Part shown: one piece after another, positions 1 to 24,000 of the stretch | Numbering within the stretch: position 1 is the first letter of the stretch | Layout of the letters: each line of letters opens with the position of its first letter | DNA from: Feifania hominis | Lineage (GTDB): Bacteria; Bacillota; Clostridia; Oscillospirales; Feifaniaceae | Direction of reading: 5' to 3' | NCBI RefSeq assembly: GCF_014384765.1 | Contig: NZ_JACRSP010000001.1 | Coordinates: forward strand, 484,759-508,758 | Length of the DNA: 24,000 bases | Made by a program: the position numbers and the translations under genes | The notes under the pieces: generated by a model | Seen by the model: only the letters and a program-made list of their open reading frames with translations | The model's database searches: none | What the model was told of the DNA's origin: nothing

Positions 1-1415
1 TTATCGGTCTTGAGATTCACGCGGAACTCTCGACCGAGTCCAAGATATACTGCAGCTGTTCCACCAAATTCGGCGCGGAGGTCAACACTCACTGCTGCCC
101 GGTCTGTACGGGTATGCCGGGGACGCTGCCGATTCTCAACGAAAAGGTCATTGAGTATGCGGTAAAGATGGGCCTTGCGACGAACTGCACCATCAACCGC
201 TTCACCAAGCAGGACCGCAAAAATTACTTCTATCCCGATCTGCCAAAGGCCTATCAGATCTCCCAGTATGATATCCCGCTGTGCGAAAACGGCTACATTG
301 AAATCCAGGTCGAGGGGGAGACCAAGCGCATTGGCATCACGCGCATTCACATTGAGGAGGACGCCGGAAAGCTGCTGCACGACGACGTCTTTTCGGGGTC
401 GCTGGTCGACTACAACCGCTGCGGTGTACCGCTGATCGAGATTGTGTCTGAGCCGGATATGCGCAGCGCTGAGGAGGCCAAGGCCTATATGGAGGCCATC
501 CGCTCCATTCTCCAGTACATCGACGTGTCCGACTGCAAAATGCAGGAGGGTTCGCTGCGCTGCGATGTCAACGTCTCACTGCGCCCAAAGGGAGAGGAGA
601 AGTTCGGCACCCGCTGCGAGATGAAAAATGTCAATTCCTTCCGCGCTGCGGCGCGCGGCATTGAATACGAGATCAAGCGCCAGGCTGCCATCCTCGACGA
701 CGGCGGAAAAATCGATCAGGAGACTCTGCGCTGGGACGATCTGCGCGGCGTGAGTATGCCGCTTCGCAGCAAGGAGGACGCTCACGACTACCGCTATTTC
801 CCGGAGCCGGATCTGCCGCGCATTGTCGTCAGCGAAGAGCAGATCGAGCGCATCCGCTCGGAGATTCCGGAGCTGCCCATTGCAAAGAGCCTGCGCTTCC
901 AGTCGGAATACGGGCTGACCAAATACGAGGCGGATATGCTCTCGGCGAGCATTGCCCGCTCGCGCTTCTTTGAGGAGTGTACGGCGCTCGACAAGGCGGC
1001 GGCAAAGTCCGTGTGCAACTGGATGCTCGGCGACATTCTCAAATACACCAACGAAAACGACCGGGAGATCGGCGAGACCCGACTGACGGCCCAAAATCTC
1101 GTGGATATGATTCATTTGATTGATGCGGGCACTATTTCAAATACCGCGGCCAAAACCGTTCTCGCGCGCATTTTTGAGACCGGAGAGGCCGCCGGGAAGA
1201 TCGTTGAAGCCGAGGGACTTGGCCAGGTCAACGATGAGTCGGCTCTCAAGGCACTGGTCGCCGAGGTGATCGCGGAAAATGAGAAGTCGGTCGCCGACTA
1301 CAAAAACGGAAAATCGAATGCTCTGGGCTATCTTGTCGGACAGTGTATGCGTCGCTCAAAAGGGCAGGGTAATCCCCAGATTCTCAACAAACTCCTGCGC
1401 GAGGCGCTGGACTGA
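1..1415 (+). CDS. gatB: Aspartyl/glutamyl-tRNA(Asn/Gln) amidotransferase subunit B, 5' end outside the window
   Basis: The frame is open from nt 3 and reads IGLEIHAELSTESKIYCSCSTKFGAEVNTHCCPVCTGMPGTLP, which is typical of the GatB N-terminus. The listed ATG at 114 is therefore internal. The C-terminal tail (NWMLGDI...GKSNALGYLVGQCMRRSKGQGNP) is the GatB/YqeY tail domain. Stop codon at 1413-1415. Confidence 0.95.
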   Translation, partial: IGLEIHAELSTESKIYCSCSTKFGAEVNTHCCPVCTGMPGTLPILNEKVIEYAVKMGLATNCTINRFTKQDRKNYFYPDLPKAYQISQYDIPLCENGYIEIQVEGETKRIGITRIHIEEDAGKLLHDDVFSGSLVDYNRCGVPLIEIVSEPDMRSAEEAKAYMEAIRSILQYIDVSDCKMQEGSLRCDVNVSLRPKGEEKFGTRCEMKNVNSFRAAARGIEYEIKRQAAILDDGGKIDQETLRWDDLRGVSMPLRSKEDAHDYRYFPEPDLPRIVVSEEQIERIRSEIPELPIAKSLRFQSEYGLTKYEADMLSASIARSRFFEECTALDKAAAKSVCNWMLGDILKYTNENDREIGETRLTAQNLVDMIHLIDAGTISNTAAKTVLARIFETGEAAGKIVEAEGLGQVNDESALKALVAEVIAENEKSVADYKNGKSNALGYLVGQCMRRSKGQGNPQILNKLLREALD

Positions 1416-1453
1416 CAAATAGAAAAGAGAGCGCCTTTGGCGTTGGAGTCAAT

Positions 1454-1487
1454 CAGGTCCTGGTGCAAACCGGGACCTGGTTTGCTT
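1454..1487 (+). terminator. Candidate rho-independent terminator after gatB
   Basis: An 11-bp stem (caggtcctggt / accgggacctg) closes a GCAA tetraloop and is followed by the moderately U-rich gtttgcttg. The T-tract is weak. Confidence 0.5.
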
Positions 1488-1535
1488 GAAAGATATGAAA
1501 TTCATTGCTGATGGTTTAAACCTGGAGGCCACGAG

Positions 1536-1985
1536 ATGATTTATACACCTTTGACGAATAAGGCAATGCGCATTGCCTATGCTGCTCATCAGGGCCAGAC
1601 TGACAAAAGTGGCCAGCCCTATATCTTCCATCCCTATCATCTGGCAGAGCAGATGACAGACGAAGTGACCATCTGCGTGGCTCTGCTTCACGATGTAGCA
1701 GAGGATACTGATGTAACCTTGCAGGAACTGGCTCAGGAGTTCCCAAAGGAGATTGTAGAGGCCTTGCGTCTGCTGACGCATACAGTAGATATGGATTATT
1801 TTGACTATGTACGAGCAATTTGTAAAAATCCGGTGGCAAAGGCAGTAAAACTGGCTGATCTGGCCCATAACGCCGACGAGAGTCGGTTTTCCGGCTGTAA
1901 AGATGTGGAAGAAGCGCAGTTTATTCTACGGCGGGAAAAGTATAGCAAAGTAAGAGCAATTTTGGAGGGTAGTGACACGGACTAA
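1536..1985 (+). CDS. Stand-alone HD-domain protein, RelA/SpoT-type (p)ppGpp hydrolase-like (small alarmone hydrolase family)
   Basis: The 149-aa product contains AYAAHQGQTDKSGQPYIFHPYHLA...ICVALLHDVAEDTDVT, matching the HD motif pattern of the SpoT/Mesh1 hydrolase domain. GGAGG lies 7 nt upstream of the ATG. Hairpin terminators flank the gene on both sides. GC is visibly lower than in the neighbouring genes. Confidence 0.7.
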   Translation: MIYTPLTNKAMRIAYAAHQGQTDKSGQPYIFHPYHLAEQMTDEVTICVALLHDVAEDTDVTLQELAQEFPKEIVEALRLLTHTVDMDYFDYVRAICKNPVAKAVKLADLAHNADESRFSGCKDVEEAQFILRREKYSKVRAILEGSDTD

Positions 1986-2043
1986 TGAAGTGAGTAATGA
2001 AATGGATTACTCTTTTTCGGTAGCTGTCCCAGGTATCCATCAG

Positions 2044-2075
2044 ACCACCCGGCAAGAAGCCGGGTGGTTTTTTTG
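2044..2075 (+). terminator. Rho-independent terminator after the HD-domain gene
   Basis: A perfect 10-bp stem (accacccggc / gccgggtggt) with loop aagaa is followed directly by a T-run (tttttt). Confidence 0.85.
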
Positions 2076-2128
2076 TTCTAAAAGTGGACAAAGCCCAATA
2101 GGATATACAGAAAAAAGGAGATGGAAAC

Positions 2129-3127
2129 ATGACGGGACGTGAGAGAAGAAGAGAGCTGTTTTCTCTGCTGCCGCCGCGCGTGTCGGCTTTGATTGAACAC
2201 ATCGGAAGCGAGCCGCTCGAGGCGCTCGAGGAGATCCGCCTACGGGCACAGCGCCCTGTGTCACTGACTCTTGCGGGCCACAACTATTTTATCAGTGAGG
2301 ACGCCGAGATCACCTACGACGCCTCGCGCGCGGTGTGTCTCACGCCGCAGGAGCTTGAACAGTGCTATCTGCGCGCCTGTGAAAACTCGGTTTACACCTT
2401 TCAGGAGGATATTGCCAGAGGCTTTGTCACTGTCAAGAACGGCAACCGGGTCGGCATTGCGGGCAGTGCTGTCGTCGAGGCAGGCAGAGTGGTCGGCTTT
2501 CGCAACATCAGCTCTCTGTGCCTTCGCTTTGCGCGTGAGATTCGCGGCGCGGGCGAGCAGCTCTTTGAGCGGCTCTACCCGGATGGTACCGTGGTCGGCA
2601 CACTCATTGTCTCCCCGCCGAAGATGGGAAAGACGACGCTGCTGCGCGATCTCATTCGCACGGTGAGCTGCCGCGGACTCCGCGTCGCCGTCGTGGACGA
2701 GCGCGGCGAGCTTGCGGCGATGCGAGGCGGTGCTGCCTGCAGTGATATCGGCCCCTGCACCGATGTGCTCGATGCGATTCCGAAAGCCATCGGGTGCGAA
2801 TACGCCATACGGAATCTCTCACCGGAGGTTATCGCCTTTGACGAAATCGGCTCCATGGGGGAAGTCGAGGCGGTTTTGCAGTCTCTCAATGCCGGTGTGC
2901 CGGTACTCACCACCTGTCACGCCGGCTCCTGGGAAGAGCTTTGGCGCAGGCCGCCGCTGAGAGCTCTATTGGGGAGCAGCGCGATCTGTAAAGTCATAAA
3001 GCTTAACAACAAAAAGACCGGTGTCGTTGACGCCATCTGGGACTGGAGGAGCGACGATGTTCAAAATGGTGGGAATGTGTCTGATTCTATTGACAACCAC
3101 ATTTGCCGGATCGGCGCTGTCCGCTGA
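2129..3127 (+). CDS. spoIIIAA: Stage III sporulation protein AA (ATPase)
   Basis: Walker A SPPKMGKTTLLRDL and a Walker B-like EVIAFDEIG are present. It is the first gene of an eight-gene set with spoIIIA order and sizes. AGGAG lies 8 nt upstream of the ATG. Confidence 0.9.
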   Translation: MTGRERRRELFSLLPPRVSALIEHIGSEPLEALEEIRLRAQRPVSLTLAGHNYFISEDAEITYDASRAVCLTPQELEQCYLRACENSVYTFQEDIARGFVTVKNGNRVGIAGSAVVEAGRVVGFRNISSLCLRFAREIRGAGEQLFERLYPDGTVVGTLIVSPPKMGKTTLLRDLIRTVSCRGLRVAVVDERGELAAMRGGAACSDIGPCTDVLDAIPKAIGCEYAIRNLSPEVIAFDEIGSMGEVEAVLQSLNAGVPVLTTCHAGSWEELWRRPPLRALLGSSAICKVIKLNNKKTGVVDAIWDWRSDDVQNGGNVSDSIDNHICRIGAVR

Positions 3128-3551
3128 TCTCAAGAGGAGAATTCGTGATCTGCGCCTGTGCGCCGATCTGATTGCAAAGATAGGCCGTGAGATCTCCTAC
3201 AGCCGCTGCCCCATCACGGAGGTGCTGGGGAGATGCGCGCAGGAAAAAAAGTATGCGCCGCTTCGGTTTTTGCAGCTTTCGAAGCCCTTCGACAGTGAGA
3301 GATTTCGTCTTCACTATGAGAAAAATCGGGATTCTCTATGCCTGAAAAACGAGGACCACGATCTGATTTTGGAATTCTTCGCCGACTTTGGCAAGAGCGA
3401 TGCAGTGGGGGAGCTGGCGCGCTGCGGTAAGTATGAGGCGGAGCTGGCGCGCCGCGTGGAAGAGCTCGAGCCGGCTATCGAAAAACAGGCCAAGCTCTAC
3501 CGCTCGCTCGGTGTGTTGTCGGGCGTGTTTCTCTCGATTCTGATGGTTTAG
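3057..3551 (+). CDS. spoIIIAB: Stage III sporulation protein AB
   Basis: MFKMVGMCLILLTTTFAGSALS is an N-terminal TM segment, and the ~165-aa helical body matches the usual SpoIIIAB layout. GGAGGAG lies upstream of the ATG at 3057. The ORF-track start at 3021 has no RBS. Confidence 0.8.
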   Translation: MFKMVGMCLILLTTTFAGSALSADLKRRIRDLRLCADLIAKIGREISYSRCPITEVLGRCAQEKKYAPLRFLQLSKPFDSERFRLHYEKNRDSLCLKNEDHDLILEFFADFGKSDAVGELARCGKYEAELARRVEELEPAIEKQAKLYRSLGVLSGVFLSILMV

Positions 3552-3576
3552 CGAAACGGAAAGGAGCCTCAACAGT

Positions 3577-3771
3577 ATGGATGTCAATCTCATCTTCAAA
3601 ATCGCGGCAGTCGGCATCATTGTCAGTGTTTTAAATCAACTTTTGACCAAGGCCGGCCGGGAGGAACAGGCGCTGATGACGACGCTGACTGGCCTGATCG
3701 TTGTGCTGCTCATGGTGATCCGGGAGATCAAGTATCTCTTCGATATGATACAGAGCACGTTTGGGCTCTAG
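3577..3771 (+). CDS. spoIIIAC: Stage III sporulation protein AC
   Basis: A 64-aa protein with two TM segments (IFKIAAVGIIVSVLNQLL...LTGLIVVLLMVI), with position and size typical of SpoIIIAC. AAGGAG RBS. Confidence 0.85.
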   Translation: MDVNLIFKIAAVGIIVSVLNQLLTKAGREEQALMTTLTGLIVVLLMVIREIKYLFDMIQSTFGL

Positions 3772-3780
3772 GGGGAGACC

Positions 3781-4164
3781 ATGAACATCTTTGCCCTGTG
3801 CGGCTTCATCATCGTAGCAGCGCTGATTTCACTGACACTGCGCGACTACAAAAAGGAGTATGCGGTGCTCATCGGACTCGCCGTCTGCATCTTCGCGGTG
3901 CTCACGGCGCTGCCCGACATACTCAAGCTCTTTCGTTTTATCAGTGACACGGCAAACTCTGTCAGCGGAATGGGCGGCAAGCTCGAGCCGCTTTTGAAAG
4001 CTCTGGGGATTGCCTTTGTCACGGAGATTGCCTCCAATCTCTGCATTGACACGGGCGAGCGGTCCATGGCGGGCAAGATCGAGCTGCTCGGCAAAGTCTC
4101 GATCCTCATTGTCTCGCTGCCGCTCGCGCAGCAGGTGCTCGATGTCATCAAAGGACTTTTGTAA
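3781..4164 (+). CDS. spoIIIAD: Stage III sporulation protein AD
   Basis: A 127-aa polytopic membrane protein in the fourth operon position. GGGGGAG RBS. Confidence 0.85.
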   Translation: MNIFALCGFIIVAALISLTLRDYKKEYAVLIGLAVCIFAVLTALPDILKLFRFISDTANSVSGMGGKLEPLLKALGIAFVTEIASNLCIDTGERSMAGKIELLGKVSILIVSLPLAQQVLDVIKGLL

Positions 4165-4177
4165 ATGAGAGGATGTT

Positions 4178-5311
4178 ATGAAACAGGCGTTTCGATTTTT
4201 GGCGGCGGCCGTTGTGCTGATGCTTCTGTGTTCCCTAACAGCCCATGCAGTCGATGTCAACGAGATCTACTCGGATGTCGCCGACCGCTTCGGGGTGAGC
4301 GAGCTGATCGACGCCGCGCCTGACGCTGCGCGTGGGTCGCTCTCCGGCGAGCAGGTGAGCCCGAGCGGGCTGCTCAACCTGCTGTCCATGAACAATGTAT
4401 TAAATCTTCTGACAAACGGTCTCTTTGGCGTACTGGGCGAGTGTCTGTCGGGCTGTGCGGTGCTGCTCGTGGCGGTTCTGGTCTTTTTGCTGCTGGCGGG
4501 ACTTCGCGACTCATTTCACAGCAGCGCCATTGTGCCAACGTTCAATCTGGTCGCGGTGTTGACCATCTCGCTTGTGGTATACGGCATCATTTCGGGCGCA
4601 TACAGCGCCGCATTTACCGCCACAAAGGACATCACGGCGTTCATCTCCACACTCATGCCGGTGATGGCCGCCACCATGGCAGCCGGCGGGGAAGTGGTAT
4701 CGGTGGGAATCCTGCCGCCGGCAATCCTGACGGCGATCAATCTGCTCTCCTGGCTGAATACCTCCGTCTTTCTGCCCACGCTCAACTTCTACTTTGCGCT
4801 GAGTTTCATCTCGGCTGTCAACCCGAGACTCAATCTCAAAGAGCTGATGAATTTTATCAAAAAGGCGCTCATGTGGGGCATGGGGATTGCGACGACGATT
4901 CTCGTCGGGCTGCTGTCGCTTCAGAAAATGATCACCGGAGCGTCGGACAACATCACGGGCCGCGCGGCCAAGTTTGCGCTCTCGAGTTTTGTACCCATCA
5001 TCGGCGGCGTACTCAAAGACGCCTTTGATACGGTGGCAGGCTGTGTCTCAGTGATCAAGGCGACCTGCGGTGTGTTCGGCATTGTGGTCATCATCTACAC
5101 CATGCTGCCGATTCTGGCAAGAGTCATTCTGTACAATGTCGGCTTTCGTCTCTCCTCGTCCGTTGCGCAGATCAGCGGCCAGAGCAGTGTCTCGAATTTT
5201 CTCGACTCCGTGTCCAACATCTGGAGTATTCTGACGGCAATTCTGGTCAGTGAGGGGGTCTTTGCCATCGTCTCGGTGGCAGTGGTCATCTCAACGGGAG
5301 GTGGGACATGA
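4178..5311 (+). CDS. spoIIIAE: Stage III sporulation protein AE
   Basis: A 377-aa product with a signal-peptide-like N-terminus (LAAAVVLMLLCSLTAHA) and multiple TM segments, in the fifth operon position. Confidence 0.85.
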   Translation: MKQAFRFLAAAVVLMLLCSLTAHAVDVNEIYSDVADRFGVSELIDAAPDAARGSLSGEQVSPSGLLNLLSMNNVLNLLTNGLFGVLGECLSGCAVLLVAVLVFLLLAGLRDSFHSSAIVPTFNLVAVLTISLVVYGIISGAYSAAFTATKDITAFISTLMPVMAATMAAGGEVVSVGILPPAILTAINLLSWLNTSVFLPTLNFYFALSFISAVNPRLNLKELMNFIKKALMWGMGIATTILVGLLSLQKMITGASDNITGRAAKFALSSFVPIIGGVLKDAFDTVAGCVSVIKATCGVFGIVVIIYTMLPILARVILYNVGFRLSSSVAQISGQSSVSNFLDSVSNIWSILTAILVSEGVFAIVSVAVVISTGGGT

Positions 5312-5793
5312 TGGCGTTTTTAAAAGACTGGTGTATCACCGTTGCGGCAGCGGCCATCATTGTCGGCTTTCTTGAGGCGCTTGTGCCGGCGCAGAGCATG
5401 CAGAAGACCATGAAGACCGTGACGGCGCTCTTTCTTCTGGCAATTCTCTTCGCGCCGCTCGCCAAGCTCAAGGGGCTGCCTCTCTACTATAAAAATGAGA
5501 TTCAGACCGGCGCCTATGAGCAGCTTCCCCAGAGTGTGAGCGACCAGACAAGGCAGCAGGTGCTTGAGTTGACAAGGACCGAGCTGATTCACCAGATTGA
5601 AACTCTGGCGTCGGCCAGACTGGGGAAAAATATCAATGTAATTGATGTGACAATGAATTTCGCGGACAACGATCTCATATATTTAAGCGAGGTTGTCATT
5701 TCGCAGCATGACGATCTTGAAAAGGATATGGAAAAGCTGACATCCGTGCTGCGCGCGGAGCTCGGCGAGGACATTGTGATCACAGTGAAGTGA
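5308..5793 (+). CDS. spoIIIAF: Stage III sporulation protein AF
   Basis: A 161-aa product with two N-terminal TM segments and a soluble C-terminal domain. Its start overlaps the spoIIIAE stop (ATGATG/TGA). Sixth operon position. Confidence 0.7.
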   Translation: MMAFLKDWCITVAAAAIIVGFLEALVPAQSMQKTMKTVTALFLLAILFAPLAKLKGLPLYYKNEIQTGAYEQLPQSVSDQTRQQVLELTRTELIHQIETLASARLGKNINVIDVTMNFADNDLIYLSEVVISQHDDLEKDMEKLTSVLRAELGEDIVITVK

Positions 5794-5804
5794 GGTGCAA
5801 AAGA

Positions 5805-6350
5805 ATGGAAGACTGGAAAGACCGACTGACACGTCTCTTCAAGGGAAAGCGTCTGACGCTGTTTCTGATTCTGGGACTCATCGGCATTGCCCTGATTCTG
5901 CTCTCGGAGTTCTGGCCGGCCTCAAAGCCCAAACAGAGCGATCAGAGCACCGTGACAGCAGCTGATATGGAGCGCGATCTTCTCAAGCTCATTTCCAATG
6001 TGGAAGGCGTTGGCAAGGCGGAAGTCATGATCACACTCGCGACCGGCGTTGAGAATGTCTATGCGACCGAACAACGGGTCAATCAAAATGTGCTCTCAGA
6101 CAGTACAAACGGCGTGTTGGGGCGAACGGAGAACAAAAACGACACCCAGGACACGGTCATTGTCGTACGCGACAGCAGCGGGGCTGAGGCTCCCATTCTC
6201 ATCAAACAGATCGAGCCCAAGGTGCAGGGCGTCGCGGTCATCTGCGAGGGGGCAGACAGCCCGTATGTCAAAAGCAGCATCGTCGAGATGGTGACGACAA
6301 TCTATGATATTTCATCCAACAGAGTCTGCGTAATCAAAAAGAACAGTTGA
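5805..6350 (+). CDS. spoIIIAG: Stage III sporulation protein AG
   Basis: One TM segment (LTLFLILGLIGIALILL) precedes a C-terminal domain ending VQGVAVICEGADSPYVKSSIVEMVTTIYDISSNRVCV, typical of the SpoIIIAG ring-forming domain. The ATG at 5805 has GAGGT 7 nt upstream. The GTG at 5790 is less likely. Confidence 0.75.
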   Translation: MEDWKDRLTRLFKGKRLTLFLILGLIGIALILLSEFWPASKPKQSDQSTVTAADMERDLLKLISNVEGVGKAEVMITLATGVENVYATEQRVNQNVLSDSTNGVLGRTENKNDTQDTVIVVRDSSGAEAPILIKQIEPKVQGVAVICEGADSPYVKSSIVEMVTTIYDISSNRVCVIKKNS

Positions 6351-6363
6351 GGAGGAACGAATC

Positions 6364-6924
6364 ATGGCATTCAAAAAGAGGCAGCTCATTCTCTTATCAC
6401 TGGTGGCGGTAATTTGTGTGGCGGCATTTCTGAACTGGAAATTTAACACCACCGACAACCCGCTCGGTCTGCCCGACACAGAGGACAGCGAGTCCACGGC
6501 AAAGAATTTGGGTGAGGCGAAGCTGGTCAACGGTGAGGGCGGCGTCGACGTCGAGGTGAGTGCGCCGGTCGAATCTGACGAATATTTCACCGAGGCGCGG
6601 CTCAACCGCCAGAAGACCCGTGATGAGGCACTTGCTCTGCTCGAGGAGGTCACCGCGGACAAGAACAACCCCGAGGATATCCGCAAGCAGGCGGCAAGCG
6701 ACATTTCGCAGATTGCAAAGTCGGTTGAAACCGAGGGCAAAATCGAGAATCTTGTAAAGGCAAAGGGATTTGACGACTGTGTCACCGTTCTGTCCACCGA
6801 CAGCATTCACGTCATTGTCAAGACAAAGGGGCTTGTGGACAGCGAGGTGGCCCAGATCAAGGAGATTGTGCTCGGCCAGACCGAACTTACGGGCGAGCAG
6901 ATCAAAATCGTCGAGATCAAATAG
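6364..6924 (+). CDS. spoIIIAH: Stage III sporulation protein AH
   Basis: An N-terminal TM segment (LILLSLVAVICVAAFL), an acidic linker and a C-terminal YscJ/FliF-like region (EARLNRQKTRDEAL...). It is the last gene of the operon. GAGGAGG RBS. Confidence 0.75.
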   Translation: MAFKKRQLILLSLVAVICVAAFLNWKFNTTDNPLGLPDTEDSESTAKNLGEAKLVNGEGGVDVEVSAPVESDEYFTEARLNRQKTRDEALALLEEVTADKNNPEDIRKQAASDISQIAKSVETEGKIENLVKAKGFDDCVTVLSTDSIHVIVKTKGLVDSEVAQIKEIVLGQTELTGEQIKIVEIK

Positions 6925-6957
6925 CCCGGCGGCTGTGCCGGCACCGCAAAAGAAATG

Positions 6958-6986
6958 GTTTATTTTTTCCGAAACTATGCTATAAT
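6958..6986 (+). promoter_or_regulatory. Candidate sigma-A promoter with extended -10 for the asp23-family gene
   Basis: TGcTATAAT (6978-6986) is an extended -10 element. The -35 (gtttat) is weak at 17-nt spacing. Confidence 0.45.
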
Positions 6987-7034
6987 AGAGGCAGTCCCAC
7001 ACTGTTTTGGGCATATCGCAAAGGAGTGAATAAC

Positions 7035-7418
7035 GTGGAGCAGAATTACAACGGTACTGTTGGCACTGTAAAAATATCCGATGATGTCATTGCGACCATT
7101 GCCGGCGTTGCAGCCGGTGAGGTCAAGGGCGTTGCCGGCATGTCGGCCAAGGCCCCGGCCGAGATCAACATCAAGGGAATCATCGGCGGCAAGAAGAACA
7201 CCGGCAGGGGAATTCGCGTCACGGTGGACGGCGGCAATGTTTCGATCGAGGCGTACATTGTTCTGAAATTCGGCGTAAAGATTCAGGATGTTGCCACTGC
7301 CGTACAGGAGGCGGTCAAGAACTCCGTCGAGGAGATGACCGGCTACACCGTCACCAACGTGTCGGTCTATGTGCAGGGTGTCAATTTGAATGAAGAGCCG
7401 GCGGAGCCTACGGTCTGA
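7035..7418 (+). CDS. Asp23/Gls24-family (alkaline shock protein 23-like) protein
   Basis: GTVKISDDVIATIAGVAAGEVKGVAGM and the following beta-rich core are typical of the Asp23 family. AAGGAG lies 8 nt upstream of the GTG at 7035. The alternative GTG at 7026 overlaps the RBS. Confidence 0.85.
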   Translation: MEQNYNGTVGTVKISDDVIATIAGVAAGEVKGVAGMSAKAPAEINIKGIIGGKKNTGRGIRVTVDGGNVSIEAYIVLKFGVKIQDVATAVQEAVKNSVEEMTGYTVTNVSVYVQGVNLNEEPAEPTV

Positions 7419-7433
7419 GGCGGCTGTTTGGAA

Positions 7434-7470
7434 AAAAGAGTGCGTGTGACGCACTCTTTTCTTTCTTTTT
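7434..7470 (+). terminator. Rho-independent terminator after the asp23-family gene
   Basis: A 9-bp GC-containing stem (agagtgcgt / acgcactct) with loop gtg is extended by A/T pairs and followed by the T-rich ttttctttcttttt. Confidence 0.8.
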
Positions 7471-7490
7471 CGGCGCATTTGTATTATAAT
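7462..7490 (+). promoter_or_regulatory. Candidate sigma-A promoter for the nusB-to-tyrS gene string
   Basis: A perfect TATAAT sits at 7485-7490. The -35 (tttctt) is weak at 17-nt spacing. Confidence 0.4.
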
Positions 7491-7530
7491 GTTTCCACAT
7501 GTACAGGGCCTGTCGGCCAATGGAGGAAGT

Positions 7531-7992
7531 ATGAAACGCACCGAAGCGAGAATCGAGACGTTCAAGCTCGTCTACGAGTATGATTTTCACCGGGAGAAGA
7601 CACCGCAGCAGATCTATGAGATGGCGGTGACCGAGAGAGAGCTCTGCGACGACACCTACATCAGAGAGACCTTTGACGGCGTTGTGAAAAACATGGACCA
7701 AATTGATGAGATCATCAAGGAAAACGCCATCGGCTGGAAGATCAACCGCATCTCCCATGTGGCGCTGGCCGTCACGCGGCTTGCCATCTACGAGATGCTC
7801 TATTCGCACGATATTTCCCATGCCGTTGCAATCAACGAGGCGGTGGAGATCGCCAAGCTCTACGAGGGAAAGGACGCAGCCTCTTTCATCAACGGTATTT
7901 TGGGCTCGGTTTCCAAGAAGAACCCGAAGACCGACCTTGAGCCTGCGGCCGAGAAAAAAGAGGAGCCGTCAGTCGGCGAGGCGGGGGAGTAA
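7531..7992 (+). CDS. nusB: Transcription antitermination factor NusB
   Basis: RTEARIETFKLVYEYDF, RISHVALAVTRLAIYEM, AINEAVEIAKLY and FINGILG follow the NusB pattern. GGAGG precedes the ATG at 7531. The ORF-track start at 7489 has no RBS. Confidence 0.9.
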   Translation: MKRTEARIETFKLVYEYDFHREKTPQQIYEMAVTERELCDDTYIRETFDGVVKNMDQIDEIIKENAIGWKINRISHVALAVTRLAIYEMLYSHDISHAVAINEAVEIAKLYEGKDAASFINGILGSVSKKNPKTDLEPAAEKKEEPSVGEAGE

Positions 7993-8954
7993 TGGCCTGC
8001 TACCTCGGAATTGACACCAGTAATTACACCACTTCCGTGGCGAGATACGACAGTGACAGCGGCCGGATGACCGGCCGGCGAAAGCTGCTGCCGGTCGAGG
8101 GAGAAAAGACAGGCTTGCGTCAAAACGAGGCTGTTTTTTTGCATAACCGGCAGCTGCCCGAGCTGCTGGAAGAACTGCTTTGCGACGGCGCCCGACCGGA
8201 CGCCGTCAGTGTGTCACGCGCCCCACGGGACTGTGAGGGTTCCTACATGCCCTGCTTTACCGTGGGTCACGGCTATGCGAGAGCACTCGCGGCCGCCTTG
8301 TGCGTGCCGCTCTTTGAGACGTCCCACCAGAAGGGGCATGTGCTAGCGGCGCTCTACGGCGCCGATTCGCTTGCGCTGCTGCGCGAGCCCTTTTTGGCCT
8401 TTCATGTCTCGGGCGGTACCACGGAGCTTCTGCATGTCACGCCGGATGGTGACGAACGAATCAAAATCAGTCTGCTCGGGGGGACGCTCGATCTCCCGGC
8501 GGGACAGGTCATCGACCGGCTGGGCGTTTCCATGGGCTTTTCTTTTCCCTGCGGTGCTCAGATGGAGCAGTACGCCATCGAGAATCCCGACGGGCAGACA
8601 CTCCGGCCGCTTGTCACATTGCGCGACGGTGGCTTTCATCTCTCGGGACTCGAGAACAAGGCGCACGAACATCTTGCGAGGGGCGCCGGGCGGACAGCAG
8701 TGATTCAATTTCTCTTCGACAGCATAGGAGAGAGTATCCGGGCTCTGACAAAACAGGCGCTCTCAGATATGGAGGTCAAAAAAGTCGTCTTCGCGGGCGG
8801 CGTCATGTCGAACGCGCGAATCAAGGCGCTGCTCGGCGGAGATTTACCGGCTGTTTTCACACCGAGCGCCTATGCCGCCGACAATGCGATGGGAGTGGCG
8901 CTCTGGGGCGCGCTCAACAGGGAGGAGCTATGCAAAACGAAAGTGCGGTTGTGA
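7992..8954 (+). CDS. TsaD/Kae1 (peptidase M22, ASKHA-fold) family protein, divergent
   Basis: It has LGIDTSNYTTSVA (ASKHA phosphate-1-like N-terminus), SHQKGH (an HxxxH metal motif as in the TsaD family) and a C-terminal FAGGVMSN. The start overlaps the nusB stop (TAATG). The exact function cannot be assigned from sequence alone. Confidence 0.5.
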   Translation: MACYLGIDTSNYTTSVARYDSDSGRMTGRRKLLPVEGEKTGLRQNEAVFLHNRQLPELLEELLCDGARPDAVSVSRAPRDCEGSYMPCFTVGHGYARALAAALCVPLFETSHQKGHVLAALYGADSLALLREPFLAFHVSGGTTELLHVTPDGDERIKISLLGGTLDLPAGQVIDRLGVSMGFSFPCGAQMEQYAIENPDGQTLRPLVTLRDGGFHLSGLENKAHEHLARGAGRTAVIQFLFDSIGESIRALTKQALSDMEVKKVVFAGGVMSNARIKALLGGDLPAVFTPSAYAADNAMGVALWGALNREELCKTKVRL

Positions 8955-10156
8955 GTGTCTCACAGCTCAACGCCTATATCAAAAACTTAATAGACCGCGA
9001 CGAGGCGCTGGGCGTGGTGCTCGTCAAGGGGGAGATCTCCAATTTTACCAACCACTATAAGACCGGTCACCTCTATTTGACGCTAAAAGACGAAAAGAGC
9101 CTGATTCGCGCAGTGATGTTCGCCGGCAATGCCTCCCGTCTCAAATTCAAACCGGAAAACGGGATGAAAGTCATTGCGGGCGGCCGGGTGGCGGTCTTTG
9201 AGCGCGACGGGCAGTATCAGCTCTACATCGCGGAGATGCAGCCCGACGGTGTCGGATCGCTTCATGTCGCATTTGAACAGCTCAAGGCGAAGCTTGAGGC
9301 CGAGGGGCTCTTCGATGAGCGCCGCAAGCGGCCTCTGCCGAAACTGCCGGTTCGTGTCGGTGTCATCACGGCGGCGACAGGAGCGGCCGTGCGGGATATT
9401 CTGAACATTTTAAGACGCCGCTATCCCCTCGCCGAGGTGTACATCTATCCGACCCTGGTACAGGGCGACGGCGCGCCGCCTCAACTCATTGAGGCGCTGG
9501 AATACTTCAACCGGACCGACCGGGTGGATGTGATCATCATGGGACGCGGAGGCGGCTCCATTGAGGATCTGTGGGCATTCAACAACGAGCAGGTCGCCCG
9601 GGCGGTGGCGGCGTCTCACATACCCGTGATCTCTGCCGTCGGCCATGAGACCGACTTTACCATCTGCGACTTTGTCGCGGATCGCAGGGCGCCGACCCCC
9701 TCGGCGGCGGCGGAGCTCTGCGTACCCGAGACGCAGGAGCTCAAGCAGAAGTTCAAAACACTCGCCGAGCGTATGGCGCTCTATGAGCGCCGCGCCATTG
9801 AGCGAAAGCGCCAGCGGGTGCGCTCTGTGATGCAGAGCAGAGCTTTTCGCTCGCCGCGCGCCGGCATTGACGACCGGCGCATGAATGTGATGCATCTGAC
9901 CAAGAGTCTGATTGCGGAGTTGAGAGTCATTCTCGGCGAGAAATCCAAGCAGTTTGTCGGCATCGCATCAAAGCTCGATGCACTCAGTCCGCTCGCCATT
10001 CTCACCCGCGGCTATGCCATTGTGCGAAGCGGCGGTCGGGTGCTGCGGTCGGTCGAGGACTTTGAGGAGAACGCAGAAGTCACCACCATCGTGTCAGACG
10101 GGCGGGTGAGATACCACATGACAGGTGTTGTCAAAGAGAAAGGAAGCACACTATGA
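8930..10156 (+). CDS. xseA: Exodeoxyribonuclease VII large subunit
   Basis: A 408-aa product with an N-terminal OB-fold region (VSVSQLNAYIKNLI...VKGEISNF), a catalytic core (GRGGGSIEDLWAFN, GHETDFT) and a C-terminal coiled region. It is followed by xseB. Confidence 0.9.
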   Translation: MQNESAVVSVSQLNAYIKNLIDRDEALGVVLVKGEISNFTNHYKTGHLYLTLKDEKSLIRAVMFAGNASRLKFKPENGMKVIAGGRVAVFERDGQYQLYIAEMQPDGVGSLHVAFEQLKAKLEAEGLFDERRKRPLPKLPVRVGVITAATGAAVRDILNILRRRYPLAEVYIYPTLVQGDGAPPQLIEALEYFNRTDRVDVIIMGRGGGSIEDLWAFNNEQVARAVAASHIPVISAVGHETDFTICDFVADRRAPTPSAAAELCVPETQELKQKFKTLAERMALYERRAIERKRQRVRSVMQSRAFRSPRAGIDDRRMNVMHLTKSLIAELRVILGEKSKQFVGIASKLDALSPLAILTRGYAIVRSGGRVLRSVEDFEENAEVTTIVSDGRVRYHMTGVVKEKGSTL

Positions 10157-10386
10157 GTAAGGAGTTGACCTTTGAGGCGGCCATCAACCGCCTGGAGGAG
10201 ATTTTAAAAAAGCTGGAGGCGGGCGACAGTCCGCTCGCCGAGTCTCTCGCCCTGTTTGAGGAGGGGGTCACCTTGACGAATTTTTGCAACAAGGCCCTCG
10301 ACGAGGCAGAGCAGAAAGTGGTACAGCTGACAAAAGATGAGACCGGGGAAGTTGTCGAGAGCGAATTTCCCGCGATGAAAGCCTGA
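10153..10386 (+). CDS. xseB: Exodeoxyribonuclease VII small subunit
   Basis: A 77-aa product containing LTFEAAINRLEEILKKLEAGDSPLAESLALFEEG, the XseB signature. It overlaps the xseA stop by 4 nt. Confidence 0.9.
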   Translation: MSKELTFEAAINRLEEILKKLEAGDSPLAESLALFEEGVTLTNFCNKALDEAEQKVVQLTKDETGEVVESEFPAMKA

Positions 10387-10394
10387 GGAAGTCT

Positions 10395-11282
10395 ATGAAT
10401 TTTGATCGGAGAATGCAGGCACATCTGGATCTAACCGAACATGCGCTTCGCGCCTATCTGCCCAAGGAGCGCCTTGCACAGCAGCGTATTGTCGAGGCGA
10501 TGGAGTATTCGCTTCTCGCCGGCGGCAAGCGGGTTCGTCCCGTGCTGATGCTGGAATTTTGCAGGGTGTCAGGCGGGGAGGAGCGGCTTGTGCTGCCGCT
10601 GGCGGCGGCACTTGAAATGATTCACACCTACTCGCTGATTCACGATGATCTGCCCTGCATGGACAACGACGATCTGCGCCGCGGGCGGCCCACCAGCCAC
10701 CGTGTTTTCGGAGAGGCCATGGCGACGCTTGCGGGCGACGCCCTGCTAAACTACGCCGCTGAGACGGCACTCGGCGCAGATGGGCCGGACTATCTCGACC
10801 CCGCGCTGCGGCTGCGCGCCGTATGCGAGCTCTTCGGCGCGGCCGGGGTCTATGGCATGATCGGCGGTCAGGTGCTTGACATGGAACGGGAAAACAGAGC
10901 TCTGTCGCTCGATCAGGTACTTGAGACCCACAGGCTCAAGACCGGCGCTCTGATCTGCGCCGCGGCACGAATCGGCGTGATCTGCGCCGGCGCAAGCGAC
11001 GAGCTGCTCGAGGCGGCAACCGAGTACGCACAGAAAATCGGGCTCGTGTTTCAAATTGTCGATGACGTGCTCGACTGCAGCGGCAGCGCCCAGCAGCTCG
11101 GCAAGCAGACCGGAAGCGACGCCAGAAGCGGGAAGACGACGTTTGTCACGCTGCTCGGGGAGCAGGGGGCAATGGAGCGCGCGAGAGAGCTGACCGACGA
11201 GGCAAAACAGGCGCTCGCCCCTTTTGACGACGCCTCTTTTCTCTGTGAGTTTGCGGATCGTCTGTTGGTACGCCAAAGATAA
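10395..11282 (+). CDS. ispA: Farnesyl/geranyl-diphosphate synthase (polyprenyl synthetase family)
   Basis: The first Asp-rich motif is LIHDDLPCMDNDDLRRGRPT and the second is FQIVDDVLD. Size (295 aa) and position after xseB are conserved. Confidence 0.9.
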   Translation: MNFDRRMQAHLDLTEHALRAYLPKERLAQQRIVEAMEYSLLAGGKRVRPVLMLEFCRVSGGEERLVLPLAAALEMIHTYSLIHDDLPCMDNDDLRRGRPTSHRVFGEAMATLAGDALLNYAAETALGADGPDYLDPALRLRAVCELFGAAGVYGMIGGQVLDMERENRALSLDQVLETHRLKTGALICAAARIGVICAGASDELLEAATEYAQKIGLVFQIVDDVLDCSGSAQQLGKQTGSDARSGKTTFVTLLGEQGAMERARELTDEAKQALAPFDDASFLCEFADRLLVRQR

Positions 11283-11294
11283 TGGAGGGCGATT

Positions 11295-11741
11295 GTGAGC
11301 AATATTGTCAAGGAACTGACAGGCAACTACATTTTGAACTGTGCGGTCATCACCTGGGCCATTGCACAGATTTTAAAGGTTTTTACCTATCTACTCGTAA
11401 CGAAAGAACTGAAGCTCAGCCGCCTGCTCGGCTCCGGCGGCATGCCGAGCTCCCACACGGCCTTTGTCGCAAGCGCGACCATCGCCGTCTACCGTGTTGA
11501 GGGAATACACTCCGTGGCGTTCGCCATCATGTTTGTCATTCTGATGGTTATCATCTCGGACGCGGTCGGCGTGCGCCGTCAGGCGGGGGAACACGCAAGG
11601 GTTCTCAATATCATCATGGAGAACTGGGAACAGTCCAAGAAAAAGCCCATTGACAAAAATCTCAAAGAGCTACTCGGCCACACGCCGTTTGAGGTCTTCG
11701 GCGGCTTTCTGCTCGCCATCATCATGGCTTTTTTCTACTGA
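11295..11741 (+). CDS. Divergent PAP2 / acid-phosphatase-related membrane protein (DUF212, YuiD-like)
   Basis: A 148-aa polytopic protein with GGMPSSHTA and SDAVGVRRQAGEH motifs characteristic of the DUF212 / divergent PAP2 family. GGAGGG lies 5 nt upstream of the GTG start. Confidence 0.75.
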   Translation: MSNIVKELTGNYILNCAVITWAIAQILKVFTYLLVTKELKLSRLLGSGGMPSSHTAFVASATIAVYRVEGIHSVAFAIMFVILMVIISDAVGVRRQAGEHARVLNIIMENWEQSKKKPIDKNLKELLGHTPFEVFGGFLLAIIMAFFY

Positions 11742-11754
11742 ACAAACCGCGATT

Positions 11755-11783
11755 TGAATATTGGCGCAGGATATGGTACAATA
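11755..11783 (+). promoter_or_regulatory. Near-consensus sigma-A promoter directly upstream of the large non-coding region
   Basis: TTGAAT (11755-11760), a 17-nt spacer, then TACAAT (11778-11783). The predicted transcription start is near 11790. Confidence 0.6.
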
Positions 11784-11789
11784 ATTTCT

Positions 11790-12436
11790 GTCGCGGTGTT
11801 TTGCCGCGGCGCACGCTGTTTGACAAAAACGGTGGCGCAGTATTCTAGTCAGTGCTATCAGACTCCAGGGCGGGCCTAAAAATCCGCTAAAGGGCACTTC
11901 GATGAAACTTCTTGTGCCTGCTTTTTACGCCCAGTTTAGGGTGGGTGCTGGAAGGTAGGTGGCCGGGCCCTCTGTAATGGCATATGGATGCGGACCCGTT
12001 CACCAGTGAGACCTGGTTGCGTGGGCTGCCCGGGGAACTTTTCCAAAAGGGACAGTCTACGGGCCAGGGTGAAACCTGTTTTGCGATGCTTTGGTGTTGT
12101 GGACAGAGTAGCCTGCCTTGAGTGGGTTTGGCGAATAGGGGATCAGGCCGTCGGCGCATGGCCGTGTGCCGGCCGCTATTGCCCTTTGAAACCAAGTCTG
12201 CAAAAGAGGATAAGGTCTGATGTGACTGTAGAGGAAAACTCCTAGACTGTTCGAGAGAGACATTGCAGGGATTGCAGTGCGGACTCAGTGGTCATCGAGT
12301 ACCGGTACCGGCGACGATACCGGCGTGAATGTAAAGGGGAACCGCCCTCATGGCGACAGGGGGTATTTCACGCAGGGAAATCCTACTCGACCTTAAGCCG
12401 CAAGATTTACCTGTCATGCCGCCACCGACTTTTTTT
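11790..12436 (+). ncRNA. ole: Large structured non-coding RNA, OLE (ornate, large, extremophilic) RNA class candidate; boundaries approximate
   Basis: A 727-nt gap (11742-12468) lies in an otherwise tightly packed operon and has no credible ORF or RBS. It has its own promoter. It contains many stable local helices (for example 11893-11920, 11959-12005, 12147-12175, 12262-12280, 12362-12383), a helix pairing 12351-12360 with 12410-12424, and a T-tract at 12430-12436. It is in the same orientation as its neighbours. The context ispA - RNA - small 4-TM protein - dxs - tlyA - nadK - argR - recN matches the published OLE/oapA locus. No covariance-model search was possible. Confidence 0.75.
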
Positions 12437-12477
12437 ATTTCTTACAGTGAGCTGAATTTGTATTTTGGGTGAGGAAT

Positions 12478-13092
12478 ATGCCTGACGACAGTCAGAAGAA
12501 ACAGGAATCTACCAGCAAGAGCAACCGGATCAAAACACCCGGTCAAATGAAAAAGAAAATGAATATCAAGTGGGTCATCACAACGATTACACTCACGTTT
12601 ACCCTTTCGGTGGTGTTCTATCTGATCTCCGATTCGGTTCTGCCGTTATTGAGTGTGGTCAGTTCGTTTGTTGTCCTGCTTGTTTTTATATTTATCGGTA
12701 TTTTTTTTGATTTGATCGGCACCGCCGTGCAGACGGCGGACGAGAGGCCCTTTCACTCGATGTCGGCGCGCAAAGTCGACGCGGCCCGTGAGGCGGTATC
12801 GCTGATTCGCAATGCCGAGAAAGTTGCAAACGTCTGCAATGATGTCATCGGGGACATCTCCGGCATCATCAGCGGTTCGACCGGCGCGATCATCATCTCC
12901 TTTCTCATCGCGTCCAATCCCGGTCTCAACAGCATCGTGGTCGGCACGGTTCTGACCTCCCTCGTCGCGGCGGTGACCGTCGGCGGCAAGGCTGTGGGCA
13001 AGACCATCGCCATCAACAATGCCAACACCATCATCTACGCGGTCGCGCGGGTGATTTCGCTGTTTAAAAAAATATTCAGAGTATCGAGGTAA
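12478..13092 (+). CDS. oapA: Small four-TM membrane protein, OLE-associated protein A (OapA)-like
   Basis: A Lys-rich N-terminal tail precedes four hydrophobic segments: WVITTITLTFTLSVVFYLI, VVSSFVVLLVFIFIGIFFDLIG, ISGIISGSTGAIIISFLIA and IVVGTVLTSLVAAVTVGG. It lies directly downstream of the RNA and directly upstream of dxs, as described for oapA. The start is ambiguous between GTG 12469 and ATG 12478. Confidence 0.65.
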   Translation: MPDDSQKKQESTSKSNRIKTPGQMKKKMNIKWVITTITLTFTLSVVFYLISDSVLPLLSVVSSFVVLLVFIFIGIFFDLIGTAVQTADERPFHSMSARKVDAAREAVSLIRNAEKVANVCNDVIGDISGIISGSTGAIIISFLIASNPGLNSIVVGTVLTSLVAAVTVGGKAVGKTIAINNANTIIYAVARVISLFKKIFRVSR

Positions 13093-13097
13093 GATCG

Positions 13098-14978
13098 TTG
13101 AATCATCCCACACTTGAGAGGATTGACAATGCGGATAAGATCAAAGCGGCGAGTCTGTCCGAACTCGATATGCTCGCGGCCGACATCCGCTCGTTTCTCA
13201 TTGAGCACATCTCAAAGACCGGGGGGCATCTCGCTTCAAACCTCGGTGTGGTCGAGCTGACCATCGCGCTTCACAATGTGCTGAATTTCCCGCAGGATCA
13301 GGTCGTTTTTGATGTGGGCCATCAGGCCTATACCCACAAAATTCTCACCGGGCGAAGAGATCGCTTTGATACGCTTCGCCAGTTTCAGGGGCTCTCGGGC
13401 TTCCCAAAACCCCATGAGAGCGACTGTGACGCCTTTGGCACCGGACACAGCAGCACTTCCATCTCTGCGGCAGTGGGGCTCGCCACGGCAAAAAAGCTCA
13501 GGGGGGAGGCCGGCCATGTCGTCGCCGTAATCGGTGACGGCGCCATGACGGGAGGGCTTGCCTACGAGGGACTCAACAACATCACGGAAGAGCTTGACAA
13601 TCTGATCATCGTACTCAACGACAATGAGCTCTCCATATCAAAAAACGTCGGGTCGCTCGCGGAGTATCTGGCAAAGCTGACGAGCAAGCCCGCCTATTTT
13701 CGCATCAAAGACGCGACAAAAAAAGTGGTGCTGCACATCCCGCTGATCGGCCGGGGGCTCTACCGCGTCATCCATGACACCAAGAGTGTTTTCAAGACAC
13801 TCCTGGTCGGCAGCAACTTCTTTGAGGATCTCGGCATCACCTACTTCGGTCCGATCGACGGCCATGACATCAAGGCGGTGTCAAAGGTGCTCGGGCGCGC
13901 CATGACCATCGGTAAGCCCGCGCTGATTCACCTCAAAACCGTCAAAGGCAAGGGGTATGTCTACGCGGAAAACGATCCGACGGCCTTTCACGGCATTGCC
14001 TCTTTTGATATGGACACCGGCGAACATCCGTCCAACTTGACGGACAGCTTTTCAAAGGTCTTTGGCGACAGCCTCTATGCTCTGGCGCAGCAGGATGAAC
14101 GCATCTGCGCGATCACGGCCGCCATGACCGAGGGCGTCTCTCTGTGCCGCTTCGCCGCGGCGATGCCGCAGCGTTTCTTCGATGTGGGCATTGCGGAGGG
14201 GCATGCCGTCACCTTTGCGGCGGGGCTTGCCAAGGCAGGCATGCGGCCCTGTTTTGCGGTCTATTCCTCTTTCTTGCAGCGCGCCTACGACGAGATCGTC
14301 CACGATGTGGCTCTGCAAAATCTACCCGTGACCTTTCTGGTGGACCGCGCGGGCATCGTCGGGGAGGACGGGGAGACCCACCAGGGGATTTTCGACGTGT
14401 CCTATCTCACGTCGATTCCCAATATGACGGTCTATTCTCCCTACACCTATACGCAGCTCAAGGCGCTGCTCGGTGAAATGGGGCGGTGTGAGGGCCCGAC
14501 AGCAATCCGTATCCCGCGCGGCGGGATGGAGGGGCGTTTTGCCGACTGCTATGAGATCGGTGACTATGCCGTATACGGCCGCGAAGACGCGTCGGCGGCT
14601 GTCGTGACTTACGGGCGTATGACCGCGCAGGCGCTCGACGCGTGCGAAGAGCTCGAAAAGAGTGGAATTCACACAAAAGTTATCTCACTGCTGAAAATCA
14701 AGCCCATTGATTTTGACGCGCTCTTCTGTGCGCTTGCGCACTGCCGCAAAGTGGTATTTCTGGAGGAATCGGAGCGCATCGGCGGCATTGCGCAGCAGCT
14801 GGCGGCGGAACTTCTCAGCCGCCGCTTTGCGGGCAGGTACACCATTCTGGCCCTGAATGACACCTACGTCGAGCAGGGAAAGCCGCAGCAGCTTTTGAGA
14901 GTTTATGGAATCAGCGCGCAGGACGTGGTGCGCGCCATAGCGGAGGAGGACGCCGGTGAGCGAGAAGAAGAGACTTGA
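13098..14978 (+). CDS. dxs: 1-deoxy-D-xylulose-5-phosphate synthase
   Basis: A 626-aa product with VGHQAYTHKILTGRR and the TPP-binding GDGAMTGGLAYEGLNN, plus transketolase-like middle and C-terminal domains. The TTG start has GAGGT 8 nt upstream. Confidence 0.95.
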   Translation: MNHPTLERIDNADKIKAASLSELDMLAADIRSFLIEHISKTGGHLASNLGVVELTIALHNVLNFPQDQVVFDVGHQAYTHKILTGRRDRFDTLRQFQGLSGFPKPHESDCDAFGTGHSSTSISAAVGLATAKKLRGEAGHVVAVIGDGAMTGGLAYEGLNNITEELDNLIIVLNDNELSISKNVGSLAEYLAKLTSKPAYFRIKDATKKVVLHIPLIGRGLYRVIHDTKSVFKTLLVGSNFFEDLGITYFGPIDGHDIKAVSKVLGRAMTIGKPALIHLKTVKGKGYVYAENDPTAFHGIASFDMDTGEHPSNLTDSFSKVFGDSLYALAQQDERICAITAAMTEGVSLCRFAAAMPQRFFDVGIAEGHAVTFAAGLAKAGMRPCFAVYSSFLQRAYDEIVHDVALQNLPVTFLVDRAGIVGEDGETHQGIFDVSYLTSIPNMTVYSPYTYTQLKALLGEMGRCEGPTAIRIPRGGMEGRFADCYEIGDYAVYGREDASAAVVTYGRMTAQALDACEELEKSGIHTKVISLLKIKPIDFDALFCALAHCRKVVFLEESERIGGIAQQLAAELLSRRFAGRYTILALNDTYVEQGKPQQLLRVYGISAQDVVRAIAEEDAGEREEET

Positions 14979-15765
14979 CTGCCTGCTGGTAGAGCGTGGC
15001 CTCGAGAAGAGCCGCGAACGCGCCCAGGCGGTGATTATGGCGGGCGACGTCTATGTAAACGGGCAGAAAGAGACAAAGGCCGGCACCAAATTTGATGAGG
15101 CCGTATCCATCGAGGTCCGGCAGCCGCTGCGCTATGTCAGCCGGGGCGGGCTGAAGCTGGAAAAGGCGATGAGCGTTTTTGACATTCAGCTGGACGGAAA
15201 GATCTGTATGGACATCGGTGCGTCCACCGGAGGCTTTACCGACTGTATGCTGCAAAACGGAGCCGCCAGGGTCTACGCTGTTGACGTGGGATACGGGCAG
15301 CTGGCTTGGGCGCTGCGGACCGATCCGCGTGTGGTCAATCTGGAGCGCACAAACATCCGCTATGTGACGGCCGAACAGGTACCGCAGCCACTCGACTTCT
15401 TCAGCGTCGACGTATCGTTCATCTCGCTGAAGCTGGTGCTGCCGGCGGCAAAGGCGCTGCTCCGGGACGATGCCAGAGGTGTCTGCCTGATCAAGCCCCA
15501 GTTTGAAGCCGGCCGTGACAAGGTCGGAAAAAAGGGTGTGGTACGCGATGAGGCGGTCCATTTGGAAGTGGTGTGCCGTGTGTGTGACTTTGCGCGGGAA
15601 ATGGGATTTTCCGTTTTGGGTGTGGACTTTTCGCCGGTCCGTGGGCCGGAGGGAAACATCGAATATCTGCTCTATTTGAGCAACGCCCCGCTTGAGGAGC
15701 CGCAGCTTGATTTGCCGGCTCTCGTGCGGCGCTCGCACGAACATTTTAAAACGGGAGCTGAATGA
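14956..15765 (+). CDS. tlyA: TlyA-family rRNA (cytidine-2'-O)-methyltransferase (hemolysin A-like)
   Basis: An N-terminal S4 domain (KKRLDCLLVERGLEKSRERAQAVIMAGDVYVNG) is followed by an FtsJ-type SAM motif DIGASTGGFTD. The GTG start overlaps the dxs 3' end by 23 nt. Confidence 0.85.
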   Translation: MSEKKRLDCLLVERGLEKSRERAQAVIMAGDVYVNGQKETKAGTKFDEAVSIEVRQPLRYVSRGGLKLEKAMSVFDIQLDGKICMDIGASTGGFTDCMLQNGAARVYAVDVGYGQLAWALRTDPRVVNLERTNIRYVTAEQVPQPLDFFSVDVSFISLKLVLPAAKALLRDDARGVCLIKPQFEAGRDKVGKKGVVRDEAVHLEVVCRVCDFAREMGFSVLGVDFSPVRGPEGNIEYLLYLSNAPLEEPQLDLPALVRRSHEHFKTGAE

Positions 15766-15766
15766 G

Positions 15767-16627
15767 ATGAAACTCGCCGTCATTCCGAACATCGACCGTG
15801 ACAAGGATTTAAACTTTACAGAAAAACTGCTCGCCTTTTTGCAGCCCTATGACGCAGAGGTCCTGATGGAGGAGTATTTCCGCGGTCGAGTCTCACGGGA
15901 CGTTCGCTTCTGCCCGCGTGAGACACTCTACCGCGAGGCCGACGCGGCAATCGCCATCGGCGGCGATGGGACATTTCTGCGCATCGCGCGCGCTGCAGCC
16001 GAGCACGATGTGGCCATCCTCGGCATCAATATGGGGCGTGTCGGTTATATGACAGAGCTCGAGCCGTCTGAGCTCGACCAGATCGCAAAGCTCTTTGCGG
16101 GAGACTACCGGGTAGAGGAGCGCATGATGCTCTCGGCATCGGTGCTTCGCGGCGGCGAGCGCGTCTATGAAAAGCTGGGTCTCAACGATGCGGTGGTTCA
16201 CAACGGTATGATCTCGCGCATTCTCGATATCGACCTCTACGCCGACGGCACCATCATGAACGCCTATCGGGCCGACGGTATCATCATCAGCACGCCGACC
16301 GGTTCCACCGCCTATTCCATGGCGGCCGGCGGGCCGATCGTCGATCCGGTGATGAACTGTCTGTCGGTCATCCCCATCTGTCCGCACTCGCTCTACTCAC
16401 GGGCGATCGTCTTTCCCGACACGGCAAAGGTCGAAGTGGTGCTGCCCCGGCTGCACGGCAAGGACGCTCTGCTGACGGTCGACGGCAGCGAGGGCTTTGC
16501 TGTCCGGCAGGGCGACCGGGTGTGCATACAAAAATCGGAGCAGAAAACAAAAATAATCAGGGTGAAAAAATCGTCTTTTTATGATACACTTTATAGGAAA
16601 CTAGCGGACAGAGGTGTACAGCGATGA
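15767..16627 (+). CDS. nadK: NAD kinase
   Basis: GGDGTFL and NDAVV motifs plus ADGIIISTPTGSTAYSMAAGGPIV. The ATG at 15767 follows GGGAG and lies just after the tlyA stop. The ORF-track start at 15692 is inside tlyA. Confidence 0.9.
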   Translation: MKLAVIPNIDRDKDLNFTEKLLAFLQPYDAEVLMEEYFRGRVSRDVRFCPRETLYREADAAIAIGGDGTFLRIARAAAEHDVAILGINMGRVGYMTELEPSELDQIAKLFAGDYRVEERMMLSASVLRGGERVYEKLGLNDAVVHNGMISRILDIDLYADGTIMNAYRADGIIISTPTGSTAYSMAAGGPIVDPVMNCLSVIPICPHSLYSRAIVFPDTAKVEVVLPRLHGKDALLTVDGSEGFAVRQGDRVCIQKSEQKTKIIRVKKSSFYDTLYRKLADRGVQR

Positions 16628-17076
16628 AGATGAAGCGCCATTCCAAGATTCTTGATATCATTCAAAACGAGTCCGTTGAGACCCAGGAGGCACTTGCCGA
16701 GCGTCTCAAGCAGGCCGGCTATAACGTGACGCAGGCCACGGTCTCGCGCGACATCAAGGAACTTCGTCTTTTGAAAGTGCAGGGGGAGGACGGCGCCTAT
16801 CGCTATGTCGCAGGCGTATCCGAGAACAAGCCGGAGACGCCGCCGAAGTACCGCACCATTCTTCTCGAGGCGGTGCTCAGCGTCGACTATTCGGGCAACA
16901 TCGTGGTCGTCAAATGCCACACCGGTATGGGAAATGCCGCGGCGGCGATCCTCGATTCGCTGCACTGGCCGTCGGTTGTCGGCTCCATTGCGGGCGACGA
17001 TACCATTATGTTCGTCATGCGAAGCGAGGAGGCCTCTGTGAAATTTGCGGCGGAACTTACGAAAATCATCCGCTGA
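16624..17076 (+). CDS. argR: Arginine repressor
   Basis: An N-terminal winged-helix region (RHSKILDIIQNESVETQEALAERLKQAGYNVTQATVSRDIKEL) and a C-terminal oligomerisation domain (GTIAGDDTI-type GSIAGDDTIMFV). ATGA overlap with the nadK stop. Confidence 0.9.
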   Translation: MKMKRHSKILDIIQNESVETQEALAERLKQAGYNVTQATVSRDIKELRLLKVQGEDGAYRYVAGVSENKPETPPKYRTILLEAVLSVDYSGNIVVVKCHTGMGNAAAAILDSLHWPSVVGSIAGDDTIMFVMRSEEASVKFAAELTKIIR

Positions 17077-17100
17077 AAGCCATGAGATGAGGGACGTGTA

Positions 17101-18798
17101 ATGCTGACAAAGCTTTACATTGAGAATATTGCGATCATCGAAACCGTCACCATCGACTTTGAGGACGGTTTTTCCGTGCTGACCGGTGAGACCGGCGCCG
17201 GCAAATCCATATTGATCGACGCGATCAACATGGTGCTCGGCGAGCGCTCTTCACGCGAGCTGATTCGCTCGGGAGCAAGATCCGCTCTTGTGATGGCCGA
17301 ATTTGAACACCTGCCGGTCGCGGCTCTTCACACACTCAGCGAAGCCGGATACGCTCCCGACGAGGAGGGAAAAGTCCTCCTTTCCCGGGAAATGACTGCG
17401 GACGGGAAGAACACCTGCCGCATTGGCGGCAGACCCGCGTCGGTGGCAGTGCTGCGTGAGGTGGGCGGCTATCTGGTCAACATCCACGGCCAGCACGACA
17501 ACCAGGCGCTGCTGCAGCCTGAGCAGCACATCCACTTTCTCGATCGCTACGCGGGCAATGCCGCGCTGCTGGCGCAGTACGGCGAAGCCTATCGCCGTGC
17601 AGTTTCACTTGAGCGGGAGATCGCGAAGCTCACCATGGACGACCAGGAGAAAAACCGCCGCATTGAGCTTCTGCGCTACCAGCTCGACGAGATCGCAGCT
17701 GCAGACTTGAAACCGGGTGAGGAACAGGAGCTCGCCGAAAAGCAGAGTTTGCTCGCAAATTCCCAGAGGATCATGGAGGGAGCGGGGGCCGCCTACCAGC
17801 TGCTCGCGGGCGATGAGGAGACGACCGCTCAGCAGCTTCTCGGACAGGCGTCAAAGGCGCTCGCATCCATTGCCGGATATGCGCCGAAGCTTTCGGAGCT
17901 CAGCGAGAGGACAACCGAGCTCTCGGTGCTGGCGCAGGATGTTGCGGGCGAGCTCGCCGACTTTCTGGCGGGCGCGGAGTGCGACCCCGGCGAACTCGAC
18001 CGGATTGAGCTTCGGCTCGATCAGATCTACAGACTCAAAAAGAAATACGGCGACAGCGTGGAGGAGATTTTGCAGTACGCCGATACCATCTCGGCTGAAC
18101 TCGATGAGATCACGTTTTCCGAGGAGAAGCTCACGAAGCTCAAGGCGCAATATGAGTCTGCGCGCGGTGAGATGATTCGCCTCGCACAGGAGCTCTGCGA
18201 AAGCCGCCGCGCCGCGGCGAAAGGCCTTGAGAGCGCCATCGCGCAGGAGCTTAGTTATCTCGATATGCCCAATGTCACCTTTGTCGTGCAGCAGGATATG
18301 CGATACTCCGGCGAGGCCATCGACTACGCCCCGCTGGGGTGTGATAAAATTGAATTTTTGATTTCCAGTAACTTGGGTCAGCAGGCGCGTCCGCTCGCCA
18401 AAATTGCCTCGGGCGGCGAACTGTCACGCACCATGCTTGCGCTCAAGAGCATTCTCGCCAAGGGCGACGATACATCGACGCTCATCTTCGACGAGATTGA
18501 CACGGGTGTGAGCGGCCGTGCGGCAGAAAAAATCGGCCGAAAGCTGCGGGCAATCGCAGCGGACAAGCAGGTGATCTGCGTGACGCATCTCTCGCAGATC
18601 GCAGCCCTTGCCGACCATCAGTACCTGATAGAGAAGACATCCGATCAGACGAGCACCCACACAGACGTAAGGCACCTCGACAGGGACGGGCGTGTGCGGG
18701 AACTTGCGCGGCTGATCAGCGGCGCGACCATCACTGAGCTTGCGCTGCGAAATGCACAGGAGATGCTCAACACGATTGAAAAATCATTGGAGGAATAG
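17101..18798 (+). CDS. recN: DNA repair protein RecN
   Basis: Walker A GETGAGKS, long coiled-coil middle region, ABC signature ASGGELSR and Walker [10 protein letters not shown]. 565 aa. Confidence 0.95.
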
Positions 18799-18802
18799 AA
18801 AG

Positions 18803-20029
18803 ATGGGAGTTTTTCAGGAACTCAAAAGCCGCGGGCTCATCGCCCAGGCGACACATGAACAGGAGATTGAACAGCTTCTCGAAAAGGAGCATGTGACCTT
18901 TTACGTCGGCTTTGACCCGACTGCCGACAGTCTGCACATCGGCCACTATCTGCAGCTGCTCGTCATGAGCCACATGCAGCGCGCGGGGCATCGCCCGATC
19001 GCGCTCATCGGCGGCGGCACCGGCATGATCGGCGATCCGACCGGGCGGGCGGACATGCGCCAGATGATGACGGTAGAGACCATCGAGCACAACTGCGAGT
19101 GCTTCAAAAAGCAGATGTCGCGCCTTGTGGACTTCTCGGAGGGCAAAGCGCTGATGGTCAACAACGGCGACTGGCTTTTAAAACTCAACTACATCGATTT
19201 TCTGCGTGAGATCGGCGTGCACTTCTCGGTCAACAAGATGCTGACCTACGAGTGCTTCAAGAGCCGGTTTGAAAAGGGTCTGTCGTTTTTGGAGTTCAAC
19301 TACATGCCCATGCAGAGCTACGACTTTTTGACGCTCTACCGCAAGTATGGCTGCAGACTGCAACTCGGCGGAAACGACCAGTGGTCAAACATCATAGGCG
19401 GCGTTGAACTGATCCGCCGCATCGAGGGCGGCGAGGCCTATGGCATGACGTTCAACCTGCTGACTACCTCCGACGGCAAGAAGATGGGCAAGACTCAGAA
19501 AGGCGCCGTCTGGCTCGATGCGGACAAGTTTTCGCCCTACGACTTCTTCCAGTACTGGAGAAATGTCGACGACGGTGAAGTGGTTCGTTTTCTCAAGATG
19601 CTGACGTTTTTGCCGGTCGAGGAAATCGAGAGGGAGTACGCCCATCTTGAGGGGCAGCAGCTCAACCATGCCAAGGAAGTGCTCGCCTACGAGGTGACCA
19701 AACAGATCCACGGCGAGGAGGAGGCCAAAAAGGCCCTGAATGCGGCGAAAAACGTGTTTTCCGGCTCGGCGCACGACGAGAATATGCCGACCGCTGAAAT
19801 TGCGAAATCTGAGCTCGGGGAGGGTATTGGCATTCTCGATTTGCTCGTCAAGAGTAAAATTGCCCCCTCGAAGTCCGAGGCACGCCGTCTTGTCACACAG
19901 GGGGGCATCACGGTGAACGACAAGAAAGTGGACGACGCGGCGCAGCTGTTTACCGAGGGAGACTTCCACGGCGGATTCATCATTGTCAAAAAGGGCAAAA
20001 AGTCGGTTACCAAAGTCGTTTTGGCATAA
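18803..20029 (+). CDS. tyrS: Tyrosine--tRNA ligase
   Basis: HIGH motif (SLHIGHY), KMSKS variant (KKMGKT) and a C-terminal S4 domain ([17 protein letters not shown]). The ATG at 18803 has GGAGGA upstream, inside the recN 3' end. The ORF-track start at 18740 is inside recN. Confidence 0.95.
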
Positions 20030-20042
20030 AGATAAAAGAGAG

Positions 20043-20079
20043 ACCGGCACAGCAAAAATCGCTGTGCCGGTTATTTTTT
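20043..20079 (+). terminator. Rho-independent terminator after tyrS
   Basis: A perfect 11-bp stem (accggcacagc / gctgtgccggt) with loop aaaaatc, followed by tatttttt. Confidence 0.9.
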
Positions 20080-20081
20080 AT

Positions 20082-20150
20082 AGACTATCAAAATAGTCTT
20101 GACATTCTCAGACGATTGCGATAGTATGATGATAAACTATTGCAATAGTC
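20082..20150 (+). promoter_or_regulatory. Promoter plus palindromic operator candidates for the BlaI-family repressor operon
   Basis: TTGACA (20099-20104), 17 nt, then TAGTAT (20122-20127). A perfect inverted repeat AGACTAT-caaa-ATAGTCT (20082-20099) abuts the -35. An imperfect inverted repeat TTGCGATAGT...ACTATTGCAA (20116-20125 / 20136-20145) spans the -10. A perfect 12-bp palindrome CTATTGCAATAG lies at 20137-20148. ATAGT/ACTAT half-sites recur. Confidence 0.6.
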
Positions 20151-20167
20151 CAAAAGGAGAGAACCAT

Positions 20168-20539
20168 ATGGGAATCAAACTGTTTGACTCCGAGCTGAAA
20201 GTCATGGAGATACTCTGGAGAGAGGGTGATACCACGGCCAAACAGCTCTCGCTCAAGCTGGGTGAGAGTGTGGGCTGGAATAAGAACACAACCTATACTG
20301 TCATAAAGAAGTGTGTGGAAAAGGGCGCTATAGAGCGCCGGGAGCCCGATTTTCTCTGCCACGCGCTGATCACCAGGCAGCAGGCGCAGCAGCAGGAGGT
20401 GGACGAGCTGATCGATAAGCTGTTCGACGGCTCGGCCGAGGGCCTCTTCGCGGCGCTGCTGAGTCGTCGGGGTGTACCACAGGATGTGGTGCAGCGCCTG
20501 CGAGACGAGGTGGAGCGGGCGAGCGGAGGCGCAGTATGA
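20168..20539 (+). CDS. BlaI/MecI/CopY-family transcriptional repressor
   Basis: The 123-aa product has the winged-helix N-terminus SELKVMEILWREGDTTAKQLSLKL...WNKNTTYTVIKKCVEKGAIERRE typical of the penicillinase-repressor family. AAGGAGA RBS precedes the ATG at 20168. ATGA overlap with the downstream M56 gene. Confidence 0.8.
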   Translation: MGIKLFDSELKVMEILWREGDTTAKQLSLKLGESVGWNKNTTYTVIKKCVEKGAIERREPDFLCHALITRQQAQQQEVDELIDKLFDGSAEGLFAALLSRRGVPQDVVQRLRDEVERASGGAV

Positions 20540-22002
20540 TGCTTCTGAGCTTTGTTCAGACAACCGTTCTCGGCGGCGTGATGATTGCCGTGATTCTGCT
20601 TTTGCGTGCCGCGCTGAAAGGCCGCCTTGGCGCGGGACTTTTTCGTGTCCTGTGGGCTCTTGCGGCGCTGCGGCTGCTCATTCCGGCCGCCATTCGAGTT
20701 TCACTGCCGGTTTATCCGATATTGTCGTCACCTGTCACCGGGTCGGCGCACGGCTCCGACACCTTGACGCGCGAGCTTCTAGCGAAGCTGCCGGAGAATC
20801 TTCAAAGTGTTCTCCCAGCGGTACATGGTACGACAGCCGCAATACCGGCAGGCATGCTCTTCTGGCTTTTCGGCTGCGCAGCGGCGACCCTCTATTTCGC
20901 TGTGACCTATTGCCGCTGCAGAGCGGAACTTCGGACCTCTCTGCCCGCCGACTGTGCTGCGGTCAACTGCTGGATTTCCCGCCATGCCGTCACAAGAAAG
21001 ATTGAAGTGCGTGTCTCGGACAAAATTGCAACGCCGCTGACCTACGGCATTTTTCATCCCGTCATTCTGCTGCCAAAGCAGACAGACTGGACCGACGAGC
21101 GGCAGCTCGACTTTGTGCTCACCCATGAATGGGTGCACATCAGGCGATATGACGCGCTCTATAAGCTCATTCTCACCGCGGCGCTCTGCCTGCACTGGTG
21201 CAATCCGCTTGTCTGGGTGATGGCCCTTGTCGCAAACAGGGATTTGGAGCTCTCCTGTGACGAGCAGGTGCTGCGCGCAGCAGGGGAGCAGCAAAGACAG
21301 GCCTATGCGCTGACGCTGCTGACCCTGCAGGAACGCAGAAATCGCCGCACAACACTTTACAGCCACTTTGGGAAATACCCCATTGAAGAAAGGATAACTG
21401 CCATTATGAAATACAAAAAGACATCGCTTCTGGCGGTGGTTCTCGCGGTACTTTTGGCCGCCGCCATGACGACCGCTTTTGCCCTGATGCCCCAGCAGTC
21501 GGAGGAGCCCGCAGACGGCTCCGTACCGATCGCCCCGATTGAACCGGTCAGCAGCGGGGATTCCCCACCTTTGACAGGTGGGAAAACTCTGCTCTGCTGG
21601 CCTGCGGAGGACTGCTATCTGGTCACAGCGAGCTTTGGGCTCTCAAGGCCGGACGGCAGTGAGATGGACCACATCACCATCAGCGGAGAAAATGCCAGAC
21701 ATGCTCCCGTTTTGGCCGCTGCCGACGGTATAGTCAGCTTTGCGGACTTTGATGGAACGAACGGCAACTGCATCGTGATCGACCACATCAACGGACTGCG
21801 CACCGTATACTCCCACTGCGCCAAAATCGATGTCAAAAAGGGCGATACCGTCAAGGCGGGAGATGCCATTGCCACAATCGGCAGCTCAGGCAGCGCCACC
21901 GGCCCCTGTCTCGGCTTTGCCGTCTATGAAGATGACATCGCCTGCGACCCTGTTTCTCTGATGCCTGATTCCGTCATCGAAAAGCTCAGCTGCTTGAAGT
22001 AG
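20536..22002 (+). CDS. BlaR1/MecR1-like M56 membrane metalloprotease with a C-terminal degenerate LytM (M23) domain
   Basis: The N-terminal TM segments and zinc motif LTHEWVHIRRYD (HExxH) are typical of peptidase M56. After a further TM segment, the C-terminus (APVLAAADGIV...NGNCIVIDHINGLRTVYSHC...GDAIATIGSSGSATGPCLGFAV) aligns with the M23/LytM fold. However, HxxxD is replaced by HITIS and HLH by CLG. Confidence 0.75.
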   Translation: MMLLSFVQTTVLGGVMIAVILLLRAALKGRLGAGLFRVLWALAALRLLIPAAIRVSLPVYPILSSPVTGSAHGSDTLTRELLAKLPENLQSVLPAVHGTTAAIPAGMLFWLFGCAAATLYFAVTYCRCRAELRTSLPADCAAVNCWISRHAVTRKIEVRVSDKIATPLTYGIFHPVILLPKQTDWTDERQLDFVLTHEWVHIRRYDALYKLILTAALCLHWCNPLVWVMALVANRDLELSCDEQVLRAAGEQQRQAYALTLLTLQERRNRRTTLYSHFGKYPIEERITAIMKYKKTSLLAVVLAVLLAAAMTTAFALMPQQSEEPADGSVPIAPIEPVSSGDSPPLTGGKTLLCWPAEDCYLVTASFGLSRPDGSEMDHITISGENARHAPVLAAADGIVSFADFDGTNGNCIVIDHINGLRTVYSHCAKIDVKKGDTVKAGDAIATIGSSGSATGPCLGFAVYEDDIACDPVSLMPDSVIEKLSCLK

Positions 22003-22037
22003 AAAAAAGACTGCCGCCAAAAGGCGGCAGTCTTTTT
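22003..22037. terminator. Bidirectional rho-independent terminator between convergent genes
   Basis: A perfect 10-bp GC-rich stem (gactgccgcc / ggcggcagtc) with loop aaaa is flanked by an A-run upstream and a T-run downstream, so it could terminate transcription from either strand. Confidence 0.9.
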
Positions 22038-22044
22038 GTCGTGG

Positions 22045-22527
22045 TTATGATCTCACGGGAGCGGTGCCGAATGTCTGAGTGAGTTCGTCCTCCACCGAAT
22101 GGGTGCTGTGGGCGTCGCAGAGAACGGAGATTTCCGTCTCTGCCGTGGTAATCATGATGGCGTCGATACCCAGCGCATCGAGCTTTTCAAACACACCCGC
22201 CGCAGCGCCTGGCGTATGGCGCATCTGCTCCCCGCGAAAGACGATCTTGAGGTTTCCAGATGAGATGTCGCTCGAGAGCTCGGGGTGATCGCTTTTGTAG
22301 GAGCCCGCCACGCCGAGAACGGCGCCGAGCTGCTCGTCGGGGAGTGAAAAGGAGATGTTAATCGCGCCGCCGAGCGGCGCCGTCTGGGAGATCATATCAA
22401 TGTTGACGCCGGCGTCGGCAATGGCCTGCAGCAGAGCGGCAATCTCCTTCAGCGAGGAGGGGAAGTGGTTGAGGGTCACATGGGTCACACCCTCGGTCAA
22501 GAGAATTTCGGTGACGACTTGGTTCAC
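22045..22527 (-). CDS. Stand-alone tandem ACT-domain protein, resembling the aspartokinase regulatory (beta) subunit
   Basis: The 160-aa product has two ACT-like repeats. These are VTHVTLNHFPSSLKEIAALLQAIADAGVNIDMISQT... and LKIVFRGEQMRHTPGAAAGVFEKLDALGIDAIMITTAETEISVLC, and they resemble the C-terminal regulatory region of LysC. It lies 2 nt downstream of dapB. Confidence 0.6.
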   Translation of the reverse strand: MNQVVTEILLTEGVTHVTLNHFPSSLKEIAALLQAIADAGVNIDMISQTAPLGGAINISFSLPDEQLGAVLGVAGSYKSDHPELSSDISSGNLKIVFRGEQMRHTPGAAAGVFEKLDALGIDAIMITTAETEISVLCDAHSTHSVEDELTQTFGTAPVRS

Positions 22528-22529
22528 GG

Positions 22530-23288
22530 TTACACCTCCTGAATCAGATTGGACATGTTGTAAAGGCCCGGGCCCTTATTCTCCAGATACACAGCAGCCC
22601 TCAGAGCTCCCACTGCAAAGACCTCCTTGGAGGTGGCGGTGTGGCGCAGCTCAATGAGCTCATCCGTGCCGGCGAAGAGAATTTCGTGCTCGCCGACAAT
22701 GGTGCCGCCGCGCACCGAGGAGAAGCCGATGTCGTTTTTTTGCCGCCGCTCCCTTACGGCATGGCGGTCATAGACATAGCGCGGCTGTTCACTGAGCGCT
22801 TCGCGCATGGCATCGGCAAGCATGAGCGCTGTGCCGCTGGGTGCGTCGATCTTTTTGTTGTGGTGCCGCTCGATGATCTCAATGTCAAACTGATCCTGCA
22901 GGAGCGCAGCTGCTCTGCGGGCGAGGTCCGCGAGCAGATTGATGCCGATGGACATGTTGGCGCTGTGAAAGACGGCAATCCGTTTCGCTGCGGCCCTGAT
23001 TGCATCGAGCTGTTCGGGTGCGAGTCCGGTGGTACACATGACAAGCGGCGTTTCGGTGTCAAGTGCGTAGCGCAAAATGCCGTCAAAGGCGGAGGGGTGG
23101 GAAAAGTCGACGAGCACACCCTTGATCTCGGGCAGCTGCTCGGGGGAGGCGTAGATGGGAAAATCGGCAGCTCCCTGTGTGTTTTTGTCGAGCCCCGCCA
23201 CAATTTTCACACCGTGCGTCTCGCCGGCGAGTCGCGCAATGGTGCGACCCATGGCGCCGTTTGCGCCGCTGAGAATGATATGCGTCAT
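22530..23288 (-). CDS. dapB: 4-hydroxy-tetrahydrodipicolinate reductase
   Basis: N-terminal nucleotide-binding motif GANGAMGR and the hallmark ERHHNKKIDAPSGTA. The ATG at 23288 has GAGGG 8 nt upstream. The longer ORF-track start at 23345 would overlap dapA. Confidence 0.9.
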   Translation of the reverse strand: MTHIILSGANGAMGRTIARLAGETHGVKIVAGLDKNTQGAADFPIYASPEQLPEIKGVLVDFSHPSAFDGILRYALDTETPLVMCTTGLAPEQLDAIRAAAKRIAVFHSANMSIGINLLADLARRAAALLQDQFDIEIIERHHNKKIDAPSGTALMLADAMREALSEQPRYVYDRHAVRERRQKNDIGFSSVRGGTIVGEHEILFAGTDELIELRHTATSKEVFAVGALRAAVYLENKGPGLYNMSNLIQEV

Positions 23289-23298
23289 GGCAGCGCCC

Positions 23299-24000
23299 TC
23301 ACTTGAGCAGGCCGTGACGCTCGAGGCAGGCCTTGAGCACGGCATGGTTTGCTTCGCTCATTTCACACAGCGGCAGGCGCAGGGGACCGGCGCCCATCCC
23401 CATCAGGTTCATCGCCTCTTTGACAGGGATGGGATTGACCTCAATGAACAGCGTATTGATCAAATCGAGGTAGTCAAGCTGCATTTTTGTGCTTTCAGCG
23501 ACTTTTCCGTCAAAGAAGAGCTCGCAGATCTCATGGGTTTCGCGGGGCAGAATGTTCGCAAGCACCGAAATGACGCCTTTGCCGCCGAGGGAGAGAACCG
23601 GCAGAATCTGGTCGTCGTTGCCGGAGTAGATCGCGAGCTCATCACCGCAGCGGGCTGCAATCTGAGCCACCTGAGAGAGGTTGCCGCTCGCCTCCTTGAT
23701 GGCCACAATATTCGGAATTTTTGCGAGCTGCTCACAGGTCTCGGGTGTGATATTCAAGCCCGTGCGGCTTGGCACATTGTAGAGAATAATCGGAATTGTG
23801 ACGCTCTCGGCAATCGCAGTATAGTGGCGCACAAGACCCCTCTGGGTGGTCTTGTTGTAGTAGGGGGTGACAAGCAGCAGTGCATCTGCGCCGACCGACT
23901 CAGCGTGACGGGAGGTTTCAATGGCGGTCTGGGTGTTGTTGCTGCCGGCGCCCGCAATGACCGGAACCCGGCCGGCGACCTGCCGCACGGTGAATTCAAT
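23299..24000 (-). CDS. dapA: 4-hydroxy-tetrahydrodipicolinate synthase, N-terminus outside the window
   Basis: [22 protein letters not shown] and IVAIKEASG (catalytic Lys context) are present. The frame stays open to the window edge (…[12 protein letters not shown]), so the GTG at 23988 is internal. Confidence 0.9.

Follow-up and report, generated by a model that had tools for sequence, protein, structure and literature searches.

Just one long intergenic stretch interrupts the genes from nusB to tyrS in a 24-kb window (the whole stretch of DNA analysed) of the Feifania hominis genome; what fills it? The gap opens at 11742, past the stop codon of the gene at 11295–11741, and closes at 12468 or 12477, ahead of an in-frame GTG or the ATG of the next gene. 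A reading made from the DNA sequence before any database search had singled out this gap as the sole exception in the run from nusB to tyrS, a description with which the ORF table and the gene identities agree, and had proposed that it encodes an OLE-class non-coding RNA. The features that define the locus are the following.

10395–11282: ispA, one gene further upstream than the DUF212 gene
11295–11741, + strand: gene for a DUF212 (divergent PAP2) membrane protein (Pfam PF02681, 142.5 bits), the immediate upstream neighbour
11816–12441, + strand: OLE RNA, as matched by the Rfam model
12478–13092, + strand: oapA (OLE-associated membrane protein A), 204 aa if translated from the ATG, with an in-frame GTG at 12469

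The covariance-model search that had been proposed as a check matches 11816–12441 (626 nt, + strand) end to end with Rfam RF01071 (OLE, for ornate, large, extremophilic; a membrane-associated bacterial RNA), at 445.3 bits and an E-value of 6.9e-128 (gathering score, 50 bits), covering model positions 1–616 of 616 without truncation. The accession given in the sequence-only reading, the strand, the approximate ends and the gene context were all correct. OLE is the sole match in the Rfam scan of the window, which returned no cis-regulatory family and no GOLLD, ROOL or raiA motif. The score of the window RNA (445 bits) is on par with those of full-length relatives (424–456 bits); 226 of the 249 highly conserved (upper-case consensus) bases are kept (91%), and canonical pairs are formed at 142 of the 159 Rfam consensus pairs (89%), the remainder being 14 mismatched and 3 gapped. 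Among the 142, 38 deviate from the consensus on both sides yet still pair. Because P7 and P8 are both present, the window RNA belongs to the full-length class, which has P7, P8 and a long P9 (PMC11332333), and not to variant 1 or 2. We put at roughly 93% the probability that the gap (11742–12468/12477) holds a full-length type OLE RNA, transcribed on the + strand from its own promoter candidate, by nusB-to-recN read-through, or by both. The class is already described, with 2,822 hits in the OLE survey of Fernando & Breaker 2024, and the window member is an ordinary one, not a new kind of element.

To follow the structure through the family, 60 OLEs were collected and aligned with MAFFT, and the Rfam pairs of the window sequence were projected onto this alignment. 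Against the 59 others, the identity of the window OLE does not exceed 65%, and all 107 columns that are invariant in the alignment are kept in it. OLE RNAs are about 600 nt long, with near invariance at roughly a quarter of their positions, a description that fits the window RNA. Of the cells in the 162 projected pairs (24 helices), 85.5% are paired, compared with 40–47% in slid controls; the unslid register has an advantage in this comparison, as the pairs were projected from the way Rfam aligns the window sequence. Changes on both sides occur in 133 of the 162 pairs, and the observed values were reached by none of 500 shuffles. The gap region is structured RNA far beyond chance, and covariation in an independently collected alignment supports the predicted OLE family structure in the window. 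The helices and loops are laid out as follows, from the 5′ to the 3′ end.

11831–11836 (GGUGGC) pairing with 12421–12426 (GCCACC), + strand: P1 closing helix, unannotated in the Rfam consensus structure, whose line leaves out P1–P3
11869–11888, + strand: P4 hairpin, whose A-rich loop, CCUAAAAA at 11875–11882, is conserved
11908–11954, + strand: P5/P5.1 long hairpin, loop GCCCA at 11929–11933, 18 of 20 pairs canonical
11958–12004, + strand: P6/P6.1, loop AUGGCA at 11977–11982, 14 of 14 pairs canonical
12012–12068, + strand: P7 hairpin, its loop carrying a 13-nt insertion relative to the Rfam consensus
12076–12106, + strand: P8 hairpin, 13 of 13 pairs canonical
12115–12210, + strand: P9 long arm, 31 of 35 pairs canonical, palindromic GGCC loop at 12159–12164
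12259–12420, + strand: 3′ part of the OLE RNA, part of the literature's domain 2
12259–12269/12410–12420, 12278–12282/12398–12402 and 12295–12300/12385–12390 (P12.2), + strand: long-range helices enclosing the 3′ part
12302–12323, + strand: P13, with a GCGA loop at 12311–12314
12323–12330/12365–12373, + strand: P14
12344–12364, + strand: P14.1, with a GCGA loop at 12353–12356

Pairing is maintained in the alignment from the closing helix to the 3′ part. P1 (helix 1) is paired in 96.1% of cells, with both-side changes in five of its six pairs; in P5/P5.1 (helix 4) the paired share is 96%, and 13 of 17 pairs covary; P8 (helix 11) is 91% paired; and helices 18–20 of the 3′ part are 91–98% paired, with plentiful covariation. 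The P7 tip is hypervariable across the OLE family (alignment columns about 250–310). The window has all the loops through which the two RNAs of the cryo-EM OLE dimers are joined (PMC12265935), and a dimer is predicted on this basis. The A-rich P4 loop, dimerisation contact 1 in those structures, has in the window its commonest family form, CCUAAAAA, seen in 43 of the 60 OLEs. The GCCCA loop of P5.1, identical in 58 of 60, and the AUGGCA loop of P6.1, identical in 43 of 60, are kissing-loop partners in OLE (PMC12265935), and the palindromic P9 loop, a self-kissing dimer contact (PMC12265935), is seen as GGCC in 54 of 60. For the P5.1–P6.1 contact we relied on loop identity instead of a test for Watson–Crick complementarity of at least 4 nt, which 8 of the 60 sequences pass, the obvious complement being just GCC/GGC.

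The sequence-only reading had paired six helices by hand, of which two fall within the covariation-supported fold: 11959–11968/11996–12005 is one base off from the real 11958–11967/11995–12004, and the hairpin at 12147–12175 is the tip of P9. The other four do not. The 5′ arm of gggcac/gtgcct at 11893–11920 falls in joining sequence that is conserved but unpaired in the consensus, and its 3′ arm belongs to P5; the hairpins at 12262–12280 and 12362–12383 and the helix 12351–12360/12410–12424 clash with the long-range helices 12259–12269/12410–12420 and 12278–12282/12398–12402 and with P14/P14.1. Because four of the six helices are not real, the correct OLE assignment rested on context and not on the hand-drawn fold.

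On the same strand, 36 nt beyond the end of the OLE model, lies the start of oapA. In 77 of 82 loci OLE is directly followed by an ORF that the OapA profile recognises, as found by a profile search used in place of single-sequence tblastn, which under-detected OapA downstream of OLE (19 of 85 loci). The window protein has 2275 homologues, the 100%-identical one being annotated as a Feifania hominis CNNM-domain protein, and the contig scan with OapA gave at least four distant relatives (38–48% identity) among the matches listed. Its match to Pfam CNNM is partial and, at 28.2 bits, marginally below the cut-off of 28.4; Pfam shows no CBS pair or CorC domain in it, NCBIfam has no model recognising either OapA or the DUF212 protein, and the OapA sequence profile found no match in the PDB. 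The invariant OapA motifs FD, PFH, CNDVIGD (DxxxD) and TVGGKAxGK are all present, and D122-V-I-G-D126 sits in the CNDVIGD block that is invariant among 42 homologues. DxxxD is a hallmark of OapA, for which the CorB structure 7M1U is a structural neighbour (PMC11332333). An AF2 model (pLDDT 86.5) has four long helices, at residues 30–57, 60–86, 113–146 and 152–180, and the top six Foldseek matches in the PDB are CNNM transmembrane domains of CorB/CorC (7m1t, 7m1u, 7cfg, 7cff), with probabilities of 0.77–1.00, TMq of 0.41–0.52 and weak E-values of 0.08–1.6. The small four-TM protein noticed earlier downstream of the gap is, as modelled here, a genuine OapA: a membrane protein that carries the DxxxD motif and is predicted to have four TM helices and a fold like that of CNNM/CorB.

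The wider neighbourhood, with nusB, xseA, xseB, ispA, dxs, tlyA, nadK, argR, recN and an Asp23/yqhY-like gene, agrees with the OLE gene associations reported in PMC12265935, and the taxonomy of the host (Bacillota, Clostridia, Eubacteriales, Feifaniaceae) fits that of OLE hosts, which are Bacillota and typically anaerobic or extremophilic. An OLE genome would be expected to carry oapB (ybzG, KOW/SBB fold) and oapC (ybxF, L7Ae family) and to lack mpfA; none of the three lies within the 24-kb window. The immediate upstream gene had been taken to be ispA, a place that is held by the DUF212 gene; this arrangement is a minority one, occurring in 8 of 45 non-redundant loci, and a literature search returned no paper connecting OLE RNA with DUF212, yuiD or PAP2. 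The DUF212 gene is context, not a demonstrated part of the system.

At the sites of the accessory proteins the window RNA departs from its relatives. OapB docks on the GNRA tetraloop of P13, with a secondary one on P14.1 (PMC7936274); both tetraloops are present as GCGA, so that an OapB site is predicted. In minimum free energy folds of the isolated hairpins, a symmetric 1×1 C·A internal loop in the window P13 replaces the usual 1-nt 5′ bulge, which is found in 36 of the 60 OLEs, and the (1,1) loop occurs in the window alone (1 of 60). [quoted passage not shown] The OapC site is an alternative k-turn built from J4a/5 and J5/6, with a C–G pair, a 3-nt bulge and G·A pairs. J5/6 of the window reads GUA instead of UUAA, again in 1 of 60 OLEs, making the P5–P6 joining region shorter and leaving this strand of the k-turn one base fewer than usual. 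The candidate k-turn has UC-GAU-GA as its 5′ strand, at 11899–11905, and GUA-GG in place of the usual UUAA-GG as its 3′ strand; by inspection, the turn can still be drawn with a C–G pair, a GAU bulge and a single G·A pair. These peculiarities might be read as marking a natural variant with remodelled accessory-protein interfaces, and separately the DUF212/PAP2-like membrane phosphatase encoded directly upstream of ole might be taken for an unrecognised partner; we regard this reading as improbable. If it were true, the F. hominis particle might assemble differently or without OapB or OapC, and the DUF212 gene could tie the OLE particle to the metabolism of polyprenyl phosphate, the cell-envelope lipid carrier.

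Three further features lie at the ends of the RNA.

11754–11782, + strand: sigma-70-like promoter candidate, TTGAAT-17-TACAAT, with a TG extended −10
11790–11810, + strand: additional hairpin in the 5′ leader, with an 8-bp G+C-rich stem, lying past the promoter candidate and before the OLE model begins (RNAfold of 11783–11836)
12430–12436, + strand: U7 tract, directly 3′ of the 3′ strand of P1

The promoter-like sequence named in the earlier reading is in place, with a predicted transcription start at about 11789–11791; it is the single such site in 11500–12700, with 0.9 expected from shuffled sequence, and taken alone the match is at chance level and not significant. Across the family, promoter-like sites within 150 nt upstream of OLE occur in 33 of 53 non-redundant loci, as against 14% of control windows, which consist mostly of coding DNA, and a promoter of its own has been reported for ole in H. 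halodurans (PMC9723947). The end of the −10 element is 54 nt from the conserved GCAGUAUUCUAGUCAG box in the window, compared with 12–32 nt in most other OLE loci. At the other end, the T7 tract noted previously is present and may act as a 3′ end or partial terminator. Because a comparable T-rich tail is found in just 17 of the 60 OLEs, the tract is not a feature of the family.

The ends of the RNA bear on a different account of the gap as a whole, in which it would be a cis-acting 5′ leader (riboswitch or attenuator) of oapA–dxs and not a trans-acting RNP RNA. The short distance to oapA on the same strand would suit such a leader, as would the closing helix followed by the U7 tract, where partial termination could occur. 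Yet a consensus terminator scan found no canonical terminator hairpin at the OLE 3′ end, the U-rich tail is confined to the minority of OLEs given above, the only Rfam match belongs to OLE and not to a cis-regulatory family, and the literature describes OLE as a stable, abundant RNA in an RNP (PMC12265935, PMC9723947). We therefore hold a cis-acting leader to be very unlikely; a side effect of OLE on read-through into oapA may nevertheless exist.

Slightly less probable still is a decaying, non-functional OLE remnant, an RNA pseudogene retained only through its position in the operon. Such decay could account for the 14 mismatched and 3 gapped consensus pairs, the unusual J5/6 and the four mismatches forced on P13 in the Rfam alignment, but the P13 hairpin refolds well, at −11.1 kcal/mol, and neither the bit score, which is like that of full-length relatives, nor the intact conserved bases and pairs (91% and 89%) resemble those of a relic. 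The neighbouring oapA is likewise intact, with all its invariant residues. In two independent metagenome assemblies, the same species has this OLE sequence with 100% identity, a weak argument against decay given the low divergence. That one of the three ORFs of at least 60 aa that had been listed in the gap (11988–12245 on the + strand, 11887–12195 and 12057–12263 on the − strand; 68–102 aa), all found where they had been placed, is a real small protein gene is scarcely credible, as none has a Pfam match, conservation takes the form of compensatory changes in paired RNA columns and not of a codon pattern, and other OLEs carry many indels in the P7–P9 tips that the ORFs span.

The full-length OLE RNA of the window can be placed among known systems. 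With the full-length OLEs of Halalkalibacterium halodurans, Clostridium acetobutylicum and C. botulinum (RF01071) it shares the same helices and loops, GNRA loops on P13 and P14.1, a downstream oapA and a neighbourhood of isoprenoid, DNA-repair and translation genes; it differs in the C·A loop of P13, the GUA J5/6, the 13-nt P7 insertion and the longer leader with its hairpin, and its locus differs from the usual ones in having a DUF212 gene between ispA and ole. OLE variants 1 and 2 belong to the same family and have the same conserved core nucleotides, but P7–P9 are shortened in variant 1, and P7 and P8 are missing from variant 2 (PMC11332333), whereas the window RNA keeps P7 and P8 along with a long P9 and the two GNRA loops. 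GOLLD, ROOL and the raiA motif are likewise large, highly structured and non-coding, and GOLLD and ROOL also form homo-oligomers (PMC12286853); in sequence and structure all three are unrelated to OLE, and they have no linkage to oapA. On the protein side, OapA has the CNNM-type transmembrane fold in common with the MpfA/CorB/CNNM Mg2+ transporters (PDB 7M1T, 7M1U, 7CFG). It has four TM helices and DxxxD but no CBS pair or CorC domain, in place of which OLE systems have a bound 600-nt RNA. MpfA anticorrelates with OLE across genomes and has been proposed as its all-protein counterpart (PMC12265935, PMC11332333).

The transcript, membrane localisation and stress phenotypes of OLE are known experimentally from H. 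halodurans only (PMC12265935). If the F. hominis RNA behaves as the OLE RNAs of H. halodurans and Clostridium do (PMC12265935, PMC7936274, PMC9723947), it would dimerise, would be tethered by OapA in or at the membrane and would recruit OapB, OapC and bS21 (rpsU), forming a particle that would help the cell to withstand alcohol, cold, an excess of Mg2+ and poor carbon sources. By analogy with MpfA-type transporters, the OLE RNA could be the sensory and regulatory module of an OapA divalent-cation transporter, standing in for their CBS/CorC domains; we offer this tentatively as the likeliest mechanism, at somewhat less than even odds.

As a routine Rfam match with the expected partner gene and neighbourhood, the locus brings no new principle. 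Among bacterial non-coding RNAs still awaiting a biochemical function, OLE is one of the largest and best conserved; it has recently been proposed to span the membrane. How OapB recognises its site could be explored with this naturally occurring P13, in which a C·A mismatch replaces the bulge. The locus puts a full-length OLE/OapA system, with an oapA annotated just as 'CNNM domain-containing protein', in a cultured anaerobe of the human gut (PMC8140505).

The gap running from 11742 to 12468/12477, whose limits were correctly placed in an earlier sequence-only reading, holds a genuine, full-length OLE RNA gene, ole, coupled to an intact oapA. The sole above-threshold Rfam 15 match in the whole window is RF01071 (OLE RNA) at 11816–12441 on the forward strand, with a score of 445.3 bits (E = 6.9e-128; gathering score 50 bits) that covers model positions 1–616 of 616 without truncation, supporting the class assignment that had been proposed. 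With the model pairs transferred to window coordinates, 142 of the 159 consensus pairs are canonical, with mismatches at 14 and gaps at 3; in 38 of the canonical ones both bases depart from the consensus yet still pair, and 226 of the 249 highly conserved (upper-case) model positions are identical to consensus. Feifania hominis (Clostridia, Feifaniaceae) was cultured from the human gut (PMC8140505), and its OLE sequence recurs with zero differences in two Logan assemblies from other samples.

The fold was examined by comparison with collected relatives. Metagenome contigs scanned for the invariant box GCAGTATTCTAGTCAG yielded 120 stretches, the OLE-bearing loci L007–L126, and three further full-length OLEs were taken from genome contigs located via OapA. 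After a 90% identity filter, 59 OLEs were aligned with that of the window (n = 60, MAFFT), which shares no more than 65% identity with any of these. One metagenome contig (L090) bears inverted OLE copies at mirror-image positions, 1614–2278 (+) and 5483–6147 (−), probably a hairpin artefact of the assembly and not a true duplication. The pairs projected on the alignment were those of Rfam together with the closing helix, which is absent from the Rfam structure line:

11831–36 with 12421–26, forward strand, closing helix P1 (alignment pairing)

Standard pairs were found in 85.5% of cells, against 40–47% with the 3′ partner slid by 1–3 columns, changes on both sides at 133 of 162 pairs against 79–101, and a covariation score of 0.476 against 0.11–0.17, the unslid register being favoured because the structure was taken from the alignment of the window sequence to the family model. 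Despite this bias, the pairs changed on both sides lie far beyond the controls, and the observed covariation values were reached by none of 500 column shuffles. P1 is paired in 96% of cases, with compensatory changes at five of its six pairs. The family structure is thereby supported among the homologous OLEs, and it decides between the six helices previously paired by hand: two belong to the real fold, namely P6, drawn one base out of register (real pairing 11958–67/11995–12004), and the tip of P9, drawn correctly (12144–58/12165–79). The other four clash with covariation-supported helices or take conserved joining-region bases that are unpaired in the consensus.

That the gap is a cis-acting leader of oapA–dxs is very unlikely, as the Rfam 15 scan of the window returned no matching regulatory family, a scan of the OLE 3′ end found no canonical terminator, and a U-rich tail is present in only 17 of the 60 OLEs. 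The T7 tract noted at 12430–12436 is real. Still less probable is a decayed OLE remnant, since the window score equals those of its relatives (424–456 bits) and the conserved bases are intact. Protein coding by a gap ORF can be dismissed almost entirely: the three ORFs, correctly described and rightly taken as non-coding, gave no Pfam family match (0 of 3), and conservation tracks pairing, not codons.

The partner gene begins 36 nt beyond the end of the OLE model:

12478–13092, forward strand, oapA ORF, 204 aa from ATG, with an in-frame GTG at 12469

OapA scores 28.2 bits against Pfam CNNM, marginally below the cut-off of 28.4, and such near-cut-off scoring is the behaviour described for OapA by Fernando & Breaker (PMC11332333). 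Homologues number 2275, among them one of 100% identity, the NCBI entry ‘CNNM domain-containing protein [Feifania hominis]’. Across 42 aligned homologues the blocks FD, PFH, CNDVIGD and TVGGKAxGK are invariant, and CNDVIGD contains the DxxxD motif, a named OapA hallmark (PMC11332333). Four long helices are seen in the AlphaFold2 model (pLDDT 86.5), whose six best Foldseek PDB matches are all transmembrane domains of CNNM-type Mg2+ transporters (MtCorB 7M1T/7M1U, CorC 7CFG/7CFF), with TM-scores of 0.41–0.52, probabilities of 0.77–1.0 and weak E-values of 0.08–1.6. In the NCBI annotation the protein is 177 aa long, its start being placed 27 codons further in than the ATG adopted above. The 204-aa version begins with a K/R-rich segment, and its ATG is preceded at 5 nt by a Shine–Dalgarno-like GGTGA. 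A search with a profile of the homologues covered 82 loci of sufficient length downstream: in 77 an OapA ORF follows OLE directly in the same orientation, and none was found directly after OLE in the other five (L010, L011, L048, L052 and L110), for which rearrangement, divergent OapA or an assembly problem are possible explanations.

A cryo-EM summary (Lyon & Breaker 2025) describes an OLE homodimer formed through the A-rich P4 loop, the P5.1/P6.1 kissing loops and the palindromic P9 loop (PMC12265935). Compared with the 60 OLEs, all four dimerisation loops of the window occur in their common forms:

11875–82, forward strand, P4 A-rich loop, CCUAAAAA
11929–33, forward strand, P5.1 loop, GCCCA
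11977–82, forward strand, P6.1 loop, AUGGCA
within 12159–64, forward strand, P9 loop, GGCC

P7 and P8 are dispensable in natural OLE variants (PMC12265935). The window OLE has both, with a long P9, and is therefore of the ‘full-length’ type, in contrast to variants 1 and 2 of Fernando & Breaker 2024 (PMC11332333). In H. halodurans, OapB binding requires a GNRA tetraloop and a single-base P13 bulge, and the P14.1 GNRA loop is a weaker OapB site (PMC7936274). The P13 and P14.1 loops in the window are both GCGA; the known dimerisation loops and GNRA docking loops are thus all intact in sequence.

Several features are peculiar to this copy and leave its family membership unaffected. A bulge is imposed on P13 by the Rfam alignment, at the cost of four mismatches, whereas P13 folded alone (12302–12323) gives a clean stem interrupted by a symmetric C·A 1×1 internal loop (−11.1 kcal/mol); exactly one 5′ base is bulged at this site in 36 of the 60 OLEs, and the (1,1) loop occurs in the window only. 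J5/6, one strand of the OapC k-turn (PMC9723947), is GUA, unique among the 60 OLEs (UUAA in 32), and by inspection the C-G pair, the GAU bulge and a single G·A pair may still be possible. Elsewhere, 12 of the 60 (L008, L011, L023, L037, L049, L050, L052, L060, L065, L095, L122 and L124) replace UUAA with an extra 17–30-nt hairpin with covarying stems (columns ~147–176 of the alignment, A1), exactly at this k-turn strand. The P7 loop carries a 13-nt insertion in its hypervariable tip.

The proposed promoter, TTGAAT-17-TACAAT, is present at 11754–11782 but not significant alone, because shuffled sequence is expected to give 0.9 such sites where one was found in 1.2 kb. Of 53 non-redundant loci, 33 have a promoter-like site upstream of OLE, against a rate of 14% in control windows (Fisher p = 6e-15); composition contributes to this enrichment because the controls are mostly coding DNA. 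The −10 end is 54 nt from the conserved box, against 12–32 nt in most OLE loci, where the −10 element sits 20–40 nt nearer the RNA. The extra leader folds into an 8-bp G+C-rich hairpin (11790–11810) between the promoter candidate and the OLE start.

The gene order is gatB, an HD-domain gene, spoIIIAA–AH, an Asp23/yqhY-like gene, nusB, a TsaD-like gene, xseA, xseB, ispA, DUF212, ole, oapA, dxs, tlyA, nadK, argR, recN, tyrS and a BlaI/BlaR1-like pair, then dapB/dapA on the opposite strand. It agrees with the OLE neighbourhood in the literature, which groups genes for isoprenoid synthesis, DNA repair, translation, sporulation and cell-wall stress (PMC12265935). The tight spacing of the flanking genes was correctly reported; the direct upstream neighbour, taken to be ispA, is another gene:

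10395–11282, ispA (FPP synthase)
11295–11741, DUF212 (divergent PAP2 family) membrane-protein gene (Pfam PF02681, 142.5 bits)

ispA lies within 1.5 kb upstream of OLE in 21 of 27 non-redundant loci. In 8 of 45 non-redundant metagenome loci the gene directly upstream is DUF212, hence a recurrent minority arrangement, and no report linking DUF212 with OLE RNA was found in the literature searched. A complete spoIIIAA–AH sporulation operon (2129–6924), upstream of the Asp23–nusB cluster, is in line with the correlation reported between OLE and sporulation genes. The TsaD-like gene (7992–8954) encodes a 320-aa protein with a moderate family match (71 bits) and relatives of it are found in 17 further OLE loci, again at this position; folD usually occupies its place in OLE neighbourhoods. 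At 20099–22002, a BlaI/CopY-like repressor gene (20099–20539) overlaps the start of a BlaR1-like sensor gene whose product ends in an M23 peptidoglycan peptidase domain, not a penicillin-binding domain.

In other species OLE RNA is abundant, binds OapA, is membrane-localised and dimerises; it also binds OapB, OapC and bS21. When the RNP is disrupted, at the level of the RNA or of a partner protein, cells tolerate ethanol, cold, high Mg2+ and poor carbon sources less well (PMC12265935, PMC12286853, PMC7936274, PMC9723947). OapA would form the membrane-spanning part of a divalent-cation transporter of the CNNM/MpfA type, one without CBS and CorC regulatory domains, with sensing and regulation supplied by the OLE RNA dimer, a tentative reading given a probability of roughly 0.4 and supported by the anticorrelation of OLE with MpfA (PMC12265935, PMC11332333). 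OLE may alternatively act as a ribozyme or in broader ‘bTOR’ signalling. The family has been in the literature since 2006 and is a curated Rfam entry, and the window copy is an ordinary full-length member with a few small idiosyncrasies. Only three leads deserve a specialist’s attention: P13 has naturally lost its bulge, the k-turn strand is shortened and DUF212 recurs as a neighbour.

Follow-up and report, generated by a model that had tools for sequence, protein, structure and literature searches.

The stretch of DNA analysed here (the window, 24,000 nt) comes from Feifania hominis, a cultured human-gut anaerobe of the Clostridia (family Feifaniaceae). Pfam and NCBIfam assignments give the gene order gatB, an HD-domain gene, spoIIIAA-spoIIIAH, asp23, nusB, a TsaD-like gene, xseA, xseB, ispA, a DUF212/PAP2-like gene, OLE, oapA, dxs, tlyA, nadK, argR, recN and tyrS, the central part of which is detailed in Table 1. 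The OLE RNA (RF01071) is the sole Rfam family found in the window and is matched over its full length, with a score to be compared with the gathering score of 50. After a gap of 36 nt on the same strand, the end of OLE is followed by the ORF under study, and dxs comes next, which confirms the position between the RNA and dxs that had been described in the sequence-only reading. No terminator-like site was predicted between OLE, oapA and dxs. In H. halodurans, the cluster is co-transcribed as one polycistronic RNA (PMC12265935). A promoter-like element 5′ of OLE makes it possible that OLE in F. hominis also has a promoter of its own; this candidate is a consensus match only, in a region with 4 such sites versus 1.2 expected in shuffles.

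Table 1. Features of the ole–oapA locus, in coordinates of the window (TM, transmembrane helix; aa, residue numbers from ATG 12478; decimals, conserved fraction)
Feature	Position	Strand	Evidence and remarks
ispA	10395-11282		Pfam/NCBIfam
DUF212/PAP2-like gene	11295-11741		Pfam/NCBIfam; between ispA and OLE
Promoter-like TTGAAT-17 nt-TACAAT with TG extension (candidate)	11754..11782	+	34 nt 5′ of OLE model start
OLE RNA, full length, model positions 1-616	11816..12441	+	RF01071, 445.3 bits, E 6.9e-128
Shine-Dalgarno-like GGGTGAGGAA	12467..12476	+	directly 5′ of ATG 12478; read from sequence
oapA ORF	12478..13092, stop codon included	+	204 aa; the NCBI start at 12559 gives 177 aa
N-terminal Lys/Ser-rich tail, aa 1-29	12478..12564	+	8 K/R vs 3 D/E; predicted disordered
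TM0, aa 30-57	12565..12648	+	AlphaFold2 helix; extra relative to CNNM/CorB domains
TM1, aa 60-86	12655..12735	+	invariant G74, F77, D78, G81; AlphaFold2 and alignment
Predicted cytoplasmic segment, aa 87-112	12736..12813	+	invariant ExPFH; two short helices; K99, R104, R111
TM2, aa 113-146	12814..12915	+	invariant N121, D122, V123, G125, D126, G133; C120/G129 0.99
DxxxD motif, D122-V-I-G-D126	12841..12855	+	invariant in 241 sequences
TM3, aa 152-180	12931..13017	+	invariant T167, G169, K171, G174, K175; G170/A172 0.99
C-terminal helix, aa 182-199, and basic tail	13021..13074	+	5 K/R, 0 D/E
dxs	13098..14978	+	TIGR00204, 681 bits; starts 5 nt after the oapA stop

Read from ATG 12478 to the stop codon at 13092 on the forward strand, the ORF encodes 204 aa, in agreement with the approximately 205 aa given for it earlier and in the same frame as the listed ORF, whose longest call is GTG 12469..13092. 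The gene is real rather than a chance ORF, since 2275 database homologues were found at E ≤ 1e-3, with the best non-self matches near 1e-50. The NCBI entry for the same F. hominis protein (P0001, 100% identity, named “CNNM domain-containing protein”) has 177 aa and starts at M28. Because this start omits the N-terminal tail, the existence of the tail hinges on the start call. Read by eye, the sequence has a Shine-Dalgarno-like element before ATG 12478, and a comparable element is absent before both GTG 12469 and the internal ATG 12559; moreover, a K/R-rich stretch ahead of the first helix is present in most of the aligned homologues. On these grounds we favour ATG 12478 over the NCBI start, while the start codon is not settled.

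When 1.84 billion cluster representatives were searched with the family profile, 1541 matched at E ≤ 1e-3, 602 of them at E ≤ 1e-30, and the 150 profile matches listed have lengths of 172–356 aa, mostly about 190–210 aa. Judged from these sequences, the family is a discrete set of stand-alone, predicted membrane proteins of about 200 aa. An alignment of 241 sequences, covering Clostridia-type and Bacillaceae members, showed that G74, F77, D78, G81, P91, F92, H93, N121, D122, V123, G125, D126, G133, T167, G169, K171, G174 and K175 are invariant. In the same sequences, basic residues (K or R) are conserved at K99 (fraction 0.98), R104 (0.80), R111 (1.00), K115 (0.95) and R191 (0.88), of which the first four sit in the helices between TM1 and TM2 and the last in the C-terminal helix; their cytoplasmic placing is predicted from the K+R bias described below and from the CorB topology (PMC8242095). 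In all 241 homologues the N-terminal tail carries a net positive charge. It measures 4–76 aa, the median being 24 aa among the Clostridia-type sequences and 10 aa in the Bacillaceae set, to which the O. iheyensis orthologue belongs. The only conserved positions of the tail are K27 and K31, which flank TM0.

An AlphaFold2 model computed from a 29-sequence alignment (mean pLDDT 81.6) contains long helices at residues 30–57, 60–86, 113–146 and 152–180, with which the hydropathy windows concur, so the four hydrophobic helices recognised from the sequence alone are upheld. Two short helices (90–97 and 103–111) lie between the second and third long helices, the conserved K115 directly follows the predicted cytoplasmic segment, and a C-terminal helix spans residues 182–199. 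The tail is poorly defined, showing pLDDT below 50 for residues 1–20 and means of 37, 41 and then 66 over successive 10-residue blocks. Conservation within TM0 is confined to few positions, e.g., F41 (0.92) and S51 (0.94), and TM3 (aa 152–180) contains neither Glu nor Pro. The acidic and Gly-rich motifs that had been assigned to loops are mostly found elsewhere: FFDLIGTAVQT lies in helix 60–86 and CNDVIGDISGIISGSTG in helix 113–146, and ADERPFHS alone sits at a helix end or in a loop. The first two motifs are thus part of TM1 and TM2, respectively, approximately at the position of the Mg2+-binding site of CorB.

The K/R residues outside the helices are all found in the N-terminal tail, the segment 87–115 and the C-terminus, 20 in total vs. 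0 in the two connecting turns. This corresponds to a K+R difference (inside minus outside) of +20 in F. hominis; across the 241 family members the median is +17 and the lowest value +11. Because of this bias and the positive-inside rule, a single fixed N-in/C-in orientation is predicted from the charge distribution. Mixed-orientation arrangements of OapA are under discussion (PMC12265935), and the strong K+R bias argues against such mixed or dual-orientation models. By the same rule, the Lys/Ser-rich tail would be cytoplasmic, as the sequence-only reading had presumed, provided that translation starts at ATG 12478; the NCBI start removes the tail. A cleavable signal peptide was also considered for TM0 and is not preferred, given a 28-residue helix, a turn of only two residues to TM1 and the presence of conserved positions.

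OLE-associated protein A (OapA) has been described in H. halodurans (BH2780) and C. botulinum (CLB_RS09010) (PMC12265935, PMC11332333, PMC9723947). It is a 21 kDa protein that has four TM helices and, on its cytoplasmic face, a conserved cluster of positive charge (PMC12265935); it is distinguished by its DxxxD motif and is weakly homologous to CNNM/DUF21 but lacks the conserved CNNM proline, and its top structural match is CorB 7M1U (PMC11332333). Every published defining feature examined here was found in the F. hominis protein, for which the sequence-only reading had proposed OapA as a candidate. The tandem position, the four TM helices, the DxxxD motif, the weak CNNM similarity and the basic cluster lead us to conclude, with high confidence, that the ORF at 12478–13092 is the F. 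hominis orthologue of OapA, the integral-membrane subunit of the OLE ribonucleoprotein (RNP). Pfam and NCBIfam give no enzymatic domain, in keeping with the earlier remark that no enzymatic motif could be recognised.

Homology to the characterised H. halodurans OapA was established via Bacillaceae orthologues only; BH2780 was not among the 120 matches listed for either query, i.e., the F. hominis protein or the Ornithinibacillus orthologue. The O. iheyensis protein P0198 is 45% identical to the F. hominis protein (E 1e-48), and its gene starts 22 nt after a 532-bit OLE in the cluster xseA-xseB-ispA-OLE-oapA-tlyA-argR-recN. The DxxxD motif of this protein is located at exactly D100/D104, the two residues replaced in the PM1 mutant (D100A/D104A) of H. 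halodurans OapA (PMC9723947). By this alignment, D122 and D126 of F. hominis would be equivalent to D100 and D104 of H. halodurans.

The genes ole and oapA are nearly always in tandem, with oapA occurring only in ole-containing organisms (PMC9723947, PMC11332333). Scanning a collection that holds a single genome for each species gave at least 593 stretches in which relatives are encoded; the best 80 loci, i.e., those most similar to the query, were kept and inspected for OLE within 2.5 kb. With the OLE of the window as the nhmmer query, 78 of these 80 loci showed an OLE-like sequence 5′ of the gene and on its strand; of the 39 loci that were scanned with Rfam, 38 reached the gathering threshold for OLE, among them one with a fragment at a contig end (L038) that nhmmer had missed. 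With both methods combined, 79 of the 80 nearest family loci carry a same-strand OLE upstream, which is consistent with the published tandem arrangement. This tabulation, which the sequence-only reading had called for, describes the opposite of a family that is never beside OLE, the outcome named there as contradicting the OapA assignment. In locus L033, from an uncultured Bacilli metagenome-assembled genome, no Rfam OLE was found within 2.5 kb even at E ≤ 1. The spacing between OLE and oapA is about 1.8 kb in L071 and about 0.9 kb in L009. A deacetylase-oapA-pilin-like arrangement is common to L033 and L071. Among the 57 fully flanked loci, 46 have dxs downstream, 35 have ispA upstream and 9 have the DUF212 gene upstream, showing that oapA is tied more closely to OLE than to the isoprenoid genes.

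The F. hominis protein is also distantly related to the CNNM/CorB transporters. The CNNM domain (PF01595) matches aa 69–204 with 28.2 bits (E 1.8e-6), marginally under the gathering cut-off of 28.4; the OapA orthologues score 18–26 bits, MtCorB 133 and PaeA 147. CBS and CorC_HlyC gave no Pfam match in the F. hominis protein, which ends at aa 204, whereas the E. coli PaeA control contains both. A Foldseek comparison of the AlphaFold model with the PDB gave MtCorB (7m1t/7m1u) and TpCorC (7cfg/7cff) as the six best matches, and the DUF21 transmembrane fold is present in the model, i.e., TM1, a helix-turn-helix, TM2, TM3 and a juxtamembrane helix. Searching PDB sequences with a single OapA sequence returned no match at E ≤ 10, and the family profile returned only spurious potassium-channel matches and no CorB chains. 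Because these searches miss CorB, the kinship is visible only via Pfam, the fold comparison and a weak profile–profile alignment.

In MtCorB, Mg2+ is coordinated by S21, S25, S71 and E111, a Ser/Ser/Ser(Asn)/Glu ligand set, together with the backbone carbonyls of S21 and G110, and E111, I112 and P114 of the π-helical turn are invariant from archaea to humans (PMC8242095). We used hhalign to map these residues between the OapA family and a CorB TM-domain alignment; the match is weak (E 0.03–0.12), the same register was obtained in three runs, and the CNNM profile is shallow, since the MtCorB TM-domain homologue search gave only 33 short proteins. In this tentative mapping, CorB S21 corresponds to OapA G74, F23-F24-S25 to F76-F77-D78, and G70 to G125, with S71 falling in a gap directly before D126. 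For TM3, which was compared with the CorB motif G110-E111-I-G-P114-K115, the register is uncertain by one residue: G110/E111 correspond to K171/A172, or to G170/K171 if shifted by one, and G113/P114 to G174/K175. The Pfam matches of both proteins start at profile position 2, with residue 69 of OapA and residue 13 of MtCorB, which implies a register in TM1 that differs by about three residues. This Pfam-coordinate register was set aside, with low confidence, in favour of the hhalign register, which was reproduced three times and aligns the FF motif.

As TM3 is devoid of Glu and Pro, counterparts of CorB E111 and P114 are absent whatever the register. K171 and K175 would instead occupy the place of the Mg2+-binding Glu/Pro π-helix motif of CNNM proteins. 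Tentatively, the DxxxD and GGKAxGK motifs correspond to the Mg2+ site of CorB, with Asp in place of Ser, and Lys or Ala in place of Glu, suggesting that OapA may hold a pocket similar to that of CorB but remade from three Asp and two Lys residues. OapA works like the CNNM transporter family, yet it is not a member of it.

In H. halodurans, OapA binds OLE cooperatively, at a stoichiometry of 2:1 or higher and near P2 and P4a; it is required for membrane localisation of the OLE RNA and for tolerating cold, alcohol and Mg2+ (PMC12265935, PMC9723947). By analogy, we assume that these functions transfer to the F. hominis protein. The OLE RNA would be held by the cytoplasmic basic cluster K99, R104, R111, K115 and R191 rather than by the variable N-terminal tail, and the buried invariant charges D78, D122, D126, K171 and K175 would be situated roughly at the Mg2+-coordinating site of CorB. 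Because of the location of these charges near the CorB Mg2+ site, OapA is probably more than a passive anchor and would take part in cation handling or sensing; more broadly, the buried Asp/Lys cluster points to either a cation-related or an RNA-contacting role. As the Breaker laboratory has suggested (PMC11332333, PMC12265935), the RNA may take over from the cytosolic regulatory domains that OapA lacks.

A simpler possibility, which we consider rather unlikely but worth taking seriously, is that OapA is solely a passive membrane anchor, which tethers the OLE RNA and has no ion activity of its own. RNA binding and membrane localisation of the RNA are indeed the sole biochemical activities demonstrated for OapA (PMC12265935), and neither the CNNM Mg2+ ligands nor the Glu and Pro of the π-helix are kept. 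However, a mere anchor would have no need of five invariant buried charges at the level of the CorB ion site. Moreover, mutation of the DxxxD motif is dominant-negative, with an effect worse than that of deletion (PMC9723947), and loss of OLE or OapA leads to Mg2+ sensitivity, while OapA anticorrelates with the Mg2+ exporter MpfA (PMC11332333).

The location of the RNA-contact surface has to be weighed separately. The sequence-only reading considered the basic tail a plausible surface of this kind, and the eight K/R among its 29 residues, the positive net charge of the tail in all homologues and its cytoplasmic side according to the positive-inside rule are in favour of this assignment. Nevertheless, the proposal found little support: the tail varies from a few residues to several dozen (median 10 in Bacillaceae), its first 20 residues are predicted to be disordered, K27 and K31 are its only conserved positions, and the NCBI start deletes it wholly. 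In addition, the models of the Breaker laboratory omit the N-terminal segment, which was taken as a signal sequence (PMC12265935), and the conserved basic residues are located elsewhere, in the cluster described above. We regard it as improbable that the tail is the main RNA-contact surface. Owing to its variable length, its predicted disorder and its omission by NCBI, the basic tail is more likely a positive-inside topology signal than an RNA-binding surface.

A different role can be envisaged for the buried charges. Recent cryo-EM work proposes that stem P3 of the OLE RNA crosses the bilayer. K171 and K175 of the GGKAxGK motif, together with D78, D122 and D126, might then be a protein surface that evolved to touch and shield the phosphate backbone of P3, with no cation pathway involved. 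We consider this reading improbable; if true, OapA would represent a CNNM domain turned to the binding of RNA within the membrane.

It is very unlikely that the gene encodes an ordinary, autonomous Mg2+ transporter of the CNNM/CorB type, or a fragment of one, that merely sits beside an RNA gene. Such a reading draws on the names given to the protein or its relatives by NCBI and others (“CNNM domain-containing protein”, “CorB”), on the E-value of the Pfam CNNM match, and on CorB/CorC being the best structural matches. However, the Pfam score is just short of its cut-off, the CBS and CorC_HlyC domains of E. coli PaeA are missing, TM0 is an addition, and the invariant E111 and P114 of CorB (PMC8242095) have no counterpart. 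Neither the single sequence nor the profile reaches the CorB chains of the PDB, and the profile search returned 1541 clusters in which all 150 matches listed are short, stand-alone proteins. A decaying CNNM fragment is further contradicted by the constant length of about 200 aa and by invariant motifs of the family's own, and an autonomous transporter by the OLE RNA that adjoins nearly all of the nearest loci. Finally, a membrane protein of isoprenoid metabolism unconnected to the RNA, as the flanking ispA, PAP2-like DUF212 gene and dxs might suggest, is extremely improbable, as these genes accompany oapA less regularly than OLE does (46, 35 and 9 of 57 loci for dxs, ispA and DUF212, vs. 79 of 80), as oapA of O. 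iheyensis follows OLE in a cluster without dxs, and as no enzymatic domain was found.

The pairing of OLE with OapA has been known since 2006–2011 and has been surveyed across Bacillota, and the F. hominis protein is a further member of this already well-described family. The OLE RNP is among the largest bacterial non-coding RNA complexes without a known biochemical function, and OapA is its one indispensable protein partner. The F. hominis locus provides a clean, complete ole–oapA pair from a cultured human-gut anaerobe and leaves existing knowledge unchanged. What may be useful to the OLE field is the family-wide K/R bias of at least +11, which points to a fixed orientation, and the tentative mapping of DxxxD and GGKAxGK to the CorB site.

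Compared with the OapA proteins already described, the F. hominis protein has the same position directly 3′ of ole on the same strand, a similar size (about 21–22 kDa), four predicted TM helices, an invariant DxxxD in TM2, conserved basic residues on the predicted cytoplasmic face and weak CNNM similarity, with CorB as the best structural match for both. The neighbourhood xseA-xseB-ispA-OLE-oapA-dxs-tlyA-nadK-argR-recN is shared as well. The differences are local: the basic tail is longer in F. hominis (31 aa before W32, compared with about 10 for the Bacillaceae set), ispA and OLE are separated by a DUF212/PAP2-like gene, as in only about 10 of the 80 loci, and the host is a gut anaerobe of the Clostridia, neither an alkaliphile nor an extremophile. 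The possible OLE promoter is a further peculiarity of this locus.

With the CNNM/CorB/CorC/MpfA proteins (PF01595; 7M1T/7M1U, 7CFG/7CFF), OapA shares TM1, the helix-turn-helix, TM2, TM3 and the following helix, the start of the CorB juxtamembrane helix being comparable to the C-terminal helix of OapA (aa 182–199). In the hhalign alignment, OapA and CorB coincide in the FF motif of TM1 and in one Gly of TM2, and OapA likewise buries polar or charged residues level with the ion site. The TM1–TM2 helix-turn-helix of CorB is basic and may bind lipid headgroups (PMC8242095), and a basic hairpin is also found in OapA. Three differences set OapA apart from these relatives. First, OapA adds the N-terminal TM0, giving four TM helices vs. 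three in CorB (PMC11332333), and is devoid of the acidic helical bundle, the CBS pair and the CorC domain. Second, the CorB ligands S21, S25, S71 and E111 are tentatively matched by G74, D78, D126 or a position beside it, and K171 or A172, respectively, whereas the DxxxD and GGKAxGK motifs belong to OapA. Third, the function of OapA is tied to an RNA partner.

The NCBI database entry for F. hominis OapA places the start of oapA at M28, giving a protein of 177 aa and leaving out a 27-residue basic tail (window positions 12478-12558). Because the Shine-Dalgarno sequence is better at the ATG at 12478 than at M28, and because extensions resembling this tail are present in homologues, the public annotation of oapA may be 5′-truncated. 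An ORF antisense to almost all of oapA (Table) is interpreted as a side effect of GC richness in the coding strand, since it is the plus-strand ORF, oapA, that has the 2275 homologues.

Features of the window around OLE and oapA
Feature	Position	Strand	Remarks
spoIIIAA to spoIIIAH, complete sporulation operon	2129-6924	+	~5 kb upstream of OLE
320-aa ORF	7992-8954	+	between nusB and xseA; no more than a modest TsaD-family match (71 bits)
DUF212 gene, divergent PAP2 phosphatase-like	11295-11741	+	PF02681, 142 bits; between ispA and OLE
Weak hairpin, then T-run	11715-11728	+	at extreme end of DUF212 ORF
Extended -10 promoter-like site	11754-11782	+	TTGAAT-17 nt-TACAAT with TG; 34 nt upstream of OLE
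155-aa antisense ORF	12646-13113	-	overlaps almost all of oapA

Upstream of OLE, the promoter-like site, together with the weak hairpin and T-run, suggests that OLE-oapA might have a separate transcription start, in addition to read-through from ispA. The DUF212 gene is consistent with the isoprenoid character of the cluster; of the 80 related loci (the best 80 from at least 593 matching stretches), only about 10 have it inserted at this position, with 9 such cases in the 57 loci that have full flanks.

Three of the related loci depart from the usual arrangement. In L009 (1677-2488), from a Clostridia MAG, OLE and oapA are separated by ~0.8-0.9 kb with a small DUF4177 ORF inside, in contrast to the usual gap of 15-100 nt. 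The other two, L033 (1-5525) and L071 (1-5519), are uncultured "Bacilli"-type MAG loci; in both, oapA is preceded by a polysaccharide deacetylase gene and followed by one for a pilin-like Ig-domain protein. L071 has an OLE upstream of its deacetylase gene, ~1.8 kb from oapA, and the place that this OLE takes is occupied in L033 by a response-regulator gene. OLE is not detectable with the Rfam model within 2.5 kb of the L033 oapA, even at E ≤ 1; this locus could represent either an oapA without a neighbouring OLE, or one with a divergent OLE variant missed by the model. The L071 contig (CAVEJT010000021.1), which carries oapA and a full-length OLE (387 bits), is labelled "Bacteroidaceae bacterium"; since OLE and oapA are, to our knowledge, otherwise confined to Bacillota, this contig is probably mis-binned.

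Farther upstream in the window, the spoIIIAA-spoIIIAH operon is followed by asp23 and then nusB. The presence of ole is reported to correlate with that of sporulation genes (PMC11332333).
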